Made by a program: the position numbers and the translations under genes | Notes under the pieces: generated by a model | Told to the model about the DNA's origin: nothing | Seen by the model: the letters and a program-made list of their open reading frames with translations, nothing else | Databases searched by the model: none | Shown: piece after piece, positions 1 to 64,000 of the stretch | How positions within the stretch are numbered: position 1 is the stretch's first letter | Layout: each line of letters begins with the position of its first letter | NCBI GenBank assembly: GCA_016839765.1 | Contig: JAEOTP010000043.1 | Span: forward strand, 119,655 to 183,654 | Length of the DNA stretch: 64,000 bases | Source of the DNA: Promethearchaeota archaeon | Lineage (GTDB): Archaea > Asgardarchaeota > Lokiarchaeia > Sigyniarchaeales > SOKP01 | Direction of reading: 5' to 3'

Positions 1-760
1 TCTTTACATCAGCATAATCAATATTTATCAATCCACAGTTATTAATTAGGTTGAGAATTTCGCGAATACACCTGATTAACACTTCATCCATTATTTTAAA
101 ACCAGTTAAGATTGGTATTTTTTTATTGAATCTTAAAAGATTATCATTAGGTATTGGGATTAAACAATCAGTGTTTTCAATAATTTCCTTTAATCCAGTT
201 TTTGCTCTATTCCTTCTCTCTTTACCTTCAGATGTAAAAGGAATTGAACAGAATGTAACCACTGTCGCTTTGTTCTTTTTAGCTTCTCTTGCAATGATAG
301 GAGCTGCTCCAGTTCCGGTGCCTCCACCTAAACCAAAAGCTAAAAAGACCACATCTGCTTTTAATACTTCAGAAATTCTTTCTATATCTTCCTCGGCTGC
401 TGCAGCTCCAATACTAGGGTCATTTCCAGACCCTAAGCCATTACATATTTCTTTACCTATTAGAAGTTTCTTATTCGCATTGGAATAATATAAGTCGTGA
501 GCATCAGTATTAATATTTAAGGTCTCAACGAATTTGCTTCCAATATCTTGCATTCTCGATACAGTATTATTCCCAGCACCACCAATCCCTATTACCAAAC
601 TTTTGATTTTTAATATTTTAAGTAAGTCTGATAAATATTTATCGTCATCTAAATTGGAGGTTTGATTTAGTTTATTTTGACGAGCTATTTCTGTAAATCT
701 TGATCTAACTGATATTCTTGATTTCGCAATTTCAGTTAAATCAAATTCCTTATCACTCAT
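1..760 (-). CDS. ftsZ: Cell division GTPase FtsZ (3' end runs off the window; not in ORF track)
   Basis: Manual translation from ATG at 760: ...VIGIGGAGNNTVSRM...NINTDAHDL...GLGSGNDPSIGAAAAEE...FGLGGGTGTGAAPIIA...PFTSEG...IPNDNLL; contains the tubulin/FtsZ signature GGGTGTG. Confidence 0.95.
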   Translation of the reverse strand, partial: MSDKEFDLTEIAKSRISVRSRFTEIARQNKLNQTSNLDDDKYLSDLLKILKIKSLVIGIGGAGNNTVSRMQDIGSKFVETLNINTDAHDLYYSNANKKLLIGKEICNGLGSGNDPSIGAAAAEEDIERISEVLKADVVFLAFGLGGGTGTGAAPIIAREAKKNKATVVTFCSIPFTSEGKERRNRAKTGLKEIIENTDCLIPIPNDNLLRFNKKIPILTGFKIMDEVLIRCIREILNLINNCGLINIDYADVK

Positions 761-950
761 TTAACTAGCCAAGTCTAATTTATTAATATATAATATCAGT
801 ATTATATCAGAATAATATAAGAAAGTATTATTCTTGTATTATAGAAATAATACATCAACTCTTATACACCAGGGAAATTGATTTAAATAGAATTTAAGCA
901 TGGTTACATTTTTAAACCTCTAAAGTAAATAATAATAACTTCAAAGTTTA

Positions 951-977
951 GGACAAATAAAGATACGGACAAATAAA
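951..977. repeat. Short direct repeat GGACAAATAAA x2 (16-bp period) in the divergent intergenic region upstream of ftsZ
   Basis: Copies at 951-961 and 967-977; partial GGACAA at 1080. Confidence 0.5.
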
Positions 978-1152
978 AGAGGATATAATAAATTTACAAC
1001 TTTAAATTGATATCTTTTAAAGATAATATAATTCTTAGAAGATTTGTTAAAATATTTCAATTTGTTCATGAGAATAATAGGACAAGTTATATAAGAATTA
1101 AATTTATAAGATTAAATTTTCATGTGTAAGATAATAAGGGGTTTTAATTAAA

Positions 1153-1395
1153 ATGGAAATTGATTACAATAAAGACAGCAGTAGACCATCCGTAGATAGC
1201 TCAGAAACTAAAGGATCACTTATAAAAGTTAGAGCTATTATAAGTTGTCCGACTTGTGGGTATATTAAGAAATTCAGAAATCAATTTCCTAGAGAACAAT
1301 TAGAGTTAATGACTGTTGCTGTAAAAGTTTTTGATTGGATGGTTTGCTCTAAATGTGGAGAAATACTTAACTTAAATTTAGAGTTTAATATATAG
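1153..1395 (+). CDS. Small zinc-ribbon protein
   Basis: 80 aa, CPTC...CSKC pairs; divergent from ftsZ. Confidence 0.7.
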   Translation: MEIDYNKDSSRPSVDSSETKGSLIKVRAIISCPTCGYIKKFRNQFPREQLELMTVAVKVFDWMVCSKCGEILNLNLEFNI

Positions 1396-1432
1396 TATTA
1401 ACTCATTTTAGTTTTTCTCAAATATTAGATTC

Positions 1433-2743
1433 TTAAAGATCAAATTTAATTTCTCCGTAGGATCCTCCTCCGCCGGGTGTATATTGGATTTCATTATTCC
1501 TAAAAGCATTTATAACAGAAGCAATATTTTTATCAAATTTTTCGATGCCTGTTATCGGTATATCAATTAAAATCGAAAATTCAGTGCCAAATTTTTCAAT
1601 TAAACTATTATATTCATTTAATACAGTTTTACTATTAGCACTTTTAATCCCTCTTACAGATCGAATTATGTCGATTAGAGGAATAGCGTTAATATACGGA
1701 GGGCGATGTTCTGGATGTTTTGGTTTCTCATAGGAAGAAATCGTTTCAATTCTCTCACTCACACCTAATCTAATTTTAAAATTTTTACCAACTGCTTCCT
1801 TACAGCCGGGACAAATCATTTTTTCTTTTGCTACTTGTTTAATGTAATCTATTCTCGATTTTAAAGGATCATTTGAGAAGAATAGAATAAAATTATCAGT
1901 TATGGTATATTGAGAAAAAATCTCTGAAATACCGCTTTTACTTTTTTTAAATAAAATCCTTCTCCTACATTTATTACAAAACATATTATAATATTTTCCA
2001 AGTTTAGGATGTAATCCTACATTGAGTGTTACTTTCCTCCCTTCTTTTCTTCTCAAGGCAAGTTCAATCTCATCGAAGGAGGGATTATCGATATCTAATT
2101 GATTGAATTCTCGGCCTAAAGAACGTGGATCTTGAGAATGAGCATCACTATTACTTAGAAATGTGACATTTTTTAAAGATTCTAAACGATCAGCCAATTC
2201 TGTATTAGCAGATAATCCTAATTCCAGAAAAGTTACTTTTTTTACAGTATCTTGGTAGCAACTTTCTAATGTATTATATTTATTTTGGCGAAATATTGCT
2301 TTAAATGGAGTAAATGCATGGGCAGGTCCAATCAAACCACCAGAGTCGGTTATTAAATCTACTAACTCTGCACCAAATAGATTCACCCTTGGACGCCCTC
2401 CCCATTCATCAAGAATATTTTTAGAGTAAGGCTTCAGTTTATTTTGTATTTGTTTAACAGAATCAAAATTAGGAAAAAGCACCACATGATGGACACTATC
2501 TTTATCTTCAATTTCAGTTTGTAAAATAAACGAGATATCCTTATAATAATATGCTCTATCACTGTTACGCCTTAAGTTTTCTTCTAAATATTTAAGCCAG
2601 TCTGGTTGTAGAGCATCACCAGTACCCAAAATATGAAGCCCTTTCTTTTTACAGGTTTCTCTCATTGTATCTAAATTTAATGATTTAGATACTGCAATAG
2701 AATGTGGTGAATGAATATGAAGATCACAATTAAACAAATCCAT
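1433..2743 (-). CDS. PHP-domain nuclease, endonuclease Q / TIGR00375-like
   Basis: DLHIHSPHS, GTGD, PAHAFTP, ELGLSA, SNSDAHS, GREFN, LGKY, Zn ribbon (CNKC/CPGC), GGGGSYG. Confidence 0.85.
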   Translation of the reverse strand: MDLFNCDLHIHSPHSIAVSKSLNLDTMRETCKKKGLHILGTGDALQPDWLKYLEENLRRNSDRAYYYKDISFILQTEIEDKDSVHHVVLFPNFDSVKQIQNKLKPYSKNILDEWGGRPRVNLFGAELVDLITDSGGLIGPAHAFTPFKAIFRQNKYNTLESCYQDTVKKVTFLELGLSANTELADRLESLKNVTFLSNSDAHSQDPRSLGREFNQLDIDNPSFDEIELALRRKEGRKVTLNVGLHPKLGKYYNMFCNKCRRRILFKKSKSGISEIFSQYTITDNFILFFSNDPLKSRIDYIKQVAKEKMICPGCKEAVGKNFKIRLGVSERIETISSYEKPKHPEHRPPYINAIPLIDIIRSVRGIKSANSKTVLNEYNSLIEKFGTEFSILIDIPITGIEKFDKNIASVINAFRNNEIQYTPGGGGSYGEIKFDL

Positions 2744-2796
2744 TGTAATTCAATTATTTTAATAAAATAAAAAAGTTAAGAAGACTAATGATTTGT

Positions 2797-3852
2797 TCAT
2801 TTAAAACTCATTTCTCTGCATTTATTAGCTTTTTCATACAGATGTAATTTTTCATAACAAAAAGCTAAAGTTTCACAGAAATCTAAATTTTTAGGTTTCA
2901 ATTTAAGAAGTTTTTCAAAATGTTGAATTGCTTTTCTATAATCTCTTTTAATATCGCAATAAATTTCTCCTAACTTCATTCTTGTAGAAGTATTATTAGG
3001 ATTTTTTAGTAAAGCTTTCTTATAATAATAAACTGCTTTATCGTAATCCTGTAATGCATAATAACTAAATCCCAAATTATCATATAATATTGGATCATCT
3101 GGTAAAATTTCTAAAGCTTCTTGAAAGCATGTTATGGCTTCTTTATATTTTTCTTTTACGTTATAAGATAGCCCTAAATCATTTAAAGCCTCAACACAAA
3201 ACGGATCAATCTCTATTGCTCTTTTGTAATAATTTATCGCTAAATCATAATTTTCTAATTCAAAAAGAATATCTGCTAATTCACACCATAAATCAGCATT
3301 ATCAGAATCTAATTCTAATGCTTTTTTATAATAAAGAAGAGCCTTATCATAATCTTGTTGATCGTAAGAAAGTATAGCAAGATTATTGTAAAGTAAAGAA
3401 TCATCTGGATTAATTTTTAAGGCTCTTTCATAGCAATCAGTCGCCATATGATACTGCTTCTCTCCTCTATATAATAAAGCCATATTATTTAAAACATCGG
3501 TATTACTAGGGTCATATTCTAAAGCTTTCGTGTAATATTCTAATGCGTTAGGATAATCTTCTTTATCTTCATAAGCAAAACCAATATTGTAGTATACAGT
3601 AGCATCTTCAGGTTCCAACTCAAGAGCCTTCTCATAATACTCAATCGCTTTATCTGATTCTCCTTTCATTGAAAGAGCTAATCCAATATTATTCCAAACT
3701 TCAGAAAAATAAGGATATATCTCAACAGCTCTTTGATAACACCTAATTGCATTATCAAAATCATTTTCATTATAATAGGCATCCCCTAAATTAATCCACG
3801 CATCAGGATCGTCTGAATCTAGCTCAGTTGCCTTAATATAACGTTCAATCAT
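2797..3852 (-). CDS. Tetratricopeptide-repeat protein
   Basis: About 10 TPR units of the form AWxNLG..Y...A..YY.KALEL.P. Confidence 0.93.
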   Translation of the reverse strand: MIERYIKATELDSDDPDAWINLGDAYYNENDFDNAIRCYQRAVEIYPYFSEVWNNIGLALSMKGESDKAIEYYEKALELEPEDATVYYNIGFAYEDKEDYPNALEYYTKALEYDPSNTDVLNNMALLYRGEKQYHMATDCYERALKINPDDSLLYNNLAILSYDQQDYDKALLYYKKALELDSDNADLWCELADILFELENYDLAINYYKRAIEIDPFCVEALNDLGLSYNVKEKYKEAITCFQEALEILPDDPILYDNLGFSYYALQDYDKAVYYYKKALLKNPNNTSTRMKLGEIYCDIKRDYRKAIQHFEKLLKLKPKNLDFCETLAFCYEKLHLYEKANKCREMSFK

Positions 3853-3921
3853 AGTTTTTGTTTCTTAATTCTATAATTTATAATGAGGGATGCCTATTAT
3901 TTTTTTAGATTTTACTTAATT

Positions 3922-4962
3922 TTATTCTAAAATCATCATTTTATCTTGTTTTTGATCTGTTAATAATATTCTAAAATATTCCTTATTATTCCTAAAAATG
4001 ACTTTTTCCAACTTTCCCTCAACAAGAACAGTTTCTCCTTTAATTGCATGTTCACAGAATCTTCCTCTGAAGGAATTTATCGTAATAATATCATCCAATT
4101 TAATATTTTTTGAAATGCATATATTATTGTAGGCTTTTATGCATTCTATTTTATAGGAACAAGGTGTAAAGATAGCATTGGAGTCATCAGTGATTTTTGC
4201 TTTTAATTTTATTCTTCCCATATTTTTATATGAATAATCATAGTAAGTTCCTTTCCAATCTTTAGGACTTTTTATATATCTTATAAAAAATTCAAATCTC
4301 TTATACATGCCCTGATGGAGTTTCCTTCTCTCACTTTTTAAAAAATTTTCAAATGGTATTCCTGAACCTCCTACTCTCCATCCATAATGAGTGCGGTATT
4401 CTTCTTTGGAATATTTTCTACAATATTTATCTTTTTCCAGGATAATAGCAAGCTTATTTTGGAAATCTCGGCTTATGTCTGTTCCATAAACAATCAAATC
4501 AATATCAGATTGATTTTTGCTTAATCCAACCATTTGTGAACCTGTTATACCGATTGAACCATATGGGAGTAATGAATTCTCGATAAGTAATTCACAAAGC
4601 TCTTTAGAACATTTTTCAAGATGGTTAGGATTAAATTTCTGAGATAATTCTTTATAGTATTCTCGTGGGGTATAAATTTCTTTAATATCCTCATTTTTAA
4701 CACATTGTAGCTCTAAATCGAATTGTTTAGAGAAGAATAAATAATTTGGATGATTATTTCTTAGGAAGGAGAATCTTTCTTGTAAATCGTAGATCTTTTT
4801 AAATTTCTTTCCATTTTTGATTCGATCTCCATCTAGATGAGGATAAAAACGTATAAAACAAATTTTTCGATCAGAAGGGTGATGGACCCCTTTCACATCG
4901 AAAAAAAAGTTATCATTTTTAGTTTCTATATAATCTCCTTCAATTCCTTTAGGAATTTTCAT
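3922..4962 (-). CDS. Predicted archaeal nucleotidyltransferase (Pol-beta superfamily)
   Basis: GITGS-x9-SDIDLIVYG motif; C-terminal VEGKLE OB-like segment. Confidence 0.75.
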   Translation of the reverse strand: MKIPKGIEGDYIETKNDNFFFDVKGVHHPSDRKICFIRFYPHLDGDRIKNGKKFKKIYDLQERFSFLRNNHPNYLFFSKQFDLELQCVKNEDIKEIYTPREYYKELSQKFNPNHLEKCSKELCELLIENSLLPYGSIGITGSQMVGLSKNQSDIDLIVYGTDISRDFQNKLAIILEKDKYCRKYSKEEYRTHYGWRVGGSGIPFENFLKSERRKLHQGMYKRFEFFIRYIKSPKDWKGTYYDYSYKNMGRIKLKAKITDDSNAIFTPCSYKIECIKAYNNICISKNIKLDDIITINSFRGRFCEHAIKGETVLVEGKLEKVIFRNNKEYFRILLTDQKQDKMMILE

Positions 4963-4982
4963 AAATCTCCCATTAGTAATAA

Positions 4983-6086
4983 TTAATATTTTGAAGGAGT
5001 TTTAGATTTGATTTTATATTTTGGTATCTCTTGAACTTTTTTCAATTCTTTCTCAAAATCTCTTTTTTCTCTAAGGAACCTCTCTTTATCTCTTTCTAAT
5101 TTTTCTCTTTCTCTTCTAATAGCATTTTTTTCAGTGTCTATCATCGACTTTTCTTTTACTAAATGCTTATAATCATTATTTAATCTTTTTTGTTTATCTT
5201 CCAAATCACGAATCTTGCGTTCTAATGAATAATAAGTATCTTCCGCTTTAGGAACTTTCCTATTTAGCTCTTTTAATCTTGTTTCTTGTTGTTGTTTCTT
5301 TTTTTCCAAATTTCTTACATCATTTTCAATTTTATCTCTAAAGTTTTCCAAATCTTCTTTTTTTTTATCAATTTCACGAGCTTTAAGATTTAGATCTTTT
5401 TTTTTAATACGATTTTTTTCTTTTTCATCTTTTAATTTTCTTTTTTCATCATCAATCCGGTTTTTTTCATCAAAAATGTTTTTTCTTAGATCATTGATTT
5501 CTTTATTTAAATTATCCCTTTCTTTTGAAAGATGTTTGATTTCATTTCTCAACTCCATTAATTCATTTTCTAATTTTTCAATTGTTCTCTCTAATGCATT
5601 TTCTCTTCTTTCCATTCCAGGTATTTTGGTTTTAATCTCTTTAACACGAACTTCTGCTCTTGCTTTTTCTCTTTCTAAATATTTTTTCTCACTTTCTAAA
5701 GCGTCTTTTAGTCTATCTAACTTTTCTTGATATTTATCTAGGTCGGCATTTTTTTGATCTAACTCTCTTTCTTTTAAACTTAGATTATTTCTATGTTGCT
5801 TTATTCCATTTTTCATTCTTTCTAATTCACTTTTTAACTTTTCACGTTGGTTTAGAAGATTTTTGACTTCAAGTTCTTTCTCTTTTCTCTTTTTTTCAAG
5901 TTCTTTTATATTATCTTGATACCCTTCAAGTTTTTTAATAACCTTTTCCCAATCGCTTTTTTCTCTGTTTAACTTTATCCTTTCTTCCTTTATCTTTTTA
6001 AGTAGTCTTGTATCTTGAATAATTTCGATTTCTTCTTCTGGCGTTTTCTCTCGAATTTGATACTTAGGAATTGGTTTATCATTCAT
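4983..6086 (-). CDS. Long coiled-coil protein with a repeated terminal IPKY-x4-KTP motif
   Basis: K/E/R/L-rich heptads throughout; IPKYQIREKTP at N-terminus, IPKYKIKSKTP at C-terminus. Confidence 0.85.
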   Translation of the reverse strand: MNDKPIPKYQIREKTPEEEIEIIQDTRLLKKIKEERIKLNREKSDWEKVIKKLEGYQDNIKELEKKRKEKELEVKNLLNQREKLKSELERMKNGIKQHRNNLSLKERELDQKNADLDKYQEKLDRLKDALESEKKYLEREKARAEVRVKEIKTKIPGMERRENALERTIEKLENELMELRNEIKHLSKERDNLNKEINDLRKNIFDEKNRIDDEKRKLKDEKEKNRIKKKDLNLKAREIDKKKEDLENFRDKIENDVRNLEKKKQQQETRLKELNRKVPKAEDTYYSLERKIRDLEDKQKRLNNDYKHLVKEKSMIDTEKNAIRREREKLERDKERFLREKRDFEKELKKVQEIPKYKIKSKTPSKY

Positions 6087-6290
6087 GATATTTCTTTAAT
6101 TCATTTAATTTCTTAATTAAATTATATTAATATTAACTCTAAAGTGTTTGCAATTTGAAATTAGGCTCTTTTTGTATTTCTTGTAGATTCTATTTATATA
6201 TTATAACTTCCATTATTTTTATTAAGAAATTACAAAAAATAATTAAAAAACTCAATAAAATTAATAATTCGAATAATTAGGTGTTTTTTT

Positions 6291-6719
6291 ATGGAGTTTG
6301 ATGAAGAATTTGATGAAGAGTTTGATGATGAATTTGATGAAGAACTTGATGAAGAACTTGATGAAGAATTAGAAGAACCTTCTGCAAAAACTCCAGCGGA
6401 AGAGGTTAAAGCTAAAACTCCAGCGGAAGAGGTTAAAGCTAAAACTCCAGCAGTTAAAGCTTTTTCGGCAGGAAAAAAGATTTCAGTTTATTTTATGTCG
6501 ACAATAGGTCCTGGTGAAAAAAAGCAAAAATTACTCATAAACACAGGAAACAGCGTTGGGGATATAAAAGAGACTGTTGCGAATTTATTTGGTTTAGATC
6601 CTGCTGATTTTCATTTATCTTCAGGTGGAATTACCATGGATGAGAGTTCAAATGTAAGTGAATATAACGTGAATGATGGAGAAGATATACTATTAATTCC
6701 AGCAAGTACTGCTGGTTAA
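6291..6719 (+). CDS. Ubiquitin-like (beta-grasp) protein 1 with acidic repeated N-tail, C-terminus PASTAG
   Basis: Ubl pattern SVGDIKETV...FHLSSGGITMDESSNVSEYNVNDGEDILLI (compare ubiquitin TIENVKAKI...[29 protein letters not shown]); AGGTG RBS upstream. Confidence 0.85.
   Translation: MEFDEEFDEEFDDEFDEELDEELDEELEEPSAKTPAEEVKAKTPAEEVKAKTPAVKAFSAGKKISVYFMSTIGPGEKKQKLLINTGNSVGDIKETVANLFGLDPADFHLSSGGITMDESSNVSEYNVNDGEDILLIPASTAG
6297..6451 (+). repeat. Intragenic tandem repeats: degenerate 12-bp units (F/L-D-E-E), then 27-bp units AAAACTCCAGCGGAAGAGGTTAAAGCT x2.4
   Basis: 27-bp units at 6387-6413 and 6414-6440, partial at 6441-6451. Confidence 0.9.
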
Positions 6720-6736
6720 AAAAAATCATTATCCTA

Positions 6737-7546
6737 TTAGTTTTTCTTTTTTAAATTTTTTTCTTTTCTTGATGGAATCAGAGCAATTTCGTCATCATCA
6801 TCAATAGCATAATCTTTTATTTGTGAGTTTTCATGCAATAATATTCCTCCAGAGGATAAAAGAAAATCTTCTAAATTATAGTCAAATAATGTTCCAATTC
6901 TTTCTTTAACACTAAATATTAATTCTGTTGTATCAATTATAATGATTTTTGTTTTTTCACCTGGCTCAACTAATGATCTTATATAAACTCGTATCTGGTC
7001 TTCCTTTTCAATAAAATTTGTAGGAGGTGTATAAATTATCCCCTCGTCAGTCTTATCCCTGTTTTTCAACATATTTTCGATTAATATTTTTCTCTCGTGT
7101 TTATCAAAATACAACATTTCTCTGATAAACATTATTTTATCCATTTTTGATAATTCTAAAAGATTTATTTTTTCTAATTCTTCCCCACTAAACACAGAAA
7201 AAATATATTTATTAATTATTTCCATATTATCATATGATTCATTTGATTCAACATAATCTTCTATTGAAGGCATGACATCAATATAATCCTCAATAAGATC
7301 AATAGGTTTTTTTTTAATCGATTTTTGTTTTTTGACATATTTTTTCTCGCTTTTCCTCTCATCCTCACTACTCGCAGATTGAATAATTGTATAGATAGTA
7401 CTGGTGGATAGTACTGAGACACTACCGATAACTAGAAAGAGAAATAAAGGAATACTTTCTATATGGAATAAGAAAAAAGCCATATAGATAATTACAAAAA
7501 TAATATAAAGGGTTATAATACTTAAAACTCTATTTTTTTTCTTCAT
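6737..7546 (-). CDS. Membrane-anchored Ubl-domain protein (2 N-terminal TM, C-terminal Ubl without terminal Gly)
   Basis: Two hydrophobic segments; C-terminal VYIRSLVEPGEK...SVKERIGTLF...DFLLSSGGILLHENSQIKDYAIDDDDEIALIP is paralogous to the neighbouring Ubls. Confidence 0.85.
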   Translation of the reverse strand: MKKKNRVLSIITLYIIFVIIYMAFFLFHIESIPLFLFLVIGSVSVLSTSTIYTIIQSASSEDERKSEKKYVKKQKSIKKKPIDLIEDYIDVMPSIEDYVESNESYDNMEIINKYIFSVFSGEELEKINLLELSKMDKIMFIREMLYFDKHERKILIENMLKNRDKTDEGIIYTPPTNFIEKEDQIRVYIRSLVEPGEKTKIIIIDTTELIFSVKERIGTLFDYNLEDFLLSSGGILLHENSQIKDYAIDDDDEIALIPSRKEKNLKKKN

Positions 7547-7601
7547 GATTTTTTATTAAATTATTATCTAAATTTCTAATATATAATTTAAAATTTAAAT
7601 T

Positions 7602-7626
7602 CCATTGGAATGAATTTGAAGTTTTT
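7602..7626 (-). promoter_or_regulatory. 25-bp element, left arm of inverted repeat, upstream of the TM-Ubl gene
   Basis: CCATTGGAATGAATTTGAAGTTTTT is the exact reverse complement of 8467-8491; overlaps dyad ATTCCA-T-TGGAAT at 7599-7611. Confidence 0.7.
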
Positions 7627-7630
7627 ATTT

Positions 7631-8302
7631 TCATACACCTTGCATTTTTTTTCTAACTTTAGAATATTTATCTGTATCTAATTGGAATGTAATTCTTTTT
7701 TTTTCTTTTTCAATTTTTATTAATTTCAGTTTTTTTAAAACATATAAATATTTTTTAATTATATTATGATTCTTTTTTAAGTTAGTTGCTATTTCTGTAA
7801 TTTTTAATGCTTTATCTTCCTTTTTCATAAAATTAATTATTTCTTGAACAATAGCCAAATTTAAATAATAATAGAGCTCGTCAAGTTCTGGATTTGAATC
7901 GTATTTATAAATAATTCTTCGATTGTTAATTTTTTTTGATCTAACAAATCGAAATTTTTCCAAACAAGATAGATGCCATAAAGCTTGATTACTTCCGATA
8001 TTTAGAGCATTCATTATTTCATTAATATTTGACGGATTTTTCTTTATGTAATTAAAGATTTCATTCCTTACTGGATGTTCAATAATATTATTTTTCATCA
8101 ATTTTGTTCCAGGAATGATCATTCTCTTTTTAATAAGATTTTTAATGGTAATTTCAATCCTAGCTTTATTGATAAAGGGATTTGATTTTACCCTATTACT
8201 AATAAATACAACAATGTTTTGTATTGAAAAGAATGGTTTTTTTTCTAAATATTCTTTTACTAATTCAAGAATAATAGATTCGACATTATTCATAGAGTTC
8301 AT
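7631..8302 (-). CDS. Winged helix-turn-helix transcriptional regulator (tandem ArsR/MarR-like wHTH)
   Basis: RNEIFNYIKKNP-SNINEIMNALNIGSNQALWHLSCLEKFRFV and a second unit LKITEIATNLKKNHNIIKKYLYVLKKLKLI. Confidence 0.8.
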   Translation of the reverse strand: MNSMNNVESIILELVKEYLEKKPFFSIQNIVVFISNRVKSNPFINKARIEITIKNLIKKRMIIPGTKLMKNNIIEHPVRNEIFNYIKKNPSNINEIMNALNIGSNQALWHLSCLEKFRFVRSKKINNRRIIYKYDSNPELDELYYYLNLAIVQEIINFMKKEDKALKITEIATNLKKNHNIIKKYLYVLKKLKLIKIEKEKKRITFQLDTDKYSKVRKKMQGV

Positions 8303-8466
8303 AACCCTATACTTTTATAATGTTAAAATATTTGGATTTTGTAAATATATATTCTTTCTGCAACATTATTTTACACCTTATATAATTATTAGGCATTCAT
8401 TCAATTTATAATATCATTTCTTAGGCATCCAAATAAGTTTCTTTTTATTTTAAGTTAAAAAACTAA

Positions 8467-8491
8467 AAAAACTTCAAATTCATTCCAATGG
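8467..8491 (+). promoter_or_regulatory. 25-bp element, right arm of inverted repeat, upstream of the Ubl2-E1-E2-JAB-RING genes
   Basis: AAAAACTTCAAATTCATTCCAATGG, 81-105 bp before the Ubl2 ATG. Confidence 0.7.
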
Positions 8492-8571
8492 GTTTTATAA
8501 TATCGTTTTAATGCGATTTTATTAAACTTAAAAAATAAAAAATTACAAAATAAAAAAAAGTCGTGAAATAA

Positions 8572-8898
8572 ATGAGTTTTGAAGAAGATTTTGATGAGGA
8601 ATTAGAACCTGTTAAATCTAAAACACCATCTACCAAAATTCCTTCAGCAGGAAAGAAATTGACTTTATACTTTACGTCAACCATTGGACCTGGTGAAAAG
8701 AAGGAAAAATTAACGGTAAATGATGCTAATCATGTAAGTGATATTAAGGAAACATTAGGAAATTTATATGGCCTTGATCCTAATGATTTTCACTTATCAT
8801 CTGGTGGAGTTACTATGGATGAAAATAGTCAATTAAAAGATTATAATTTAAATGATGGCGACGATATTCTTTTGATTCCTGCGAGTACTGCTGGGTAA
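8572..8898 (+). CDS. Ubiquitin-like protein 2, acidic N-tail, C-terminus PASTAG
   Basis: Close paralogue of 6291..6719 (shared STIGPGEKK, DIKET, DFHLSSGG, DILLIPASTAG); directly upstream of E1. Confidence 0.88.
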   Translation: MSFEEDFDEELEPVKSKTPSTKIPSAGKKLTLYFTSTIGPGEKKEKLTVNDANHVSDIKETLGNLYGLDPNDFHLSSGGVTMDENSQLKDYNLNDGDDILLIPASTAG

Positions 8899-8977
8899 AC
8901 TTATATAATTTTCTACATAAAGTATAATATGAAGGCATTAAGTCCTTCATTTTTTTTTATTTTTATTATTATTATTA

Positions 8978-10213
8978 ATGGTGATAATATTGGATAAAGA
9001 TTCAGATTTTTTTGCAAAAGCATTGTCAGTAAAAGAGAGAGATTTGTATGATCGCCAGTTTCGTCTCGAGGGCTGGTCCCAAAAATTAGTAAAAAACTCG
9101 AGAGTGTTAATTGTTGGTGTAGGAGGTTTAGGATGTGAAATTGCTAAAAATTTAGCCATGTTAGGGTTAGGCCAATTAGATCTTGTTGATTTAGATATCA
9201 TTGAACATTCTAATTTGAATCGTCAAATTCTTTTCACAGATGCGAAGATAGGAGAACCTAAGGCAGTTGTTGCTGCTCGAAAACTAAAGGAAATTAACCC
9301 TAATATTATTGTTAAGGGATATCATACATCTCTAGAAAGATTAAATCCTGCATTATATCAAGCTGCTGAAGTTGTAATTGGGGGCCTTGATTCAATGAAT
9401 GCGCGCTTGAACTTAAATGCTCAATGCATAAGATTTAGAAAACCACTCGTAGATGCAGGAGTATCAGGTTATCATGGTCATATTTACACTATCTTTCCGT
9501 ATCAAAATGCTTGTTATGAGTGCAATCCATTACCAGTAAGTGAAAGTGATGAAATGGCAGCTTGTACAGTTGTTGGAGTCCCCAGAAAAAGGATTCATTG
9601 TGTTTTTAAAGGAGATATGGCATTTAAAGAAAAGTTTGATAGAGATCCAAATCCAAAAGATATAAATGATATTAAATTTATTCAAAAAGTTGCAAATGAA
9701 TTGGTCAATAAACATAATTTCTTACCTGAATACACTAAAGATGATATCATAAAAATCATTGATAGGCATGATCCTGGAATAATTACCATAAATGCAGTTA
9801 TTTCTGCTTTACAATCACATGAGGTAGTAAAAATTCTTCATTGGAAAAAAGGTCATAAAGGATTAGGAGAACCTATTAAAAATTATGTGATTTTTAATGC
9901 CATGACGATGAAATTATACCATATTGAAAAAACGAGAAATCCAGAATGTTCTCAATGTGGTAAATCTGTTAGAAGAGTAGCTATAAAAATGAGGTCTCAA
10001 TCGCCATGTATAAATATAATTAAGATATTAAAGAAAAACGGATTTGAATTGGAGCCTGATTTTGAACCTGTGCTAACCTTATTGGATTTCAATGATATTA
10101 AAGTAATTGATTTAGAACAGAATACTATTGAAAACGGTTTAAGAAATTACGAATTTATTACAGTTGCAGGGTTTAAGGGTGGAGAAATTTATGTAACCTT
10201 AAAATTAAAATGA
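8978..10213 (+). CDS. E1 Ubl-activating enzyme (ThiF/UBA family, Uba2/Uba3-like)
   Basis: YDRQFRL, GVGGLGCE, DLDIIEHSNLNRQ, CYEC, catalytic-Cys-like CTVVGVPRKRIHC, TINAVISA, CSQC. Confidence 0.92.
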   Translation: MVIILDKDSDFFAKALSVKERDLYDRQFRLEGWSQKLVKNSRVLIVGVGGLGCEIAKNLAMLGLGQLDLVDLDIIEHSNLNRQILFTDAKIGEPKAVVAARKLKEINPNIIVKGYHTSLERLNPALYQAAEVVIGGLDSMNARLNLNAQCIRFRKPLVDAGVSGYHGHIYTIFPYQNACYECNPLPVSESDEMAACTVVGVPRKRIHCVFKGDMAFKEKFDRDPNPKDINDIKFIQKVANELVNKHNFLPEYTKDDIIKIIDRHDPGIITINAVISALQSHEVVKILHWKKGHKGLGEPIKNYVIFNAMTMKLYHIEKTRNPECSQCGKSVRRVAIKMRSQSPCINIIKILKKNGFELEPDFEPVLTLLDFNDIKVIDLEQNTIENGLRNYEFITVAGFKGGEIYVTLKLK

Positions 10214-10319
10214 AATTGTAGTCAAAAAATATATTTTATAAAAGTTTAATGAAAAAAAACATATATAAAAGAGAAAATTTTTATTATAAAAGCAGAGTAA
10301 AACAAAAAGGGTTGAGAAA

Positions 10320-10847
10320 ATGAGTATAAGAAGTAGTCGCGTTTCCCGCGATTTTGCTGGATTAAAAAAAATGCTTAAAGTTGGTACTATAGTTCAACTA
10401 AAACCATTTAATTCTAAAAAAAAGAGCATTGATCATTTAGCTATCACAATTAAAGGCCCTAAAGGTACTGTCTTTGCTGGGGGACTTTTTAAACTAGAAA
10501 TGAGATTCCCTGCTCAGTATCCTAAGCAGCCTCCTTTTGTAAGAATGCATACTCCAATTTGGCATCCAAATTTTTGGCCAAAACCAAGTGAATACAAAGG
10601 AAAGAGAAATATTTGTCTAGCATTAATAGACCCTTCCTTAATTGGGAAAAAGGGTGGATGGAGTCCTTCAAAAACCGCTGTTACAGTAGTTCAAGCAATA
10701 ATTGCTATGTTAAATACCCGGGGTAAATATGTAAACCCAACAGATGTTTTTAATAAAAAAGCAGCAATAGAAATGATGAAAAATCCTAAATTTTTCGAGA
10801 AAAAAGTTAAAAATTTAGTGAAGAAGTACGCTAAGAACAAGTGGTGA
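10320..10847 (+). CDS. E2 Ubl-conjugating enzyme (UBC fold)
   Basis: GPKGTVFAGGLFKLEMRFPAQYPKQPP, WHPN, NICL (catalytic Cys), WSPS. Confidence 0.93.
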   Translation: MSIRSSRVSRDFAGLKKMLKVGTIVQLKPFNSKKKSIDHLAITIKGPKGTVFAGGLFKLEMRFPAQYPKQPPFVRMHTPIWHPNFWPKPSEYKGKRNICLALIDPSLIGKKGGWSPSKTAVTVVQAIIAMLNTRGKYVNPTDVFNKKAAIEMMKNPKFFEKKVKNLVKKYAKNKW

Positions 10848-10854
10848 AATCATA

Positions 10855-11661
10855 ATGAATATTGATGAGAAGAAAAACAATTTAATCAAAGAAGCAATAA
10901 AGCAAAAAATTAAAGAGAAAATTAAAAAAGAATTACTTGAAGAGATATATACCGAATTACAATTAGAAGAAGAATTAAGGGAAGAAATAACTTCTGAACT
11001 TATTGAAACCCAGCCATTAGAGCATTCAGAAACAGTTAAAGCCAAACTTGAACCCATACCAATGGAACCGGTAAAAACATATGCTAAGAATGATAAAGCT
11101 GAAGCAAAAGTAGCTCTAACAGTAAAAGCTGTCCTTAAGATCGCTAGTCATTCATTAAAATATGCTCATTCTAAAATTCGAAGAGAGGAATGGGTTGAAG
11201 TGATAGGATTACTCGCTGGAAAATTTGACAATACTAAAGGAGTCCTTCATGTGGAAGATGCCTATCCAATGGGACATGGTACAGCAGTTTATGCTGAAAT
11301 TAAAGATTATAAAAATTATGTTAGAGCTTTTAAAGACATAAAAAAGAACAGCCTTTTTATTTGTGGATGGTATCATTCCCATCCTTCTTATGGATGTTTT
11401 ATGTCTAAAGAAGATTTAGGAACTCAAGCAAGATACCAAAAATTATGGGATAAAGCAATTGCGCTAGTTATAGATCCATACCAAATTGATGGCACTTCAT
11501 TGGGTTTTGAAATCTATCGTGCGAATTTTAAAACAAATAAGTGGTTTTCAGTACCATTTGATATTAAAGGATATTTAGATGTGAGAATGTTGCCGGAAAT
11601 TTTGGAATTTATGAATCCAATCATTGAAGGTAAACCTGTTTATTTAGAATATGATGAATGA
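10855..11661 (+). CDS. JAB1/MPN+ (JAMM) metalloprotease, Rpn11/CSN5-like, with N-terminal coiled coil
   Basis: EVIGLL...GWYHSHPSYGCFMSKED...ALVIDP. Confidence 0.92.
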   Translation: MNIDEKKNNLIKEAIKQKIKEKIKKELLEEIYTELQLEEELREEITSELIETQPLEHSETVKAKLEPIPMEPVKTYAKNDKAEAKVALTVKAVLKIASHSLKYAHSKIRREEWVEVIGLLAGKFDNTKGVLHVEDAYPMGHGTAVYAEIKDYKNYVRAFKDIKKNSLFICGWYHSHPSYGCFMSKEDLGTQARYQKLWDKAIALVIDPYQIDGTSLGFEIYRANFKTNKWFSVPFDIKGYLDVRMLPEILEFMNPIIEGKPVYLEYDE

Positions 11662-11684
11662 TATTTTTTGGTGAAAATTAAACA

Positions 11685-12836
11685 ATGGTTAAAAAGAAGG
11701 GTTTAGCAATAATATTTATTGTTTTTCTAATAATTGGTATAATACATAGTTCTATCTCAATTTCCTTAAATATTTTTTTAACTTGGATATTTATTGGTTT
11801 ATGGATAATTTTTACGATTAAGATTTTTGAAAATATAAAGCAGCATCGCGAATTCAATTCACCACATAATACTGCTTTTTTTGTAATCATCCCTTTATTC
11901 ATCGGAATTTTTTACTCCATTTGGGGGTATTTTACAGGTATATTGGGTGAAAACCTTCTTGAAGGCTCAAATATATATTTTAGTTGGTGGAGTCTCATTT
12001 TTGGATTTCCATTTATAATATATGGTTCTTATTCTTTATATCGTTGTTTTAAGAAATATAATGTAATCTATTTTGGAACCAAGTCAGTAAAAGCTAGGAC
12101 ATTAGGATATATTTTAACTTCCACAGTTATTCTTTTTATAATAATTTATTGGGTAATGTTTTATAGTGTTATAGAATTTTATGATTCTCTATTAACCCCT
12201 CTTCATTTTTCTTTAAATCTAAATCTTCTATTATTATTCATTGCATCATTATTGATCTTTATTATTTTTGGATTAGCTAGTTCACATAGAACACTTCCAA
12301 CATTAACTCGGGATTACATTGCTCAACGTACTAGAAGAATAAATTCATTAAGTACTCCTACAATTCAAAGGCAAAGGGTACGTACAACAACTAGAACTAC
12401 TCCATCACCTTCAAGAAGAACTGTGACTCAAACAACGAGGTCTAGATCTCATTCATCGAGAACAACACCTACTTCCCAAAGGCAAAAAACTAGAACAACA
12501 AAAACTACTAGAACTAGAGCCGTAAAAACAACTTCAAAAGCTATAAATTTAGATAAATATAAACCAAGAGCATCATATCTGTCAGAAGATGATTTTAAAT
12601 GTATTTTTTGTTTTAAGCTGCCAAAACTACCCGATGATAATGGCAGAGGGATAATTGTATGTCCAAATTGTAGATATCCGGCTCATGCTGATGAATTTAA
12701 AGATTGGCTAAGAACCTCAAATCTCTGTTCAAGATGTAGTACTCCCATTCCATCCAGATTTAAACATAATCCTAGAATAATTAGTATAAAAAATTATCAA
12801 ATAGTCTATAGGCATTTTTTAAAGAAGAAAAGATAA
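11685..12836 (+). CDS. Multi-pass membrane protein with C-terminal RING-variant zinc finger (putative E3 ligase)
   Basis: About 6 hydrophobic segments, R/T/S-rich linker, C-x2-C-x16-C-x2-C-x4-H-x2-E-x3-W-x6-C-x2-C; last gene of the E1/E2/JAB run. Confidence 0.72.
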   Translation: MVKKKGLAIIFIVFLIIGIIHSSISISLNIFLTWIFIGLWIIFTIKIFENIKQHREFNSPHNTAFFVIIPLFIGIFYSIWGYFTGILGENLLEGSNIYFSWWSLIFGFPFIIYGSYSLYRCFKKYNVIYFGTKSVKARTLGYILTSTVILFIIIYWVMFYSVIEFYDSLLTPLHFSLNLNLLLLFIASLLIFIIFGLASSHRTLPTLTRDYIAQRTRRINSLSTPTIQRQRVRTTTRTTPSPSRRTVTQTTRSRSHSSRTTPTSQRQKTRTTKTTRTRAVKTTSKAINLDKYKPRASYLSEDDFKCIFCFKLPKLPDDNGRGIIVCPNCRYPAHADEFKDWLRTSNLCSRCSTPIPSRFKHNPRIISIKNYQIVYRHFLKKKR

Positions 12837-12841
12837 TTAAG

Positions 12842-13795
12842 CTAATTTTTTAATTTGATATTGTTTCTTAAATCTCCGATAGTAGTCACTAACTCTGCAT
12901 AAACATTGTGCGGATGAATTGATTCAAAACTCTCAATTTTAAAGATAACTTTAAAATCATCCTCTAAATTTGGAAAATTTCTTATAATAAAATTCTTAGC
13001 CATTTCTCTAATTACATCTTCGGCAAATAATGGTTTTAAATGAGCACTTCTGACTAGTTTAGCTTCCTCTGGTCTTTTTAATACAGATTGCATTTTTCCG
13101 CTCATTGAATCTTCAATAATTTCAATAATATCTAACACATCAATCTTATGATTATTTAAATCCTTTATTTGCACTATTATAGTTCCATTTGATCTTTGAT
13201 TATGTGAGCTAAAGGGTAAAATGTTGAGAAGTTTTTGTACTGTATCATCAGGAATATTTATATCACTTCTATTTTTAATAATTTCTTCAGCATATTCTTG
13301 ACTCATTTCCTTTGCACACGGACAAACTGTCATTCCAACGGCGCTTGCTCCAATAAAGTAATTAAAGTCAATTTTTTTCTGTTGGTTCTTCCAAGCTTTC
13401 ACAAATGAACTTATATTATACGCTTTTTGTATTGTTCGTTGCTTATCATCTTTTGCTTGGACTATAATTTTGCCCTCTAGTTTAACTTCAACTTTTTCAG
13501 TATATGAATGTTTTTGTAATAATTTTCGAGCAATCCTATCTCCTACTACTTCTACAGAGGGAGTTGGCTTGAATATTACTTCATTTATGATTTCCTCAAT
13601 AGTTTCAGATGTTCGAGACATATGGATTCCTCTTTTGTGTCTAGGTAATGAAATTAATGCGGAAATTATAGGATAAAAAGAATATTTTTTATTTTCTTGA
13701 ATGATATCTACTTTTTTTTCTACTCCTACAATTCCTACTTTATCTATAGGAATGTCTACTGTCGAAATTGAGTCTTGTAAATCCTTTTTAAACAG
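12842..13795 (-). CDS. mptA: GTP cyclohydrolase MptA (FolE2 family); start extended upstream of the track ORF
   Basis: Upstream in-frame DLQD...IDKVGIVGV...RGIHMSR; GMTVCPCA, SHNQR, LKRPEE, ESFESIHPHN; CTG at 13795 after a GGTGA RBS. Confidence 0.88.
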   Translation of the reverse strand: MFKKDLQDSISTVDIPIDKVGIVGVEKKVDIIQENKKYSFYPIISALISLPRHKRGIHMSRTSETIEEIINEVIFKPTPSVEVVGDRIARKLLQKHSYTEKVEVKLEGKIIVQAKDDKQRTIQKAYNISSFVKAWKNQQKKIDFNYFIGASAVGMTVCPCAKEMSQEYAEEIIKNRSDINIPDDTVQKLLNILPFSSHNQRSNGTIIVQIKDLNNHKIDVLDIIEIIEDSMSGKMQSVLKRPEEAKLVRSAHLKPLFAEDVIREMAKNFIIRNFPNLEDDFKVIFKIESFESIHPHNVYAELVTTIGDLRNNIKLKN

Positions 13796-13898
13796 ATTGA
13801 TTAAAAATCACCGATATTTATTTGCTTCTACCAATTCTAATAATTATTATTCAATTAAATTATTTTTTGATATAATGTAAAATTAATTTTGTTTTTTT

Positions 13899-15062
13899 AT
13901 GTACAGTTCAGAAATTTTTAGCAATTATGGTTTAATTGGTGATAACTTAGAACTAAAAAGAGATATTAAATTAGAAATTGATGAAAATGGTAATTTTAAG
14001 GGTATTTCGTATAAAAATGTAGGAAATACGGTCCACCTTTCAGATAATAATTCAAATTTATTATTAGTACCCGGATTAATCAATTCTCACATTCATATAG
14101 GAGATAGTTTTGCCAAGGAACAAGGGTTTAATAAATCTTTAAAGGAAGCTGTCGCTCCCCCAAATGGAATTAAGCATCTCCTATTAAAACAAGCTCCAAA
14201 AGAAGAGAAAATAAAAGGGATAAAAAAGGCAATACAGGAAATATTTTCAAATGGAATTACTTTTTTTATCGATTTTAGGGAAGGGGGATTTGATGGACTT
14301 AAGATTTTATATGAATTTATTGAAAGAGAAAAAATTATTGATTCTTTTATTTTAGGAAGATATAGAGAGAAAGAAGAGATAAAAAAGATTTTCAAATTAG
14401 CAGATGGGGTAGGTTTACCCAGTTATAAAGGTATACATCCAGAAGTTAAAAAAATCCTAAGAAAATGTAAAGCGGAGACTGGAAAAATTGTTGCTTGTCA
14501 TGTTGCTGAATTAAAAAGGAATAGTAGTTTAATAAATCAAATTTTTAATGATAATATAGTCGATATCTTCATTCATGGAACTCATTTCATTAAAAAAGAT
14601 TTAAAACTTTTAGTACAAAAAAATAAAGCCTTAATTTTATGCCCACGTTGTAATGGATATTTTGGAGCTGGTTTTCCACCAATAACTAATATTTTAAAAC
14701 TAAAAATACCCTTAGCAATCGGAACAGATAATGTAATGGCTAATAGTCCTGATTTATTTGAAGAATTGCGGTACTTATACCGGATCTTAAGAGTGATGGA
14801 CAAGAACATAAAAGTAACAGGGAAAGATTTGCTAAAGATGGTTACAATTAATGCTGCTAAAATCTTTAATGTTGAAAGTCGGATAGGTTCGATATCAGAA
14901 GGGAAAAATGCGAATTTCTTTATAATTGATTTAAATAATCCTAATTATTATACACCAAAATTAAATATTGATACGTTTTATGCCTTAATCATTGGAAGAA
15001 CTAATTCATTTAATATTAAAAAAACATATGTAAGGGGTAAACTTGTCCATGAAAAACGCTAA
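13899..15062 (+). CDS. Metal-dependent amidohydrolase (nucleoside deaminase-like)
   Basis: PGLINSHIHIGD, HVAE, IHGTH, AIGTDN. Confidence 0.8.
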   Translation: MYSSEIFSNYGLIGDNLELKRDIKLEIDENGNFKGISYKNVGNTVHLSDNNSNLLLVPGLINSHIHIGDSFAKEQGFNKSLKEAVAPPNGIKHLLLKQAPKEEKIKGIKKAIQEIFSNGITFFIDFREGGFDGLKILYEFIEREKIIDSFILGRYREKEEIKKIFKLADGVGLPSYKGIHPEVKKILRKCKAETGKIVACHVAELKRNSSLINQIFNDNIVDIFIHGTHFIKKDLKLLVQKNKALILCPRCNGYFGAGFPPITNILKLKIPLAIGTDNVMANSPDLFEELRYLYRILRVMDKNIKVTGKDLLKMVTINAAKIFNVESRIGSISEGKNANFFIIDLNNPNYYTPKLNIDTFYALIIGRTNSFNIKKTYVRGKLVHEKR

Positions 15063-15714
15063 AAAACCTTATATTATTTTAAATGCAGCCATGACGATAG
15101 ATGGGAAGATTTCCTCAAAAGAGGGAGATTCTGAAATATCAGATGAAGAGGATTGGAAAGAAGTTCATAAACTTAGAACTCAAGTAGATGCGATTATGGT
15201 TGGAAAAAATACAATTTTAAAGGATAATCCTAAACTTCATATTAAATTTTATGAACATAAAGGTTATTATCGTATTGTTATAGATAGTAACTTATCCATT
15301 CCAATTGATTCACAGGTGATAAATTTTAAGCCAGAAACCTATCCTACAATAATATGTACTACAGAAAATGTACATCAAGAAAAAGTTAAAGAATTTGAAG
15401 CTAAAAACATAAAAGTAATGAGGAACGGAAAAAGTTCACGCGTAGATCTTAAAAAGTCAATGTCAAATTTATATAATTTAGGGATTAAATCTGTTCTTCT
15501 AGAAGGTGGAGGGAATCTAAATTGGAGTTTTATTAAGGAAGATTTGGTGGATGAAATAAGACTAACTATAGCACCATGGATTATAGGAGGAAAAAGTTCT
15601 ATCACGTTAGCTGATGGTGATGGCTTTGAAAATATGCTCCAAGCTCAAAGGTTTAAACTCGTTGATCTTAATCATAGGGAGGATTATGTTATTTTAAAAT
15701 ATAAAAGATGGTAA
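15043..15714 (+). CDS. arfC: 2,5-diamino-6-ribosylamino-4(3H)-pyrimidinone 5'-phosphate reductase (RibD_C / ArfC)
   Basis: AAMTIDGKI, VHKLR..VDAIMVG..T...DNPKL, LLEGGG. Confidence 0.88.
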   Translation: MSMKNAKKPYIILNAAMTIDGKISSKEGDSEISDEEDWKEVHKLRTQVDAIMVGKNTILKDNPKLHIKFYEHKGYYRIVIDSNLSIPIDSQVINFKPETYPTIICTTENVHQEKVKEFEAKNIKVMRNGKSSRVDLKKSMSNLYNLGIKSVLLEGGGNLNWSFIKEDLVDEIRLTIAPWIIGGKSSITLADGDGFENMLQAQRFKLVDLNHREDYVILKYKRW

Positions 15715-15715
15715 A

Positions 15716-16828
15716 ATGAGTAAAAATACAAATTATTATAAAAATCTTTCAATCCGAAAACTAAAAGAAAAAGTAACACAGATAAAATCCTCATTACCAG
15801 ATGAGAGTCGACATACTATCACGTTTTCAAAAAATTTCACCTTATCTTTATCAAATTATTGCCAAAATGAATGTAAATATTGTTTTTATAATTATAAAGT
15901 TCCTAAACTAGAGGGTAACGGTAATGTCATTCTTATAGGAAATGAGCAAATTATTACACTGATTCAAAAAGCCATAAAGTCAAATTGTAAGGAAGCTTTA
16001 TTAATGTCTGGAGAAAGACCAGATAGCTTCATTGAGGTTAAACGAGAATTAAGAGAGAGAAAATGTAATGATTATATGCATTTTATTATTGTTATTTGTT
16101 CTTATCTTTTGGATTTTAAACTCTTGCCTCATACCAACTTTGGAGTACTTACTTTTGAGGAATTAGATAAATTAAAAAATTTTAATGCCAGTATGGGGCT
16201 AATGTTAGAAAGCACTAGCTTAGAATTATTCAAAAAAGGTGGAGTTCATGAATTATCGCCAGGTAAATTACCAGAAAAAAGAATAGCCCATATTAAGAAT
16301 GCGGGAAAGTTAAAAATTCCGTTCACCACAGGTTTATTATTAGGAATAGGTGAAAATTTCGAAGATAGGATTAGAGATCTTAACTTAATCAAAGAAATTT
16401 ATGAAGAATATGGCCATATTCAGGAAGTCATAATACAAAATTTTGTAGGAAAAGAAGGAATTCAATATCATCCAGAATATCCCATATCAATTGAAGAAAC
16501 TCTAAAAATAGCAGGTATTGCAAAACTTATATTTGGAAACGAGATAGCCATCCAAGTACCTCCTAATTTAATACGAGGATATGAGAAAGAAGCAATCGAG
16601 TTAGGAGTCAATGATTTTGGAGGGATATCTCCATTTACAATTGATTTTATCAATCCTGATCATTTATGGCCTCAAATTAATAATTTAAAAACTATTTGTA
16701 GGAATTTAGGTTATAAACTTAAAGAAAGATTTCCAATTTATGAAAAATATATACAAAAATCAGAATTCTGTCCAGTAAATATTAAAAAAATTATAGATAA
16801 TATTAATTTAAATGGTACAGATTTATAG
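15716..16828 (+). CDS. cofG: FO synthase subunit 1
   Basis: ITFSKN, CQNECKYC, LLPHTN, SMGLMLE, PFTTGLLLGIGE, HIQEVIIQNF, QVPPNL. Confidence 0.93.
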   Translation: MSKNTNYYKNLSIRKLKEKVTQIKSSLPDESRHTITFSKNFTLSLSNYCQNECKYCFYNYKVPKLEGNGNVILIGNEQIITLIQKAIKSNCKEALLMSGERPDSFIEVKRELRERKCNDYMHFIIVICSYLLDFKLLPHTNFGVLTFEELDKLKNFNASMGLMLESTSLELFKKGGVHELSPGKLPEKRIAHIKNAGKLKIPFTTGLLLGIGENFEDRIRDLNLIKEIYEEYGHIQEVIIQNFVGKEGIQYHPEYPISIEETLKIAGIAKLIFGNEIAIQVPPNLIRGYEKEAIELGVNDFGGISPFTIDFINPDHLWPQINNLKTICRNLGYKLKERFPIYEKYIQKSEFCPVNIKKIIDNINLNGTDL

Positions 16829-17936
16829 TCAAATTAGGCAAAATATTAAATCGATTTTGAAGAAGACTCTCGAATCAGAAGAAATTACTTCTCAAGAAGC
16901 TTTAGAACTTCTTAATGTGACAGGAAAAGAATTTAGAGCATTACAAGCTACGGCAGATGAAATTTGTTTTAAGAAAAAGCAGAATATTGTCACATTTGTA
17001 ATAAATAGGAATATAAATTTTACAAATATTTGCCAAAAAGGTTGTAAATTTTGTTCCTTCAGTGTTCCTATTGCAAGTAAAGAAGGGTTTTTATTAACCA
17101 TTGAGGAAGTAAGAAAGAAAGTTCAGGAAGCCCAAATTAATGGCTGTTCTGAAGTATGTATTCAAGGTGGCATACATCCTAAATTAAAATTTGATTTTTA
17201 TCTTGATATTTTAAAAACTGTAAAAAAAGTAAATCCAGAGATTCATATACACGCATTCTCACCTCAAGAAATATATTATATGTCTAAATTATCAGGCAAT
17301 AACATTGAAGATACTCTAAAAATTTTGAAAAAATCAGGTTTAGATTCAATACCGGGTACTGCTGCTGAAATTTTGGTTGATAAAATAAGAAAAATTATAT
17401 GTCCAAATAAAGTAAGCACATCTGAATGGATTAACATCATATCTATAGCTCATAACTTAGGAATACCCACCACATCAACAATTATGTATGGACATATTGA
17501 AGAGTTGGAAGACAGAATTAAACATTTAGAAATTATAAGAAATATTCAGAAAGAGACCCATGGGTTTACTGAATTTGTGCCTTTACCTTTTGTTAAAGAA
17601 AAACCAATGTTAGCTAGATTAAAAGATTTTCCATTACGATTGAGTTATGGAATGGCAGACTTGAAATTATTTTGTGTAGCAAGATTGTTTTTTAATAATT
17701 ATATTGATAATTTACAATGTTCGTGGGTAAAATTAGGACCAAAATTCGCACAAGTATCTCTTAATTATGGAGTCAATGACTTTTCAGGAACATTAATGGA
17801 AGAGAATATCTCAAAGAGTGCTGGTGCTGAATTTGGAGAATATTTATCACCAGATGAAATCATTAAAATCATAAAAAGTGCTGGGAAACGACCAGCTCAA
17901 AGAAATACGTTATATAATATTGTAAAATATTTTTAG
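16812..17936 (+). CDS. cofH: FO synthase subunit 2
   Basis: NRNINFTNICQKGCKFC, PGTAAEIL, GFTEFVPLPF, SWVKLG, GTLMEENIS. Confidence 0.93.
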   Translation: MVQIYSQIRQNIKSILKKTLESEEITSQEALELLNVTGKEFRALQATADEICFKKKQNIVTFVINRNINFTNICQKGCKFCSFSVPIASKEGFLLTIEEVRKKVQEAQINGCSEVCIQGGIHPKLKFDFYLDILKTVKKVNPEIHIHAFSPQEIYYMSKLSGNNIEDTLKILKKSGLDSIPGTAAEILVDKIRKIICPNKVSTSEWINIISIAHNLGIPTTSTIMYGHIEELEDRIKHLEIIRNIQKETHGFTEFVPLPFVKEKPMLARLKDFPLRLSYGMADLKLFCVARLFFNNYIDNLQCSWVKLGPKFAQVSLNYGVNDFSGTLMEENISKSAGAEFGEYLSPDEIIKIIKSAGKRPAQRNTLYNIVKYF

Positions 17937-17955
17937 AGTCAGCGCTTCTGTTAAT

Positions 17956-19821
17956 TTAATAAGTTTCATGTGTTTGTAGATAGTTTAAAATATAACGTTG
18001 TGCAATTAAATCCGAGCTAACCTTACCTAAGACTTCACCATCTTTAACTACCGGCATTGCAGATATTTGAAATTGTTCTAATTCTCGAATAATATCTAAA
18101 ATTGCAAAATCAGGTGTGGCGCTAATTACTTCTTTCGTCATAATTTTATCAAGCGAAACATCTTGTATACCTTCAGCAGTAGATTTGGTAATATCCCAAT
18201 CAGTCATAACGCCTACAAGCTTACCTTCAGAGAGTACAGCAACTATTCCACTGTTTTTTTCAATCATTAATGATGCTGCTTCTTGCACACTACTATTTAC
18301 ATCAATAGTAGGTATTGGAACCATAATATCTTTAGCTGTTCTTTCACTTTCTTTTGCTGTTAGGCGTTGTAGACTTATATTTTCTGCTGCAACACAAGGA
18401 AGTATATCTGGGTTCCTTGATAATAAATCCACTAATTCAATCATATTACGGCTAACTACCTCTTTTCTATAACCCTCACCGGCTACTAAACGCTTTTTTG
18501 ATAATTCTTCAAATTCTTTAGCGTGATTAGCTAACCAATTTTCAACAGCCTTACGGTTTCCAAGATATTCTTCAGGTATTTGGAGATGATCAGGTGTTTT
18601 TATTAAATGTTCTTGGGCAGCATAGATTACTCCCCCAGAATTCACTAAGTAGTCATTTGCAATCATAACTCCTTTTTCACGATATACAATTTGTTCCATA
18701 CGTATTCGAGCAGATTTCCTATTTGGGTCAGGGGAATAAGTATTTGCGCCCTCAACTATTACTGACCAATTTCCCATTCTTTTTACTAGCATTGAAGGAG
18801 CTTCAGTTGGCCATACCCCCAAATAATTAAATACAGGAGCTGCAGGTATTAAACAAAAGCCATCTTCGAGTAATAAATTATTTGAATTTGTTGAGAATTT
18901 TGTAGGATGTTTATAACCTTCTAAAATAACATTACTCTGAAAATAGGAAGTAGTAACAAAACCCTCTTTCTTCCATAAATTATATAATTCTAATACTGGT
19001 AAACCGGATTCATTATATAAATACCCTTCTAAGTCGCTAATTCCTGTAATTTTAACTAAAGGAATTCTTTCTTTTAATATACGTGCAGCATGAGCACCAA
19101 CAGCACCAAAACCTTGAATTAAAATTGTGAGTTTTTCTAATTTTGGAATTTTCAAATTTGCGAATTGAGGTAGAACACGCAATCTAGGCATTATTTCTAA
19201 CAGTGTTTGTAGAGCAGTCACTACACCTCCAGCAGCAGCTCCAAGTTCATCAATACGATTTCCACCCATATCTGCTGGTTTTGATACGGCACTATCTAGT
19301 CCATTTTCAATCGCAATTGTTTTCATATCAGAATCATTAGTCCCTACATCAGGTCCAGGTACATATATATCCCTATAACGTTGGATTAAGCGTGCAAATC
19401 CTTTAATTGTCTCATCATGTTGTTCTTTTGAGATGTTTCTCTCTGCAACTATACCTGATTTTCCACCCCCATATGGAAGATTAGCTGCTGCATTTTTAAG
19501 AGTCATTCCACGAGCTAAATTGTAAATATCTGATGGTGTGATATCTGGGAGCATTCGAATTCCTCCCATAGAAGGGCTTCCCATGGCAAGAGAATCTACA
19601 ATTAAATATCCGCCAATTTCTAATGGAGATTTTTCGTCCCACATACAACTAACTAGTTTAGGACCAACTTTATCAGTAATAACTCCTAAACGTGAAAGAA
19701 GATGTACATCTAAATTACTAAATTCTAAATAACACCTTCCATTCTCTCTTTTAAGTCGAGTTTTAAGGGTAACTTCTGGGAGTCTTTCCTTGAGAAAAGC
19801 ATCCATATTTTTTGGAATCAT
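17956..19821 (-). CDS. Glu/Leu/Phe/Val dehydrogenase fused to a C-terminal CBS pair
   Basis: GGIRM, MTLKNA, GGGKSG, GPDVGT, QGFGAVG, EGAN, NSGGV; two CBS repeats at the C-terminus. Confidence 0.88.
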   Translation of the reverse strand: MIPKNMDAFLKERLPEVTLKTRLKRENGRCYLEFSNLDVHLLSRLGVITDKVGPKLVSCMWDEKSPLEIGGYLIVDSLAMGSPSMGGIRMLPDITPSDIYNLARGMTLKNAAANLPYGGGKSGIVAERNISKEQHDETIKGFARLIQRYRDIYVPGPDVGTNDSDMKTIAIENGLDSAVSKPADMGGNRIDELGAAAGGVVTALQTLLEIMPRLRVLPQFANLKIPKLEKLTILIQGFGAVGAHAARILKERIPLVKITGISDLEGYLYNESGLPVLELYNLWKKEGFVTTSYFQSNVILEGYKHPTKFSTNSNNLLLEDGFCLIPAAPVFNYLGVWPTEAPSMLVKRMGNWSVIVEGANTYSPDPNRKSARIRMEQIVYREKGVMIANDYLVNSGGVIYAAQEHLIKTPDHLQIPEEYLGNRKAVENWLANHAKEFEELSKKRLVAGEGYRKEVVSRNMIELVDLLSRNPDILPCVAAENISLQRLTAKESERTAKDIMVPIPTIDVNSSVQEAASLMIEKNSGIVAVLSEGKLVGVMTDWDITKSTAEGIQDVSLDKIMTKEVISATPDFAILDIIRELEQFQISAMPVVKDGEVLGKVSSDLIAQRYILNYLQTHETY

Positions 19822-19936
19822 AATCTAAATCCATTTAAAATATAGGTTATTATTGTTTAGGTATGTTAACTAATATGAGTCTTTCTAATTTAAAAGTGTC
19901 TCGTTTTAAATTTTAATAATAAATTGTATTTAAATT

Positions 19937-19993
19937 TGAAATATTAAATTAGTTTTTATTCAGGAGATGAAATATTAAATTAGTTTTTATTCA
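19937..19993. repeat. Perfect 26-bp direct repeat x2, spacer GGAGA
   Basis: TGAAATATTAAATTAGTTTTTATTCA at 19937-19962 and 19968-19993. Confidence 0.9.
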
Positions 19994-21561
19994 TCTTGAA
20001 TATAAGATTTACCCATAAGTAAGCAATTCTCTGCTTTATTTAGCTCTCTTCCTAAGTAATTTATATGATATAAATCTTCAGTTAGTTTAAATTGAATAAT
20101 TTTTTTACTTAACGCTTCTGCATCATCTCCTATAAAAATTTGATCTAATTTATGCTCATTAGAATAAAATAATACGTAAATTTTCTTAGCATAATGGTTA
20201 ATATATATCCTAAAATACCCATTTTTATCAGGATTATAATCTAGATTTAGTTTCTTTACAATAATAGCTTCCTCTTGATCAATTTTCGGTATTTTTTGGG
20301 ATTTCTTCTTTTTAGCTTTAAAAATGCTAATTCCTAAATTTATTGGAGGCATATTTTTATTTTTTGCCAAATAATTGAGCTTAATACAATCTTTTAACTC
20401 TCTTACACCTCCCATTAATTTAGTGCTATGTTCGACAGTAAAAACAACACCCATATCTAATTCAATTGCTATACTTGCCAAAAGACCATTAATACCAACA
20501 GAATCAATATCCATTAGCTCTACCACATTTGAAATTCCAAAAAACATCGGTAATTCGTATTTTATGTAATTTTCTTTAACCACTTTTTGTTTATATAAAA
20601 AATAGGTTTCCAAAGAATTGCACATTCCTGGAGAAATCGGCGTTTCTAATAATGGATCAGCAATTAATTTCTCGAAACCATGGTTATGAAGTTCGTCTAT
20701 CAAATCAAATAATTTTTTTACTCTTGTTTCCGGTTCTTTAGGGAAATAAGCTGCTTTAACGTTTGTGGGTAAAATCACTATTGGGATATCTTTAGGTAAA
20801 TTTAAACAAGTTTTATAATTTCCAGCATCAAGACTAAGAATCATATCGATGTCTTCATCAACTGCGGCAAAAATCTCATTTTTTTCCATTGAATCTATGC
20901 TAATTAAAACATTAAAATTTTTTCTGATAAGGTTAATAATTTCTTTAATTCTATTTGGATTAGGCTTATTCGAAACACAGCCAAGATCTATAATATCAGC
21001 ACCAGATTCTACATAGTGTTGCACTTTTTTAAGTATGTTTTTATCACTCCTCTCAGTACAGTTAACGATTTCAGCAATAACTGGGGGAGGCAAATTACGT
21101 CCTATTATTAGATCTGATTTTTCTTCATTAATGTAGAATGTATGATGAGATATATTATTTTTTGCTATTCCATATTGTTCTTTAATAATCTCTTGATATT
21201 CTTTTTCACCAGAAATCTCAAAAAGTTTATTAGCAGGGATTTTATTCGATAAATTGATATTTTGTAGGTTTTCAAAAATTACTGGTAATTCTGAGGCAAA
21301 TTCAGGACCTTTTCGTACTTTGAGGGAATATTTTCTTTCTAATGACGAACTTTCCCATTGTACAAACCCAGGAAGTAAAACTAGTTCATAATCAGAAATA
21401 GGGATTTCAGAGATAATTTGGTCTACCATCTCCTCTGATAGAAATGCTGAAATTGAAATCTGAGCTTTATAAACTTCAATTTCTAAATTCTTGATAGGTT
21501 GTACTATTTTTTTTATTAGAGGATAACTATTTAAACCGGTAATGATTAGAATTTTAGGAAT
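19987..21561 (-). CDS. Dihydropteroate synthase-like protein (MJ0107/Orf20 type, C-terminal DUF4346); start extended
   Basis: Upstream in-frame KILIITG...ISAFLS; AEIVN, GADIIDLG, ISIDS, NVVELMDIDSVGIN, YLGRELNKAE; first codon after the upstream in-frame stop is ATT at 21561. Confidence 0.8.
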   Translation of the reverse strand: MPKILIITGLNSYPLIKKIVQPIKNLEIEVYKAQISISAFLSEEMVDQIISEIPISDYELVLLPGFVQWESSSLERKYSLKVRKGPEFASELPVIFENLQNINLSNKIPANKLFEISGEKEYQEIIKEQYGIAKNNISHHTFYINEEKSDLIIGRNLPPPVIAEIVNCTERSDKNILKKVQHYVESGADIIDLGCVSNKPNPNRIKEIINLIRKNFNVLISIDSMEKNEIFAAVDEDIDMILSLDAGNYKTCLNLPKDIPIVILPTNVKAAYFPKEPETRVKKLFDLIDELHNHGFEKLIADPLLETPISPGMCNSLETYFLYKQKVVKENYIKYELPMFFGISNVVELMDIDSVGINGLLASIAIELDMGVVFTVEHSTKLMGGVRELKDCIKLNYLAKNKNMPPINLGISIFKAKKKKSQKIPKIDQEEAIIVKKLNLDYNPDKNGYFRIYINHYAKKIYVLFYSNEHKLDQIFIGDDAEALSKKIIQFKLTEDLYHINYLGRELNKAENCLLMGKSYIQDE

Positions 21562-22645
21562 TTAAATCACTTAATAATTTTTTTTTATCAAATGGAATAT
21601 AAATATCATCTAAAATTGAACCCGTCGCTTCTTTTATTTTTAAATTGTCTATTATTGGTTTAAACCTTCCTCCTAACAATCCATTCGCTATGAAAGCAGC
21701 GCCTTGAGCAGCATGTTTTGATAAGAGACTATATGATTTCATCAGTTTTACAGGGGCAATATCATTTAGATTTACTAAAATCTTTTCTCTTAAATATTTC
21801 AAATCAGCTCCTCTCCCTGCAATAAGTATTTCTTTTATCTTCTGTTTTTCAGAAAACGAGGAAGATATCGCATATACTGCTTTCTTAACACTAGAAATGT
21901 ATGCATTCAGAGCAATATTGGTCTGTTCATCTCTTTGAGCCAATAAAGCAATTTCTTTTAAACTTAGATCTTCATATCCAGCAATATATGATACTCCACC
22001 TTTGTAAATATTCTTCTTTTTAATTGTTTTAATAAGATAAGCCAGTTCTCCATCAAGACTACCACATGCTCTAAATCCCATAATATTAGACCCCCCAATA
22101 CCATCAATTATTTGCCCATTTTCAATTGCTAAAACTGCAGTAAACCCATAACCTATCTCAACCATAATAAAATTAGTTTTTTCAGGACCAATATTTAATC
22201 TTTCCATTTGATCCCTAATTCCTGTAACTGTAGAACATAGCTTATCAGCTGTACCCATATCTATTTTATTGATTTTTCTATATCGTGGAATGGTGGGTAA
22301 ATGCTTGACGCCAGGAACAATTACTCCAGGTATTTTTTCAGATTTTATTAAGCGTAGGACTTCACCTAAACCTATTAATTTATTTTTTTCTTCTTTATTA
22401 AATTTTAAAAGAGTAAAAAAAATGTCTTTTTCAGTCAATTCATCGACTTTTTTGAGAGGAAGGCCAAATCCACTAGGAGCGACCATCAAATCAATATTTT
22501 GAATAGATTTAATGATAGAAATAGCTTTATTTGGTTCTTTTATTAATTCTTTTGAAGGAATAGAAGCATCTAATATAATTTCATCGCTATCTAATCCAAA
22601 AAAATCCCAACTAAGAGAGCCAGGATCTATGCCTAGGACTTTCAT
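21554..22645 (-). CDS. DUF1464 family protein (ASKHA / butyrate-kinase-like)
   Basis: MKVLGIDPGSLSWD, APSGFGLP, NKIDMGTADK, DGIGG, LDGELAY; likely ATG at 22645. Confidence 0.8.
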   Translation of the reverse strand: MKVLGIDPGSLSWDFFGLDSDEIILDASIPSKELIKEPNKAISIIKSIQNIDLMVAPSGFGLPLKKVDELTEKDIFFTLLKFNKEEKNKLIGLGEVLRLIKSEKIPGVIVPGVKHLPTIPRYRKINKIDMGTADKLCSTVTGIRDQMERLNIGPEKTNFIMVEIGYGFTAVLAIENGQIIDGIGGSNIMGFRACGSLDGELAYLIKTIKKKNIYKGGVSYIAGYEDLSLKEIALLAQRDEQTNIALNAYISSVKKAVYAISSSFSEKQKIKEILIAGRGADLKYLREKILVNLNDIAPVKLMKSYSLLSKHAAQGAAFIANGLLGGRFKPIIDNLKIKEATGSILDDIYIPFDKKKLLSDLNS

Positions 22646-22879
22646 CTTGAGCTGAGATATAGATCTTCTCATTCTATTAAAATCAGATATTTTTGAAATT
22701 ATCTATATATGAAAGTATAACAATTCTTTTTATATTTATTAGTTTAAAACTATTGCTTAAGAAATCATTATAACTTAGTCACCAAATATTAAATATCTCA
22801 AAAGTTTTGTTTCTTAAAATTTAAATTAAATCTTAGAATTTCTAAAATTACTAATAAATTAAATTAAAACTATAAATTT

Positions 22880-23425
22880 ATGGTGGAAAAAATTACTATT
22901 GTAAATGTGTTTGTCTGTAAAATTTGTGGAGAAGCTTATATTGGGGATAAAGCTCCAAGTCGTTGTCCCTTTTGTGGAGCTTATAAAAAATATTTGGTCA
23001 AAGGGAAAGATTATAATGATACTGGTGATTGGGATGTTGAACTTAATGGTAAGGATCGAGCTAATGCTGAAAGGGCTTTAGAAGTCGAGGTGTCTAATAC
23101 AATTTTCTATAAATGTGCAAGTAAAAAGACTCCAAAACTAGAGGGTCAAAAGTTATTTAAAATCTTAGCAAAAGTAGAAAACGAACATGCTTCTGTCTGG
23201 AAAAAAATACTCAAATTAGATAAGGTGGAACTTCCTGAATATGATGCATGTGCTTCTGAATATAAACCTAATCTTGAAGAATCACATTCTCGAGAAGAGA
23301 GAGCAATAAAATTTTATAATCAAGCTGCATCAGAATCTTCAAATCCTCGTTTGAAAGAGATTTTTGAAGCATTTGTAGAAGTAGAAACGGATCATCTTAA
23401 TTTATCTGAACAGAGACTCAAATAA
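22880..23425 (+). CDS. Rubrerythrin-like protein (N-terminal rubredoxin knuckle plus ferritin-like domain)
   Basis: CKICG...CPFCG; ENEH and ETDH diiron motifs. Confidence 0.85.
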   Translation: MVEKITIVNVFVCKICGEAYIGDKAPSRCPFCGAYKKYLVKGKDYNDTGDWDVELNGKDRANAERALEVEVSNTIFYKCASKKTPKLEGQKLFKILAKVENEHASVWKKILKLDKVELPEYDACASEYKPNLEESHSREERAIKFYNQAASESSNPRLKEIFEAFVEVETDHLNLSEQRLK

Positions 23426-23447
23426 ATCTTTTTTCTTTTTTTTTTTA
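23426..23447 (+). terminator. Archaeal-type oligo-T terminator
   Basis: T-rich tract immediately after the rubrerythrin stop codon. Confidence 0.5.
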
Positions 23448-23528
23448 CTAATAATAAAATTCTATTTTAGAAAGTTTTTTAGCAATTCAGAACTTAAGAA
23501 TTTAGAGTTCATTTTTCAAGTTGATTTT

Positions 23529-24239
23529 ATGGAAGTAAATTTTCAAGAACTTGGATTTAAAAAAGGTTATTTATATGAAATATTAGCTACTACCTTTTCA
23601 ATTAAAAGAAATGAACTTATCCCAAATACGTCGTGTATGGGAATTAGAATAAGGGACAATAATGAAATAAGCATTGAACCTTATCCTAATACGAATACTT
23701 ATAAAAATTTAAAACAAAATTCTCTGATTTGTATTAATTTTGTAGAAAGCATATTTTTATATGCTTTAGCAGCACTGAAGGGACTACATCTCTCTGAAAA
23801 ATATAGAATTTTCCCTATAGAATATTATAATTATTATGACATTAGAGAGTATAATAAATCAATAAGTAAGATTCCATACATTAATCAAGCGTGGGCAATA
23901 TTATTTTGCGAAATTAAAAAAGAATCACAATTAACTAGGAAAGATATTTTTGGAGAAATTAATCTTTCCGAATTTATATTAAATATTCTATCACTGGTAA
24001 AAATTAAAGAATCATATAAACTCTTTAATAGAGCTGAAAATTTAACTTTAGAAACATTAATTTTGACCACAAGGTTGAAGATTGCCTTTGAAACATATAA
24101 TAGTGATTTAATTACATATTTTCAAGGTAAGATTGAAGAAAATGTTAAGAATATAAGACGGTTTGGTAAAAATCAAGATGCACTTAAAGCTATAGAACTT
24201 ATAGAAGAATATATTCGTGAGTTAAAATCATCTATTTAA
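23529..24239 (+). CDS. DUF447 family protein
   Basis: YEILATT, PNTSCMGI, TNTYKNL, FNRAENLTLE. Confidence 0.7.
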   Translation: MEVNFQELGFKKGYLYEILATTFSIKRNELIPNTSCMGIRIRDNNEISIEPYPNTNTYKNLKQNSLICINFVESIFLYALAALKGLHLSEKYRIFPIEYYNYYDIREYNKSISKIPYINQAWAILFCEIKKESQLTRKDIFGEINLSEFILNILSLVKIKESYKLFNRAENLTLETLILTTRLKIAFETYNSDLITYFQGKIEENVKNIRRFGKNQDALKAIELIEEYIRELKSSI

Positions 24240-24622
24240 GTAATTTTTTCAATATACATTAATGGATATTCAAGTTTTTCTATCCACTCTACTTTCGCTA
24301 GAACTTTTACTGATTTATATTCAACTTCGATCGCTGCTTTAATTATTTTACCTGATATTTCATCATATGCAAATTCAGTTGATTTATCTCCTATTATTTT
24401 ATTTTGATCAAGTTTTATTTTAACACTTTTAACATAAGGTTGGCAAGATATAGAAGCTTCAATTCCTCTCTCAATAGAATTAATAGTCTCTTTATTTGAA
24501 GATATAGGAAGCCCACATAATATATGATAAAGTGCACCTAATTTTATTCCTATTTCAAAACAAGCTCTTTCTCTTTCAGAGAGATCAGATGAAAATAAGT
24601 TTTCATGATTATTTATTGACAT
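24236..24622 (-). CDS. mptD: Archaeal dihydroneopterin aldolase
   Basis: ERACFEIGIKLGALYH..G.P, QPYV, LEYPLMYI. Confidence 0.88.
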   Translation of the reverse strand: MSINNHENLFSSDLSERERACFEIGIKLGALYHILCGLPISSNKETINSIERGIEASISCQPYVKSVKIKLDQNKIIGDKSTEFAYDEISGKIIKAAIEVEYKSVKVLAKVEWIEKLEYPLMYIEKIT

Positions 24623-25635
24623 TAATCATCATCTAAATATTCAATTTTAGCTCCACAGTTATTAGGTTTACAAATATATATATGTCCTCCTGTTCCTTTC
24701 AATCGTATTTGAACTTCTTTTAATAAATTATTGGCTTCAGAGTCAGATTCTGTAATTCCTATTACGCTAGGCCCAAAAGACGACATACCATAAGCTTTCA
24801 ATCCATATTCTTCGAAAAAATTCAAAATATCTTTTACAATATTGTGTTGTAGACTTATTTCAATTTTTTTAAAACCTATATTCTGAATTCTTTTTATGCC
24901 TTCCCCAAAACATTCTAAATCCTGTTTTATTATTCCAGGGATAACTTTCATTAAAATTTGATGAGAGACTTCATTTACTTCTTCTTTCGGAATTGGAGCA
25001 TAATTTTGAAATATACTTATCTCCTCATCTCCATATGCTCCTTTTCCTATATTTGGGATAACAAGCACAAATCTCCAATTTTCTGGGATAGAATATCTAA
25101 TAATTGTCAGCGCAGGATCAGCACTTTTTGAGGCTGAAGAAGGTAAAAAAGTTTCTTTTTCTTTTCCCTTTCCAAAATCATGTCCCGCATCTAAAATAAA
25201 GCCTCCTTTATCAAAACCACGCCACCCAATTCCAGATGTTCCCCCTCTTTCTACAATTTTAGTTAATTCTTTTAGCGATATCTGATTAATATTTTTCAAT
25301 CGAGTTATGGCAGTAGCAATTGCTAAAGATAATTGGGTTTTTGAACCTAAACCTACATGACTAGGATAATATCTTTTTAGATGGAAATGAAAATTTTTAT
25401 TACTAATATTAAATAGCTTAAATACTTTTGAGGCTTTCTCATTGATAACCTCTATTGATTCTCGATAATACTTATGGGCTTCTATTTTAAATTCTTTGGC
25501 ATTATTAGTTGCTTCAAAGACGACATTAGGGCGATCTAACATTAGGCCAATTCCCCCATCTACTCTACCAGTGTAACCGTTTTCATCTATCAGTGAAAGG
25601 TGTATCCTACATGGAGCAGTTATTCTAATTTTCAT
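24622..25635 (-). CDS. mptG: Beta-ribofuranosylaminobenzene 5'-phosphate (RFAP) synthase
   Basis: RIHLSLID..G..GRVDGGIG, HVGLGSKTQ, RGGTSGIG, GMSSFGP. Confidence 0.9.
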   Translation of the reverse strand: MKIRITAPCRIHLSLIDENGYTGRVDGGIGLMLDRPNVVFEATNNAKEFKIEAHKYYRESIEVINEKASKVFKLFNISNKNFHFHLKRYYPSHVGLGSKTQLSLAIATAITRLKNINQISLKELTKIVERGGTSGIGWRGFDKGGFILDAGHDFGKGKEKETFLPSSASKSADPALTIIRYSIPENWRFVLVIPNIGKGAYGDEEISIFQNYAPIPKEEVNEVSHQILMKVIPGIIKQDLECFGEGIKRIQNIGFKKIEISLQHNIVKDILNFFEEYGLKAYGMSSFGPSVIGITESDSEANNLLKEVQIRLKGTGGHIYICKPNNCGAKIEYLDDD

Positions 25636-25747
25636 GATTAATTATTTAAAATTTAGAACTATGAATTAGAATTTTCAAAAAAATATAAATATAGCATAAT
25701 GATTAAGATTCAGATAAGATTTATTTATCCTTAGAAAAAGGAAATTA

Positions 25748-25870
25748 GCAGACCAAACAATTAAGGAACAAGCTCTTTCTATTGGAGTAGAAAGTTTTAA
25801 AGAGAAACCCTTTACCCTAAAAAGATTATTTAATAATATTGAAAAAGTAATCAATACAATTAATGTTTAA
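25748..25870 (+). pseudogene. Remnant of the C-terminal half of a CheY-like receiver domain
   Basis: ADQTIKEQALSIGVESFKEKPFTLKRLFNNIEKVI; in-frame TAA at 25715 upstream, no ATG/GTG/TTG, phospho-acceptor half missing. Confidence 0.6.
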
Positions 25871-25939
25871 TGTATCTTTTCATAATATTGTTATTTTATG
25901 TATTTTTTTTTATTGAACTAATTTCTTAATAGAATATAT

Positions 25940-27343
25940 TTGAATGTGAGAAAATTGAGTGATTTAGAAGGTTTAACTCGGAATTTGTTAAAAAAGGGAA
26001 ATACTGATGAAGAGATTATTGAAAGATTGATCCAAGAATATATTGATTTTAAAATTATAGATGAGGATTTAGCTTCTAAATATGCAAAAGCAATTTTAGA
26101 AGAATGCAAAAAAAGCGATCTGAACTCTGTAGGTGATCCTTTTATAAAGGAATTATTGGAAATTAACATTTCTAATGTATCTGTGGGCAAACAGGGTGTT
26201 GGTTGTCGTGGTGCAGGGGATTTTTTTGTTCATAAATTAATAGCAGAGTTATCAGAAACCGAATATAAAGCATTTTTATCTCCAACTTCTTTAGATGATG
26301 CTGGTGCTGTTCGATTAAGTGACATTAAAGGATTTAGAAATGATTTATCTGATAAAGGGGATTTAATAATTGTTTCGAAAATGGAAGGAATACACTCACG
26401 CCTGAGTGATTTTCCTTTTATATGTGGTTTTCATGTAACTCGTGCTGCATTAAGAGATTTGTATGTGAAAGGAGCAAAACCAATTTCAATAATGATAGAC
26501 GCTCACTTAGGAGATGATGCTGATGTGAGTAAATTATTTGATTTTATGGCGGGAGTTTCTGCTGTCTCAGAATTAACGAAAGTACCCATAACAGCAGGAT
26601 CCACATTAAGAATAGGTGGAGATATGGTTATAGGGGATCGTTTTGTTGGTGGAATTGGGGCTGTGGGATTAACTAAAAGAATTTTAGCTAGGAGAAATAT
26701 AAAACCAGGAGATAGAATACTGATGACAGAAGGAGCAGGTGGAGGTACAATTACGACAACAGCTATTTACTCTGGAAATCATGAGGTTGTGAAAGAAACG
26801 CTAAATATTAAATTTTTAGAGGCTTGTGAATTTATTCTTGATTCTGAGCATGTTAAGGATATTCGTTCTATGTGTGATGTGACTAATGGAGGGTTAAGAG
26901 GAGATCTATATGAAATAAATTATGAAGCTAGATGCGGTGTTGTAGTATACGAAGATATAATCAAAAGATTAGTTAATTCTCACGTTCTGGATATGTTAAA
27001 TAAAGTAGGAGTAGATTATTTAGGAGTTTCTTTAGATGCTCTTCTAATTTATTGTCATGAAGATGCTAGTGAACTAATTATTTCTGATTTTAAAAAACGT
27101 AATATTCAATGTGCAGAAATTGGATATGTGGATAACTCAAATCAAGTTAATATTGTATATGAAAATAACATAAAGGAGGAAATTTTGCCAAGATTTCGTG
27201 AATCTGCTTATACTAAAATAAAACAAGAAATTGGAGAAGATTCTCCCAAACATAAAGAAGAGATGGAAAATCAGATCGAGGAGGCTGCATTGAAAGCCTT
27301 GGAAAAACGTAAAAAAATTATTGAATATATAAAAAAGATTTAA
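25940..27343 (+). CDS. AIR synthase-related (PurM/HypE/ThiL superfamily) protein
   Basis: GVGCRGAGDFFVH, DDAGAV, GIHSRLSDFPF, AALRDLYVKGA, DVTNGGLRGD. Confidence 0.85.
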   Translation: MNVRKLSDLEGLTRNLLKKGNTDEEIIERLIQEYIDFKIIDEDLASKYAKAILEECKKSDLNSVGDPFIKELLEINISNVSVGKQGVGCRGAGDFFVHKLIAELSETEYKAFLSPTSLDDAGAVRLSDIKGFRNDLSDKGDLIIVSKMEGIHSRLSDFPFICGFHVTRAALRDLYVKGAKPISIMIDAHLGDDADVSKLFDFMAGVSAVSELTKVPITAGSTLRIGGDMVIGDRFVGGIGAVGLTKRILARRNIKPGDRILMTEGAGGGTITTTAIYSGNHEVVKETLNIKFLEACEFILDSEHVKDIRSMCDVTNGGLRGDLYEINYEARCGVVVYEDIIKRLVNSHVLDMLNKVGVDYLGVSLDALLIYCHEDASELIISDFKKRNIQCAEIGYVDNSNQVNIVYENNIKEEILPRFRESAYTKIKQEIGEDSPKHKEEMENQIEEAALKALEKRKKIIEYIKKI

Positions 27344-27344
27344 C

Positions 27345-28175
27345 TTATTTATCTTCTAAATTTAGAATTTCATTCAAGGAACCTGACCTATATCCTTCCA
27401 AATCAATTGTAATATAATAAAAACCAAGCTTTTTAAATTTATTTGTGATTCTTTTAAAATTTTCATTATTTAATATAGTTGGTATATCTTTAGATAATAC
27501 TTCTATTCGAGCTAATTTTTCATCATGCAATCTAACTCGTAACTGCTTTAAATTAAATGTTTTTTTCAAGAATTTTTCTCCTTCTCTTATCATCTCTAAC
27601 TTTTCTTCATCAATAATTTGGTTATAGGGAATACGTGAAGAGAAACATGCCATTGAAGGTTTAGATTGCACTTCTAAATTGTAAAACTTTGATATTTCTC
27701 TGATTTCTTCCTTATTTATATTAAAATCAATATATGGGGTACAAATATTTAATTCTTGTAATGCTTGCATTCCTGGTCTATAATCTGACAGATCGTCAAT
27801 ATTTGAGCCATCTAGAATTATATCAAAATTTTTAGATTCTTTGATTTTAATAATGTCATTATATAAACCTGTTTTACAAATATAACATCTATTTTTGGGA
27901 TTATTTTTAAAAGTTCCATCAATTAAGGGGTCACGGTTAATAATAAGATGATTGATATTATAACTATTTGCAAATCTTTTTGCTTCTTCAATTTCTTCAT
28001 CAGGATAAAGAAGAGATTTTTCCGTGATAAGGAGTGTTTCTTTAGCATATTTCTCTGAAAGAAATGCTAAAAGGGAACTATCTACACCTCCTGAAAAAGC
28101 AACTATTACTTTTTTTCCTTCTAAAAAAGAAATTATACTCTTTAACTTTTTTTCCAACTTATTAGGTAAGTCCAA
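27345..28175 (-). CDS. larE: ATP-dependent sacrificial sulfur transferase LarE-like
   Basis: AFSGGVDS, NRCYICK, DGSN.DD..DYRPG, KPSMACFSSRIPY, GYRSGS. Confidence 0.88.
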   Translation of the reverse strand: MDLPNKLEKKLKSIISFLEGKKVIVAFSGGVDSSLLAFLSEKYAKETLLITEKSLLYPDEEIEEAKRFANSYNINHLIINRDPLIDGTFKNNPKNRCYICKTGLYNDIIKIKESKNFDIILDGSNIDDLSDYRPGMQALQELNICTPYIDFNINKEEIREISKFYNLEVQSKPSMACFSSRIPYNQIIDEEKLEMIREGEKFLKKTFNLKQLRVRLHDEKLARIEVLSKDIPTILNNENFKRITNKFKKLGFYYITIDLEGYRSGSLNEILNLEDK

Positions 28176-28343
28176 AGTTTTTCATAAATTATTTACATTA
28201 ATATCTAATAATGAAAATTATTGATCTATACTTATAAAAAAAGAAAAAAAGCATTAATACTCTAGCTCAAAATCCAAAGAATAAGATCATTATTCAGAAT
28301 CACTTTAACAAACTTTATATCTATTAGAACAATAAAAAATCTT

Positions 28344-28475
28344 ATGGAAAAAAAGAATATAATTATTATTAGTGTTGTTGCTTCTATAGTAGTAATCGTT
28401 GCTATAATTTTAATTCTTCTCTTTACTGTAGGTGGTCTTGGCGGCGGCGGGGGCGGCGGCACTATTTTTGGATAA
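28344..28475 (+). CDS. 43-aa single-TM microprotein with poly-Gly tail (not in ORF track)
   Basis: MEKKNIIIISVVASIVVIVAIILILLFTVGGLGGGGGGGTIFG*. Confidence 0.6.
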   Translation: MEKKNIIIISVVASIVVIVAIILILLFTVGGLGGGGGGGTIFG

Positions 28476-28639
28476 TGCTTAGTGAATAATAGTAAAGAAT
28501 TTTAATATTCGAGGAATTTATATGCCTACTAACGGATATATGATTAGTTCAATTTAGGAATTAATTCACATAGAGTAATCATTTTAATTTTAAATAATTC
28601 AATCAAGGTTCTCATTTAATTTTTAAAGCAAAGATTTAA

Positions 28640-28695
28640 ATATAGTATTTTTTTTATACTATATAATACATAGTATTGAATAAACACTATTCAAT
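28640..28695. promoter_or_regulatory. Two palindromes upstream of padR (candidate operators)
   Basis: ATATAGTAT-N7-ATACTATAT (28640-28664) and ATTGAATA-N5-TATTCAAT (28675-28695). Confidence 0.55.
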
Positions 28696-28732
28696 CAAAA
28701 ATTAAAAGAACTAATCAAAGAAGGATGTAAAA

Positions 28733-29251
28733 ATGATAAAACGTGTTAAAGGTTTTGATCCTGAATTTTTTGATTATGCGTCGAAATTTGAATCTGAAAT
28801 AAATAGAGGGATTTCAACCCTTTGCATTTTATCTATTATCAATCGGTATGGCAATGAAGGTGTACATGGGTATCAGATATCAAAAGACTTGCAGGAACAA
28901 ACGAGAGAAATATTAATAATTGAAGAGGGAACATTATATCCAATCTTAAGAAAATTAGAAGACGACGGTATAATAAAGGCTGAAAGGGAAAAAGTTGGGA
29001 GGAAACGGAAATTTTATTTTATGACAGAAAATGGAATAAAAGTATATAATTACTTATCAGGGTTTTTCTCTAAACTTACTGAAGCAATTGCACCTTTATT
29101 TGATGTAAATGTAAATTTAAAACTCGAAAAATATTTATATTGTCCAATGTGTGCAAATAAGATTGATTTAACTAGTGTAGAAGTCAATTTTTGTGATGTA
29201 TGTGGGCATAATATTAGTAAAGAATTAAAAGACCGAGGTTTTGAGAAATGA
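28733..29251 (+). CDS. PadR family regulator with C-terminal zinc ribbon
   Basis: HGYQI, EEGTLYPILRKLE, RKRKFY.MT..G; CPMC...CDVCG. Confidence 0.9.
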   Translation: MIKRVKGFDPEFFDYASKFESEINRGISTLCILSIINRYGNEGVHGYQISKDLQEQTREILIIEEGTLYPILRKLEDDGIIKAEREKVGRKRKFYFMTENGIKVYNYLSGFFSKLTEAIAPLFDVNVNLKLEKYLYCPMCANKIDLTSVEVNFCDVCGHNISKELKDRGFEK

Positions 29252-30237
29252 GTGAAAAAAATATGGATGATTTAGTGGGAGCCTATATTAAAGAAGTCAA
29301 GAAGGTCCTTCCAGAATGGTTAAAAAACAAAAAAGAACATAAAGAAATCTTAGCTGATCTTGAGGAACATATCTGGGAAAAAGCGAATGAGTTATCAGAT
29401 ACAGGGCAGGCTACAGAAGATTCTGTCCAAATGGCTATAGCTCATATGGGGACTCCAAAGAGTATAGCAAAAGAATATAAACGAAGAGGCACACCAAAAG
29501 TATATATTACGAAGGAAATGTGGCCACTTTACCTCAGGGTATTGACTATTGTATTTGCTGTTATAATCATAGTGAATATTATTGGTTTAATAATGAACAT
29601 TGTTTCTGGTACAACTGATTTGGGAGAATTAATAGGTGGTTTATTCTCAAGTATTCAAAGTGGATTATTTATTTCATTTGCAATCATTTCGATTATTTTT
29701 GTAGGGTTATCGATGGAGGGTTATTTCCCTGAAGATTTTAAGTCTAAAAAGCGGGCTGAAAAGGAACAAATCAGAGTTGAGGCGGGATTACCACCAAAAC
29801 CATTCATAAAACCCGTAGGTGAAATTATTGGTGGAGGGATCGGATTAGTTATTGGTATTTTATTTGTATTTCAGCCATTTCCTACCTACTTGTTTGAAGT
29901 TGAATTTCTTTTACTACTGCGTTTTTTTGGGATTTTTATGATTACCAGTGGCTCTCTAGATATAACGAGAGGCATTCTAGGAAATACTCAACCAAGTACC
30001 CATCAAGTAATACATATAATTAAAATAGGACTGAAATTAGGAATTATACCATTTTTGATTATCTTGATGAATCGTCCTGATATCTTTCCATGGTTTTCAG
30101 AACCATGGGTTCATATAGGAATTCCACCCGAATTTCTGGAACCTTATAGGATTGGTATGATCGCATTGATTGTATTCGTTACATTATTAAATCTCGATGA
30201 TATCTATAAAATTTGGAAAATTCAAAAATATAAATAA
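29248..30237 (+). CDS. PadR-associated membrane protein (N-terminal HAAS/DUF1700-like helical domain)
   Basis: YIKEVKKVLP...EILADLEEHI...MGTPKSIAKEY followed by several TM segments. Confidence 0.75.
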   Translation: MSEKNMDDLVGAYIKEVKKVLPEWLKNKKEHKEILADLEEHIWEKANELSDTGQATEDSVQMAIAHMGTPKSIAKEYKRRGTPKVYITKEMWPLYLRVLTIVFAVIIIVNIIGLIMNIVSGTTDLGELIGGLFSSIQSGLFISFAIISIIFVGLSMEGYFPEDFKSKKRAEKEQIRVEAGLPPKPFIKPVGEIIGGGIGLVIGILFVFQPFPTYLFEVEFLLLLRFFGIFMITSGSLDITRGILGNTQPSTHQVIHIIKIGLKLGIIPFLIILMNRPDIFPWFSEPWVHIGIPPEFLEPYRIGMIALIVFVTLLNLDDIYKIWKIQKYK

Positions 30238-30255
30238 ATCAATTTTTTTCTTTTT

Positions 30256-30993
30256 TTATTTTTCTATTTCTTTAATTTGATTTAGCATTATTAGGAGGCA
30301 TGGAATTGCCCAAACTAATGTGGCAAATAACATTATCCACTCGAGAAAAAATCTCGTGACTGAAGGTGGCGGACATAAATATAAAATCCCAGCTGTAATT
30401 GGACCTAATACCATATATATTCCTAAAAATCTAGGAATTCTTGTTTGATTGAGAAAAATGACAATACCAGAAAATAAAGCTCCAAAAATTAAACCCGTAA
30501 AAAGAGTAATTGAGAAAATCAAATGTAATTCTAATATTGTCGGGTGATCTACACTAAATACCCCAACACCAAAGAAACTTATTGAAGAAAGGATTAGAAA
30601 AAATAGACTGATATTGGTTAACCTTTTTATAGTTGAAAATGATACTTTCTTTGAAATCATATTATTTGGATTTAAATTGCTTTTTGTATGATTTATTAAA
30701 GTTCGTTTGATAAAGTAAGAATATATTGGAACTTGAAGAACTGCGGTTATCATGAAAGTAATATCTAATATGAATGGAGCAGGAGTATATCTAAATGATC
30801 CCAAATCACTTATGAAATTATCCCAAATATTATAGCCTCTTGGACCAAAATTAAAAGCAATTACTGTAGCAATAAGTAATCCTAATAAAAAAATGAATAA
30901 TGAACTTATTATACAAAATTTTACAGCTTTTTCATTTATAAATTTGTTATAAATCTTTTTAAATTTAATCATAGTCCGATTTAATTGACTCAT
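30256..30993 (-). CDS. DUF998-like membrane protein
   Basis: YNIWDNFISDLG, GVGVFS, LHLIFS, FLEW; about 6 TM. Confidence 0.7.
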   Translation of the reverse strand: MSQLNRTMIKFKKIYNKFINEKAVKFCIISSLFIFLLGLLIATVIAFNFGPRGYNIWDNFISDLGSFRYTPAPFILDITFMITAVLQVPIYSYFIKRTLINHTKSNLNPNNMISKKVSFSTIKRLTNISLFFLILSSISFFGVGVFSVDHPTILELHLIFSITLFTGLIFGALFSGIVIFLNQTRIPRFLGIYMVLGPITAGILYLCPPPSVTRFFLEWIMLFATLVWAIPCLLIMLNQIKEIEK

Positions 30994-31065
30994 TTACTAT
31001 TATAATTAATTTTAGGCTTTAAAATTGACTAAAAACTAAAATTAAAAAAAAAGAAAAGAAATATT

Positions 31066-32358
31066 TTAATATTCTTTTTTCAAATTCTGAAATTTATAAA
31101 TTTTATAGAAATTGCTAACCATTCCTATGATAATTCCTACTACTATTGCAATTATTACCCAGAAGTAAATAATATATGCTAAATTACTAGAGTCTAATGG
31201 TATGATTGGAACGGTACCACCTGAGAATAAAGAAATTGGAAAAATATGGGGTTTATCTATCAAGAAAAGAAACAAAGGAATATATCCCGCATTATAAATT
31301 GTTAATATTCCTAAAGTTATTTGTTGCCCGGTATAATTTCCAACTCCAGCAGCTAATCTAACAAGATTAAATAAACCACTTATAAAAATCAAAAGTCCAA
31401 ATAATTTAAGCCAATCAAGAAATTCTATATGAAATAAAACAATTTCAGCAAAGGGTTGTATTATTAAGAATAATCCGAAGATTATTCCACCAGCAGCACC
31501 AAAAATCAGTTGTCCTACTGTAACTGGTTGCTTTTTTTTTAATTCTCTTTTTGCTTTGGCAATTTCTTTTTTTTCTTCTCTTCGGCGTTTTGCTTTTTCT
31601 AATCTCTCTTCTCTACGTATTTTTGACTCTAATAACCTTTGTTCTCTGCGTAATTCTGCAGCTGCTAATCTTTCTTGCCTCAAAGCTTCAATTTCAGTTA
31701 ATTTATGTTCTGTTCTAGCTCGAGATTCAGCAATTATAACTTTAGCTCTTTCTCTGGATTGTTCAAGACTTTCTTTAGTATACTCTTTAGTTTCTTGTAA
31801 TTCCCGTTCTGAGAGATGAAATGGAAAAACTAAAGCAAGCCTAGATGGTATAACTCCAAAATCTTCAGGAAGAAACCCCTGCATAGAAAAAAATACAAAA
31901 ACTATAGTTATTACGACTGCTGTGATTAAACAACCAATCCAAATACCAGTAAACATACCTCCTAAGGTTTCCAACCACATCCCGGGTTGGAAGATAAACT
32001 TAAAAATGGCAATTATTATATTTATAATAAGCACTACAGCAAAAAAGAAGAACATTGTTCTTAAATAGAATTCAAAAAGTTCTTCAGTTATATATAGTTT
32101 TGGAGTACCACGTTTTTTGTAAATCCTAGCAATACTCTCAGGAGAGCCAATTTGTATTAATGCTTGTTGAATATCTGCCGCAGTTGGGTCTTCACCACCA
32201 GCAATATTTATTGCTTCATTTAAAATTTGATTATTTAGATCATCTAATATCAGTCTGACTTCTTCTTTTTTTGGTTTTAACCATTCTGGTAATTTCTTTC
32301 TTACTTGTTCAAGATAATTATTAATCATTTCATTTTCCGAATAACTCATATTTATCAA
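31066..32358 (-). CDS. Paralogue of the PadR-associated membrane protein with a coiled-coil insertion
   Basis: YLEQVRKKLPEWLK, GSPESIARIYKKRGTPKLYIT, SMQGFLPEDF shared with 29248..30237. Confidence 0.8.
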   Translation of the reverse strand: MINMSYSENEMINNYLEQVRKKLPEWLKPKKEEVRLILDDLNNQILNEAINIAGGEDPTAADIQQALIQIGSPESIARIYKKRGTPKLYITEELFEFYLRTMFFFFAVVLIINIIIAIFKFIFQPGMWLETLGGMFTGIWIGCLITAVVITIVFVFFSMQGFLPEDFGVIPSRLALVFPFHLSERELQETKEYTKESLEQSRERAKVIIAESRARTEHKLTEIEALRQERLAAAELRREQRLLESKIRREERLEKAKRRREEKKEIAKAKRELKKKQPVTVGQLIFGAAGGIIFGLFLIIQPFAEIVLFHIEFLDWLKLFGLLIFISGLFNLVRLAAGVGNYTGQQITLGILTIYNAGYIPLFLFLIDKPHIFPISLFSGGTVPIIPLDSSNLAYIIYFWVIIAIVVGIIIGMVSNFYKIYKFQNLKKEY

Positions 32359-32535
32359 CTTTAAAATTAATTTTTCCTTAAGGAAATGAGTTTCCCTTTA
32401 TAATAAAAAATAATTCAAATAGTTTATTAAAAAAATTGGAGACCAATTTTCGATATTATCTTTAATTGGAAGTATGGTATTTATAAAAATCCAAAATATA
32501 ATATATGATAATAAAAAAGCATTTTTTCTTAAGAT

Positions 32536-33963
32536 TTGACTAAAAACCCAATGGATTCTCAAGAAATTAGGAATCGTAGAAAATTTGGAATGCATTTAAC
32601 ATCAAAAGACATATTTTATAAATACATCTATCCTGAAATAAAACAAGATTTCAATAACTATATTTGGGTTGATCTTTATGCTGGTGAAGGAAATTTAATT
32701 TTACCAATCTTAAATTTTATCTCTCAAAATGAGAGAAAATATTTTTTCTTAAATCATATCTTTTTATTTGATATACAAAAAGAAATGGTTAATAGATGTA
32801 TTAAAAATGCTGAATCTTATGGAATATCTGAGGTAATTGCAAAACAAAATATTTTGATTAGGGACAATCTTGAAAGTTTTCCAGAATTTCTAAAACAAAA
32901 GAATTTTCCAGTCTACCATATAACTAATCCACCATATCTTTATTTGGGATACATCAAAAAGCATTCTGAAACTCAAAAACTACTCCATTATTTTAAAAAG
33001 GATAATAATGGTTATCAAGATCTATATCAAATTGCTATGCTAAATGATTTAAGAAGCGGAATTGAAGATCTGGTTTATATTATTCCTTCAAACTTTTTAT
33101 ATGGGGCTTCAGTATCCAATAAATTCAGATTAGATTTCTTGAGGCACTATAAAATTCTTAAGATGATTATTTTTGAGACTAAAATATTTGAATTCACCGG
33201 TACAAACATATGTATTGGTTTTTTTAAAAAAAGGAAAAAACCTAAGATAAAAGATTTGAAATTTTCAGGTATGAAAATAAAAAAGCAAAATGAAATTTCT
33301 CATAAAGAATACATCTTAAAATTCCAATATAAATATAGAGCCGGTTATGAATTTGATGAATTTTTAAAGAACTATCGTACAAGCTATCCCTTAAAAGTGA
33401 ATTATTATCTCTTAAAGGATAAAGTGTTAAAAAATTTAGGGAGTAGCGAAATTGACGTAATTGATGCTAATCAATATATCAATAATAAGTATAAAAAGTT
33501 AAAGCTCAAAGTTAATGAAAAATTGAAACAAAAATTAGAATCAAACATATTATATATAAGGACTGTTGATACAGGTTCAAATCATGGGAGAGTTGGTTTA
33601 GGAATCATTAAAGCTGATTTTAATGTTAATGGAATTCTAGTATCTGGAAATACTTATCGAACCCATCCAATTCAAATATTTTTTGAGCCCCAGCTTTCAT
33701 TAGAAGATCAGATTTTAATTAAAGATTATTTCAATTTTATTTTAGAATTATTTAGAGACCATCTGGACAGTGAATTTCTTACTACCTATAAGTATTCAAA
33801 CGCAGATTATACAAGAAAGTATTTAGGATTGACTCAAACAAGAAAATTAATTGAAACCTTCCCATATAAAAATTTAACAGCTGACAAAAAAGAAAGTTTG
33901 AGAAAATCCATAAAAAACAAACAATTTAATGAAATTTTGAAAATATTAACTCTTTTTAACTAA
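32536..33963 (+). CDS. N6-adenine DNA methyltransferase (gamma order), orphan; true start probably 32551
   Basis: VDLYAGEGNL (motif I) followed by ITNPPY (motif IV), YIIPSNFL. Confidence 0.8.
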   Translation: MTKNPMDSQEIRNRRKFGMHLTSKDIFYKYIYPEIKQDFNNYIWVDLYAGEGNLILPILNFISQNERKYFFLNHIFLFDIQKEMVNRCIKNAESYGISEVIAKQNILIRDNLESFPEFLKQKNFPVYHITNPPYLYLGYIKKHSETQKLLHYFKKDNNGYQDLYQIAMLNDLRSGIEDLVYIIPSNFLYGASVSNKFRLDFLRHYKILKMIIFETKIFEFTGTNICIGFFKKRKKPKIKDLKFSGMKIKKQNEISHKEYILKFQYKYRAGYEFDEFLKNYRTSYPLKVNYYLLKDKVLKNLGSSEIDVIDANQYINNKYKKLKLKVNEKLKQKLESNILYIRTVDTGSNHGRVGLGIIKADFNVNGILVSGNTYRTHPIQIFFEPQLSLEDQILIKDYFNFILELFRDHLDSEFLTTYKYSNADYTRKYLGLTQTRKLIETFPYKNLTADKKESLRKSIKNKQFNEILKILTLFN

Positions 33964-34837
33964 TCTTTATGCTAGCAAGCAAGAAAGCTATTAACCCTAA
34001 AAATGCCCCAATTTTTAGAAGTAAACTAATTTTTTTGAAGCTCTCTTTAGTTAGTTTAGAAGAAATCATTAGTAGTACAGCATATCCCACATCAACTAAT
34101 CCAAAAATTATTGAAATCAAAAACAAAATGGGATTAATAATTGGAGTAAAATATGGCAGAATAAAAAATATTATTGCAGTGAGTGAAAAAACAACAGCAA
34201 TTATTGCAGATTTTTTAAGACCAATTCTAATTGCCAAGGTTTTGACGTTTTGCTCTTTATCTCCTTCAATATCTTCACATCCTTTTATGACTTCGCGTGA
34301 TAGGAGTAAAAAAAATGAAGTTATAAAGAAGTAATAAATGTAAGGGGGAATAATTGAATTATTTAATATAGCTCCATAAATTAATCCAATAGAGAAAGAA
34401 ATACTAACGATAATGTTTCCAAGAAAACCGCTTTTCTTTCCCCATTTTGCATAGACCCATCCAATAAATCCAAAGAATACAGCAAGGATGATATTTAGAA
34501 ATCCAATATTAAAGAAAAAACTATGAAAGATAGCTAATCCTACACCTATTCCATAAGTCGTTAAAAAAATTATTTTTGCTTGCTTTATAGTAATTCTCCC
34601 GCTTGGAATTGGCCTTTCTGGACGATTTATTTTATCTATTTCAAGATCATATATATCGTTAATAACCATCCCTGAGCCAGCAACAAAAAAGTAAGTGATT
34701 ACTCCAAGAATTATATTTATTATAACAAGATAAGCTGATATATTAGTTCTTGTATTTAATATACCAATTATAACCGTTAAACTTCCCATAATATCATTTA
34801 TTGGGCGGAGTATTTCAATTATATCCTTGATTTTCAT
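33956..34837 (-). CDS. Digeranylgeranylglyceryl phosphate synthase (UbiA family)
   Basis: INDIYDLEIDKINRPERPIPSGRI, REVIKGCEDIEGD; next to GGGPS. Confidence 0.88.
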   Translation of the reverse strand: MKIKDIIEILRPINDIMGSLTVIIGILNTRTNISAYLVIINIILGVITYFFVAGSGMVINDIYDLEIDKINRPERPIPSGRITIKQAKIIFLTTYGIGVGLAIFHSFFFNIGFLNIILAVFFGFIGWVYAKWGKKSGFLGNIIVSISFSIGLIYGAILNNSIIPPYIYYFFITSFFLLLSREVIKGCEDIEGDKEQNVKTLAIRIGLKKSAIIAVVFSLTAIIFFILPYFTPIINPILFLISIIFGLVDVGYAVLLMISSKLTKESFKKISLLLKIGAFLGLIAFLLASIKIS

Positions 34838-34860
34838 TCCAGGTATAACCTTCTTAAAAT

Positions 34861-35688
34861 TTATTTTAATGGGTAACTCTTTTTACAGTTTTTAGCTGTA
34901 TCCTTAATCTCATCGATTATAGTTTTTAATGAAGAACCATTATCTTTTAAAATATGGTTCTCTAAATATGTACCCATTACTATGATGCCCGCTCCTGCTT
35001 CAACAAAATCTCTAGCAACATCTTCAGTAGTAACTCCTCCTCCCGCCATGATAGGAATATTTAACATATTAGAACAGAGACGAATAGTTTCTGAAGGTAT
35101 TCTTTCACATCCAGAACCAGCTTCTAAATAGAGTAATTTAAAGCCTATCATTTCTGCTGCTAAGGCGTAAGCTGCTGTTAACTTTGGTTTATTTCTGGGA
35201 AGCAATTTAGCTCTTCCAATCCATCCAGCAGTTCCTCCAGGTTCAATTATTAAATAAGCAGTTGAGATAGGTTCAATATTTAATACCCTAATTGTATAGG
35301 AAGCAAGTGCTTGACTTCCAATAATATTATTTGGATCCTCAGAATTTAAAAGAGACATAAACAAAATAGCATCTGCTTCTTTAGAGATATTACTTATTCC
35401 ACCAGGAAATAAAATTATTGGTAAGTCGATTTTTTCTTTTATTGCAATAATTGTATCATCAACAAAACGCTGATCAAAAACAGTACTTCCTCCAATGAGA
35501 ATTGCGTCAGTACCTGCTTCGTGAGCACATTCTGCCATTTTAGCTGCTTTTTTTGGATGTTGTTTAACTGGATCAGGATCAATTAAAGAAAAGTGTAAAG
35601 CACCTTCTTTATTGATTTTATTTATAAGATGTTCATAGGTGCTCATCTCTAAAGATTTACTTGTCAAAATATCAGCCATATAATTCAC
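34861..35688 (-). CDS. Geranylgeranylglyceryl phosphate synthase (group II)
   Basis: HFSLIDPD, ILIGGST, LFMSLLNS, YLEAGSG. Confidence 0.92.
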   Translation of the reverse strand: MNYMADILTSKSLEMSTYEHLINKINKEGALHFSLIDPDPVKQHPKKAAKMAECAHEAGTDAILIGGSTVFDQRFVDDTIIAIKEKIDLPIILFPGGISNISKEADAILFMSLLNSEDPNNIIGSQALASYTIRVLNIEPISTAYLIIEPGGTAGWIGRAKLLPRNKPKLTAAYALAAEMIGFKLLYLEAGSGCERIPSETIRLCSNMLNIPIMAGGGVTTEDVARDFVEAGAGIIVMGTYLENHILKDNGSSLKTIIDEIKDTAKNCKKSYPLK

Positions 35689-35698
35689 TTTTTAATAA

Positions 35699-37093
35699 TT
35701 AATTTACTTTTTTAGTATTTATTAACATTTTTCTAATTTTATCATAAACTTGAGTTACTTTATTTTTCCATTCTTCAAATTCATGAATATTTTTAGGAAA
35801 GTTCCTATACAACTTTGAAATTTCTTTCATTCTAATTCTTAAATAATTTAAATCTAACAATAAATTAGGTTGAGCGATTCCTTTAATCGCTTTATTAACC
35901 ATATTTAAGAGTGATAAATTCAAACCTCCAGTTGATGAGATTTCTAATATTTCTTCCCCACTTAATAAATCTTTTTCTAAGCCAAAATTTAATTCAGCAT
36001 TAGTCATAACTTGTAAAGTCATTCTAAGTAAATCCAATGCAGCAAATTCTGCTCCAAAGCTAGTCATAACCTTATGATTATAATCCCACAGAGAATTAAT
36101 AGTGAGATCCCCGTTTTCAATAGCGTTTATAGCAGTTTTTGCAGCAAATAAGCCAGCCCTCATTGAGGGATCTATGCCCCCGCCATGCAATGGATTAACT
36201 TGGCAAGCAGCATCTCCTATAATTAGTATCCCATTAGCTGTGCAAGACCAAAGCGGCCTTCTTACAGGCACTAGACCTCCTCCAGAAGAGATTATATCAT
36301 AATTCGATGTTAATATGAATTGATTGAAAACATTTTTCTTATAATACTCCTTTATTTCACTTTTGTATTCAGGAAAGGTGCCTATACCTATATTTACAGA
36401 AGATTCATTTTTTGGAAAATACCAGATATAACCACCAGGAGCTTTTTCTTGATCTAAGATGATTGAAATGTACTCTGGATCTTGAACTTGAAGATTTTGA
36501 GGTGAAAATTTAACTATTTCTCGGAAGCATAAAATTGTATCTTCACGAGAAATTGTTTTTTCGATTAATTCGCTGTTTATTTTTTTCCTTAAAGGTGAAT
36601 AAAAACCAGATGCATCAATTAGGATTTTAGATTTTAATTCTGTCTTTTCTCCATTTTTTAATTTAACTATTACACCAGATACAGTATCTTGTTTATATAA
36701 TAAATCTAAAGCCATTGTCTTATCTAGAAATTGCTTTACTCCCGCATCCAATGCTTCATTTAGGAGTCTTTGTCCAAATTCCAGTCTATTCACAATATAA
36801 CCTGCTTGTTTTGGATCAAATAAATCAATACATTTTTTTAAATTAGGTGAATACAATTTAGCCCCCTTGATATGACAAGAAAGCTCTTTTCCTCGTGGGG
36901 CATTTATTTTAAGGAATTCAAATACTTCAGTCCCTACAGCATCCCCGCATATCTTATCGCCGACTTTATCTTTTTCTTTACTATCAAGGAGACAAACCTC
37001 TAATCCTTTTTTAGCAGCAAATCTAGCTGCTGTAGCACCTCCAGTTCCAGATCCAACAACGATTATATCAAAAAATTTTTTAATTGGTTCCAT
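35699..37093 (-). CDS. Geranylgeranyl reductase (DGGGPL reductase)
   Basis: VGSGTGG, KICGDA, GGYIWYFP, IGDAACQVNPLHGGGI. Confidence 0.9.
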   Translation of the reverse strand: MEPIKKFFDIIVVGSGTGGATAARFAAKKGLEVCLLDSKEKDKVGDKICGDAVGTEVFEFLKINAPRGKELSCHIKGAKLYSPNLKKCIDLFDPKQAGYIVNRLEFGQRLLNEALDAGVKQFLDKTMALDLLYKQDTVSGVIVKLKNGEKTELKSKILIDASGFYSPLRKKINSELIEKTISREDTILCFREIVKFSPQNLQVQDPEYISIILDQEKAPGGYIWYFPKNESSVNIGIGTFPEYKSEIKEYYKKNVFNQFILTSNYDIISSGGGLVPVRRPLWSCTANGILIIGDAACQVNPLHGGGIDPSMRAGLFAAKTAINAIENGDLTINSLWDYNHKVMTSFGAEFAALDLLRMTLQVMTNAELNFGLEKDLLSGEEILEISSTGGLNLSLLNMVNKAIKGIAQPNLLLDLNYLRIRMKEISKLYRNFPKNIHEFEEWKNKVTQVYDKIRKMLINTKKVN

Positions 37094-37146
37094 TATACGT
37101 GAATATTTGTTATTTGGGTTATATGAAATAAAAAGAATAATTTGAA

Positions 37147-37896
37147 TTATATTAAAGTTAAGAGAAATATGATTAAAGTTGTTAAAATCGGTACTGTTAA
37201 ATCATCCCAGGTACTTGGAGAAAAAAGTTCAATTATAGTTGCTAATGCACTAGTAATTAATGATAATATTAAAGCAGACTCGATGGGAATATGTACTTGA
37301 GTTATTGGATTTGTAACCCCTAGTACCGTAAAAGCAATAAAGCATATGATGAAACCGCTTACAAAAAAGGTTAAAGAGCCTTCTAAAGTTCTGGTAGAAT
37401 TTATCCATGGTATTTTTATTTTTATCTTTCCAAATCTTTTTCCTATTATAGAAGCAAGGGTGTCAGAAATTATCATTAACATTATCCCTGCAATTGGGAA
37501 ATAAAGCTGATTAGGGGCAAAAATAACGAAAGACATTATTAATATTAAAATAGATAGACAATAATGAAATGGTCCTTGAAGATAACCCACTTTTTCTTCT
37601 GCTTCTTCTCCAATTGAATCGTATAATTCTTTTAATTGTTTAATTTTAGATTTTTTTGAACTTAATAATACCAAAACGGTAAGAGTACCCGCAATTATAA
37701 CTGGCCACCATTTCCAATTAAAATAAGGACTTGAAAACACAGATAATCCGGCAAATAAGTGTACTGCCTTTCGAGCATGAAATTTTGAAATTTTTTCTCT
37801 TTTTTTTAATTGAACAGGTAAAAGAATAGTAGCAAATATATAGAGATAAGTTATTAATACAATCAGTAAATCGAATAAATAATCCATTGAAATCAA
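37147..37896 (-). CDS. Polyprenol/phytol kinase-like CTP-dependent membrane kinase (SEC59/DGK1 family)
   Basis: RKAVH, SDTLASIIGKRFG, RTLEGS, WDDLTVP; multi-TM. Confidence 0.8.
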   Translation of the reverse strand: MISMDYLFDLLIVLITYLYIFATILLPVQLKKREKISKFHARKAVHLFAGLSVFSSPYFNWKWWPVIIAGTLTVLVLLSSKKSKIKQLKELYDSIGEEAEEKVGYLQGPFHYCLSILILIMSFVIFAPNQLYFPIAGIMLMIISDTLASIIGKRFGKIKIKIPWINSTRTLEGSLTFFVSGFIICFIAFTVLGVTNPITQVHIPIESALILSLITSALATIIELFSPSTWDDLTVPILTTLIIFLLTLI

Positions 37897-38161
37897 GGAG
37901 ATTTTTAATTATTATTTTAATTATGCCAGAGAAAATTTTATTTTTTAAAAATAAAATCCCACTAACTATAATATTAAGTGTTACAATTATGATGAGAATA
38001 AAAACCTAACTAATAAAGGGAGAAATCAATACACTACCAATTAAATTTTACCAATTTAACCGATAAATATATCTTTTTAATTCCAAATTATTTCTTTTCT
38101 TCAATAAATATTAATTTCTTTGAAATATTTTGAAGAATTATAACTTTTCGAGGAATTATTA

Positions 38162-40198
38162 ATGGTTGAAGAGATTTCAGAGGAAGAATTGAAAAAACTT
38201 CCTTTTATGAACTCTAATCTTGATTTAGAAGAGAGAGTAGATGATTTATTGCAAAGATTAACCATTGAAGAGAAATTTAAACTCTGTTCAGGAACTCGTG
38301 GATTTGAAACAAGGAAAATTAACAGTTTGGGGATTAAGCCTTTTAAAATGACTGATGGGCCTCATGGTATCGCTTTTGATAGTTCAATTGGTAAATTAGG
38401 AACATATTTTCCAACAGCAATTTGTAGATCTGCTACTTGGAATCCTGAGTTATCACGTAAGTTTGGTATAGCTTTAGCAGAAGAAGTAAGAGATATCGGG
38501 TATCATATGCTTTTAGGGCCTGGAATTAATATCATTAGAACACCCTTATGTGGGAGAAATTTTGAATATCAAACAGAAGACCCCTTTTTGAATATTAAGA
38601 TGGCGATACCTGTTGTAAAGGGGATTCAAAGTCAGAAGATTGCTGCCTGTGCAAAACATTACATATGTAATAATCAAGAAACAAATAGACTAAGAGTTAG
38701 TTCAGAAATAAGTGAAAGAGCACTCCAAGAAATATATCTTCCAGCATTCAAAGCAGTTGTGAAGGAAGGAGAAGTTTGGTCTGTCATGTCTTGTTATAAC
38801 AAAATAAATGGAATATATGGTAGTGAAAATAAGGACCTTCTAAGAGAAAGATTGATGGAAGATTGGGGTTTTCTTGGTTTTGTAGTTTCTGATTGGGAAG
38901 CTACAACGTATATTAATAAGACAGAAGATTGTGTTAATGCGGGTTTAAGCCTTGAAATGCCAATAGCTCGTAGATACAGAAGAAAGAGGCTCAATAATGC
39001 ATTAACTGTTGGTAAAATTAGCGAAAAAACAATCAATAGCAATTTAAAGAGATTATTACGGGTTATGTTTTTTACGGGGTTGTTTGATAATGAAGATTCA
39101 TTGCCTTCAGGAAGTCGAAATTCTAGAGAACATCAAGATATTGCGCGAAAAATAGCTGAGGAAGGAATAGTTCTTCTTAAAAATGATAATAATTTACTTC
39201 CTCTCAACTTAGGCAAACTTAAAACAATAGCAATACTTGGTCCTAATGTTGATAAGAAAATGGCATATGGTGGTGGTAGTTCAGGAATACAGTGCCCTTA
39301 TGAAATCACTCCACTTCAAGGAATAAAAGAAATTTGTAAGGAAAAAGTTGAAATAAATAGTTCTCCGGCAGATGCGAATCTTGCTATTATAGTGGCTGGT
39401 TTTAACCATGAGCGAGGAATGGATTCTGAATTTGTGGATAGAAAATTGTTTAATTTACCAGAAGATCAAATAAGATTAATAAATAAGGTTACGGATGAAA
39501 ATTCTAATACGATAGTAATTTTGATCAATGGAGGACCTATAGGAATGGAAGATTGGATTGATAAAGTCCCAGTACTAGTAGAGGCATGGTATCCCGGTAT
39601 GGAAGGTGGGCGTGCTATAGCAAATATCATTTTTGGTGATGTAAATCCTTCTGGTAAATTACCTGTTAGTTTTCCAAAAAAACTTACAGATTCCCCAGCC
39701 CATAAATCTTCAAAAACTTACCCCGGTAATGATAAGGTATATTATGATGAAGGAATTTTTGTGGGATATCGTTATTTTGATAAGTATAATATTGAGCCTC
39801 TTTTTCCATTTGGCTATGGATTATCTTATACTGAATTTATTTATGAAAGCCTTAAAATAGATAAACTCAAATTTGCAAAGGGGGAAAGAATAAATATTTC
39901 TATAGATATTATAAATTCTGGTGGCTATTTTGGTGCAGAAATTGTCCAATTATATATTCAAGATATTGAATCCAGTGTAGAACGTCCAATTAAAGAGTTA
40001 AAGGGTTTTAAGAAAGTGAATTTAAGACCCAATGAGAAAAGTACCTTAAGATTTGAATTAAGTGAAGAAGATTTTGCATTTTTCGATGAGAGAATTAATT
40101 CTTGGATAATAGAAAAGGGTCTTTTTAATATTTTAATAGGAAGTTCGTCAAGAGATATTAGATTACAAGCTCAAGTTGAATATATAAGTACTGAATAA
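38162..40198 (+). CDS. Glycoside hydrolase family 3 (beta-glucosidase) with FN3-like C-terminus
   Basis: DGPHG, GRNFEY, KHY, VVSDW, GDVNPSGKLP, FPFGYGLSY. Confidence 0.93.
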   Translation: MVEEISEEELKKLPFMNSNLDLEERVDDLLQRLTIEEKFKLCSGTRGFETRKINSLGIKPFKMTDGPHGIAFDSSIGKLGTYFPTAICRSATWNPELSRKFGIALAEEVRDIGYHMLLGPGINIIRTPLCGRNFEYQTEDPFLNIKMAIPVVKGIQSQKIAACAKHYICNNQETNRLRVSSEISERALQEIYLPAFKAVVKEGEVWSVMSCYNKINGIYGSENKDLLRERLMEDWGFLGFVVSDWEATTYINKTEDCVNAGLSLEMPIARRYRRKRLNNALTVGKISEKTINSNLKRLLRVMFFTGLFDNEDSLPSGSRNSREHQDIARKIAEEGIVLLKNDNNLLPLNLGKLKTIAILGPNVDKKMAYGGGSSGIQCPYEITPLQGIKEICKEKVEINSSPADANLAIIVAGFNHERGMDSEFVDRKLFNLPEDQIRLINKVTDENSNTIVILINGGPIGMEDWIDKVPVLVEAWYPGMEGGRAIANIIFGDVNPSGKLPVSFPKKLTDSPAHKSSKTYPGNDKVYYDEGIFVGYRYFDKYNIEPLFPFGYGLSYTEFIYESLKIDKLKFAKGERINISIDIINSGGYFGAEIVQLYIQDIESSVERPIKELKGFKKVNLRPNEKSTLRFELSEEDFAFFDERINSWIIEKGLFNILIGSSSRDIRLQAQVEYISTE

Positions 40199-40284
40199 TT
40201 GTTTTTGTTTTTTATTGTAAAAATTAATTTTTTATCGGTCAAAATCTATTATCACATGTTAAAAGAAAAAAATCTAACACAATT

Positions 40285-41493
40285 ATGAAACCCTTTTCAT
40301 TATTGATTAAACCTGCCTCTGCTGATTGTAATTTAAGGTGTGATTATTGTTTTTATATCAATCATCTCAATGATTTTGGTTCAACACCACGTATGCCCAA
40401 AGAAGTCCTTGAGCATCTAATTGCTACTTATATGGAAACTGATCAAAATGGTCATTATATTTTTGGCTGGCAAGGTGGAGAACCGACACTTATGGGTTTA
40501 GCATTTTTTAAAAATGTTTTTGAACTTCAAATTAAATATGCTCCTCGAGGAGCTACTATAAGTAATGGACTTCAAACTAATGGAACGCTAATTACTGACG
40601 ATTTTGCAAAATTTTTTGGGGAATATAAATTCCTTCTCGGAGTTAGCTTAGATGGTCCAGCTGATTTACATGATTATTATAGAAAAACTATAGGTCAAAA
40701 AGCTACTCACTCGTTAGTTATGCGTGGAATAGATCGTTTGAGGAGATTTAATGTTGAATTTAATATTTTAACTTTAGTTAACAATTTAACAGTAAATAAA
40801 GGAGGAGAAATATATCAGTATTTAAGAGAAAATAATTTTCTCTTTCATCAATATATCCCATGTGTTGAGTTTGATGATGATAATAAACTTTTACCATATT
40901 CAATAACTGGAGAGGAGTGGGGTAGATTTCTCTGTGAGATTTTTGACGAATGGTTTAAAGAGGACATCAATAACGTATCTGTTCGTTTGTTTGATTCTAT
41001 TCTTGACTACTTAATTAATAAAAGATATAACGTTTGTCACATGGGAGATAATTGTTGTCAATATTTTCTTATTGAATATGATGGTAGCGTGTATCCTTGT
41101 GATTTTTTTGTAAGAGATGACTTGTTTCTTGGAAATATTTTAAATAAAACTTGGGAAGATTTATTAAACTCTAATAAATACCAACAATTTGGGAAACAAA
41201 AAACTTATTATAATAAAGTTTGTAATTCTTGTCCATATTTATATTTGTGTCATGGTGATTGTCAGAAATTCCGACCTGAGGTCATTCAAAACAAATATAC
41301 TTTAAGTATACTATGTAAAGGCTGGAAAAAGTTTTTTACCCATTCATTACCATATTTTAAGTCAATAGCAAAAGAAATAATGGAATCTAAATCTTTAGGC
41401 ACTCCATTATCAGGTCAAAGAAAAAAAATTGGGAGAAATGAACCTTGTCCATGTGGAAGTGGCAAAAAATATAAGAATTGTTGTATGCATTGA
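40285..41493 (+). CDS. Anaerobic sulfatase maturase (radical SAM/SPASM) with SEC-C tail
   Basis: KPASADCNLRCDYCFY, WQGGEPTL, YPCDFFV, GRNEPCPCGSGKKYKNCC. Confidence 0.88.
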   Translation: MKPFSLLIKPASADCNLRCDYCFYINHLNDFGSTPRMPKEVLEHLIATYMETDQNGHYIFGWQGGEPTLMGLAFFKNVFELQIKYAPRGATISNGLQTNGTLITDDFAKFFGEYKFLLGVSLDGPADLHDYYRKTIGQKATHSLVMRGIDRLRRFNVEFNILTLVNNLTVNKGGEIYQYLRENNFLFHQYIPCVEFDDDNKLLPYSITGEEWGRFLCEIFDEWFKEDINNVSVRLFDSILDYLINKRYNVCHMGDNCCQYFLIEYDGSVYPCDFFVRDDLFLGNILNKTWEDLLNSNKYQQFGKQKTYYNKVCNSCPYLYLCHGDCQKFRPEVIQNKYTLSILCKGWKKFFTHSLPYFKSIAKEIMESKSLGTPLSGQRKKIGRNEPCPCGSGKKYKNCCMH

Positions 41494-41563
41494 GATTTAT
41501 ATAAAACTTTAAAATTTTAAGAGAATTTGATAAAATATCAATATTAATTCTTTTTATAGGATT

Positions 41564-42835
41564 ATGCTAAGAGTAGGTATAATTGGATGTGGAGATATCG
41601 CTAATTTAAATGTATTAGGATACTTGGGTTCTCAAGACACTGAACTTATTGCTGTTTGTGATACTGATATTAAAAGTGCTGGAGAAAAATTAGAACGATG
41701 GGGATTAAGATCCATTAAAATATATAAAGATTATAAAAAGATGATAGACCATGAGGATCTAGATATTGTAGAAATTTTAACACCGCACCACCTTCATTTT
41801 CCAATGACAGAATACTGTGCTCAAGCAGGAGTTTCAGGCATTTCAGTTCAAAAACCTTTGGCACATACTATTACAGATTGCGAGAAAATGATCCAAGTTT
41901 GTAAACGAGAAAATGTAAAACTAAAGTTATTTGAGAATTTTAGGTTTTATCCCATTTTTCTATATGCAAAAGAACTTCTTGATCAAGGAATTATTGGAGA
42001 ACCACTTAACTTTCGAATAAACAGTATAGGAACTGGAGGTCCTGGTCTCACCTTATTTTCAAGAGATTTAAATTCGCTTATATGGAGAATGAAAGTAGAA
42101 ACCTGTGGGGGTGGTCCTTTTATTTATGATGATGGAATACATAAATTTTCAATGGCACTTTGGTTAATGGGAGAACGACGCGTCGAGAAAGTTTATAGTT
42201 GGATAAATTACTTTACAGGAGTTGCAGATACTCCAAATTATATTTTTTGGAAATATCCTAGTAAAAATTCAGATGAGCCTCCAAAATATGGCTCAATGCA
42301 GTTTACATTAGCTCCAAATTTGTATTATCCTAGTAATTATTATGATTGCGACGAATATATTGAAATTTCGGGAACTAAAGGTATAATATGGTTGAATCAG
42401 TGCACTTCAGGAGGAAATTATATTTCTAGAAGTCCACAGTTTCCACCTGTGGTTGTATATGTGGATGGAGAGGTAAAATCATTTGGAGAAAATTTACCAA
42501 GAGACTGGAGATATTCATTTATTAATTCTACTGAGCATTTTATTGACGTCATTAAAAGTGGTGGAAAACCCATTTATACAGGAGAAGAAGGGAAAAATCT
42601 ATGTATTTTTGCTAAAATGCCCTACATTTCTCAACAACAAAAGCGTCCAATTTATTGGGAGGAGATCACCGTAGAAAATGAGCAAAATGGGGAGTGCGTT
42701 GTAGAACAACCCGAAAATCAGGATTTTAGTGGCTTAACAAAATTTAATAGGATGAAAAAAAGAGATATGCGTAAAGGTATTAGAGATGGATTGAAGCATC
42801 AACAATTCAAATTTCAATATGAATATGAGGAATAA
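41564..42835 (+). CDS. Gfo/Idh/MocA oxidoreductase
   Basis: GIIGCGDIA, TPHHLH, VQKPLA, DDGIH. Confidence 0.88.
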   Translation: MLRVGIIGCGDIANLNVLGYLGSQDTELIAVCDTDIKSAGEKLERWGLRSIKIYKDYKKMIDHEDLDIVEILTPHHLHFPMTEYCAQAGVSGISVQKPLAHTITDCEKMIQVCKRENVKLKLFENFRFYPIFLYAKELLDQGIIGEPLNFRINSIGTGGPGLTLFSRDLNSLIWRMKVETCGGGPFIYDDGIHKFSMALWLMGERRVEKVYSWINYFTGVADTPNYIFWKYPSKNSDEPPKYGSMQFTLAPNLYYPSNYYDCDEYIEISGTKGIIWLNQCTSGGNYISRSPQFPPVVVYVDGEVKSFGENLPRDWRYSFINSTEHFIDVIKSGGKPIYTGEEGKNLCIFAKMPYISQQQKRPIYWEEITVENEQNGECVVEQPENQDFSGLTKFNRMKKRDMRKGIRDGLKHQQFKFQYEYEE

Positions 42836-42854
42836 TTTAAACAGTTTTCGTAGA

Positions 42855-43958
42855 TTACATATCATCAAGTAAAATTTCTTTTCCCAATTCTGTTGAGTTG
42901 ATAGCAGCTAGGTTAAATTTCAAAATCTTTCTTGCATATTCTCCAGATAAATTTGGTTCTCTATATCCTTTTACTGCTTCAATAAAATGGTGAGTTGCAT
43001 TTATAAAACTAAATTTCCAATCATTATCAAAATCTCTATAAGTTTCTACTTTACCATCTCTTATTATACTAACAGGAGGAAAAATTTCTGAATCGGTCAT
43101 AATGTTTCCTATTGAAGTTCCTTGATTAATACGCATTATTCCTCTGCTTGCTATTATTTCAATAAATTCATCAGTAGGATAATATTTTGAAGGGATTGTC
43201 AAGTCTGGCATCAAAGAGAATTCCATATGACCATATTGGGGGATAAGGTGTTCATTATTTTGTTTGTATTTAAACATAACATATGCGGGAGCATCCCTAC
43301 CTTGATATGTGTCTGTCCACGCAAATACTTTCTCAATCTCTTCACTAAACAACCAATGGGCAAGAACAAACGCATGCCATCCATTATCAAGTAATACTGG
43401 AGAACCAGTTTGAGCCCCTCCAACCTTTGTAGGATTTTTTCTCCAAAATTCTGCGCTTTCTGGAGTTTTCCAACCTCCCTTTGTACCCAATGCTACTTTA
43501 ATTCTTATAGATGAGGGGTCTCCAATATAGTCTTGATCTATTAATTCCTTTGCTTTTCTAATATGCGGAGCAAAAATAAAATTCTCATAAATGGATAATA
43601 TTGTTCCAAATTCTTTACAAGTTTCAATCATCAAATCTGCTTCTTCTAGAGTCAATGCCATGGGTTTTTGGACAGAAATACCTTTAATACCACTTTTAGC
43701 GGCTGAGATTGTTGCTTCAGCATGTAAATGATGAGGAAGAAGAATTTCGACAATATCTAATTCTTCTTTTTTTAACATTTCTCTATAATCCGAGTATAGA
43801 TTAATATCTTTCCCTAAATTAAATTTATTAATTTTATTTTTTGCTTTTTCTATTGTTCTATTACATAATGAGACAATTTCTATTTCTTTATTATCTAAGT
43901 ATCCGAGGATATTTAAATCAAAAATTACACCTGTTCCTATGAAACCTACTTTGAACAT
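42855..43958 (-). CDS. Gfo/Idh/MocA oxidoreductase (paralogue of neighbour)
   Basis: GFIGTG, LPHHLH, VQKPMA, DNGWH; shared SFINxTxHFI. Confidence 0.88.
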   Translation of the reverse strand: MFKVGFIGTGVIFDLNILGYLDNKEIEIVSLCNRTIEKAKNKINKFNLGKDINLYSDYREMLKKEELDIVEILLPHHLHAEATISAAKSGIKGISVQKPMALTLEEADLMIETCKEFGTILSIYENFIFAPHIRKAKELIDQDYIGDPSSIRIKVALGTKGGWKTPESAEFWRKNPTKVGGAQTGSPVLLDNGWHAFVLAHWLFSEEIEKVFAWTDTYQGRDAPAYVMFKYKQNNEHLIPQYGHMEFSLMPDLTIPSKYYPTDEFIEIIASRGIMRINQGTSIGNIMTDSEIFPPVSIIRDGKVETYRDFDNDWKFSFINATHHFIEAVKGYREPNLSGEYARKILKFNLAAINSTELGKEILLDDM

Positions 43959-44115
43959 AACGATTATTAAAGTGGTTTATTAAATTTATATAAATCTAAA
44001 ATTTCCAATCAGTTGATTTTTCTCTATTTGGATCAGATTGAAGAGTGAAAATTGCATATGTGTTTATAAAGAACAATTGGTTTTCATCTAATAGTTAAGT
44101 AAATAGTAAAAAATT

Positions 44116-44877
44116 ATGTTCGAATACGCCATTGTTAGAAAACCTTGTAGAAACTTTAAATATGGTCTTACAGACGCAGATTTAGGAATCCCTGATTACA
44201 AAAAAGCTCTTTCTCAACACAGTGTTTATGTTCAAGCTTTAAAAAGGTGTGGGCTTCAAGTGATTGAATTGAAAGCAGATGAGAGGTATCCAGATTCCAC
44301 ATTTGTGGAAGATACTGCTATTACAGAAAAAAATTTTGCGATAATTTTAAACATGGGAGCATCAAGTAGAAGGGGAGAAGAAAATGATATAGAAAATGTG
44401 TTAAATGATTTCTATGATAATATAGAGAGAATTAATCATCCTGGAACCGTTGATGGTGGGGATGTCATGAAGGTTGAGAATCATTATTATATAGGAATAT
44501 CAAAAAGAACAAATTTGGAAGGAGCAGATCAATTAATTAAAATTTTTAAAAAAAATAATTATTTATGTTCTAAAATTTCATTAACCAATTTACTCCATCT
44601 GAAAACAGGGATATCATACATTGGAGATAATAATATGATAGCAGTTGATAAATTTAGAAAATTACCGTATTTTAAAAGATTCAATATAATTTATACTAAT
44701 GAAAGTGAACAATATGGTGCAAATAGTATAAGGGTCAATGAATATGTTCTAATCCCTAAAGGTTGTAAAATTTTAAGCAACTCTTTAAAATCATTAAGAT
44801 ATAAATTATTAGAGTTGGATCTTTCAGAATTTAGAAAAATGGATGGAGGAATTTCTTGCTTATCACTTAGATTCTAA
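44116..44877 (+). CDS. Dimethylarginine dimethylaminohydrolase
   Basis: PDSTFVEDTA, RRGE, DGGDV, HLKT, DGGISCLSLRF. Confidence 0.9.
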   Translation: MFEYAIVRKPCRNFKYGLTDADLGIPDYKKALSQHSVYVQALKRCGLQVIELKADERYPDSTFVEDTAITEKNFAIILNMGASSRRGEENDIENVLNDFYDNIERINHPGTVDGGDVMKVENHYYIGISKRTNLEGADQLIKIFKKNNYLCSKISLTNLLHLKTGISYIGDNNMIAVDKFRKLPYFKRFNIIYTNESEQYGANSIRVNEYVLIPKGCKILSNSLKSLRYKLLELDLSEFRKMDGGISCLSLRF

Positions 44878-44973
44878 AAATTTTATCTAAATTCAAAAAC
44901 TAATTTTATTTGAATGAACTTTTTAAGAAATATTAAAATAGTAAAATTATAACTGTTGAAATGAGTTTTTTTA

Positions 44974-46638
44974 ATGAAAATAGATAAAGAATTGATTCCA
45001 AATAAGTCGTATGAACGAGCTTTATATTTAGGTTGTGGTTATACTTACGAGGATTTGTTAAAACCTAAAATCGCAGTTGTGAACTCTTGGAATGAGATAA
45101 ATCCGGGTCATATTCATTTACGAAAACTTGCTGAACTAGTTAAAGAGGGAATTAAAGAAAAAGGTGGAACTCCCATGGAATTCAATACCATTGCTACTTG
45201 CGATGGGATTGCAAATTCAGGAAATTTTTCTAAATATGTTTTACCTACAAGAGATATAATTGCTGCTTCAGTTGAATGTACAGTAAAAGCATATAACTTT
45301 GATGGAATGGTAATGTTATGTTCTTGTGATAAAATTATCCCAGGAATGCTCTTAGCAGCTGCTCGATGCAACATACCTACCATCTTTTTAACAGGAGGAA
45401 TAATGGAGCCAAAACACTTCGAAGATGGACCACTAAAAGGCAAAACGTTTGTCACTTGTGATATAAAGGAAGCCATTGGAAGATTTAAAGCAGGTGATAT
45501 TACTGAAGAACAATTTTTCCTCATAGAATCTCACACTTGTTGTTCCCCAGGCGCATGTAATATGATGGGGACAGCGAATACCATGGCGTGTATAATCGAG
45601 GCTATGGGACTTTCATTACCAGGTTGTGCAACTTTAAGTGCAGTTGGAAAAAAACGGGAAGAACTAAGTAGAGAAACAGGTAGAGTCATTATGCAATTGG
45701 TTGAAAAAAGAATTACGGCATTAGACTTGATTAATTATAAATCAATTGAAAATGCTTGCAAGGTTGCTCTCTCATTTGGTGGCTCTACAAATATGGTTTT
45801 ACATATGTGTGCTTTATCCCATGAAATAGGTGGAACATTAAATCATTTTGATTTTGAAGATTTAAGTAAATCGGTTCCATTGCTGGCAAAATTTAAACCT
45901 GCTTCAGAATATAATCTCTCGGAATTCCATGAAGCAGGAGGAATAAGGGTTTTGATGAAGAAATTGTCAAAATATTTGGATTTAACAGCTAAAAACGTTT
46001 CAGGAGAACATTTAAAAGAACTTCTTCAAAATATTGAGTATGACGACTATCACATTATCCGGAATTTAAATGATCCTATTAAAAATGAAGGAGGAATAGC
46101 GGTTCTAAAAGGAAATTTAGCACCAGAAGGAGCTATAGTAAAGCAAAGTGCTATAAATCCTAAAATGTATTATCATAAAGGTAAAGCTAAGGTTTTTAAT
46201 AAAGAAGAAGAGGTTAGAGAAGCATTGTTAACAAATAAAGTAGAAAGGGGGGATGTTTTAGTCATAAGGAATGAAGGGCCAAAAGGATCACCCGGGATGA
46301 GAGAATTATCGATACCAGCAGCATTATTAGTTGGCATGGGATTTGGAGATTCAGTTGCAATGATAACAGATGGTCGCTTTTCAGGAGCAACTAGAGGTCC
46401 TTGTATCGGTCATGTATGCCCTGAAGCTTATGAAGGTGGTCCAATTGCTCTAGTTAAGGAAGGAGATCTTATTGAAATTGATATTAAAAATCGAAAATTA
46501 AATTTATTAATCTCCGATAAAGAATTAGAGGATAGATTACAAAATTGGAAACAACCAGAACCAAAAATTAAAAAGGGTTATTTAAATACGTATAGAAAGA
46601 TTGTAAGTTCTGCTAAATATGGAGCGTACATAGAATAG
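44974..46638 (+). CDS. ilvD: Dihydroxy-acid dehydratase (IlvD/Edd family)
   Basis: [41 protein letters not shown]. Confidence 0.85.
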
Positions 46639-46657
46639 ACAAAATTTTTTAATAAAA

Positions 46658-47842
46658 ATGATTGATGAAAAACGTATAAAAGAAAATTTAGAATTATTTT
46701 CATTTCCAAGGTTATCTGGTACTGATGGTGAGAAAAAGGCATTCAACCTGGCTTTAGCAAGAGTAAAAAGTTTAAATTTAACGCCTAATATTCAAATGTT
46801 TACATTTAGTAACTATTTTGCCAGATACTATCCCAAAATTGTTATCTCAATAGGTTTTTTCCTACTTTTATTATTCTATTTAAATATAGCCACCATTATA
46901 TTTCCAATTTTATATTTAATTAGCTTATTTTTCTTAGCTATACACTTTATTTTAGCAAAAAGGCCTCAGAACATTATAATAGGGAAAAAATTGAAGTCTC
47001 AAAATCTATTCATTACTTTATCGTCAAAACCATCAAAAAAAAATTCTAATGACGGCAAAAGTGAAAGTTCTGAAAGAAATTTTCTTTTTTTCTGTCATTT
47101 AGATTCAAAGAGTCAAAAATTGACTATCCTAACTCGTATAAGAGCAGCTAGATCATGGGTTTTTTCATCTCTATCATTATTAATTATTACAATTCTCAAA
47201 AATTATGTTTTAATTCAATTCTCGTTATTATTTTTTATTATAGGGGCTATACCTTTAGCAATTAATGTTTTAGCAACATTATTAATCATTTTAAATACAA
47301 CAAGGAATGAATCTAAAGGAGCAATAGATAATGCGTCTGGTATTGCGTGTGTTATAGAATTGTTAAATTACTACTTAAATACTGATTTTAGATTAAATAA
47401 TTTCAACTTATACTTTGTTTTTAGTGGAGCTGAAGAGTCTGGAACAATGGGAATTCGATATTTTTATCAGAACATTAAGGAACTCGATCGAAATAAGACG
47501 ATCATCTTTAATTTCGACGCGATAGGCAAAAATGTGTACTTCTTCCCTGGAAAACCTATTAAAAAGAATGTTCAAATACTCCTTCAAAAATTTTTAAATA
47601 ATTCAGAAAAGTTTAATATTAAAATAATTTCTAAACGATTTTATATAGGTTCACGTTCTGATGGCTATTTTTTGAAAAAAAGAGGATTTCAAGGGGTTGG
47701 AATTGGAGATATAGAATCTTATAAATTCATTCATTCTACTAATGATACTATAGATAAAATAGATCCTTCAATATTAAAGGATCTTTGTGAAGCAATTATC
47801 ACAATATTAAATGATTATGACACAAGTTTTAATATATCTTAA
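46658..47842 (+). CDS. Membrane-embedded M28 family peptidase
   Basis: HLDS, GAIDNASG, AEESG, NFD, IHS..D; TM insertions. Confidence 0.8.
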   Translation: MIDEKRIKENLELFSFPRLSGTDGEKKAFNLALARVKSLNLTPNIQMFTFSNYFARYYPKIVISIGFFLLLLFYLNIATIIFPILYLISLFFLAIHFILAKRPQNIIIGKKLKSQNLFITLSSKPSKKNSNDGKSESSERNFLFFCHLDSKSQKLTILTRIRAARSWVFSSLSLLIITILKNYVLIQFSLLFFIIGAIPLAINVLATLLIILNTTRNESKGAIDNASGIACVIELLNYYLNTDFRLNNFNLYFVFSGAEESGTMGIRYFYQNIKELDRNKTIIFNFDAIGKNVYFFPGKPIKKNVQILLQKFLNNSEKFNIKIISKRFYIGSRSDGYFLKKRGFQGVGIGDIESYKFIHSTNDTIDKIDPSILKDLCEAIITILNDYDTSFNIS

Positions 47843-47896
47843 GCTTCTTTTGAATTCAGAAGCAACAAATTTAATTAATTTATTTTAGATTTAAAA

Positions 47897-49441
47897 TTGT
47901 TGAAGTATAAGGAATTTAATGAAAAAGAATTAGGCTCGGTTGTAACTCCTCTAAAAACAGCTAATTACATAATATCGAAGCTAGGGATAATAAAATCGTC
48001 TCAAAAGATATTAGATCCATGTGTAGGTCCTGGAGTCTTTATTAGAGCTTTATTGACGTTAGGAGTAGATCAAAATCAAATCTATGCTTATGATATCAAC
48101 CCAGATTATAAAAAGGATATTGAATATTTAGGAATACATTTTGAAGTAAGAGATACACTTTTGACAATAAATTCTAATTCTTTTAATGAGTTTGATTTTA
48201 TAATTGGAAACCCTCCATATTTAAATAAAGCTAGTTCTTATATTCGGAAGAATAAATCGAAATTGAAAGAGCTGTACGGAGATATTAATGCTCATGAAAC
48301 GTATTCTATGTTTATCGTAAATAGTATTTGGAGATTAAAAGAAGGTGGCAAATTAGGCTTTATAACAAGCGATTCATTTTTGACCTTAAGCACACATAAA
48401 AAGCTTAGAAAATTTATCTTGGAAAACTGCTTAATTGATGAAATTTTACTCCCTCCTAAAGATTTATTTTCAAAACAAAGAGTTAGCACAAGTTCCGCCA
48501 TAATAATATTAACAAAATCTATTGGGGAAAAAAATAAAAGAGTTAGAGATAAACATCTAATAAGGGTTGTACCTCGCCTTGAAAATGAAGTACAATACAT
48601 TAAACTAAAACATGTTTTTAATATAATGCAAAAAAAATATTATAGTTTACCCTTTAATATCTTCTTCATAGATATAGAACCTGAAATTATTGATCTATTC
48701 GAAAAGTCTCCTAAATTAGAAGATTACCTTAAAGGATATATTGGAATGCATACTCATAATAATAGAAAATATATTGCAGCAGTCGATGGGACATCGTTAG
48801 CAAATATTTTTGAAAACAGGAATGCTAAAATTTTAGACTCAGATAAAAAATATAAAATAATCTCAAAAATAGAGTTGAACTCCGAAAACTGGAAACCTTA
48901 CTTAAAAAGAGGAGGAGCAGATCAATATTATCGGCCTATAATGGAGGGTCTTATTTGGGATGAAGCCTCAATCCCCATTTATGATATTCCCAAAAATGTG
49001 CCTTTTGAACAGGAGGGGATTGTAATAAGTGGAGTTAGCTCGAGATTGGCAGCTCGATATATGCCAAAAGGGTGTTATTGGGATTCTAATAAAGCAATAG
49101 GTTTCATACTAAAAAATAAAACAATTTCAATACATTACATATTAGGTCTATTGAATAGTTCCTTATATAATTATCTCGCAAAAGGTATTATCAATAACAC
49201 CAACAGCATTCAAATTACCGGGGTTCACTCATTACCGATAATTCCTCCTGATATAAACATAAAAGAATTAGTCGAAAGTCTTGTAGATATAATTATTAGA
49301 AATAAAATGAAAAATTTGAATTTTCAATTTAAAAGTCAACAAAAAGAAATTGATAATTTGATTTTTAATTTTTATTCTCAAAAGTTTCATTTTCCAGAAG
49401 CTTTAAAGGAAAAATTAGATAAGAATTATTCTATTTATTAG
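47897..49441 (+). CDS. N6-adenine DNA methyltransferase (gamma class, TaqI/Eco57I-like), orphan
   Basis: ILDPCVGPGVF, IIGNPPY, LGFITSDSFL, YILGLLNS. Confidence 0.85.
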   Translation: MLKYKEFNEKELGSVVTPLKTANYIISKLGIIKSSQKILDPCVGPGVFIRALLTLGVDQNQIYAYDINPDYKKDIEYLGIHFEVRDTLLTINSNSFNEFDFIIGNPPYLNKASSYIRKNKSKLKELYGDINAHETYSMFIVNSIWRLKEGGKLGFITSDSFLTLSTHKKLRKFILENCLIDEILLPPKDLFSKQRVSTSSAIIILTKSIGEKNKRVRDKHLIRVVPRLENEVQYIKLKHVFNIMQKKYYSLPFNIFFIDIEPEIIDLFEKSPKLEDYLKGYIGMHTHNNRKYIAAVDGTSLANIFENRNAKILDSDKKYKIISKIELNSENWKPYLKRGGADQYYRPIMEGLIWDEASIPIYDIPKNVPFEQEGIVISGVSSRLAARYMPKGCYWDSNKAIGFILKNKTISIHYILGLLNSSLYNYLAKGIINNTNSIQITGVHSLPIIPPDINIKELVESLVDIIIRNKMKNLNFQFKSQQKEIDNLIFNFYSQKFHFPEALKEKLDKNYSIY

Positions 49442-50730
49442 CACAATAGATACTTTTTCAGTTCCCAGCTTGTTTCATTTCCAGCCTTTTGTGCCTTTTT
49501 ATATTCCTCAAGTTCATTTTGTTTTAAATTTAAAAATACTTTTTTTAATTCTTTTCCTAAAACTTTTTCAATGAAATTACTTTTTTTAAAAGCCGTTAAA
49601 GATTGATCAAAACTACGTGGTAATTCTGTCACTCCTAATTTTATTCTTTCTTCTGTAGTTAATTGATCTATATTTGTGTTAATAGGATCTTTTGGTTCAA
49701 TTTTGTTTTTAATCCCATCTAGACCTGCTGCAAGTAAAAGAGCAGTTCCAAGATATATATTCATCGCAGCATCTCCTGCACGATATTCTACTTTTGCTGA
49801 TTTTTCATATCCAGGAACTCTGATTAAAGCGGTTCTATTGCCTATACCCCATGTATCATAAACTGGAGCCTCATTGTTAGGTATAAGTCTTTTATATGAA
49901 TTTGTAGTAGGATTTAAAATAGCTGAAATAGAATCAAGGCGCTTTTGTATTCCTCCAATATAATATCTAAGAAAATTGCTAATACCTTTTTCTTCATCAG
50001 TAAAAATATTTCTGTCATCTTTAGTAAGATATTGATGAATGTGTAATCCACTCCCTGCTTCTGATGAAATTGGCTTAGGCATAAAAGTTGCAATTAAATC
50101 ATCATAAAAAGTCTCAGTTTTCACAATCATTTTTGCAGTTTGAACATTATCAGCTTGATAGAGAGCATTATACGGTAATAACTCGATTTCATGTTGTCCA
50201 GTACCAACCTCATGATGTATTGTTTTAAGTCCAATTCCCATTTCCATCATACTGTCAGAAATTTGACGCCTTAATTCATGCAGTTTATCAGAGGGTGGTA
50301 TATCCATATAGGATCCATTATCAGCGGGTCTTAAGTCGTTTGTTAAAAAATACCATTCTAATTCTGGTCGTGTTAAAAACTCATATCCTAAAGATTTTGC
50401 CTTGTTTAATTGAGATTTTAATATACCACGTGGACATAACGAATAAGCATTTCCATTATTATCTGTAATATCACAAATAAACCTCCCTATTCTATTATTC
50501 CAAGGAATAATTGCAAAAGTGTTTAAATCTGGTACTATTTTCATATCACTCTGCTCTGTCTTTAGAAATCCTAAGCTTGAACCATCGATACCCGTACCTT
50601 CTCCCATGTCCTCCCAAATTTTTGCAGGAAATTCAACTTCCTTAAATTCACCAAGAATCGAGGTAAATTGAAATTGAACATAATCTATCCCCTTCTCTTC
50701 AAACAATTTAGTAAAATCAGTCATAACCAT
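49438..50730 (-). CDS. glnA: Glutamine synthetase type I family
   Basis: IDGSS, PELEW, HHEVGTGQHE, FMPKP, GSGLHIH, NSYKRL, NRTALIRVP. Confidence 0.8.
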   Translation of the reverse strand: MVMTDFTKLFEEKGIDYVQFQFTSILGEFKEVEFPAKIWEDMGEGTGIDGSSLGFLKTEQSDMKIVPDLNTFAIIPWNNRIGRFICDITDNNGNAYSLCPRGILKSQLNKAKSLGYEFLTRPELEWYFLTNDLRPADNGSYMDIPPSDKLHELRRQISDSMMEMGIGLKTIHHEVGTGQHEIELLPYNALYQADNVQTAKMIVKTETFYDDLIATFMPKPISSEAGSGLHIHQYLTKDDRNIFTDEEKGISNFLRYYIGGIQKRLDSISAILNPTTNSYKRLIPNNEAPVYDTWGIGNRTALIRVPGYEKSAKVEYRAGDAAMNIYLGTALLLAAGLDGIKNKIEPKDPINTNIDQLTTEERIKLGVTELPRSFDQSLTAFKKSNFIEKVLGKELKKVFLNLKQNELEEYKKAQKAGNETSWELKKYLLC

Positions 50731-50775
50731 TAAATAAAAATATTGAAAAGTAAGAAATAAAAAAGAGTAATAAGA

Positions 50776-52611
50776 TTAAAGTTTTTCCCCTTTAATTTCA
50801 TCCTCATACTTTTTTCTTCGATCCTTTAAGTATTCTGGTATGGGGACATCCCACCAGCCAACGGCGGGACTACCAGTAAATGGAAATTCTCTCTGTACCT
50901 CAATTTCTATAACAACTGGCTTGTTGGACTTAGTAGCTTGCTCTAAAGCGGGAATTATTTCATCCTTTTTAGATATTTTTTCTGCATAACAACCAAATGC
51001 TTCACCAATTTTTGCGAAGTCGGGACTGTAGCTATTACCATCTTTATCTTCAAATGCGGTCCCATACCCGCGATCTACTCCAAAAGCAGCTTGTTGTAAA
51101 TCTTTTATAGCTATCCAGCCATGATTATTTAACACAATAAAGAAGATATTAGTTAAACCTAGTTGCACAGCAACAGAAAGTTCCGAGATTGTCATCATAA
51201 AATCTCCATCACCAACAAGCGCTACAACCTGACGATCTGGTTTTCCAATATCTATAGAACCTAATTTAGCGCCTATTGCGGCGGGAATAGAATATCCCAT
51301 TGTTGAAAATCCTCCCGCTGTTAAGCATGTTCTTGGTTCATAAAACTCTAACTCTTGAAGCATTTGAGCTTGGACATTTCCAGAGCTCATAACTATTACA
51401 GCATCTCTTTCAAAGAACTTTCTTATTTCCCTAATCACTGTGGAAATCATGACTGGAACTTTGGAGTCATCTCGATGTTTATCAAGAAACTCAAACCACT
51501 TTTTCTTTTCTTCTTGCATTTCTTTATAATAATCGGATTTCTCATAATTTCTTGAAAAGTCCTCGTGATTTAATTCTTCTATGATCTGTTTTAAGCAAGC
51601 CTTAGCATCTCCATAGATTCCAACTGTTATAGGGTAGTTTTTTCCAATTTCATGAGGATCTAAATCAATTTGTATTAATTTTGTAGGCGGAATTGAAAAA
51701 CTTACACCCTCCTTATACGAACTGGCAGTCTCATCTGCAAACCTACACCCAACAGCAAGAAGTACATCAGCTTCAGAAGTCATTTTTAGCCCTACAGTTG
51801 TACCTTTACTTCCCGCACTCCAACAAAAGAGAGGATGATCATTTGGAAAGGCGTCTTTTCCCATCATTGTGACAACGACAGCGGCTCCAATCTTTTCTGC
51901 TAATATTTTAATTTCTTCAGTTGCATTAGAAGTAATAGCACCTCCCCCTAAAAATAAGACGGGTCTTCTAGCTTCTTTTAGCAATTGTACGGCTTCTTTA
52001 ATTAAAGTTGGATCACCTAAGATCTTTCCCGTTGGCCTTCTTTTTAATGGTTCTGGAATTTCTGTGTCAATAGCAGACGCTTGCGCATCCATTGGAAGAT
52101 CAATATGCACAGGTCCCCTTCTGCCCGCCATCATTTGATTAAACGCTCTTTGGATTATTGAAGGGATATGGCCAACAACATCAACTTGATAACTACGTTT
52201 TACTATTGGTTCAAGTATTCGAGGCATATCTGAGTCTCTTTTGCGCTCAATTTCTTGAAGTACTCCTTTTCCACGCATGTGGGTATGTGTATCTCCTGTA
52301 ATAACTAAAACAGGCATGCTATCCACGTAAGCATCAGCAACTCCAATAGCAGTATTAATTGCTCCTGGCCCAATTGATGTAAAAACAACAAGGGGTTCTT
52401 GAGTTATTCTATAGTATCCTACAGCCATATGAACAGCTGACATTTCCTGTTTTGGTTGAATTAAGGTGAGGTTATCTTTCTCCTTGAAGAAACTATCAAC
52501 TAAAGGCAGATTTCCATGTCCAGGGATTCCTATAACATATTTTATACCTTCTTTTATTAAATATCTTGTAATTATCTCACTTCCAGTGTATCTAGGCATT
52601 TTAAATACCAC
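50776..52611 (-). CDS. Thiamine-diphosphate enzyme, acetolactate synthase / IolD-like
   Basis: GIPGHGN, SIGPGAIN, FSTMGYSIPAAIG, GDGDFMM...NN. Confidence 0.82.
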   Translation of the reverse strand: MVFKMPRYTGSEIITRYLIKEGIKYVIGIPGHGNLPLVDSFFKEKDNLTLIQPKQEMSAVHMAVGYYRITQEPLVVFTSIGPGAINTAIGVADAYVDSMPVLVITGDTHTHMRGKGVLQEIERKRDSDMPRILEPIVKRSYQVDVVGHIPSIIQRAFNQMMAGRRGPVHIDLPMDAQASAIDTEIPEPLKRRPTGKILGDPTLIKEAVQLLKEARRPVLFLGGGAITSNATEEIKILAEKIGAAVVVTMMGKDAFPNDHPLFCWSAGSKGTTVGLKMTSEADVLLAVGCRFADETASSYKEGVSFSIPPTKLIQIDLDPHEIGKNYPITVGIYGDAKACLKQIIEELNHEDFSRNYEKSDYYKEMQEEKKKWFEFLDKHRDDSKVPVMISTVIREIRKFFERDAVIVMSSGNVQAQMLQELEFYEPRTCLTAGGFSTMGYSIPAAIGAKLGSIDIGKPDRQVVALVGDGDFMMTISELSVAVQLGLTNIFFIVLNNHGWIAIKDLQQAAFGVDRGYGTAFEDKDGNSYSPDFAKIGEAFGCYAEKISKKDEIIPALEQATKSNKPVVIEIEVQREFPFTGSPAVGWWDVPIPEYLKDRRKKYEDEIKGEKL

Positions 52612-52751
52612 TCTACATGTAGTTTTTTATTTTATATAATTTGTTAAATAAGAAATAGATTTATGTTTGGTTACCGATATTAATCTTTAACTGATAAGGC
52701 AAAGAAGTTTCTTTAAAAATTTATTCTAAAAAAGATAAAAGAAAGATTACA

Positions 52752-53531
52752 CTATACTATTTTTGCGAAAATCTGTTTTGCTTCTTGATAGGATTGATTA
52801 TTTTCGGATAATTTGAGTAAATTACCTCCCGTAAGATTTACTTCACCAATTTCATCGTTATTTGAAATAAATCCTAGTAATTTTACATTATCTTTGTTCA
52901 AACTTTCTACTTCCTTTTTTAAAATTTCTCTTAAATTTTTGGGGAATCTGTTACCTAAAATCCAAATATTCTCAAATTTCAATTCCACTTCATCTGAAAT
53001 CTCAAGGATGCGTTTCATGGTATGAATACCCATTTTACTGGGATCTGTTACTATTACTAAATCAGTTACATCTCGACCTGTTTTTCTGGCAAAATGTTCC
53101 AACCCTGCGGGTGAATCAAGTAACGTTATATCATAATTTTTAGATAATGTGTCTATACAATTCTTAAGAACAGAATTAATATAACAGTAGCAACCTTCAC
53201 CCTCCTGCCGTCCCATTTCTAAGAGGTCAAATCTATCCATTTCAATCAAACACCGATAGACATCTCCCTCGATAATTTGATTCTTAGGGACATCCAACGG
53301 AAGTTGGCGCTTCTGAATCTTTTCTTTTAACACTCTCATCTTGCCCCCGATGGTTTCCCCAAAACTAATTTCTTTCCCTATCACATCTGCAACATTTGCA
53401 TCAGGATCAGAATCGATTACTAAAATATCCTTCAAATCTTCTTTAGTTTCAAGAAGATATTTCAAGAAAAGGGCAAGATTTGTTGTTTTCCCTACCCCTC
53501 CTTTTCCTGCAAATGCAATTATTTTCTTCAT
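52752..53531 (-). CDS. cooC: CooC-type nickel-insertion ATPase
   Basis: GKGGVGKT, DSDPD, EGEGCYC, AGLEHF. Confidence 0.85.
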   Translation of the reverse strand: MKKIIAFAGKGGVGKTTNLALFLKYLLETKEDLKDILVIDSDPDANVADVIGKEISFGETIGGKMRVLKEKIQKRQLPLDVPKNQIIEGDVYRCLIEMDRFDLLEMGRQEGEGCYCYINSVLKNCIDTLSKNYDITLLDSPAGLEHFARKTGRDVTDLVIVTDPSKMGIHTMKRILEISDEVELKFENIWILGNRFPKNLREILKKEVESLNKDNVKLLGFISNNDEIGEVNLTGGNLLKLSENNQSYQEAKQIFAKIV

Positions 53532-53690
53532 TATATTTTGATTTATTTATGTAATTATTCTTATATAAAAAAAATTGAAGAATAGTTAAAAATTTGTCCT
53601 ACATAATCTAAAAAGGAATAAAGCTCAAGGCAAAATAATGTAAAATTAAGAACTATAAACAGTTAATAATTAATAAATGGTTATAAGAGG

Positions 53691-54497
53691 TTAAGATTTT
53701 TCTTGACGATAAACTGGTACAATTTTCGAAGTGAAGTCTTCAAGGGTATAAGAAAATTCATCCTCTCCTGAAATTTTACCTAATTCCAGCAAAATTTGTC
53801 TTGCTAATAGCCAAAATGCTAACCCTAGAGCTTTCTTACCACGGTTATTTGCTGGAACTGCGAGATCAATACCATTGAGTACATCATCGGTATCAAATAA
53901 TGCTACAACAGGAATACGTGCTAATTTTGCTTCTCGAAGGATTACTTTATCTGCATGGGGATCAACAATCACTACGACTGAAGCATCTTTTATATAATCA
54001 TCAATTTGAGGATTAGTAAGAGAACCAGGTATAAATCTATTAACAATTGCCTTGCATCCTAAAGCTTCACAAAATTTTCGAACTGGTTCTTTACCATATC
54101 TCCTAACAGACGATACGATAACCCGATCGCTTCCTTCCTCGATGTATTTACTTAGAAATTTAGCTGCAATTTTTAATCGGGAATCAGTTTTTGTTAAATC
54201 AATAACATAAAGTCCATAATTAGTCTGTCTGTAAATAAACCTCCTTGCATCCCCTGATAATAGTTTAGTACCAATATGTATCCCACAACTTAAGTATAAT
54301 TGTTTCTGTTCTTCATCTTTGTCAATAATCTTTTTTACCGCTTCAGCTTCCTCCTCAATACTTTCTGTATCTAGCAGATCAAGTTCTTCTACCAAATCGA
54401 GATCATCTTCGAAATCCTCTTCAAAGTTAAAAATTTCTTTTTTTTCCTTTTCTTCGGTTTTTTTAGGAGCATCGGTTTTTTTCTTCTTTTTAGCCAA
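53691..54497 (-). CDS. rps2: 30S ribosomal protein uS2 with charged N-terminal extension
   Basis: GIHIGT, RFIPGSLTNP, PANNRGKKAL. Confidence 0.95.
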   Translation of the reverse strand: MAKKKKKTDAPKKTEEKEKKEIFNFEEDFEDDLDLVEELDLLDTESIEEEAEAVKKIIDKDEEQKQLYLSCGIHIGTKLLSGDARRFIYRQTNYGLYVIDLTKTDSRLKIAAKFLSKYIEEGSDRVIVSSVRRYGKEPVRKFCEALGCKAIVNRFIPGSLTNPQIDDYIKDASVVVIVDPHADKVILREAKLARIPVVALFDTDDVLNGIDLAVPANNRGKKALGLAFWLLARQILLELGKISGEDEFSYTLEDFTSKIVPVYRQEKS

Positions 54498-54694
54498 GGT
54501 ATAACCCTAAATTAATAAGTTAATTTAATAATCTTAAATATATTAAATAAAATACCATAATTTTAATATTTTATTAAAAGAAGTCAACTACTTGCTTTAG
54601 AACTAAAGAGTTAAAACGTGATATTAATTTTTATTTATAATAAATTTTGTTTATTTTAAATACAAAACAAATTCTATTTATTATGGTTTAGACT

Positions 54695-55183
54695 ATGGTA
54701 TCATACCGATTGGTAATTGGGATCATTGTTGGGGTAGTTTTCAGCTTTTTTACTGTGTTTTTCTTTAATATGCATAGTATTTTTGAAGTCATTCGAACTA
54801 CTGCAGAATCGGATTTTTTGAAATTAGTTACATTATTAATTGGAGCAAATTTTAAATTTGACATTATTTCATTCTTCACTGGAACCCCCTCTTTTGCAGA
54901 CTTTTTTGCTTCACAACTTCTAGCAATGATCTTTATTGGATTTTTAAGTGGGTCTATTTCAAAAGGATTAAGAAGAGGTTTGATTGCTAGTGCTTTAGTA
55001 ATTGTGGTCAATCTATTAATTTGGATGTTACTTAGTGTAATAGGTGGAGAGGATCTAATGGCATTATTTCAAGGTCCTCAATTAGTTTCAACCATAGGAG
55101 GAATTCTTACTGCTATTATTGGAGCTCTCTTAGGTGGTCTTCTTGGAGGCTTAATAAGTGGCCCGTATGAGGAAGTATATTAA
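54695..55183 (+). CDS. Gly-rich multi-TM membrane protein
   Basis: Four hydrophobic segments with GxxxG motifs. Confidence 0.75.
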   Translation: MVSYRLVIGIIVGVVFSFFTVFFFNMHSIFEVIRTTAESDFLKLVTLLIGANFKFDIISFFTGTPSFADFFASQLLAMIFIGFLSGSISKGLRRGLIASALVIVVNLLIWMLLSVIGGEDLMALFQGPQLVSTIGGILTAIIGALLGGLLGGLISGPYEEVY

Positions 55184-55336
55184 AATAAAGATATTTTAAT
55201 CCTTTTTTATTATTAAGAAAGTTTATTTATTTCATTTTACAAGCCAATTTTTATTTATTTTTGGATATTTAATAAAGAAGTCATTAATTCAGCATTTGAC
55301 TAAACCTTAAAGCTTATTTTTAATTTATAAAAAATA

Positions 55337-55870
55337 ATGGTTGATAATCAGACATTACCATCTAGGGAATTTGCGTTTGATTTATTAAAGAAAATGAAAG
55401 TCCCATATCATGTGCGGCGTCATTCTCTTAAAGTTGCTGAAAAGGCATTAGCTATCGCTGAAAAGATAACTAAAATGAAAATAAACCTTAATCTAATTGA
55501 AATAGGAGCATTATTACACGATATTGGCCGATCAAAAACACATGGATTTAAACATGCATTAATAGGTGGTAAAATAATAAGAGAACGTGGTTTTTCTGAG
55601 AAGCTGGCGAGAATTTGCGAAACTCATATTTTAGGTGGGCTAGATAAAGAAGATGCTAAGGCAGTTGGTCTTCCTGAAAGAGATTTTTTACCCAATTCTA
55701 TAGAAGAAAAAATTATTTGTTTAGCTGATAAACATATGGCTGGAACTCGCGATGTTTCAATTGAGCAAAGGTTTAGTAGGTGGTTCTTGAAATATGGTAG
55801 GACAAAAATACTTCTAAAATCAAAAAAAAGAATTGAAAATATTCAAAAAGAAATACAAAATTTAATGTAA
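55337..55870 (+). CDS. HD-domain (HDIG) phosphohydrolase
   Basis: RHS, ALLHDIGRS, EEKIICLADK. Confidence 0.88.
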   Translation: MVDNQTLPSREFAFDLLKKMKVPYHVRRHSLKVAEKALAIAEKITKMKINLNLIEIGALLHDIGRSKTHGFKHALIGGKIIRERGFSEKLARICETHILGGLDKEDAKAVGLPERDFLPNSIEEKIICLADKHMAGTRDVSIEQRFSRWFLKYGRTKILLKSKKRIENIQKEIQNLM

Positions 55871-55987
55871 TTTATACGTTTAAAATAATTCCTTCTTCTT
55901 TTAGTATTTCTATGAAAAAATCTGTTAATTATTTGATAAAATTTTGTAATCATCATTTGGAAATATCCAAATATTAATAAAAATTTA

Positions 55988-56614
55988 TCATTTATGATTT
56001 TTAATTATAAATCCTTTTTCTTTTAATTTATCTAGCACAATTTCTTGAATTTTTTGCTGTACAAATTCAATTATGTCATTGGTATTGATAATAAAATAAT
56101 CTTCTTCCTTAGCTCGTGAAAGATAAAGATTTCTGACCTTATCTAAAAAAGAAATATATTCAAATTTTTCTAAGTTCTCTGAAGTTTTTCTTGCTAATGA
56201 GATTTTAGGGTCAATATCTAATATAATTGTTAAATCTGCTTTTCCTGCAAACTTATTAATGATTTTTACCCAATCAATAGAAATTTCATCCGATTGTAAA
56301 GATTGATACACTATGGAAGATTCAATATACCTATCAGAAATAACAATATAACCTTCAGACAATTTCTCCTTAATCTCATTCTGATAATGAAAATCCCTAT
56401 CAGCCGCAAATAGTAACGCATCTGTAGTAGGAGGCACATTTCTATCTTTTAAGTATTTTCTGACCAGTTTTCCTATATCACTTTCAGATGGTTCCACAGT
56501 TAAATGAACTTTGAAACCTTTGCTTTCTAAAAATCCTTTAAGGAGGTTACTGTGAGTGCTTGTACCGGATCCATCAATACCTTCTAATACTAAAAAGAAA
56601 GATTTTTGAGCCAA
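55988..56614 (-). CDS. tmk: Thymidylate kinase
   Basis: EGIDGSGTST, LLFAADR, ISDRY..SS..YQ. Confidence 0.92.
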   Translation of the reverse strand: MAQKSFFLVLEGIDGSGTSTHSNLLKGFLESKGFKVHLTVEPSESDIGKLVRKYLKDRNVPPTTDALLFAADRDFHYQNEIKEKLSEGYIVISDRYIESSIVYQSLQSDEISIDWVKIINKFAGKADLTIILDIDPKISLARKTSENLEKFEYISFLDKVRNLYLSRAKEEDYFIINTNDIIEFVQQKIQEIVLDKLKEKGFIIKNHK

Positions 56615-56809
56615 CTTAATCTATAATGATATTAGTTATTTAATAAAAAAAATTGTAAAACGTTCCTTAAATTATTAATTATTTTTTCATTACTTTCTTC
56701 GATTGATTTTAGTCTAAATTCTGGATTTTAATGTAAAATAATTAGAATTATATTAAAAAAGTCATATTTATTACTTAAATCCTAAGTCTATTCTTATTTA
56801 AGACAAATT

Positions 56810-57133
56810 ATGACTCAAATAAGTTATTGTCCAATTTGCAGAAAAAATGTAATGACTAATAGAGGAAAATTTAGCTACTTGTTAGCTTTTCTTTTGGCAC
56901 TTACGGGTATTGGTCTAATTATTTATATTTTACATTATATTGATCGAAAACCTAATCATTGTGTTCATTGCGGCACAGTTTGTCAAGTTCCTAAATTAGA
57001 AAATCAAATTGAACATGAAGTATATCAAAAAGAATCAATAGTTACTAAAAAAATAAATTATTGTCCATATTGTGGTGAACAATTAGAAAGGGAATATGCT
57101 AAATTTTGTTATAAATGTGGCTCAAAAATATAA
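56810..57133 (+). CDS. LITAF-like zinc-finger membrane protein with C-terminal zinc ribbon
   Basis: CPICRKNVMT, hydrophobic stretch, NHCVHCG; then CPYC...CYKC. Confidence 0.7.
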   Translation: MTQISYCPICRKNVMTNRGKFSYLLAFLLALTGIGLIIYILHYIDRKPNHCVHCGTVCQVPKLENQIEHEVYQKESIVTKKINYCPYCGEQLEREYAKFCYKCGSKI

Positions 57134-57159
57134 GAATATAAAAACAATTTTATTTTTTA

Positions 57160-57414
57160 TTATTGTTTAGTTAAATATATTTGATGATTCGATAGATAAA
57201 GCTTACATCTTATACTAAAAATATTTTTTTCATGGATGGAATAAACATTATTTTCTTTTTCCTTACGTAGATGATTTTTTGTTTTTGATAAGATTTCGAT
57301 TACTCTAAAATAAATACGATCATTTTCAAGCCAGATTTTATCAACTAACAAATTAAGATCTACATGAGCTTCTTGGTTATATACCTGAAATGATTTTAGC
57401 TTTTCCGTTTTCAA
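57160..57414 (-). CDS. Hypothetical protein
   Basis: 84-aa ORF with a TTG start next to GAGGAG; no recognisable motif. Confidence 0.5.
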   Translation of the reverse strand: MKTEKLKSFQVYNQEAHVDLNLLVDKIWLENDRIYFRVIEILSKTKNHLRKEKENNVYSIHEKNIFSIRCKLYLSNHQIYLTKQ

Positions 57415-57613
57415 CTCCTCAAAATTGATCTACATAGGAAAGTATAAAATTAATTATAATAACTACACTTTTTCTAAAAATAAAAAGTTAGATAAACGAG
57501 CAGAATTGAATTTTAAATTTTTTAGGTTAAAAACTGGACTAAAAATTTTTTTTATATTACTATTGGTATTCATTATTTAACTGATATAACTAAATAAAAA
57601 TGAATGAAAAATA

Positions 57614-57976
57614 GTGAGTGAAATGGCTTCATATGGGTATTGTCCTAATTGCAAAAAAAATGTAACTACTAAACGAGAACAATTTAGATATTTATTAGCT
57701 TTTCTTTTAGCATTTACGGGTATTGGTCTGATTATTTATATTTTATATTATATTGACCGAAAACCTAATCATTGTATTCTTTGTAATACTGTTTGTCAAG
57801 CTCCTAAATCAGAAGTTCAACTAGAACAAAAAGTAGAACAAAAAGAAGGAACTGAGTATCAAGTATTTAAGCAAAACCATGAAGTACAATCAAAATTCTG
57901 TCCTAACTGTGGAGTGGAAGTGGGAGAACGAGGAGAAATAAAGTATTGTGCTTTATGTGGAAGTAGTATTGCATAA
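57614..57976 (+). CDS. LITAF-like zinc-finger membrane protein (paralogue)
   Basis: CPNCKKNVTT...YLLAFLLAFTGIGLIIYILYYIDRKPNHCILC; then CPNC...CALC. Confidence 0.7.
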   Translation: MSEMASYGYCPNCKKNVTTKREQFRYLLAFLLAFTGIGLIIYILYYIDRKPNHCILCNTVCQAPKSEVQLEQKVEQKEGTEYQVFKQNHEVQSKFCPNCGVEVGERGEIKYCALCGSSIA

Positions 57977-57989
57977 AAATCTTTTCTTT

Positions 57990-58889
57990 TTATTTTTTTA
58001 AAATTTTCATGAACTCATAAAAATATTTATAGGATTCTTTAAAGTGATTATCCTCCTTTGAATAATTTAACCCTTTAGTAAAAATATCGAAAAATCCCTT
58101 TTTATCTTTATTTTGTATGATTTTTTTATAATCTTTTAATAAATCTTCAAATTCATCTAATAATTTATAGAATTCTTTATTTTGCATTTGAATATCTCCA
58201 AACATTTCCATTTCTCTTTGAATAATACTTTCTGCGAAAACTTTTTGGAGCAAAAATGTTGTTCCGGTATAATTTGTTAATTCGTTTAGTGGTTCATTCA
58301 ATCTTCTTAAAAGATTTAAAAAAAGAATGTTAAACATATGTGGTACACCTAATGTCATTGCTATTTTTTTATCATGAAATTCGGGTGTGGTTTCATTAAT
58401 AACTAAACCATCAGATTTGAATAAATCTAATAAGTTTTTTACGATTTCATTGTAATTTAGTGTACCACCTACTCTTAAAACAAGCATAACATAATTCCTC
58501 ATGTCTTTTATTCCTGGACCAAACATAGGATGCAGTGAAAGGCAATTTATAGGATATTCGTTTTTAATTCCTTCATATACTTTAATTATATCATGTTTTA
58601 AGGATGTAATATCAAAAATTAATGAATTGGGTTTCAATAGAGGAACAACTTCTTTTATTATATCTACTGTGGATGTAATTGGTACTGTTATCATTATTAT
58701 ATCAGCATCTTTAACACTTTCTTTAAGTGATAAGTTATATTTTACATTTAATTCACTTGCTGTTTGTTCTAGCTTTTCTTCATTACGAGCATAAAGTATT
58801 ATCTTAAAACCATGCTTTTTGAAATATCTAGCAAAAACCCTACCCATACCTCCTGAGCCACCGATTATTGTTAAATTTTTTCCTAACAT
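57990..58889 (-). CDS. tyrA: Prephenate dehydrogenase
   Basis: IIGGSGGMG, DITSLK, HPMFGP, HDKKIA. Confidence 0.9.
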   Translation of the reverse strand: MLGKNLTIIGGSGGMGRVFARYFKKHGFKIILYARNEEKLEQTASELNVKYNLSLKESVKDADIIMITVPITSTVDIIKEVVPLLKPNSLIFDITSLKHDIIKVYEGIKNEYPINCLSLHPMFGPGIKDMRNYVMLVLRVGGTLNYNEIVKNLLDLFKSDGLVINETTPEFHDKKIAMTLGVPHMFNILFLNLLRRLNEPLNELTNYTGTTFLLQKVFAESIIQREMEMFGDIQMQNKEFYKLLDEFEDLLKDYKKIIQNKDKKGFFDIFTKGLNYSKEDNHFKESYKYFYEFMKILKK

Positions 58890-59758
58890 TATTTCATCCC
58901 AAGATATTCAATTATTTTTAATTTCATTAATTCTAAATTAGGCTTTCTATTTGTCCACCATTCAAATGCTAATGCTCCTTGGTTAACTAGCATATCTAAA
59001 CCACTAAGCGTTTGACAACCAATTTCCTTTGAATCCTTAATTAATTGGGTTTCTAAAGGATTATATATTAAATCAAAAACAAATAAATCGCTATGTAATA
59101 TCTTTTTTGAAACAGGTGATATGTCTATTGCTGGAAACATACCTATAGGAGTAGCATTTATTAATATGTCAGCATTACTTATTTCTTCTTTAAGTATATT
59201 TTTACTGTATTTCTTACTTTCAATATTTAAACCCGCTCTGCTTTTTAATTCACTTGCTAATTTTTTAGCTCGAACTTCTGTTCGATTAATTATCGTAATT
59301 TTATTAGTATCAGATACTAAAGAATAAGAAACAGCTTTCGCAGCGCCTCCTGCTCCAATTAGAACAACATTTTTTCCAGTGATTTCACATCCCGCATCTA
59401 TTAGAGCCTTGTTTGCCCCTTCTGCATCTGTATTTCTCCCCATTAAGAAACCACCTTCATTTTTTATTGTATTTATAGCTCCGATTTTTTGAGCAATTTC
59501 ATCAACTTTATCAATAAAATTTATTGCGTTTTCTTTATGTGGAAGAGTAATATTTATTCCTTTAATGTTAAGAGTCTTTAATCCTTTTAAAGCTTCTTTA
59601 AGTTTATTAGGTGGAACATCAAAAGCTATGTATAAATAATCCAGACCAAGATCCTGGATAGCGGCATTATGCATAATGGGACTCATACTATGCTCAATTG
59701 GGTGCCCAATAACACATAATATTTTAGTATTAGCTGTAATAAAATTTCTTACTGACAT
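58889..59758 (-). CDS. aroE: Shikimate dehydrogenase
   Basis: HSMSPIMHN, NITLPHKE, GAINT, NTD, GAGGAA, DLIYNP. Confidence 0.95.
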   Translation of the reverse strand: MSVRNFITANTKILCVIGHPIEHSMSPIMHNAAIQDLGLDYLYIAFDVPPNKLKEALKGLKTLNIKGINITLPHKENAINFIDKVDEIAQKIGAINTIKNEGGFLMGRNTDAEGANKALIDAGCEITGKNVVLIGAGGAAKAVSYSLVSDTNKITIINRTEVRAKKLASELKSRAGLNIESKKYSKNILKEEISNADILINATPIGMFPAIDISPVSKKILHSDLFVFDLIYNPLETQLIKDSKEIGCQTLSGLDMLVNQGALAFEWWTNRKPNLELMKLKIIEYLGMK

Positions 59759-59856
59759 TTACAAATTAATCTATAAATTAATAACTATTAATATGTTTAA
59801 GATTAAAATTAATTTATAATTATTTAGCTAATATCAAGATAAAATAAGAAGGAAAT

Positions 59857-60417
59857 TTGAAAATGAAAAAAGTGACTCTAGATTCTGGAATTACAGTTTT
59901 TCCTATGCCTGCAGCAGTTATTTCTGTAGGAAAAGGAGATGATGCAAATTTAATTACTCTAGCATATGTTGGTAAAGTGTGCTTAGAACCTCCCATTGTT
60001 GTTATCTCAATTCAACCCAAACGTCATTCTTATCACCTAATTGAAAAACACGGTGAATTCGTAATTAATTATCCAACGATTGACCAATTAAAAGAAATTG
60101 ATTATTGTGGCACACGTTCAGGAAGAAATGTGAATAAATGGAAAGAATTAAATTTAACAAAAGAGCATGCCTCTATTGTCCAGGCCCCCATGATAAAAGA
60201 ATTTCCATGGAATATGGAATGTAAGGTGATCAATCGAATTAAATTGGGTTCACACGTATGTTATTTTGGAGAAGTGGTGGCTACACATTCAGATTCTAAA
60301 TATGTTAAAGATAATGAGTTAAATCCTGATGAGTTTGATTTCTGTGCATATGTCTCAGGAAATTATATTGGATTAATGAAGGGAGCTTTAGAAAAGCATG
60401 GTTTTTCTGAAGATTAA
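59857..60417 (+). CDS. Flavin reductase-like FMN-binding protein
   Basis: PMPAAVIS, GEFVINYP, DYCGTRSGR, MECKV, GSH. Confidence 0.88.
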   Translation: MKMKKVTLDSGITVFPMPAAVISVGKGDDANLITLAYVGKVCLEPPIVVISIQPKRHSYHLIEKHGEFVINYPTIDQLKEIDYCGTRSGRNVNKWKELNLTKEHASIVQAPMIKEFPWNMECKVINRIKLGSHVCYFGEVVATHSDSKYVKDNELNPDEFDFCAYVSGNYIGLMKGALEKHGFSED

Positions 60418-60468
60418 TAACACTTAATTTAACTTATTCAAAAGGTATTTTAAATAACTGGATGAATT

Positions 60469-60999
60469 ATGACTAGAGATTCTATCGCCCTTATTGGATT
60501 TATGGCAACTGGTAAGACAATAATCGGTAAAGAATTAGCAAAACAGTTAGGAAACGATTATCAATTTATAGAGACTGATCAAATTATTATTAAAATGGCT
60601 GGTAAATCTATAACTAGAATCTTCAAAGAAGAAGGAGGTCCAATCTTTAGACGCTATGAAATAGATGCTTGTAAAAAAATTTCAAAGTTAAGGAAAGCAG
60701 TTATTTCATGTGGAGGGGGTGTTGTTTTAAATGAAACAAATATCATAAATTTGAAAAAAAATTGTCATATTGTTTTGCTAATAGCAACTGTAGATGAAAT
60801 TTATAGCAGAATAATGAGGAATGGTAAAAAGAAGAGACCATTAGTGGATAAAGAAAATCCTAAGAAAGAAATAGAAATTATTTTACAATATAGAGAACCA
60901 TTCTATAGATCCGCTGCAGATATCACAATTGATACCACAAATAAAGAAATAATTGAGATTGTTCATGAAATTATAACTAAAACCAAGATAAATGAATGA
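60469..60999 (+). CDS. aroK: Shikimate kinase, bacterial (P-loop) type
   Basis: LIGFMATGKT, FRRYE, SCGGG, RPL, REPFY. Confidence 0.9.
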   Translation: MTRDSIALIGFMATGKTIIGKELAKQLGNDYQFIETDQIIIKMAGKSITRIFKEEGGPIFRRYEIDACKKISKLRKAVISCGGGVVLNETNIINLKKNCHIVLLIATVDEIYSRIMRNGKKKRPLVDKENPKKEIEIILQYREPFYRSAADITIDTTNKEIIEIVHEIITKTKINE

Positions 61000-61114
61000 T
61001 ATTTGGTTTATACTTAAAATTTAAAGATAACATAACGAAAATTTATTCAAATAGCCATATTTAAATTCAAAAAATCTTACTAATTTATAAAAAATAAATT
61101 AATCGAAAAAAATC

Positions 61115-61288
61115 ATGACAGAATATAAACGTTTTAGATGTGGAAATTGTGGAGAAGAAAACCCTAGAAAATTACATGAAGAACCAGATAAAACTCAAGT
61201 TCTTTATTATTCCATGCAAGGCGCTCCTGTTTATAAAAAGAGGATCAAATGCGGAAGTTGCGGAAATACCTTTGATAAAAGCCAATAA
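61115..61288 (+). CDS. 57-aa zinc-ribbon protein (not in ORF track)
   Basis: MTEYKRFRCGNCGEENPRKLHEEPDKTQVLYYSMQGAPVYKKRIKCGSCGNTFDKSQ*. Confidence 0.75.
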   Translation: MTEYKRFRCGNCGEENPRKLHEEPDKTQVLYYSMQGAPVYKKRIKCGSCGNTFDKSQ

Positions 61289-61344
61289 AAAGAATTATTA
61301 ATTAATAATTGTTTCTTATTCTTATTTTTTCAATTTTAAGAAAA

Positions 61345-62556
61345 TTATAATGTTAATACTATTTTATTCTGAGCTTTTAACATATCTTTCATAATTAATT
61401 CCATAGCTTCTTTAATATCGGGGATATTATCTGGTATGCTTCTTTTTGCGTTTACACTTGCCATTAATACTTCATTTAATCCACGAAGTATCATATCAGA
61501 AGAATACCATGGTCTCTTCGAGGCCCACCATTGTGAGCAGGAATGTATACCCCGATCTAATAGATTTCGGGCATTATCAAAAATCCTTTTTCTCTCTTCG
61601 TCCATACTTTCTCGATATTTCGTAGATAAATGAATTAAAGTTAAGGCATACATAAAGAAGCGGTGTTGTTCTATATGTATTTCATTTTTAGGATTGAACC
61701 AGAGAGGGAAAGGAACATCATGGGCTATATCATATGGCATTGTTGACCAACTCGAGGCTCTTGGTATTTGTTTTTCCCCTTTTGGGAATTTATCAACTAT
61801 TTCAGAAACAGTACAAAGTTTTATATCCTGTCTATTAGGTAATGTATCAAATAAAGGAATTAAGAAGTTATTGATAGCATGCTTGACATGATGCCCAAAA
61901 GTCTCCCCGTCAAATGCTAACGTGATGTGCATATCTTCATTTATATTTTTATATCTCAAGCGATTAAGGAACACATCCACATTATTAATCTTATCAAACG
62001 CGCAATCAATGGAAATGTAATCATCCCTAAATATAAGTTTTAAACCATTATGGTGTAAAGATATATAATTAGTGGGAAAATCTGGGAGTGTATTAGCGAT
62101 ACCACTCATGATTATCCAGTTAAAACCCATCTTTTTAACAACTGATAAAACTTCTTCAGATACAGCCATCTCAGGCGGAAAAAATCCCTTTGGTTCATAT
62201 AATTTTCCAAAAAATTGATGATTTGTATCATGATTAAGTTTAATTTGACGTTTAATTTCTGGTTCGGGAATTAAGGGGAGTAAGGGGTGAAATTTTGCAG
62301 AACCCGTGAATTCTATTTGCCCTCTGGACGCAAGAAAAGTTATTAATTCGATTAAATCATCATACCCAAAATCATGAAGTTGTTCTGTTAATGTGCCGTT
62401 AATATTTAATGTGATCTTTGCTTGAGGGTGATTATTAAGTGCATCCATTATAGGCTTATATGATTCATTTACAATTTGTTTAATTACGGGAGGAATCTGT
62501 ACTGGTGGTTGATATATATGAAATAAAAATGCGAAATGAACAACCATATAATTCAA
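61345..62556 (-). CDS. Glycoside hydrolase family 57 protein
   Basis: HIYQP, HPLLPLI, FFPPEMA, FDGETFGHH, SSWS. Confidence 0.85.
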   Translation of the reverse strand: MNYMVVHFAFLFHIYQPPVQIPPVIKQIVNESYKPIMDALNNHPQAKITLNINGTLTEQLHDFGYDDLIELITFLASRGQIEFTGSAKFHPLLPLIPEPEIKRQIKLNHDTNHQFFGKLYEPKGFFPPEMAVSEEVLSVVKKMGFNWIIMSGIANTLPDFPTNYISLHHNGLKLIFRDDYISIDCAFDKINNVDVFLNRLRYKNINEDMHITLAFDGETFGHHVKHAINNFLIPLFDTLPNRQDIKLCTVSEIVDKFPKGEKQIPRASSWSTMPYDIAHDVPFPLWFNPKNEIHIEQHRFFMYALTLIHLSTKYRESMDEERKRIFDNARNLLDRGIHSCSQWWASKRPWYSSDMILRGLNEVLMASVNAKRSIPDNIPDIKEAMELIMKDMLKAQNKIVLTL

Positions 62557-62614
62557 TATAGGGTAGGGATATTTTAATTTTCAGTATTTGTTTAATATAA
62601 TAATTTAAAATAAG

Positions 62615-63364
62615 CTAATCATTAAACAATAATTTATACATTTGTTGGAGTGTATCAATTTTTATTTGTCCTGGTGCTGTTGGTTCTTCCAATGCAGCAT
62701 AAGTAAGAAATGAACCTAATTTTATGTTCAATATTCTTGATAATATCCCTAATTCGCCCATGCAAAAAGAAATTACTTTTTTGTTATTTTTTGAAAATTC
62801 TTTACAAAGTTCTAATGGAATTAAATTATCTTCAAAATTTTGAGCTGTAAAAATAAGCTTATATATGCTTTTACCCAAAATGTCAAATTCATTTAATTCA
62901 TTTTTAGTTATTCGTTCTTCAAATCTTAAAATTATTCCTTTCGCCATTATATTTGTAAGAGTCTTTTCAAAATTATGATAGGAAAAGATTAAATTTACTT
63001 TTTTCATATAAGATAAACTTATAATATTGCTAAGAGTTTCTATATCTGAATTCATTTCTATATCAAAAAATTCTGGTTGACTATCCATTAACACTTTTAA
63101 AATTTTTAATCTTTCATGCTCATCAATTTTGATTTGTCCTCCTTCAGAATGGTGTCTGAATGTTAAAATGATATTACTTTTATTTTTAATAAAATTTTTC
63201 AAACTCTCAACAAAATCTGGTGTTATATTCTGAAACGTATCAATAAAATCAAACCTAAGTTCAATAAACTCAGGATTGAATAGCAAGGCTCTATCAACTA
63301 CTACTTTAATTTCTCCTAAGTTGTTAGATTTAATCGGAATTGGTATACAAATATTGTATGTCAT
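62615..63364 (-). CDS. aroD: 3-dehydroquinate dehydratase type I
   Basis: IELRFD, TFR...EGG, SYHNF, MGELGILSR, TAPGQ. Confidence 0.92.
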   Translation of the reverse strand: MTYNICIPIPIKSNNLGEIKVVVDRALLFNPEFIELRFDFIDTFQNITPDFVESLKNFIKNKSNIILTFRHHSEGGQIKIDEHERLKILKVLMDSQPEFFDIEMNSDIETLSNIISLSYMKKVNLIFSYHNFEKTLTNIMAKGIILRFEERITKNELNEFDILGKSIYKLIFTAQNFEDNLIPLELCKEFSKNNKKVISFCMGELGILSRILNIKLGSFLTYAALEEPTAPGQIKIDTLQQMYKLLFND

Positions 63365-63397
63365 TATATTATCTAAAGAAAAATAAGAAAAATAAAT

Positions 63398-64000
63398 TTA
63401 TAGTTCTAGTACTTTTATAATATCTTTTTCCGTTAATTTCTTTTCATAATTAATGTCTTTTACTTTTCCTTTGCTCCTATAATAATCAAGAATAGGATTA
63501 GCGTTTTGTTTATATACATTTAGCCGATTTCTTAAAGTTTCCTCGTTATCATCGCTTCTTTGTTCAAATTTTATCAAGGCCCCGCACTTATCACATATTC
63601 CTTCTTTTTTCGGTTTCATAAAATATTTATTATAGATTTCTCCACAATTTGGGCACGAATATCTTCCTAGTATCCTTTTTATTATAATATCCTCATCAAC
63701 TTCTAACAATATCACATAATCTATCTCAGTTATATTCGATAGGGCTTCTGCTTGATATAAAGTTCGTGGAAATCCGTCTAAGACAAATCCTTCCTTTTTA
63801 ACATCCTTTTTGTTTAATCGATCTTTTACCATTTCAATGACGACATCATCAGGTACCAGTTCTCCTCTATCCATATATTTTTTAGCTCTCAAACCTATGG
63901 GTGTTTCATTTTTCAAGTTTTCACGAAATATATCCCCTGTACTAACATGAATTATCTCTGGTAAAGCTTGCTTGATTTGTCCTGAAAATGTGCCTTTTCC
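63398..64000 (-). CDS. adk: Adenylate kinase (5' end off window)
   Basis: Upstream in-frame GKGTFS...HVSTGDIFR; GELVPD, LDGFPR, Zn lid CPNC/CDKC, QRSDD. Confidence 0.93.
   Translation of the reverse strand, partial: GKGTFSGQIKQALPEIIHVSTGDIFRENLKNETPIGLRAKKYMDRGELVPDDVVIEMVKDRLNKKDVKKEGFVLDGFPRTLYQAEALSNITEIDYVILLEVDEDIIIKRILGRYSCPNCGEIYNKYFMKPKKEGICDKCGALIKFEQRSDDNEETLRNRLNVYKQNANPILDYYRSKGKVKDINYEKKLTEKDIIKVLEL

Follow-up and report, generated by a model that had tools for sequence, protein, structure and literature searches.

The question raised by this locus is whether an Asgard archaeon encodes a ubiquitin-like conjugation pathway separate from those already described. The eukaryote-like operons of Caldiarchaeum subterraneum and Asgard archaea comprise ubiquitin, an E1-like and an E2-like protein, a small RING finger protein and Rpn11 (Hennell James 2017, PMC5654768; Fuchs 2018, PMC6043591), a ubiquitin cascade is described for Helarchaea (bioRxiv 10.1101/2023.07.25.550441), and the published Lokiarchaeal "Ub" is of the Gly-Gly (GG) type. 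We analyzed a 64,000-nucleotide stretch of a Promethearchaeota archaeon (the window), in which the modifier ends in Ala-Gly (A-G), and named the set of genes described below the AG-type Ubl system.

Gene content of the locus

Open reading frames of the window were assigned to families with Pfam and NCBIfam profiles. The nine genes that a first-pass annotation had placed within ~8 kb were all recovered (9 of 9 ORFs), and we list them here together with two features contained in them:

4983..6086, minus strand: coiled-coil partner protein, 367 aa, pI 9.6; Pfam and NCBIfam recognize nothing but coiled coil
6291..6719, plus strand: Ubl1, 142 aa; weaker PF00240 match, 2.9e-5
6297..6451, plus strand: tandem DNA repeats building the Ubl1 tail; Tandem Repeats Finder
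6737..7546, minus strand: membrane-anchored Ubl paralogue (TM-Ubl), 269 aa; C-terminal PF00240 match, 2.9e-4
7631..8302, minus strand: tandem ArsR/SmtB-type winged-helix (wHTH) protein, 223 aa; HTH_5 1.4e-7, second wHTH at residues 150-210
8572..8898, plus strand: Ubl2, the operon modifier, 108 aa; PF00240 at 28.2 bits (cut-off 25.4)
8978..10213, plus strand: E1 activating enzyme, 411 aa; ThiF 4e-60
10320..10847, plus strand: E2 conjugating enzyme, 175 aa, pI 10.6; UQ_con 1e-25
10855..11661, plus strand: Rpn11-like JAMM/MPN+ metalloprotease, 268 aa, with a charged N-terminal extension; PF01398 1.7e-15
11685..12836, plus strand: polytopic membrane RING protein, the E3 candidate, 383 aa; AF2 full-length model and hydropathy
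12594..12833, plus strand: RING-H2-like domain of the E3 candidate, residues ~304-383; alignment, profile and AF2 fold

As first read, the genes for Ubl2, E1, E2, the JAMM protease and the RING protein with six transmembrane (TM) helices form a co-directional run on the plus strand, separated by gaps of only 79, 106, 7 and 23 bp. Together with the divergent coiled-coil partner, they make up the core of the locus. A synteny survey across Asgard genomes found the same gene order in every sampled family possessing the E3, and the arrangement is far beyond chance. The operon is flanked by housekeeping genes of cofactor and amino-acid metabolism.

The description of the system as "complete" holds for this core of Ubl, E1, E2, JAMM protease and RING protein. 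Ubl1, TM-Ubl and the wHTH protein are a lineage-specific regulatory add-on outside the ancient core: TM-Ubl is present in 90 of the 151 genomes of the order but in only 4 of its 24 genera. It carries two N-terminal TM helices (hydrophobic stretch at residues 4-55 by hydropathy), and its Ubl domain is 38% identical to Ubl2 over 87 residues. This domain terminates in ...IPSRKEKNLKKKN and, lacking the A-G end, is probably not conjugatable. The tandem winged-helix protein, whose gene is syntenic in genome G095, is a probable local transcription regulator.

The modifier and its enzymes

In Ubl2, an acidic F-D-E-E-L tail and an S-K-T-P motif precede a ubiquitin-family beta-grasp domain. Ubl1, which is 70% identical to it across the core and aligns with the rest of the family, combines the same kind of domain with an expanded acidic tail containing three K-T-P motifs. 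This tail is encoded by two repeat arrays, a 12-bp unit in 6.2 copies (6297-6370; F-D-E-E repeats) and a perfect 27-bp unit in 2.4 copies (6387-6451; K-T-P-A-E-E-V-K-A repeats). The assignment of the Ubls to the ubiquitin family is borne out by PF00240, which matches 20 of 20 family members, and by a profile search of the PDB with ubiquitin, Caldiarchaeum Ub and ISG15 as best matches. The Rad60-SLD model matches 15 of the 20, more weakly than ubiquitin, and ThiS matches a single member (E 0.17). Identity with Ufm1 is not supported, as PF03671 matches none of the 20.

Both free Ubls end in ...LLIPASTAG, in agreement with the single-Gly terminus first proposed, and the Ubl2 gene encodes the mature form. 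Almost every locus orthologue has the IP-x-S-x-A-G terminus, as do 31 of 33 representative Ubl clusters; the A-G end itself is invariant, with no GG intermediates among the 33 clusters. In many orthologues, a short pro-peptide (1-7 residues) is present, and tandem precursors of two (P0399) and three units (P0398) exist. These precursor forms point to the terminal Gly as the predicted site of processing and conjugation.

The catalytic motifs of all three enzymes are intact, as had been noted from the sequence of the locus, and invariant in 18 deep orthologues. In the E1, they comprise G47-x-G-G-x-G52, C196 within A-C-T...P-R...H-C, and the Zn-binding Cys pairs 179/182 and 324/327. Its adenylation domain is accompanied by the insert bearing the catalytic C196 and by a Zn site, and its last ~80 residues would form a ubiquitin-fold domain; no rhodanese domain was found in it. 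Its best PDB profile matches are UBA1, SAE2 and UBA3, which fit equally well at ~1e-38, followed by MoeB (1e-31) and UBA5 (1e-16), and it also matches the MoeB, ThiF and SAMP-E1 models. The operon contains one E1 gene, and no heterodimer is encoded.

In the E2, the invariant residues are H82-P83-N84 and C99, and 53 positions do not vary across 14 deep orthologues. A conserved insertion of seven residues extends the stretch between HPN and C99 to 14 residues instead of the usual seven. The PDB matches of the E2 are canonical UBC enzymes, with Ubc9 one among many. The JAMM motif (E115, H174-x-H176, S184 and D187) belongs to a protein whose best PDB match is Caldiarchaeum Rpn11 (6fjv, 7e-17), followed by Rpn11 and CSN5; this protease is the probable precursor-processing and deconjugating enzyme. 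In public annotation, the Ubl, E1 and E2 carry only generic names.

The membrane RING protein and the coiled-coil partner

The E3 candidate consists of six TM helices (residues ~2-197), identified by hydropathy and the AF2 model, a disordered linker rich in R, T and S (224-290) and the C-terminal RING domain. Hydropathy and the positive-inside charge distribution place both termini in the cytoplasm. No Pfam model matches the whole protein, and its 375 homologues are all annotated as "hypothetical" and all lack a Pfam domain; the full-length family is present in 129 of 301 sampled Asgard genomes.

For the C-terminal domain, the alignment predicts an invariant C-C-C-C-H-E-C-C ligand set (C306, C309, C326, C329, H334, E337, C348 and C351) together with W341, in which E337 is a predicted zinc ligand. 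Profile matches in the PDB are headed by RNF24 (2e-5) and RNF4 (1e-4), followed by EL5, RNF38, Arkadia and HRD1, and among 17 members zf-RING_2 matches 14 and Prok-RING_1 all. The AF2 model of the domain (pLDDT 88.5) retrieves only RING or U-box structures among its top 50 Foldseek matches to the PDB, mostly with probabilities of 0.8-1.0 and TM scores of about 0.5; the E-values are modest (best 5.7e-3) because the domain is small. Profile and predicted fold both confirm the domain as RING/U-box. The initial reading as a membrane RING protein stands, with the RING placed in the cytoplasm, and this protein is the probable ligase of the AG-type system.

The further label "ERAD-like" applies to the architecture alone. 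Like Hrd1/synoviolin, Doa10/MARCH6, MARCH and RNF ligases, the candidate crosses the membrane several times and exposes to the cytoplasm a RING to which an E2 would be recruited, and the RING-H2 domains of HRD1, RNF24 and EL5 are among its profile and fold matches. In contrast to these ligases, its RING lies at the C-terminus behind a basic linker that is long and disordered, the predicted ligand 6 is a Glu, and for the TM domain no similarity was found to the folds of Hrd1, Derlin, Doa10 or any other solved protein. The locus also contains no Derlin, Cdc48-recruiting or ERAD partner. Since the TM domain has no recognized fold, it is the topology alone that suggests a membrane-linked function.

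The coiled-coil partner carries one [EK/ST]-K-T-P motif at each end (residues 14 and 362), and no other protein of this genome has [SKT]KTP within its last 15 residues. A divergent Ubl neighbor with terminal K-T-P or K-x-P repeats is also found at Loki, Sigyn, Borr-labelled, f6, Heimdallarchaeaceae and Hod loci. Because the rare [ST]-K-T-P motif is common to the Ubl tails and both ends of the partner, we suggest that it may be an acceptor or docking site, with the coiled-coil protein as candidate substrate or scaffold; alternatively, the motif could be a kinase site or docking motif.

This arrangement recalls SUMO: a flexible N-terminal tail of the modifier bears a short lysine motif that recurs in a candidate substrate, in concept comparable to the psi-K-x-E consensus that Ubc9 reads directly. 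Further likenesses, in line with the "SUMO-like parts" of the first-pass annotation, are the pairing of a basic E2 with an acidic modifier and the weaker Rad60-SLD matches. However, the Ubl scores better as ubiquitin, the E1 is a single gene fitting UBA1, SAE2 and UBA3 alike, the modifier ends in A-G rather than G-G, and the E2 is not specifically Ubc9-like, so that the likeness is a weak one. SUMO uses Ulp/SENP proteases and an SP-RING, whereas this locus encodes a JAMM protease and a RING-H2-like E3.

Distribution and relation to known pathways

The Ubl is present in 129 of 151 genomes of the Lokiarchaeales, including the cultured Lokiarchaeum ossiferum, with 80-97% identity within the family, and the core operon is kept in four families of the order. 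It also occurs in Sigynarchaeota, a Borrarchaeum-labelled lineage, Heimdallarchaeaceae, Hodarchaeales and other Asgard families. Outside Asgard the system was not found, the E2 signature being confined to Asgard among 185,579 species. With the queries used, it was also not found in f11 (0 of 76), an Odin-sized genome and another genome of the order, 4.4 Mb on a single contig, and thus it is not essential to all Asgard. In this sampling, the AG-type system is restricted to Asgard archaea; it is vertically inherited, highly conserved and near-universal in the order.

We weighed four other explanations. The first, which we regard as unlikely, assumes a single pathway, the described Asgard/Caldiarchaeum ubiquitin system with paralogous parts, of which A-G would be a trivial variant. 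Both sets indeed share operon organization and a ubiquitin-family modifier, partly made as pro-forms. In both, the E1 is a single chain with a catalytic Cys, the E2 has the UBC fold together with HPN and Cys, the E3 is of the RING type, and the JAMM protease is Rpn11-like, CsRpn11 being the nearest solved relative of the protease encoded here. In addition, Caldiarchaeum Ub is among the PDB matches of the Ubl, an orthologue of the operon E2 already appears in a published E2/UEV alignment, and the public names of Ubl, E1 and E2 are generic. But the same genome contains, on contig C33, a separate cluster of a GG-ending Ubl (no Pfam match) with its own JAB, E1 and E2, as well as a third E1/E2 pair on contig C23. 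Moreover, the operon E2s, carrying the insertion before the catalytic Cys, form their own clade with support of 100/98, set off by a long stem and covering at least eight Asgard families. The modifier ends in invariant A-G instead of Gly-Gly and has a conserved acidic and S-K-T-P N-terminal tail. Instead of a small soluble RING protein, a conserved 6-TM protein bears the RING at its C-terminal end, with C4-H-E-C2 as the ligand set, and the core includes a co-inherited coiled-coil protein in which the K-T-P motif recurs. These differences uphold the original proposal of a pathway distinct from the GG operons, and the AG-type system has apparently not been described as such before; the published accounts examined treat only GG ubiquitins.

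A forerunner of the UFM1 pathway, acting at the membrane as UFMylation does at the ER, is highly improbable. The L-I-P-A-S-T-A-G terminus resembles that of mature UFM1, where I-I-P-x4-G likewise leaves only one terminal Gly; in both, this Gly is exposed on processing and the E3 context is membrane-associated. Structure-based homologues of Ufm1 are reported from nine Asgard clades in a 2026 paper, and these may or may not include the AG-type Ubl. Yet PF03671 matches nothing in the genome at E <= 1, UFM1 is absent from the top 60 PDB profile matches of the Ubl, where ubiquitin is present, the E1 matches UBA5 far less well than UBA1, SAE2 and UBA3, and the E2 shares its HPN motif with canonical UBCs. 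UFSP and UFL1 serve the UFM1 pathway together with UBA5 and UFC1, whereas all enzymes here are of the ubiquitin type.

Hardly credible is an antiviral system tagging phage or virus proteins, like bacterial Bil, which had been offered as an alternative, or like Bub or CBASS-Cap2. The four-part core of Ubl, E1, E2 and JAB is common to both, the protein to be conjugated ends in a single Gly in both, and fusions of the Ubl with other proteins bring to mind the attachment of entire proteins in Cap2-type systems. The matches to defence models are weak (PADLOC: E1 to CBASS "E1-E2" 6e-18, JAB 7e-5; NCBIfam: 6A-MBL cap2_3) and, for E2 and Ubl, absent from PADLOC. The locus also has a RING E3, E1 and E2 are much nearer to eukaryotic enzymes, and its flanks and its syntenic, vertical inheritance fit a housekeeping system better than a patchy defence island; in the E2 tree, internal branches are short and rapid turnover is not apparent.

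That the Ubl stays unconjugated and serves, like ThiS, MoaD, Urm1 or SAMP, as sulfur carrier or adaptor, with E2, RING and JAB otherwise employed, has a probability close to negligible. In its favor, the E1 is a member of the ThiF/MoeB superfamily that matches the MoeB, ThiF and SAMP-E1 models. But this E1 contains the insert with the catalytic Cys known from canonical E1s, lacks a rhodanese domain and is strictly inherited together with an intact E2, RING and isopeptidase. The Ubl is of the ubiquitin family and barely matches ThiS, and tandem precursors favor a ubiquitin-like life cycle.

For the AG-type system, we propose the following course. The Ubl would be made mature, as here, with a short pro-peptide, or as a tandem precursor of two to three units, which the operon's JAMM protease would cut after the invariant Ala-Gly. 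E1 would adenylate the terminal Gly, take up the Ubl on Cys196 as a thioester and hand it to Cys99 of the E2, which is dedicated to this system and very basic. The cytoplasmic RING-H2-like domain of the six-helix protein may then dock E2~Ubl and so promote the modification of lysines in proteins on the cytoplasmic side of the cell membrane, and the same protease could reverse the modification. The [ST]-K-T-P motif in the Ubl's own tail would permit chains, and its presence at both ends of the coiled-coil protein would make the latter a substrate or scaffold. We infer the thioester cascade, protease specificity, membrane-proximal targets, K-T-P role and biological purpose.

Phylogeny and co-existence in one genome suggest that this system would work orthogonally to the GG-type set. 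We consider it likely that the AG-type system is a second conjugation pathway of the ubiquitin family, found only in Asgard archaea and running in the same cell as the Gly-Gly set.

The AG-type locus and its enzymes

The source metagenome-assembled genome (MAG) belongs to the Lokiarchaeia (Promethearchaeota), comprises 3.3 Mb at ~29% GC, and is 96% complete. All nine open reading frames of the non-canonical ubiquitin-like (Ubl) conjugation system proposed by the first-pass annotation were found at the following positions:

4983-6086, minus strand: coiled-coil protein; a coiled coil is all that Pfam and NCBIfam recognize
6291-6719, plus strand: Ubl1
6737-7546, minus strand: TM-Ubl, with two transmembrane helices
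7631-8302, minus strand: tandem ArsR-type winged helix-turn-helix (wHTH) protein (Pfam, NCBIfam)
8572-8898, plus strand: Ubl2
8978-10213, plus strand: E1, ThiF/E1 family (4e-60, Pfam/NCBIfam)
10320-10847, plus strand: E2, UQ_con/E2 family (1e-25)
10855-11661, plus strand: JAMM protease, JAB/MPN family (1.7e-15)
11685-12836, plus strand: putative E3 of 383 amino acids

The five co-directional core genes (Ubl2 to E3) are separated by gaps of 79, 106, 7, and 23 bp and flanked by metabolic genes, which encode a FolE2-type GTP cyclohydrolase, an amidohydrolase, a RibD_C protein, two radical-SAM CofH-like proteins, glutamate dehydrogenase, and a TPR protein. Public records annotate the parts of the system generically, and neither Rfam families nor tRNA genes were found in the window. 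The coiled-coil gene adjoins a gene (3922-4962, minus strand) for a 346-amino-acid protein with weak matches to nucleotidyltransferase folds. In G095, the complete genome of a sister-genus member, the two genes are neighbors as well; in more distant loci, this protein was not found.

Among solved structures, the E1 is nearest to the active adenylation halves of UBA1, SAE2, and UBA3 (~1e-38), followed by MoeB (1e-31) and UBA5 (1e-16). The E2 matches canonical UBC enzymes in the PDB, including Ubc15, UBE2T, UBE2R, and Ubc9, the last of which is not the best match. For the protease, Rpn11 of Caldiarchaeum (CsRpn11, 7e-17) comes first, then Rpn11 and CSN5. The first-pass annotation had described the catalytic motifs of these three enzymes as intact, and a comparison of 18 orthologues across deep Asgard lineages bears this out, every catalytic residue being invariant. 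In the E1, this applies to the nucleotide loop G-x-G-G-x-G, R82, D138, two pairs of zinc-site cysteines, and the catalytic C196 within an A-C-T...P-R...H-C motif; in the E2, to H82-P83-N84 and C99; and in the JAMM protease, to E115, H174, H176, S184, and D187. Two features of the E2 are unusual: the protein is very basic (pI 10.6), and a conserved insertion of seven residues lies between HPN and the catalytic cysteine.

The system resembles the ubiquitin operons of Caldiarchaeum and Asgard archaea in combining a ubiquitin-family β-grasp modifier, an E1 with adenylation domain and catalytic cysteine, an E2 with HPN and cysteine, and an operon-linked Rpn11-like JAMM protease. It differs from them in the modifier and the E3: their modifier has Gly-Gly at its end, either as encoded or after processing, whereas the AG-type modifier ends in Ala-Gly, and their E3 is a small soluble RING protein, whereas the AG-type RING sits in a protein with six transmembrane (TM) helices. 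An ATP-dependent thioester cascade and isopeptides have been demonstrated for the Gly-Gly (GG) systems of Caldiarchaeum and Helarchaeia only (PMC5654768; PMC6043591; bioRxiv 10.1101/2023.07.25.550441). A thioester cascade from the AG-type E1 to its E2 is predicted from sequence.

The modifier, its K-T-P motif, and the coiled-coil partner

Ubl2 matches the ubiquitin family PF00240 above the Pfam gathering cut-off, and Ubl1 and the C-terminus of TM-Ubl match the same family more weakly. Across 20 members of the Ubl family, PF00240 matches all and Rad60-SLD matches 15. The best PDB profile matches are ubiquitin, the Caldiarchaeum ubiquitin CsUb, ISG15, and ubiquilin, and a feature search of the ESM Atlas gave ubiquitin-family clusters as the only neighbors. 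By these sequence criteria, the Ubl domain is assigned to the ubiquitin family. The AG-type Ubl family comprises 831 clusters at 90% identity; in the order, 129 of the 151 genomes sampled encode members, at 80–97% identity, and genomes of the window's genus and of the sister genus usually have three to five copies.

Orthologues were fetched from Lokiarchaeales, Sigynarchaeota, a lineage labelled Borrarchaeum, Heimdallarchaeaceae, Hodarchaeales, and others. All of them have A-G at the end of the domain, and nearly all have the longer motif I-P-x-S-[TR]-A-G there. The A-G end was also present in each of 33 family clusters examined from an exhaustive profile search of 1.84 billion representatives, and no variant ending in G-G was found among the fetched orthologues or these 33 representative clusters. 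The Ubls had been thought to be encoded already mature, which holds within the window but not across the family, many members of which carry 1–7 residues beyond the glycine. The profile search also yielded two head-to-tail precursors, P0399 (250 amino acids) with two and P0398 (372 amino acids) with three complete AG-type units, each consisting of an acidic tail, S-K-T-P, the β-grasp domain, and I-P-x-S-x-A-G. Ubiquitin shows the same forms, namely pro-forms and poly-precursors (polyubiquitin) that are cut after the terminal glycine. Since both pro-forms and tandem precursors occur, the terminal glycine of the AG-type Ubl would be the site of processing as well as conjugation. By analogy with CsRpn11, the JAMM protein of the operon would be the obvious protease for these precursors.

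The N-terminal tails of the Ubls begin with an acidic F-D-E-E-L segment, followed by at least one [ST]-K-T-P motif; K17, P19, and P24 of the tail are at least 90% conserved. With a pI of 4.1–4.4, the Ubls are acidic, in contrast to the basic E2. The tail of Ubl1 contains perfect tandem repeats of 12 and 27 bp, and judging from these repeats its expansion is recent.

The K-T-P motif recurs in the divergently encoded coiled-coil neighbor, at both the N- and the C-terminal end and often repeated. This two-ended arrangement is found in the families of the Loki order, the Borrarchaeum-labelled lineage, and a further family of the same class (f6). Sigynarchaeota have an orthologue whose C-terminal copy is degenerate, and loci of Heimdallarchaeaceae and Hodarchaeales contain a neighboring protein with terminal K-x-P repeats. 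In the window's genome, [SKT]-K-T-P occurs 32 times in 985,000 residues of open reading frames, and only the coiled-coil partner carries it within its last 15 residues. We infer that K-T-P may serve as an acceptor-lysine or docking signal common to the modifier, where it would allow chains, and to a dedicated substrate or scaffold.

Ubl domains are also fused to other proteins, both within loci of this type (L031:14072-15814, minus strand; L042:911-2719, plus strand; L029:9691-11448, minus strand) and in the representatives P0458, P0499, and P0525. A Ubl with K-T-P and A-G forms the C-terminus of a HerA/DUF87-type ATPase in the Borrarchaeum-labelled lineage and of a Cdc48N-like protein with a vWA domain in Sigynarchaeota and others. 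In further fusions of ~270–340 amino acids, no known domain is recognizable at the N-terminus.

TM-Ubl has no A-G end, is found in only 4 of the 24 genera of the order, and in G095 travels with Ubl1 and the wHTH gene as a separate module. It is a lineage-specific addition and plausibly regulatory. The view of the nine genes as one complete system is borne out for the conserved core but does not extend to Ubl1, TM-Ubl, and the wHTH gene. In G095, the locus is split (L025, C1:662000-678000; L024, C1:558000-576000). Its accessory module consists of the nucleotidyltransferase-like gene, the coiled-coil gene, Ubl1, TM-Ubl, the wHTH gene, and Ubl2, followed by a 136-amino-acid N-terminal fragment of E1; the full Ubl-E1-E2-JAMM-RING operon lies 100 kb from this module, and another solitary Ubl gene is located elsewhere.

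The membrane-integral RING protein

The putative E3 has 375 homologues, all of them annotated as hypothetical and none with a Pfam domain. They form a family of conserved 6-TM proteins of ~370–400 amino acids. According to the AlphaFold2 model and the hydropathy profile, six TM helices are followed by a disordered linker rich in R, T, and S (residues 224–290) and a folded C-terminal domain. Judging from the distribution of charges, both termini are probably cytoplasmic, which would place the C-terminal domain in the cytoplasm. The linker is of extremely low complexity: its 67 residues include 13 R, 22 T, and 8 S. Between lineages it differs in length and sequence but is basic in every case.

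Nine residues of the C-terminal domain, C306, C309, C326, C329, H334, E337, C348, C351, and W341, are invariant in lineages down to 20% overall identity. Their spacing matches that of RING-H2 domains, with Cys as ligand 4 and Glu as ligand 6, that is, seven standard ligands plus Glu, and W341 is also spaced as in RING-H2. The PDB matches of the RING-domain profile include RNF24 (2e-5), RNF4 (1e-4), EL5, RNF38, Arkadia, and HRD1, and among 17 members, zf-RING_2 matches 14 and Prok-RING_1 all. The isolated domain was modeled with a pLDDT of 88.5, and the top 50 Foldseek matches of this model are all RING or U-box E3 domains (probability mostly 0.8–1.0, TM-score ~0.5). Profiles and model agree in assigning a RING/U-box fold to the domain, for which a role as ligase is predicted.

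The TM domain contains conserved polar residues. No solved structure matched its fold in Foldseek, and a wide VIA-align search with the full-length model returned only generic helical bundles (Z ≤ 8.5). Genes for retrotranslocation partners of ERAD ligases such as Hrd1 and Doa10 were not found at the locus. As a description of the protein, "ERAD-like E3" goes no further than an architectural analogy.

Distribution and relation to other modifier systems

The gene order Ubl, E1, E2, JAMM, TM-RING is kept in four families of the window's order and in all sampled distant Asgard families that have the E3; in Heimdallarchaeaceae, the operon is split (L034, L035, L041), with Ubl-E1 and E2-JAMM-RING separated by ~1.5 kb. 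Between these two halves, a small, very basic protein with K-x-P-K-Q repeats at both ends is encoded. Of 301 sampled Asgard genomes, 129 yielded a full-length E3. None was found in the 76 genomes of one large Asgard family or in an Odin-sized genome of 1.4 Mb; in one 98%-complete genome of the large family, the operon-E2 profile detected no E2. G011, a single contig of 4.4 Mb from the same order, and G001 gave no Ubl match and an E3 match at RING level only (3.9e-6); the system seems to be missing from their genus but is present in other members of the family.

Exact look-up identified Lokiarchaeum ossiferum B-35 (E2 orthologue NEF87_002994), Sigynarchaeota, Borrarchaeum, Heimdallarchaeaceae, and Hodarchaeales as carriers. 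When two E2 signature peptides were scanned over 185,579 species, 185 loci were obtained and 80 kept, all from Asgard MAGs except for one mis-binned contig. This contig (L075, DATKTW010000176.1), labelled "Candidatus Nanopelagicaceae bacterium", encodes an E2 90% identical to the operon E2; its true origin is almost certainly Asgard, and its place in a bacterial MAG a binning error. Near-identical proteins carry the NCBI labels Odin, Thor, Hermod, Hod, Deferrimicrobium, and Methanobacteriota, which are unreliable as well.

The strongest rival to a distinct pathway is that the operon is merely "the" Asgard ubiquitin system. Against this, the window's genome also harbors a GG-type set, a compact JAB-E1-E2 cluster with an E1 of 291 amino acids (contig C33:160627-163860, L003). 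The convergent 87-amino-acid Ubl of this cluster ends in V-I-G-G followed by Y-S-Y and has no Pfam match. A small zinc-ribbon protein is encoded nearby. A third pair (contig C23:9999-14028, L002) consists of a 169-amino-acid E2 and a 524-amino-acid E1 with a large insertion, separated by ~2 kb and not organized as an operon. A maximum likelihood tree was built from 28 Asgard proteins of the E2 family, and in it all 15 E2s of the operon type group together (100/98) on a long stem, with short branches inside the clade. The C23 type is sister to this clade; the ~150-amino-acid E2s, the C33 type, whose branch is very long, and the UEV-like long forms lie apart from it. Because the tree is unrooted and contains no eukaryotic sequences, it shows distinctness rather than ancestry. 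Together with the invariant A-G end and the membrane-bound E3, these observations argue for the distinct modifier pathway that the first-pass annotation had suspected. The "Ub" of Lokiarchaea in published ESCRT work is of the GG type with a pro-peptide; the E2/UEV alignment of that paper includes, without comment, a near-identical orthologue of the operon E2. For Asgard archaea and Aigarchaeota, the literature searched deals only with ubiquitins of the GG type and with E3s that are either small soluble RINGs or of the UFL1 type. No account of a membrane RING ligase or of an Asgard Ubl ending in A-G was found in the literature searchable in full text, and an earlier mention elsewhere is possible.

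The SUMO-like parts noted initially are reflected in the occurrence of Ubc9 among the E2 matches and in the Rad60-SLD matches, but the likeness does not extend to the single E1 gene, the A-G end, and the RING-H2-like E3. The defining features of the SUMO pathway, a heterodimeric E1, a Ubc9-type E2, a GG end, and an SP-RING E3, are all lacking. Nor is a Bil/CBASS-type antiviral system, offered initially as an alternative, supported: PADLOC gave weak matches for the E1 (6e-18) and JAB (7e-5) and none for Ubl or E3, and the vertical, near-universal conservation of the system in the order and the housekeeping flanks argue against it.

The UFM1 pathway consists of a Ufm1-family modifier, a UBA5-type E1, and a UFC1-type E2 without HPN. 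A Ufm1 reading of the operon, based on the single glycine and the I-P-x4-G spacing common to UFM1, is not supported. PF03671 matches nothing in the whole genome or in 20 Ubl family members, the Ubl profile finds no support for it in the PDB, and the E1 matches UBA5 far more weakly (1e-16) than UBA1, SAE2, and UBA3 (1e-38). The HPN of the E2 is invariant, and the operon encodes no UBA5/UFC1-type enzymes. Structure-based Ufm1 homologues have been reported from nine Asgard clades (2026, PMC12962969), which may or may not be the AG-type Ubl family. SAMP/UbaA sampylation employs an E1 but neither E2 nor E3, unlike the AG-type system with its co-inherited E2 and RING E3. A role as sulfur carrier is contradicted by the canonical cysteine insert of the E1 and by co-inheritance of E2, RING, and isopeptidase.

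Taken as a whole, the AG-type system could be imagined, though we think this improbable, as an ancient Asgard membrane-tagging machine that reads [ST]-K-T-P. At the inner membrane face, its membrane RING would join Ubls covalently into chains and link coiled-coil proteins through Ubl into assemblies, following a SUMO-style, motif-directed logic that would predate eukaryotes; it would possibly be ancestral to a eukaryotic membrane RING-H2 ligase or E2 branch, and the HerA-type ATPase and Cdc48N-vWA fusions would be whole enzymes conjugated to targets.

The AG-type pathway has its own E1, E2, protease, and membrane-integral RING, is as complete as the described Gly-Gly system and more strongly conserved, and occurs in Hodarchaeales and Heimdallarchaeaceae besides Lokiarchaeia. 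Its presence in the cultured Lokiarchaeum ossiferum makes the idea directly testable, and the invariant Ala-Gly end, the tandem precursors, and the common K-T-P motif provide handles for biochemistry and proteomics. Eukaryotes are characterized by ubiquitin signaling, whose roots have been followed back to Asgard archaea by way of a single described Gly-Gly system. If true, a second pathway would mean that modifier diversification and membrane-bound RING ligases are older than eukaryogenesis.

Follow-up and report, generated by a model that had tools for sequence, protein, structure and literature searches.

The coiled-coil protein encoded on the reverse strand at positions 4983 to 6086 of the window (the whole stretch of 64,000 nucleotides that was analysed, to which coordinates refer) is a good candidate for the natural target of the ubiquitin-like (Ubl) system encoded beside it, a putative role read from sequence. 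On balance, we favour a model where the lysine of a short K-x-P motif, present at both ends of this rod-shaped protein and in the tails of the Ubls, would be a Ubl acceptor, the rod would be a two-ended substrate or scaffold, and the Ubl tails would build chains. The motif lysine is never arginine, is disordered and repeated, is common to the modifier and to a co-inherited partner, and is encoded beside isopeptide enzymes; it is, therefore, best read as an acceptor.

Natural substrates of archaeal E1-E2-E3 systems have so far been hard to name, as the Caldiarchaeum system illustrates (PMC5654768). The locus described here offers a protein, two residues within it, a consensus and, in the modifier, a site for chain growth. 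It suggests that archaeal relatives of eukaryotes have a SUMO-like ‘attach here’ code. If this is true, motif-directed, chain-forming modification in the style of SUMO would extend across Lokiarchaeia, Sifarchaeia and Heimdallarchaeia, including Hodarchaeales, and would bear on the origin of specialized Ubl pathways before eukaryotes. A literature search, with subscription papers mostly outside its reach, found no paper on the rod, the motif or the operon.

The rod gene, the Ubl operon and their joint inheritance

The window belongs to a Lokiarchaeia (Promethearchaeia) genome, its close E1 relatives carrying the label Promethearchaeota. The rod gene (367 aa, net charge +24, single copy) lies head-to-head with the Ubl1 gene across 204 bp, confirming the divergent arrangement given in a preliminary description of this DNA. 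Past the rod, the gene order is Ubl1, a membrane Ubl, a wHTH gene, Ubl2, E1, E2, JAB and a membrane RING-like protein; those placed below are on the forward strand. Ubl1 (6291–6719) has an acidic N-terminal tail with three K-T-P sites (6387, 6414 and 6441) and a single C-terminal Gly. Ubl2 (8572–8898) combines a beta-grasp fold with a disordered tail carrying K17-T-P (8620–8628) and K22-I-P, and the top Foldseek match of the Ubl model was Caldiarchaeum ubiquitin. The E1 (8978–10213) is of the UBA1/2/3 type, the E2 (10320–10847) has the HPN motif and Cys99, both kept in 34/34 homologues, and a JAB/JAMM protease follows (10855–11661). The last gene (11685–12836) is conserved in the operon and encodes a membrane protein whose C-terminal RING-like Cys cluster makes it a candidate E3 by sequence; a Pfam search of this protein gave no match.

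By its gene content, the locus belongs to the archaeal E1-E2-RING-JAMM class, as a beta-grasp Ubl with a terminal Gly, an E1, an E2 with HPN and Cys, and a JAMM protease are clustered; the Ubl, E1, E2 and JAB genes all look intact. A promoter scan of the locus with a bacterial model returned chance-level results. RNA-library contigs of Lokiarchaeum ossiferum from one study span the rod gene and the operon and break in the divergent gap, a weak hint of transcription given that contigs cannot show transcription or its level. Elsewhere in the genome there is an E2+E1 pair (G000:C23:9999-14028) and a JAB+E1 pair (C33:160627-162026), so the cell has other Ubl systems besides the rod-linked operon. 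A nucleotidyltransferase-like gene (3922–4962) lies 20 bp downstream of the rod gene in the same orientation; it holds this place genus-wide and is absent from it in other families.

The association of rod and Ubl genes extends well beyond this genome. The Ubl is divergent from the rod in 29/29 loci of the genus that have flanking DNA, as well as in L. ossiferum, in Borrarchaeum and in other families with wholly different outer flanks; in one family (L032 and L033), by contrast, the operon has the rod at its distal end. A divergent Ubl lies within 500 bp in 105 of 116 rod copies (not de-duplicated), and the other 11 are edge cases, artefacts of start calling or still within the operon. Four loci titled Odin-, Hod-, Hermod- and Thorarchaeota (L046, L047, L070 and L081) have an E1 83–94% identical to the Loki one, and these labels are probably wrong.

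Rod and conjugation enzymes are also lost together. A survey of 161 Lokiarchaeia genomes found rod and E2 together in 121, neither in 23, the rod only in 7 and the E2 only in 10; the 23 double negatives compare with about 6 expected if the two were unlinked, although the genomes are kin and the counts overstate independence. The mismatches are mostly fragmented assemblies, and several genomes lacking both rod and E2 are near-complete (G100, G192 and G181). In a draw of 301 genomes across the phylum, all 65 strong rod matches fell in Ubl-positive genomes, and a strong match was absent from all 179 genomes without this Ubl. The single-contig genome G044 (4.4 Mb) is without Ubl, E2 and a strong rod match. 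Weak matches in the Ubl-negative genomes G044, G062 and G081 (E 1e-11 to 3e-14) were partial and without the ends, and were set aside as generic coiled coils. The preliminary description had proposed checking co-occurrence and had named lack of linkage elsewhere as grounds for giving up its claim; the rod is linked to the Ubl locus across families and lost jointly with it, and those grounds fall away.

It is, thus, very improbable that the rod is a chance neighbour whose motif reflects Lys-rich composition. A proteome-wide scan did find K-x-K-T-P, the form of the motif first proposed, at chance level (13 found against 13.4 expected, four of the 13 within the Ubl locus), but composition accounts neither for linkage across classes despite changing outer flanks nor for joint loss. 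Nor does it fit the terminal elements of the rod, in which 9 of the first 10 codons differ and 8/11 residues are the same: codons have diverged and residues have been kept, so the elements are maintained at the protein level.

The rod and its terminal motifs

The AlphaFold model of the rod is one continuous helix, residues 26–351 (5034–6011, reverse strand, as for the rod features below), with both ends disordered (low pLDDT; pTM 0.25). The hydrophobic period of 3.52 (power 6.6 against 1.6 for the 95th percentile of shuffles) agrees with a coiled coil, which would be ~48 nm long at about 0.15 nm per residue. The internal duplication with Pro breaks that had been suggested for the rod is real. 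Copy 1 spans approximately residues 117–228 (5403–5738), with a kink at Pro156 in K-I-P (5619–5636), and copy 2 approximately residues 240–351 (5034–5369), with a kink at Pro279 in K-V-P (5250–5267); an ungapped self-comparison peaks at offset 123 with a score of 88, above every one of 150 heptad-preserving shuffles, the highest of which reached 77. These internal sites also read K-x-P, with their hydrophobic residues at heptad core positions. Pro279 is invariant among homologues and Lys277 is variable; because the sites are in register with the heptads and their Pro is better conserved than their Lys, they may be kinks only. They look partly structural, that is, kinks with or without modification.

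Rod length among homologues varies twofold, from 281 to 569 aa, in steps that keep register. Anchor-to-anchor spacings of 111, 122, 133, 140, 151 and 154, and also 116 and 123, are built from steps of 7 and 11, as expected if coiled-coil register matters. At one locus (L164:3242-5672), a tandem pair of rod paralogues (303 and 494 aa), each bearing terminal motifs, lies upstream of the Ubl. A homologue search with the low-complexity rod returned one match, and those in the ESM Atlas were all generic coiled coils below 0.9; neither result is informative for such a sequence.

This architecture raises the alternative that the rod is a self-assembling cytoskeletal filament, with identical ends for head-to-tail polymerization and the Ubl system as regulator. 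The unbroken heptad rod, the non-helical head and tail and the 7- and 11-residue indels that preserve register are in its favour, but a Pfam search of the rod found no Filament-family match, only generic coiled coils below the cut-off, and a periodicity test found no significant long-range charge period. Together with the twofold length variation, the occurrence of the motif in Ubl tails and the rod-less disordered protein that takes the place of the rod in Heimdallarchaeial operons (below), this leads us to consider a filament quite improbable.

The terminal elements are each 12 residues long and disordered. The N-terminal element (residues 5–16; 6039–6074) has its candidate acceptor, Lys14, in K-T-P (6039–6047), and Lys14 and Pro16 are invariant in 19/19; the C-terminal element (residues 353–364; 4995–5030) has Lys362 in K-T-P (4995–5003), with Lys362 and Pro364 invariant and Lys in 47/47. 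The sequences quoted in the preliminary description were all found in place (residues 6–19 at the N-terminus and 354–367 at the C-terminus), and KSKTPS is indeed common to the rod (residue 360) and Ubl2, the two copies in the proteome comparing with approximately none in shuffles. The K-T-P that it gave for both rod ends is present, but the K-x-K-T-P consensus that it proposed fits the C-terminal site only, as the N-terminal site reads R-E-K-T-P and does not match. The sharing of the motif with a Ubl tail stands, with the correction that the tail is the disordered N-terminal one and not the C-terminus.

As a conserved unit, K-x-K-T-P proved wrong. The key lysine is the residue directly preceding T-P, the consensus is hydrophobic-x-x-K-x-P, and both the first Lys and the Thr vary; what is conserved across homologues, as first proposed, is a lysine-centred motif common to rod and Ubl tails. 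In a sample of 48 diverse rods (<80% identity), K-x-P was present at both ends in all 46 that were full-length. At the terminal sites, position −3 is Ile in 122/158, position −2 (the first Lys of the earlier motif) is Lys in 69/157 and Arg in 47, and position +1 is Thr in 120/158. Ten residues upstream, many homologues have a second, intact K-x-P, of which Ile-Pro-Lys in the terminal element is what remains here, and copies multiply in tandem in rods and Ubls alike, to three or four per end at most. In the Ubl N-terminal tail, Lys17 and Pro19 are invariant in 40/40 Ubls across the phylum. That the rod is dedicated to the Ubl system is, thus, upheld in the sense of a dedicated partner, by linkage, joint loss and shared motif, and falls as regards a K-x-K-T-P consensus.

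The two-end pattern occurs twice in 3078 called proteins, both copies being in the rod. In the remaining proteome, the K-x-P motif is barely enriched (184 against 166 expected), which argues against a broad code and for what are probably few targets.

The requirement for lysine is strict. The 48 rods contain 237 K-x-P and not a single R-x-P, against a Lys:Arg ratio of 2:1 in these proteins, and at the termini the counts are 158 and 0 within a composition of 1043 Lys and 409 Arg. Other Lys-dominated columns of the rod have Arg about one time in ten (142 against 1289 Lys). Binding of S/T-K-I-P as an EB1-type SxIP-like motif was considered and dropped, as most sites have Thr at +1 and Arg is never used.

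This strictness bears on a rather unlikely alternative, in which the K-x-P strand docks non-covalently on E2, RING, JAB or E1 and the rod, itself unmodified, is bivalent and acts as a tether, spacer or decoy in competition with the Ubl tail. The same linkage and conservation data fit docking, the 12-residue element exceeds what a bare acceptor site needs, and rod lengths in register-keeping steps are spacer-like. Docking motifs usually tolerate Arg in place of Lys, however, whereas Arg occurs at 0/237 sites, and in its AlphaFold model the Ubl tail is disordered and does not dock on its own core.

A lysine that tolerates no Arg would also fit methylation, acetylation or a tight binding pocket, and the motif could be the site of another modification: Lys methylation or acetylation, or proline-directed Thr phosphorylation controlling rod assembly. 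K/R-S/T-K recalls the SET7/9 consensus, the genome has two SET-domain genes, Thr predominates at +1, and the sites border a rod about as long as the lamin rod, which likewise has CDK sites on either side. Against this, Thr is replaced in 38/158 sites, by V, I, K, Q, R, L, A, H and Y and only once by Ser, and the Heimdallarchaeial arrays mostly have Ile. A CDK/MAPK-type phosphosite fits poorly with the 37/158 terminal sites that have no S/T, and a search of the genome found no proline-directed kinase, the kinase matches being only Bud32-like and RIO2-like. A search of three motif-bearing genomes, L. ossiferum included, found no SET domain; SET domains do not go along with the motif. As another modification would also leave the joint loss of rod and E2 unexplained, we judge it improbable.

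Heimdallarchaeial operons and a proposed mechanism

Families labelled Heimdallarchaeaceae and Hodarchaeales have the same operon and no rod. At 14 Heimdallarchaeial loci there is instead a basic, disordered-looking protein of 155–286 aa with 9–16 K-x-P sites; its gene is divergent to that of the Ubl in one family and closes the operon in another. Position +1 is mostly Ile in these arrays, and four of the proteins terminate in the 12-residue element of the rod. K-x-P is enriched in disordered arrays (169 against 94), a figure biased by the selection of arrays on motif density, which leaves their fixed operon position unaffected. No partner was seen in the DNA examined around three operons (L136, L150 and L161). 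The partner is, therefore, constant in its motif rather than in being a rod, an observation that speaks for a substrate or scaffold more than for a structural filament. A conserved hydrophobic protein of ~195 aa with no Pfam match lies beside the K-x-P array at Heimdallarchaeial loci L122–L131, L134, L151 and L155.

Our data are consistent with a mechanism in which the motif lysine accepts Ubl. JAB would trim Ubl precursors, and E1 and then E2 would activate the Ubl, the membrane RING protein probably helping. The C-terminal Gly of the Ubl would be joined to Lys14 and Lys362 of the rod, the same motif in the Ubl tails would allow chains to grow, and JAB would take the tags off again. The product would be a dimeric ~48 nm rod with each tip carrying Ubl chains or enzymes fused to a Ubl. 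Residues past the Gly occur in 67/183 small Ubls, as expected for JAB-matured precursors. With a hydrophobic residue at −3 and a beta-branched one at +1, the motif looks like an extended strand that would be read in a groove, by analogy with Ubc9 on the SUMO consensus. The reader of K-x-P may be the E3 or, by the same kind of analogy only, the E2 itself; a complex prediction for E2, Ubl core and rod residues 336–367 scored 0.22, short of the mark of 0.32, and carries no weight here. The first part of the Ubl1 tail (6291–6380) is acidic, Phe/Leu-spaced and kept across the phylum, and might make electrostatic contact with the basic rod or arrays.

Several larger proteins accompany the operon in other families. 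A HerA/FtsK-like ATPase with a C-terminal Ubl and free Gly is encoded directly downstream of the rod in the Borrarchaeum family (L119:10072-11814, L120:1910-3718 and L149:238-2016), and a CDC48_N-like, vWA and Ubl fusion with a short post-Gly extension adjoins the rod at L032:2213-3964 and L033:5692-7449. Near the operon, some genes encode proteins that pair an N-terminal Cys-x2-Cys with a Gly-ended Ubl at the C-terminus (L143:14770-15660, L141:13703-15658, a tandem pair, and L145:1619-2401), and in several genera a protein of ~690 aa with a C-terminal RING finger is encoded just past the rod (L143:5285-7372, with similar ones in L099, L104, L139, L145, L146 and L166). Speculatively, the HerA-like ATPase and CDC48N-vWA fusions could be cargo fixed to the rod tips. 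A wider and rather doubtful proposal is that a second Asgard Ubl pathway with its own K-x-P code covalently builds structures: a rod of tuned length, close to the membrane, would receive at each tip Ubl chains as well as enzymes fused to a Ubl (HerA-like ATPase, CDC48N-vWA, and Cys-rich proteins with a conjugatable Gly at the end), and the pathway would be an independent or ancestral parallel to SUMO. As cultured L. ossiferum carries the locus (E2, E1 and Ubl being NEF87_002994 to 002996, with the rod adjoining) and the soluble parts are all small, the acceptor reading is testable.

Comparison with known systems

In the SUMO system, Ubc9 reads psi-K-x-E, and chains form via Lys11 of SUMO2/3 and the tail lysines of Smt3. 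The Asgard system likewise has a beta-grasp modifier whose disordered N-terminal tail carries copies of the lysine motif of its putative substrate. The Asgard motif, however, is psi-x-x-K-x-P, and the Ubl ends in Ala-Gly rather than Gly-Gly and is nearer to ubiquitin than to SUMO in sequence, with Rad60-SLD below the cut-off. By phmmer ranking only, the best solved relatives of the E2 are Ubc15, UBE2T and Cdc34, with Ubc9 lower. The locus also has a single-chain E1, JAB in place of Ulp/SENP and a dedicated partner gene beside the operon. The Asgard system is SUMO-like in motif sharing and falls outside SUMO on modifier family, C-terminus and consensus.

The rod of intermediate filaments and lamins, ~310–350 residues long, lies between a head and a tail that are non-helical, and S/T-P sites occur at either end. 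The Asgard rod resembles them in length, in its non-helical ends and in S/T-P at both ends, and differs in its variable length and in having no Filament-family match, linker pattern or charge period. With regard to UFM1, neither the Ubls nor the genome gave a PF03671 match, and the Asgard Ufm1 of PMC12962969 may or may not be the same protein as the Ubl described here. Bacterial Bub/Bil Ubls polymerize through their beta-grasp domains and calcium (10.1101/2024.11.21.623966); these are likewise prokaryotic Ubl operons tied to higher-order assembly, whereas the Asgard rod has no Ubl domain and is a protein distinct from the Ubls.

The Ub-E1-E2-small RING-Rpn11 operon of Ca. Caldiarchaeum subterraneum has the same enzyme set as the Asgard locus (PMC5654768). 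The physiological substrates of that system could not be determined, Rad50 serving as a stand-in, and its Ub chains form on core lysines (PMC5654768). In contrast, the Asgard Ubl carries the motif in an acidic tail, the RING belongs to a membrane protein, and the enzymes are encoded together with a candidate substrate.

Follow-up and report, generated by a model that had tools for sequence, protein, structure and literature searches.

Sequence comparison and structural modelling of the window, the whole 64,000-nt stretch of DNA analysed, point with good probability to an Asgard ubiquitin-type protein-tagging system whose tag ends in Ala-Gly and would pass through an enzyme cascade to protein lysines. 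Two soluble ubiquitin-like proteins (Ubls), Ubl1 and Ubl2, are encoded next to a canonical E1, an E2, an intact Rpn11-like JAMM (JAB) protease and a membrane RING-like protein. The order Ubl-E1-E2-JAB-membrane RING is conserved across Asgard archaea, with the operon retained in Loki-, Hel- and Hodarchaeales-labelled and further lineages. All coordinates are positions in the window (Table 1).

Table 1 Features of the Ala-Gly Ubl locus in window coordinates
Feature	Position	Strand	Length	Remarks
Coiled-coil protein	4983..6086	-	367 aa	K-T-P motifs at both ends, as in the Ubl arms
Ubl1	6291..6719	+	142 aa	PF00240 E 2.9e-5
Ubl1 last 11 codons and TAA stop	6684..6719	+		
Membrane-anchored Ubl-domain protein	6737..7546	-	269 aa	2 N-terminal TM, C-terminal Ubl domain
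Double winged-HTH putative regulator	7631..8302	-		Divergent from Ubl2; position kept in close relatives
Ubl2	8572..8898	+	108 aa	Operon gene no. 1; AF2 model pLDDT 91.5
Ubl2 last 11 codons and TAA stop	8863..8898	+		
E1	8978..10213	+	411 aa	Canonical type; catalytic Cys196 in 76/76
E2	10320..10847	+	175 aa	UBC fold; HPN 82-84 (75/75), Cys99
JAB/MPN+ protease	10855..11661	+	268 aa	Closest solved structure CsRpn11
Multi-pass membrane protein, putative E3	11685..12836	+		At least 5 TM; C-terminal RING-like finger

Ubl1 and Ubl2 both ended bare at DILLIPASTAG with TAA immediately after, and neither carried Gly-Gly or a propeptide, as the initial annotation had read them. Ubl1 had an acidic, repeat-expanded N-terminal arm (VKAKTP repeats) followed by a ubiquitin-fold domain and the Ala-Gly end; the arm of Ubl2, also acidic, contained VKSKTP and led through the ubiquitin fold to Ala107-Gly108. 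Bare ends recurred on both Ubl genes of the closest relatives (L075, L076, L078) and are therefore no assembly slip. They are also not a chance ending, since only these two of 3,151 non-overlapping ORFs genome-wide had an Ala-Gly C-terminus. Six of the 11 codons in the shared tail differed synonymously between the two genes, as did the codons for 31 of the 59 identical core residues. The 11-residue identity is thus maintained at the protein level, and this synonymous divergence ruled out recent duplication or gene conversion as its source. Just 19 of the 51 related loci had tails identical across all 11 residues; the cause is variation among Ubl1 orthologues, which ended in SIAG (24), STAG (20) or SVAG (10).

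Among 300 distinct homologues, a sample biased to close relatives and thus non-independent, Ala was found at position -2 in 300/300, Gly at -1 in 299/300 and Ser at -4 in 299/300, so the C-termini were essentially invariant where the proposed reactive end lies. The initial annotation had named STAG as a family-specific E1 recognition end. Ala-Gly is indeed specific to the family; strict STAG is not, since the motif is IPxS[T/I/V]AG with a variable Thr. The Gly-Gly C-terminus of ubiquitin proper, CsUb and ESCRT-linked Asgard ubiquitin was not present in these homologues, and structural alignment placed the conserved terminal Gly at the G76 position of ubiquitin. A search of 1.8 billion representatives returned mostly unrelated multi-ubiquitin-domain proteins.

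The fold, E1 and E2 are predicted to be of the ubiquitin/SUMO/NEDD8 type rather than of the UFM1 or Atg8 type. The best structural matches to the Ubl2 model were ubiquitin, ISG15, NEDD8 and CsUb (Foldseek 6fj7 rank 2, E 4.8e-8; VIA Z 14.4, rmsd 1.7, 77 aligned). In the alignment, residues 4-82 of the model covered ubiquitin 1-76, and Ala-Gly fell opposite Gly75-Gly76. PF00240, the ubiquitin-type beta-grasp family, matched 22/22 members. The closest solved structures to the E1 were UBA1, SAE2 and UBA3 (E about 1e-38, about 135 bits), compared with 61 bits to UBA5 and 42 bits to ATG7. The E2 matched UQ_con, not UFC1, and was a standard HPN-type UBC. Co-folding of E1 and Ubl weakly supported their pairing, with a score of 0.55 against 0.00 for the best control, run agreement of at least 88% of contacts and partner pLDDT of at least 86. 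This passes a mark reached by 58/80 solved and 2/110 mismatched pairs, although of these only 7 solved pairs and both mismatches lay at or below 0.60, and memory of solved E1-Ubl complexes may be the source of the pass. The modelled complex yielded no contacts that would show room for Ala.

The analogy to UFM1 and Atg8 drawn in the initial annotation from a single terminal Gly was not supported by the ubiquitin-type fold or by the canonical E1/E2. UFM1 and Atg8/Atg12 share that lone Gly with the Ala-Gly tags but belong to other Ubl families, with non-canonical E1s (UBA5, ATG7) and special E2s. The IP-x4-G tail spacing is found in UFM1, and the Ubls match it. This spacing, together with UFM1 homologues reported in nine Asgard clades (PMC12962969), could suggest that the Ubls are Asgard UFM1 homologues, an identity we consider very unlikely. 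It was rejected because PF03671 matched 0/22 members and nothing in the genome, and because the E1 was far closer to canonical E1s than to UBA5; neither a UBA5-type E1 nor a UFC1-type E2 was present in the system. Another Asgard protein, L202, appears UFM1-like and forms its own family: its weak PDB matches were to UFM1 only (E 0.18), and it scored 3 bits on the Ala-Gly Ubl profile. Most weak PF03671 matches in the phylum were unrelated (L197, for example, is a nucleoside phosphorylase). The Atg8 Pfam family had 0 matches among the 22 members, and the system had no ATG7-type E1 or Atg3/Atg10-type E2. UFM1 and Atg8 were also absent among the 50 structural matches listed for Ubl2, which by itself excludes nothing.

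We could scarcely credit a reading that makes the tags sulfur carriers, or adaptors that are never conjugated, and assigns the E1 to a different Ubl. The E1 does match ThiF, and the genome also encodes MoaD/ThiS-like Gly-Gly carriers. Against this, co-oriented genes for the E2, the Rpn11-like JAB and the RING-like protein stay with the Ubl across lineages, and selection on the terminal Gly was lost in the membrane-anchored paralogue only. That paralogue, present in close relatives only, lacked Ala-Gly in 57/57 cases and is predicted to be non-conjugatable. JAB residues Glu115, His174, His176, Ser184 and Asp187 were invariant (68/68). The RING-like finger (C306, C309, C326, C329, H334, E337, C348, C351, with W341 conserved) had seven Cys/His ligands and Glu at the sixth position (58/60); its Pfam match was below cut-off (E 0.12). 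Short-motif searches of the genome and inspection of the neighbourhood of the Vps25 gene revealed no ESCRT-linked Gly-Gly ubiquitin, which does not imply its absence.

The bare ends of the window's Ubls did not extend to the family. C-terminal tails of 1-14 residues were present in 128/300 homologues (43%), with 172/300 bare, and occurred in 75/120 of the nearest clusters and in 24/75 E1-adjacent Ubl genes. The E1 tree implies 12 or more switches between the bare and tailed states, some of them within the window's own clade, and these arose through small insertions or deletions at stop codons. Fifteen clusters were head-to-tail di- or tri-Ubl precursors, three of them seen directly before E1-E2-JAB, in operons that carry an intact JAB. 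Being encoded mature is a quirk of the window's lineage and no family trait, and maturation is merely unnecessary for both tags in this genome. The initial annotation had gone from mature ends to a JAB acting as a deconjugase only, a step that the tailed homologues, repeated state flips and poly-Ubl precursors contradict. Since many homologues are tailed and poly-Ubl precursors exist, the operon JAB is most likely both maturase and deconjugase. A family made mature, with a deconjugase-only JAB, seems improbable. Both Ubls lack tails in the window and in its nearest relatives, as do most homologues, and unconserved tails arising from stop-codon indels might be trimmed by a general carboxypeptidase or another JAB; a second JAB encoded by this genome (C33) could do so. 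However, JABs of tailed operons share 79-86% identity with that of the window, di/tri-Ubl precursors need an endopeptidase, and CsRpn11 (PMC5654768, PMC6043591) and BilC each do both jobs.

CsRpn11 is strongly slowed by a penultimate Gly-to-Ala change (PMC6043591), so a JAB serving an Ala-Gly system must be adapted. A scan of JAB and E1 alignment columns for a substitution accommodating Ala gave nothing decisive without a structure; E1 position 162 was Val in 66 and Thr in 10. The precursors of two to three units resemble eukaryotic polyubiquitin genes in their head-to-tail arrangement, but their units are non-identical, each with an acidic arm, and their junctions follow Ala-Gly. They are probably independent in origin.

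We propose that the JAB would cut after Gly, trimming tails or freeing units from polyproteins, and would also remove the tag from targets. The E1 would adenylate the terminal Gly and form a thioester at Cys196, the tag would be handed on to Cys99 of the E2, and the membrane RING-like protein would steer it onto lysines of proteins located on the membrane or close to it. A probable role of the Ala-Gly tail is to help separate the tag from Gly-Gly modifiers and from other E1/E2/JAB sets in the cell, whose genome encodes further E1/E2 pairs (C23, C33). Protein-lysine conjugation is the best reading of a putative covalent attachment, and bacterial BilA offers a tested precedent.

A lipid target, raised in the initial annotation, would require the canonical enzymes, together with the membrane RING-like protein, to place the tag on an amino-lipid with an Atg8-like outcome, and we find it hardly probable. 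The membrane RING-like gene is conserved in the operon, but the usual targets of membrane RING ligases are membrane proteins. Lipid attachment is compatible with canonical enzymes, since yeast Uba1/Ubc4/Tul1 attach ubiquitin to phosphatidylethanolamine (PMC12203941), and a pssA-like gene, scoring 103 bits against a cut-off of 107, hints that a serine lipid could exist. Nevertheless, the E1 is not ATG7-like, the E2 and fold are of ubiquitin type, and a lone terminal Gly does not predict lipid, as BilA goes to lysine. Phosphatidylserine decarboxylase was present in just 2/61 genomes of the family and was not found in the window's genome (96% complete). If true, this would be a reversible Asgard Ubl-lipidation, with an amino-lipid of archaeal type (probably serine-based) as acceptor, that anticipates Atg8-style membrane marking.

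For protein conjugation, a tentative candidate acceptor is the lysine of a [hydrophobic]-K/R-x-K-T-P motif, both in the arms of the tags themselves, where its use would build chains, and in the neighbouring coiled-coil protein. Of 152 Ubl arms, 136 carried K-T-P, as did 58 of 60 N-termini of the coiled-coil protein. The motif was modestly enriched genome-wide (10 seen vs 3.2 expected); it could alternatively be a phosphorylation or binding site. The coiled-coil gene is a conserved neighbour in Loki-type genomes, and its product is a candidate substrate. SUMO likewise bears a conserved hydrophobic-Lys motif in an N-terminal arm that is disordered, SAE2 was the best single-domain E1 match, and 20/22 members weakly matched the SUMO-like PF11976; SUMO differs in its Gly-Gly end, cysteine protease and heterodimeric E1. 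The tag could conceivably be a lysine modifier of SUMO type, directed by a motif and made from polyprotein precursors in lineages related to Hodarchaeales, a reading that is on balance doubtful but likelier than lipidation. The expectation that diGly proteomics would miss the conjugates was sound, mainly because there is no Lys or Arg near the Ubl end and trypsin would leave remnants of 19 and 49 residues. An Ala-Gly remnant by itself would add 128.059 Da, equal in mass to a Gln residue.

The window's E2 matched all but two residues of the printed segment of Lokiarch_29330, shown in the supplement of PMC9192718, and the operon is orthologous to the Lokiarchaeum GC14_75 locus around that gene. 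The Loki ubiquitin so far studied, Lokiarch_37670, is a different protein with Gly-Gly and a propeptide. The GC14_75 cluster is already annotated as a ubiquitin system and was reportedly noted by Spang and colleagues in 2015. Our literature search, which covered few subscription papers, found none noting the Ala-Gly end, tails or polyproteins, or testing the tag. The Caldiarchaeum subterraneum Ub/E1/E2/srfp/Rpn11 operon has the same five-part make-up (PMC5654768, PMC6043591), with CsUb among the top matches to Ubl2 and CsRpn11 the best match to the JAB. CsUb has a Gly-Gly end, a 9-residue propeptide and a small soluble RING. The window instead encodes a pair of paralogous tags with Ala-Gly ends and a long acidic arm, in a family where tails are optional, and its RING-like protein is multi-pass and has Glu as the sixth ligand. 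An Ala-Gly Ubl, variable residues past Gly and a JAB that matures and deconjugates are also features of bacterial type II BilABCD. BilA of Ensifer aridi ends in Val-Ala-Gly, is JAB-trimmed and forms lysine isopeptides that carry an AG remnant (10.1101/2023.09.26.559546). BilABCD differs in serving anti-phage defence in bacteria and in having no RING E3, and the AG end, compared by terminus and processing, may be convergent.

Prior Asgard ubiquitin work used Gly-Gly tags. The Ala-Gly tag would be a second widespread Asgard modifier, with a predicted complete enzyme set of its own and a distinct reactive end, and it reaches Hodarchaeales- and Helarchaeota-labelled lineages besides Loki-type genomes. 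The system is small enough for in-vitro rebuilding, and proteomics on cultured Asgard strains should not rely on diGly enrichment. The system suggests that insulated Ubl pathways running in parallel, as well as precursor genes resembling those of polyubiquitin, predate eukaryotes.

Both soluble ubiquitin-like proteins (Ubls) ended in DILLIPASTAG, and a TAA stop followed immediately, as the initial annotation had reported, and the Ubl ends of the nearest relatives were equally bare. They were the only proteins ending in Ala-Gly among 3,151 non-overlapping ORFs of the genome (96% complete). The two cores were identical at 59/82 residues, and because codons differed at 31 of these 59, including 6 of the last 11, the common tail reflects protein-level selection. 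The identical 11-mer was present on both Ubl genes in 19/51 related loci. The Ubl1 N-terminal arm was expanded by short acidic repeats and by a 27-base repeat with a Lys motif, and its length varied widely among relatives.

Across 300 distinct homologues, the Ala-Gly end was not variable. Counted from Ile-Pro onwards, the next five residues were Ala in 256 (otherwise Val, Ser, His, or others), Ser in 299, Thr in 258 (Ile in 26, Val in 11), Ala in 300, and Gly in 299. The proposed STAG end thus stands for its near-invariant Ala-Gly, but Thr was not fixed and the motif is IPxS[T/I/V]AG. The membrane paralogue provided a natural control, having lost Ala-Gly in 57/57 copies.

Features of the locus and of related loci (L, locus; P, homologue protein; G000, the window's genome, with contigs C23 and C33)
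Feature	Location	Strand	Description
Coiled-coil protein	4983-6086	-	K-T-P motifs at both termini; adjoins operon, conserved in Loki-type genomes
Ubl1	6291-6719	+	142 aa, soluble, ends DILLIPASTAG then TAA
Ubl1 N-terminal arm	about 6295-6445	+	Repeat-expanded
Ubl2	8572-8898	+	108 aa, soluble, ends DILLIPASTAG then TAA
Operon-adjoining genes	12842-19821		folE2-type gene and others
C23 set	L181 (G000:C23:9987-14028)		524-aa E1 near Lokiarch_10330/41800-type E2
C33 set	L183 (G000:C33:160627-162637)		JAB-E1-E2 cluster
Small Gly-Gly Ubl	L182:5559-5813		
Precursor proteins	P0121, P0123, P0274-P0285		
Precursor genes	L194:7001-7690, L195:2960-3697, L196:7001-7753		Hodarchaeales-related loci
Larger proteins ending in Ubl	L155:11075-12583, L169:8583-9503, L170:9694-11448		
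OST3/OST6-family membrane protein	L185:2795-3304		K-S-K-T-P in N-terminal part
UFM1-looking family	L202:1390-1698; L204-L208		

Between Ubl1 and Ubl2, the minus strand carried a winged-HTH gene and a gene for a protein of two TM segments whose Ubl domain, the third at the locus, lacked Ala-Gly. In the same orientation 3' of Ubl2 came E1, E2, and JAB, then a multi-pass protein bearing a RING-like finger, at successive gaps of 79, 106, 7, and 23 bases. The E2 matched the printed Lokiarch_29330 segment except for two residues (PMC9192718 supplement), which identifies the locus as the Lokiarchaeum ubiquitin cluster annotated long ago. The cluster is already known by annotation and the Ala-Gly end has a tested bacterial precedent; in a literature search of limited coverage, neither this Ubl family's Ala-Gly end nor Asgard poly-Ubl precursors appeared in any paper. 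A folE2-type GTP cyclohydrolase (Pfam match) adjoined the operon, along with, by sequence, amidohydrolase, RibD-like reductase, and CofG/CofH-like radical SAM genes and a dehydrogenase-CBS fusion, which look unconnected with the Ubl system.

All 22 aligned members matched Pfam ubiquitin and none matched Ufm1 or Atg8. An AlphaFold model (pLDDT 91.5) matched ubiquitin, ISG15, NEDD8, SUMO, and C. subterraneum ubiquitin; its residues 4-82 aligned with ubiquitin 1-76, placing Ala-Gly on Gly75-Gly76. Judged by its scores to UBA1, SAE2, and UBA3 (about 130-136 bits), UBA5 (61), and ATG7 (42), the operon E1 is of canonical type. E1 Cys196 was invariant (76 operons), as were HPN and Cys99 of the E2 and all five JAB catalytic residues (68 sequences), with CsRpn11 the best solved match of the JAB. 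The RING-like finger had seven Cys/His and a conserved Trp; since Glu occupied ligand six, we only infer E3 activity for this putative E3. An E1-Ubl co-fold scored 0.55 (best control 0.00, contact agreement at least 88%, pLDDT at least 86), where calibration placed only 7 of 80 solved complexes plus both passing mismatches of 110; it lends weak support to the pairing, and the pass may stem from the model's familiarity with solved E1-Ubl complexes. Another Asgard family, separate and UFM1-looking (L202), scored 3 bits on the profile of the Ala-Gly Ubl family; its members, from two family-level groups, had a tail after Gly.

Encoding in mature form did not extend to the family. Between 1 and 14 residues followed Gly in 75/120 nearest clusters, 24/75 E1-adjacent genes, and 128/300 homologues overall. 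DNA comparison of close relatives traced tails to insertions or deletions of one or two bases at the stop codon, and tail state changed at least 12 times on the E1 tree of 76 operons. The window's starred 24-row clade included many tailed members, and JABs of tailed members reached 86% identity with the window's JAB. A YF tail occurred in 37/120 nearest clusters; identical tails recurred in many independent assemblies and so are not errors. Fifteen sequence clusters (three partial) were polyubiquitin-like, head-to-tail precursors of two or three Ubl units, each with an Ala-Gly end followed by the next acidic arm. Three lay directly 5' of E1-E2-JAB with JAB intact, and precursor-operon E1s fell in a starred clade shared with a Hodarchaeales-labelled operon.

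Such precursors need an endopeptidase. CsRpn11 performs both maturation and deconjugation (PMC5654768, PMC6043591), and BilC does both for BilA, which ends in Val-Ala-Gly, has homologues with up to nine extra residues, and forms lysine conjugates with an AG remnant (10.1101/2023.09.26.559546). A JAB acting solely as deconjugase is improbable; the initial annotation was right in its observation and partly wrong in mechanism. In the simplest view, the JAB would have a dual role, its maturase activity being superfluous in this strain; the system resembles bacterial BilA/BilC in Ubl end and in proposed JAB role. CsRpn11 was strongly slowed by a penultimate Gly-to-Ala change (PMC6043591), a point in favour of special adaptation of the JAB.

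Protein lysines are the probable acceptors, given the canonical type of the E1 and E2 and the precedent of BilA. Attachment to a lipid, previously raised, seems very improbable: yeast Tul1, a membrane ligase, transfers ubiquitin onto phosphatidylethanolamine via canonical enzymes (PMC12203941) and the window's genome has a pssA-like gene, but an ethanolamine-lipid decarboxylase was detected in only 2/61 genomes of the family and not in the window's genome, and no Atg-like components were found in the operon. Of 152 Ubl arms, 136 carried a K-T-P motif with one hydrophobic and one basic residue on its N-terminal side; the motif also stood at the two ends of the coiled-coil protein (58/60 and 55/60), and 5/10 of the genome's matches were in this locus. 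The motif is a candidate acceptor site and the coiled-coil protein a candidate substrate; K-T-P could instead be a phosphorylation or binding motif. The OST3/OST6-family protein is a possible membrane substrate, or carries its motif by chance. The expected blindness of diGly enrichment to Ala-Gly conjugates holds, mostly because Lys/Arg are absent near the Ubl end: tryptic remnants would span 19 residues (Ubl2), 49 (Ubl1), and 14-49 across homologues.

Relatives were labelled Promethearchaeota. The Ubl was present in 123/301 sampled genomes of the phylum, from at least nine family-level groups, and the same query did not find it in several other such groups among these genomes. Nearly all distant loci examined retained the Ubl-E1-E2-JAB-RING set, sometimes in two separate blocks, including Helarchaeota- and Hodarchaeales-labelled proteins. 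The window's genome contained Gly-Gly Ubls and two more E1/E2 sets, one on C23 and one on C33, the latter including a JAB of its own. Orphan Ubl copies adjoined a stand-alone RING-like gene without E1/E2 in two loci (L174, L103), and many relatives had an extra orphan Ubl elsewhere. The Ubl also formed the C-terminal domain of larger Asgard proteins with Ala-Gly intact (P0178, P0183, P0203, P0241). Larger Ubl-ended proteins were of Roadblock-domain, HerA-like ATPase, and zinc-ribbon-like types, and given the intact Ala-Gly, whole proteins may be conjugatable through their C-terminal Ubl.

Follow-up and report, generated by a model that had tools for sequence, protein, structure and literature searches.

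Within the window, the whole 64,000-nucleotide stretch of Lokiarchaeial DNA analysed here, a gene for a membrane protein that ends in a ubiquitin-like domain (Ubl) lies among genes for free Ubl modifiers and their putative enzymes, which raises the question of what a ubiquitin fold built into a membrane protein does in such company. The gene order is coiled coil (-), UblA (+), TM-MID-Ubl (-) and wHTH (-), followed by UblB, E1, E2, JAB and a multi-pass RING-finger protein, all (+) (Table 1). The reading preferred here, to which we give a probability of roughly 0.6, is that TM-MID-Ubl acts from the membrane as the anti-activator in a two-gene switch of Lokiarchaea, where it exerts feedback on UblB and uses its own Ubl as an intracellular input. 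Literature searches, confined mostly to work outside the subscription literature, returned no papers on the TM-MID-Ubl protein, MID or the MID-wHTH pair.

Table 1. Features of the locus, with positions in the window
Feature	Positions	Strand	Basis
UblA, second free modifier; element absent upstream	6291..6719	(+)	ORF, matrix scores
TM-MID-Ubl gene, 269 aa, proposed membrane anti-activator	6737..7546	(-)	ORF and homologues
Basic tail in place of conjugation motif	6740..6772	(-)	sequence, homologue alignment
Ubiquitin-fold domain (residues 184-258), paralogue of STAG-ending modifiers	6773..6997	(-)	sequence and Foldseek
MID, undescribed helical domain (residues 83-163), predicted wHTH binder	7058..7300	(-)	conservation, model, gene pairing
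TM2 (residues 32-55), Ser/Thr-rich, like the single TM of type-I MID receptors	7382..7453	(-)	conservation, hydropathy
TM1 (residues 7-27), preceded by basic N-terminus, N-in	7466..7528	(-)	hydropathy, AF2, charge
Element copy 1, TCA-N8-CCA core, by TATA-like box 7593-7599; internal promoter of TM-MID-Ubl	7602..7626	(-)	site conservation
wHTH, winged-helix regulator, 223 aa	7631..8302	(-)	HTH profiles, alignment, model
Element copy 2, by TATA box 8493-8501; UblB promoter	8467..8491	(+)	site conservation
UblB, free modifier ending STAG, proposed regulated target	8572..8898	(+)	ORF, orthologous loci
Terminator-like hairpin and T-run between UblB and E1	8929..8960	(+)	sequence
E1, ThiF domain, putative catalytic Cys196	8978..10213	(+)	profile
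E2, HPN motif, Cys99	10320..10847	(+)	profile
JAB/JAMM protease, intact metal-binding motif	10855..11661	(+)	profile
TM-RING, multi-pass membrane protein with C-terminal RING-spaced zinc finger	11685..12836	(+)	sequence

Conservation and membrane anchor of TM-MID-Ubl

TM-MID-Ubl is a real and conserved protein. Its homologues numbered 410, and the full-length form was present in 46 of the 301 Asgard genomes searched, every one of them from the window's own family. The TM-linked Ubls formed a single clade (SH-aLRT 99 in a quick, midpoint-rooted tree); this clade, together with the conservation, excluded a chance product or a decaying duplicate.

The two transmembrane helices read by an earlier note on this DNA were borne out by two hydrophobic N-terminal helices with Kyte-Doolittle peaks of 2.68 and 2.18 and by helices at residues 3-26 and 32-49 of the AF2 model, and the resulting hairpin supports the membrane tether proposed there. 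TM2, the hydrophobicity of which is only marginal, is the most conserved segment of the protein, with a majority frequency of 0.90 across 116 full-length homologues, and resembles the single TM of sibling MID receptors.

MID and the MID receptors

Between the hairpin and the Ubl lies the stretch of about 120 amino acids that had been taken for a linker; the stretch is there, but it holds a conserved and folded domain, MID, in which 21 of 79 columns (residues 83-161) are at least 95% conserved and for which five helices were modelled (pLDDT 86). The MID of the window had no match in Pfam and no sequence match in the PDB, while a fold search returned generic three-helix bundles at best (VIA Z 5.3), covering only model residues 37-87, and a search of the Atlas gave TM values of at most 0.44 and no feature match. 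On these comparisons MID appears to be a domain without earlier description, which does not make its fold as such a new one.

The MID profile had matches in 59 of 301 genomes, nearly all of the window's family, a single genome containing as many as 15 copies, and MID occurred in 107 clusters of a large sequence library. Outside the TM-MID-Ubl locus it is mostly the C-terminal tail past the last TM of large surface proteins, the outer domains of which are WD40, beta-helix or GH9/fn3, and this position implies that MID is cytoplasmic. A RING-spaced finger was found in 26 of the 107 library representatives, its best PDB matches being the RINGs of Mdm2/Mdm4, RBBP6, RNF4 and TFIIH p44, all weak (E 0.0025). 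The fingers suggest a receptor family switched by Ubl tagging, of which TM-MID-Ubl would be a pre-tagged member. Examples of the finger beside MID are found at L084:8315-9133, L084:7262-8110, L033, L085 and L117.

The topology of the MID receptors and the charge bias of TM-MID-Ubl, the homologues of which carry on average 3.5 Lys/Arg in residues 1-8, 0.5 in the loop and 8.7 past TM2, lead us to infer that both termini face inward, with MID and Ubl in the cytoplasm. The proposal of the earlier note would have fallen had the Ubl faced outward, and the inferred topology places it inside.

Pairing of MID with a winged-helix regulator

The wHTH protein consists of an N-terminal domain (about residues 8-68) and two ArsR-like HTHs (about 73-135 and 148-212), and matches ArsR/SdpR-type HTH profiles, below cut-off in NCBIfam; the partner of MID is a winged-helix protein, not a sigma-70 ECF factor. 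Its gene lies directly upstream of TM-MID-Ubl on the same strand in all 37 full orthologous loci, and at non-Ubl loci 37 of the 46 MID genes lie within 500 nt of a wHTH paralogue on the same strand, five of the other nine being cut by a contig or locus edge; locus counts of this kind, like the site counts for the promoter element, overstate significance, as kin genomes are not independent. TM-MID-Ubl has a membrane anchor and a cytoplasmic domain and is encoded together with a transcription factor, as is expected of an anti-factor. A main function as adaptor or decoy for the E1 and E2, or as partner of TM-RING, which the earlier note had proposed, finds no support here, the constant partner (37/37) being wHTH and not the enzymes.

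Sequence distances of MID and wHTH were correlated over 26 non-Ubl pairs, with a rho of 0.81 against 0.41 as the highest value among permutations, a correlation to which shared descent contributes. The model of the MID-wHTH complex scored 0.79, the best of three controls scoring 0.00. Of 80 solved complexes 58 attain this mark, as do 2 of 110 mismatched pairs. The calibration is only rough for the alignments used here, and close cousins of a true partner may pass the mark too. Model runs shared at least 93% of contacts, with a partner pLDDT of 86-87. The modelled contacts of MID fall on wHTH residues 12-76 and 103-117, with the near-invariant F116 of MID at the centre of the interface and the invariant W109 of wHTH touched. 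Residues 103-117 are presumably the recognition helix of an ArsR-type HTH, so that bound MID should hinder DNA binding. Together, the complex model and the gene pairing indicate that MID probably binds the neighbouring wHTH.

One of the 37 paired non-Ubl loci encodes a MID-wHTH fusion, a 1089-aa protein (L116:2247-5516, (-)) in which a beta-helix outer domain, TM, MID and wHTH follow one another as a one-piece form of the switch. Among further wHTH paralogues (G000 C15:4206-5204 and C57:139715-142268), one has its own N-terminal TM and the other lies behind a multi-pass membrane protein, the helical tail of which resembles MID by eye but gave no score.

A promoter element shared by TM-MID-Ubl and UblB

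Upstream of TM-MID-Ubl and UblB stand two identical copies of a 25-bp element, with no third copy within four mismatches in the 3.3-Mb genome. The element is kept upstream of TM-MID-Ubl in 37/37 orthologous loci and of UblB in 33/33, always with a TATA-like box directly downstream. The earlier note had assigned it to TM-MID-Ubl and the operon in common; the second copy is indeed identical, but it lies before UblB, with a hairpin ahead of E1. Co-regulation of TM-MID-Ubl with a Ubl gene is upheld by that copy. As the hairpin splits UblB from E1, control of E1, E2, JAB and RING by the same element may occur but is only a possibility.

With a matrix trained solely on the two orthologous sites, scores above 10 were obtained for the upstream regions of 11 of 39 unrelated MID genes and of 7 of 27 secreted neighbours; among 2465 genes of this genome, 10 exceeded that value. 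Six unlinked UblB copies, all from genomes that have the module, scored 36-43. The maximum was 5.8 for 21 free Ubl genes (one of them with a short upstream region) in 18 genomes that yielded no module, and all 32 UblA upstream regions fell below 0. One genome (G030) provides an internal control, with 19-29 at its wHTH/MID loci and -2 at its Ubl operon. Since the element occurs at unrelated MID loci and was not seen at the Ubl genes of the 18 genomes that yielded no module, it follows the wHTH family rather than the Ubl operon, and its assignment as the binding site of that family is well supported by these site comparisons. In the genus of L038 and L039 both copies share a change from CCA to CCT in the second half-site, which is consistent with one shared factor.

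Two other roles for the element were rejected. An inversion site, suggested by the opposite orientation of the two copies on either side of wHTH, is excluded because single copies also precede unlinked UblB genes, and the orientation of wHTH is constant in 37/37 loci; a site of a global stress regulon is excluded by the presence of two strong genomic sites, all others being at shuffle level.

The element is an imperfect direct repeat, the second half-site of which ends about 5-6 nt ahead of the TATA box, and the BRE positions at its promoters do not match VRAAA. Activators in archaea have their sites immediately upstream of a weak BRE (PMC5937170), and both the site position and the mismatch to VRAAA make wHTH the likelier to be an activator. 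The element also abuts the BRE, and a repressing wHTH, which is possible, would flip the logic. A switch of the same parts with another sign or input can accordingly be drawn, in which wHTH represses by covering the BRE, or TM2 is cut by an intramembrane protease and the Ubl serves as an allosteric or oligomerisation module. The closeness of the second half-site to the TATA box would suit the former, while the small residues and high conservation of TM2 and the M50 proteases encoded by the genome would suit the latter. We consider this version unlikely: the departure from VRAAA suits promoters that depend on an activator (PMC5937170), and cleavage of TM2 alone would release MID with wHTH still bound. 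The induction of a factor's own inhibitor is, moreover, the usual logic of anti-sigma systems.

The Ubl domain

The Ubl of TM-MID-Ubl has the beta-grasp fold of the ubiquitin clade. It is 39% identical to each of UblA and UblB and contains all the motifs from which the earlier note placed it in their family. Foldseek matched it to ubiquitin, NEDD8, ISG15 and SUMO (rmsd about 1.3-1.5 A), with only ubiquitin-clade structures among the matches listed, while the Pfam ubiquitin profile hit the protein below cut-off (E 2.9e-4). The same note's claim of a non-conjugatable Ubl with a glycine-free end is likewise supported: the final glycine, G234, lies within the fold, and a STAG-type C-terminal motif is absent from all 116 full-length homologues, which have a basic tail instead. 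Six of the 116 have one glycine among the last six residues, at varying positions and terminal in one, so that no glycine stands at a fixed distance past the last strand as it does in conjugatable modifiers. Conservation of the Ubl domain equals or slightly exceeds that of MID in the same homologues.

In ubiquitin, R42, Q49, R72 and the tail are contacts of the E1. The equivalent positions are invariant in the free Ubls and altered in TM-MID-Ubl, which retains the face equivalent to the L8 loop, I44 and V70-L71 of ubiquitin in common with them (residues S191, P195-K198, S231, G233-G234 and L256-P258). R186/R190 and an acidic stretch at 250-253 are near-invariant features specific to its own Ubl. 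The kept face and altered positions lean slightly towards a domain read by Ubl receptors rather than an E1 decoy; the genome has four Cdc48-family genes.

A decoy or adaptor like the MUBs, in which the Ubl would bind E1, E2 or JAB at the membrane and tune conjugation with the link to wHTH secondary, could draw on that common face, on the co-regulation with UblB and on the inhibition of E2 charging by MUBs through backside binding (PMC4996978). Such a role would leave MID and its constant pairing with wHTH without explanation, and the altered E1-contact positions count against it, so that we regard it as improbable. Binding of the Ubl to a component of the pathway may nevertheless be the route by which the switch receives its signal.

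A Tyr-Thr-Pro-Pro motif (residues 172-175, window about 7020-7035, (-)) is conserved ahead of strand 1 of the Ubl, at the spacing that Lys-Thr-Pro has in the UblB tail, so that a candidate acceptor lysine is replaced by tyrosine (98% conserved). A search for longer fusions of the Ubl region of TM-MID-Ubl found none, which is weak evidence. Ubl of the STAG type does occur as a C-terminal fusion that keeps its glycine (L034, L035, L036, L041 and L042), the part ahead of it being a Roadblock-like domain, a coiled-coil region with Cys, or a domain some 400-500 aa long. The free modifier family, to which UblA and UblB belong, ends in an invariant Ser-Thr-Ala-Gly, sometimes followed by one to three residues, and has Ala at the position of ubiquitin R72, like NEDD8. 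An identity with UFM1, suggested by the single-glycine end and by PMC12962969, was not supported by profiles: a search of the genome with the Ufm1 profile PF03671 at E up to 10 gave no match, nor did it match any of 26 free Ubls, which all match ubiquitin.

The neighbouring operon and its distribution

The free modifier family was found in 122 of 301 Asgard genomes, and many Asgard genomes that yielded no TM-MID-Ubl do have the E1-E2-JAB-RING operon. Conversely, the wHTH/TM-Ubl/UblB cassette stands apart from E1 and E2 in two genomes (L038 and L039). TM-MID-Ubl is therefore not a core subunit of the pathway, and both observations weigh further against a decoy or adaptor of its enzymes.

High conservation of TM2, the RING-like fingers of many sibling MID proteins and a RING-only gene that follows UblB in the detached cassettes of L038 and L039 could be taken to indicate a subunit of an ERAD-like membrane E3, joined to TM-RING through TM2 and presenting wHTH for Ubl conjugation. 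This seems very improbable, as TM-RING is present in many genomes in which TM-Ubl was not found and TM2 is similar to the TM of siblings whose retrieved loci contain no TM-RING gene.

The coiled-coil gene (window 4983-6086, (-)) is divergent from a free Ubl gene in most of the operons examined from its own and neighbouring families, including those of genomes without the cassette. The simplest history suggested by this gene order is that the coiled coil and the Ubl-E1-E2-JAB-RING operon came first and that TM-Ubl, wHTH and UblB were inserted later. The window's genome also has a second JAB-E1-E2-Ubl cluster, in which the Ubl ends in di-Gly followed by three residues, as well as a third E1 and a third E2; these genes lie at G000 C33:160627-162903 and C23:9987-14028.

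Proposed mechanism and implications

In the preferred anti-activator reading, the TM hairpin would keep MID and Ubl in the cytoplasm, where MID would bind wHTH by gripping its N-terminal domain and contacting the second HTH at the helix that probably recognises DNA. Free wHTH would sit on the element, upstream of a weak BRE/TATA, and activate UblB and perhaps the enzymes behind it; it would also induce its own inhibitor, TM-MID-Ubl, closing a negative loop. This part, from the hairpin topology through MID-wHTH binding to activation via the element, we hold to be quite likely.

The role of the Ubl is a more tentative matter. In the siblings MID is joined to an outside sensor and in many cases also to a RING-like finger, and TM-MID-Ubl bears an uncleavable Ubl inside the cell. 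This Ubl could act as a built-in tag that makes the anti-activator a client of the modifier's reader, with extraction of a Cdc48 or proteasome type, and TM-MID-Ubl would then compete with free Ubl and true conjugates for that reader. Scarcity of the modifier would free wHTH and restore the supply of Ubl. We rate a built-in turnover tag at somewhat less than even odds; against it stands the attachment of the Ubl by its N-terminus, unlike a real conjugate. More speculative still is the wider picture of kinase-free, ubiquitin-coupled receptors in Lokiarchaea, in which proteins composed of sensor, TM, RING-like finger and MID would free the wHTH activator when tagged and destroyed, and TM-MID-Ubl would be the inward, pre-tagged form that meters the modifier pool.

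The control of ubiquitin-like systems and transmembrane signalling in Asgard archaea are largely unexplored, and the locus names a candidate regulator, DNA site, inhibitor and interface residues. As a domain of surface receptors, many with RING-like fingers, MID points to ubiquitin-coupled signalling in prokaryotes. If the proposal is true, the locus would represent a prokaryotic transcriptional feedback on ubiquitin-like supply, independent of eukaryotic loops of the Rpn4/Nrf1 type. The Ubl fusion was found in one Lokiarchaeal family only, and informs on the abilities of Asgard archaea, not directly on the eukaryotic ancestor. What appears to be new is the undescribed domain MID and the TM-MID-Ubl/wHTH pair; an anti-sigma-like regulatory logic was already known.

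Comparison with known systems

The gene set of the adjacent operon is that of the Ub-E1-E2-RING-JAB operons of archaea (Caldiarchaeum, PMC5654768; Asgard, PMC9192718), from which it differs in modifiers that end in Ala-Gly, a multi-pass RING protein and an inserted regulator cassette.

TFB-RF1 (PF1088) of Pyrococcus furiosus is, like wHTH, an archaeal regulator that shares an operon with a small membrane protein (PF1089). The spacing between its site and the weak BRE and TATA downstream is fixed, and it activates this operon, with the gene of the 4-TM protein, as well as a second target (PMC5937170). Its site is a 13-nt palindrome, unlike the imperfect direct repeat found here; PF1089 has four TMs and no known function, and is not known to have been proposed as an anti-activator (PMC5937170), and no Ubl is involved. 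The likeness of the two pairs is one of arrangement.

With MUBs TM-MID-Ubl shares a ubiquitin fold tethered to the membrane without di-Gly; MUBs, however, are about 120 aa, with a prenylated CaaX anchor, and block E1 access by binding the E2 backside and through a lap-bar loop (PMC4996978). TM-MID-Ubl has no such C-terminal box, contains no cysteine, is anchored by an N-terminal TM hairpin and carries a predicted regulator-binding domain.

Herp, Usa1 and TMUB1 are membrane proteins with an integral Ubl, and in feedback of the Nrf1 and Spt23 type transcription of a tagging system is tied to the turnover of a membrane-held factor. TM-MID-Ubl is likewise a membrane protein with an integral Ubl, which faces the cytosol as judged by charge and sibling topology, and a link between transcription and turnover is proposed for it. 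No homology of TM-MID-Ubl to Herp/Usa1/TMUB1, Nrf1 or Spt23 was found, and the likeness would be convergent because TM-MID-Ubl is limited to one Lokiarchaeal family.

The closest parallel in logic is that of ECF sigma factors and their membrane anti-sigma factors (RsgI-SigI, RseA-sigmaE), in which a transcription factor is held by the cytoplasmic domain of a membrane protein encoded alongside it. Both systems have many paralogous pairs with swapped outer sensors (here WD40, beta-helix and GH9/fn3), and in both the factor controls secreted proteins encoded nearby along with its own inhibitor. They differ in that the factor held here is a winged-helix protein at TATA promoters and not a sigma factor, that MID matches no known anti-sigma family, and that TM-MID-Ubl has a Ubl inside in place of an outer sensor. 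TM-MID-Ubl thus probably works like an anti-sigma factor without being one.
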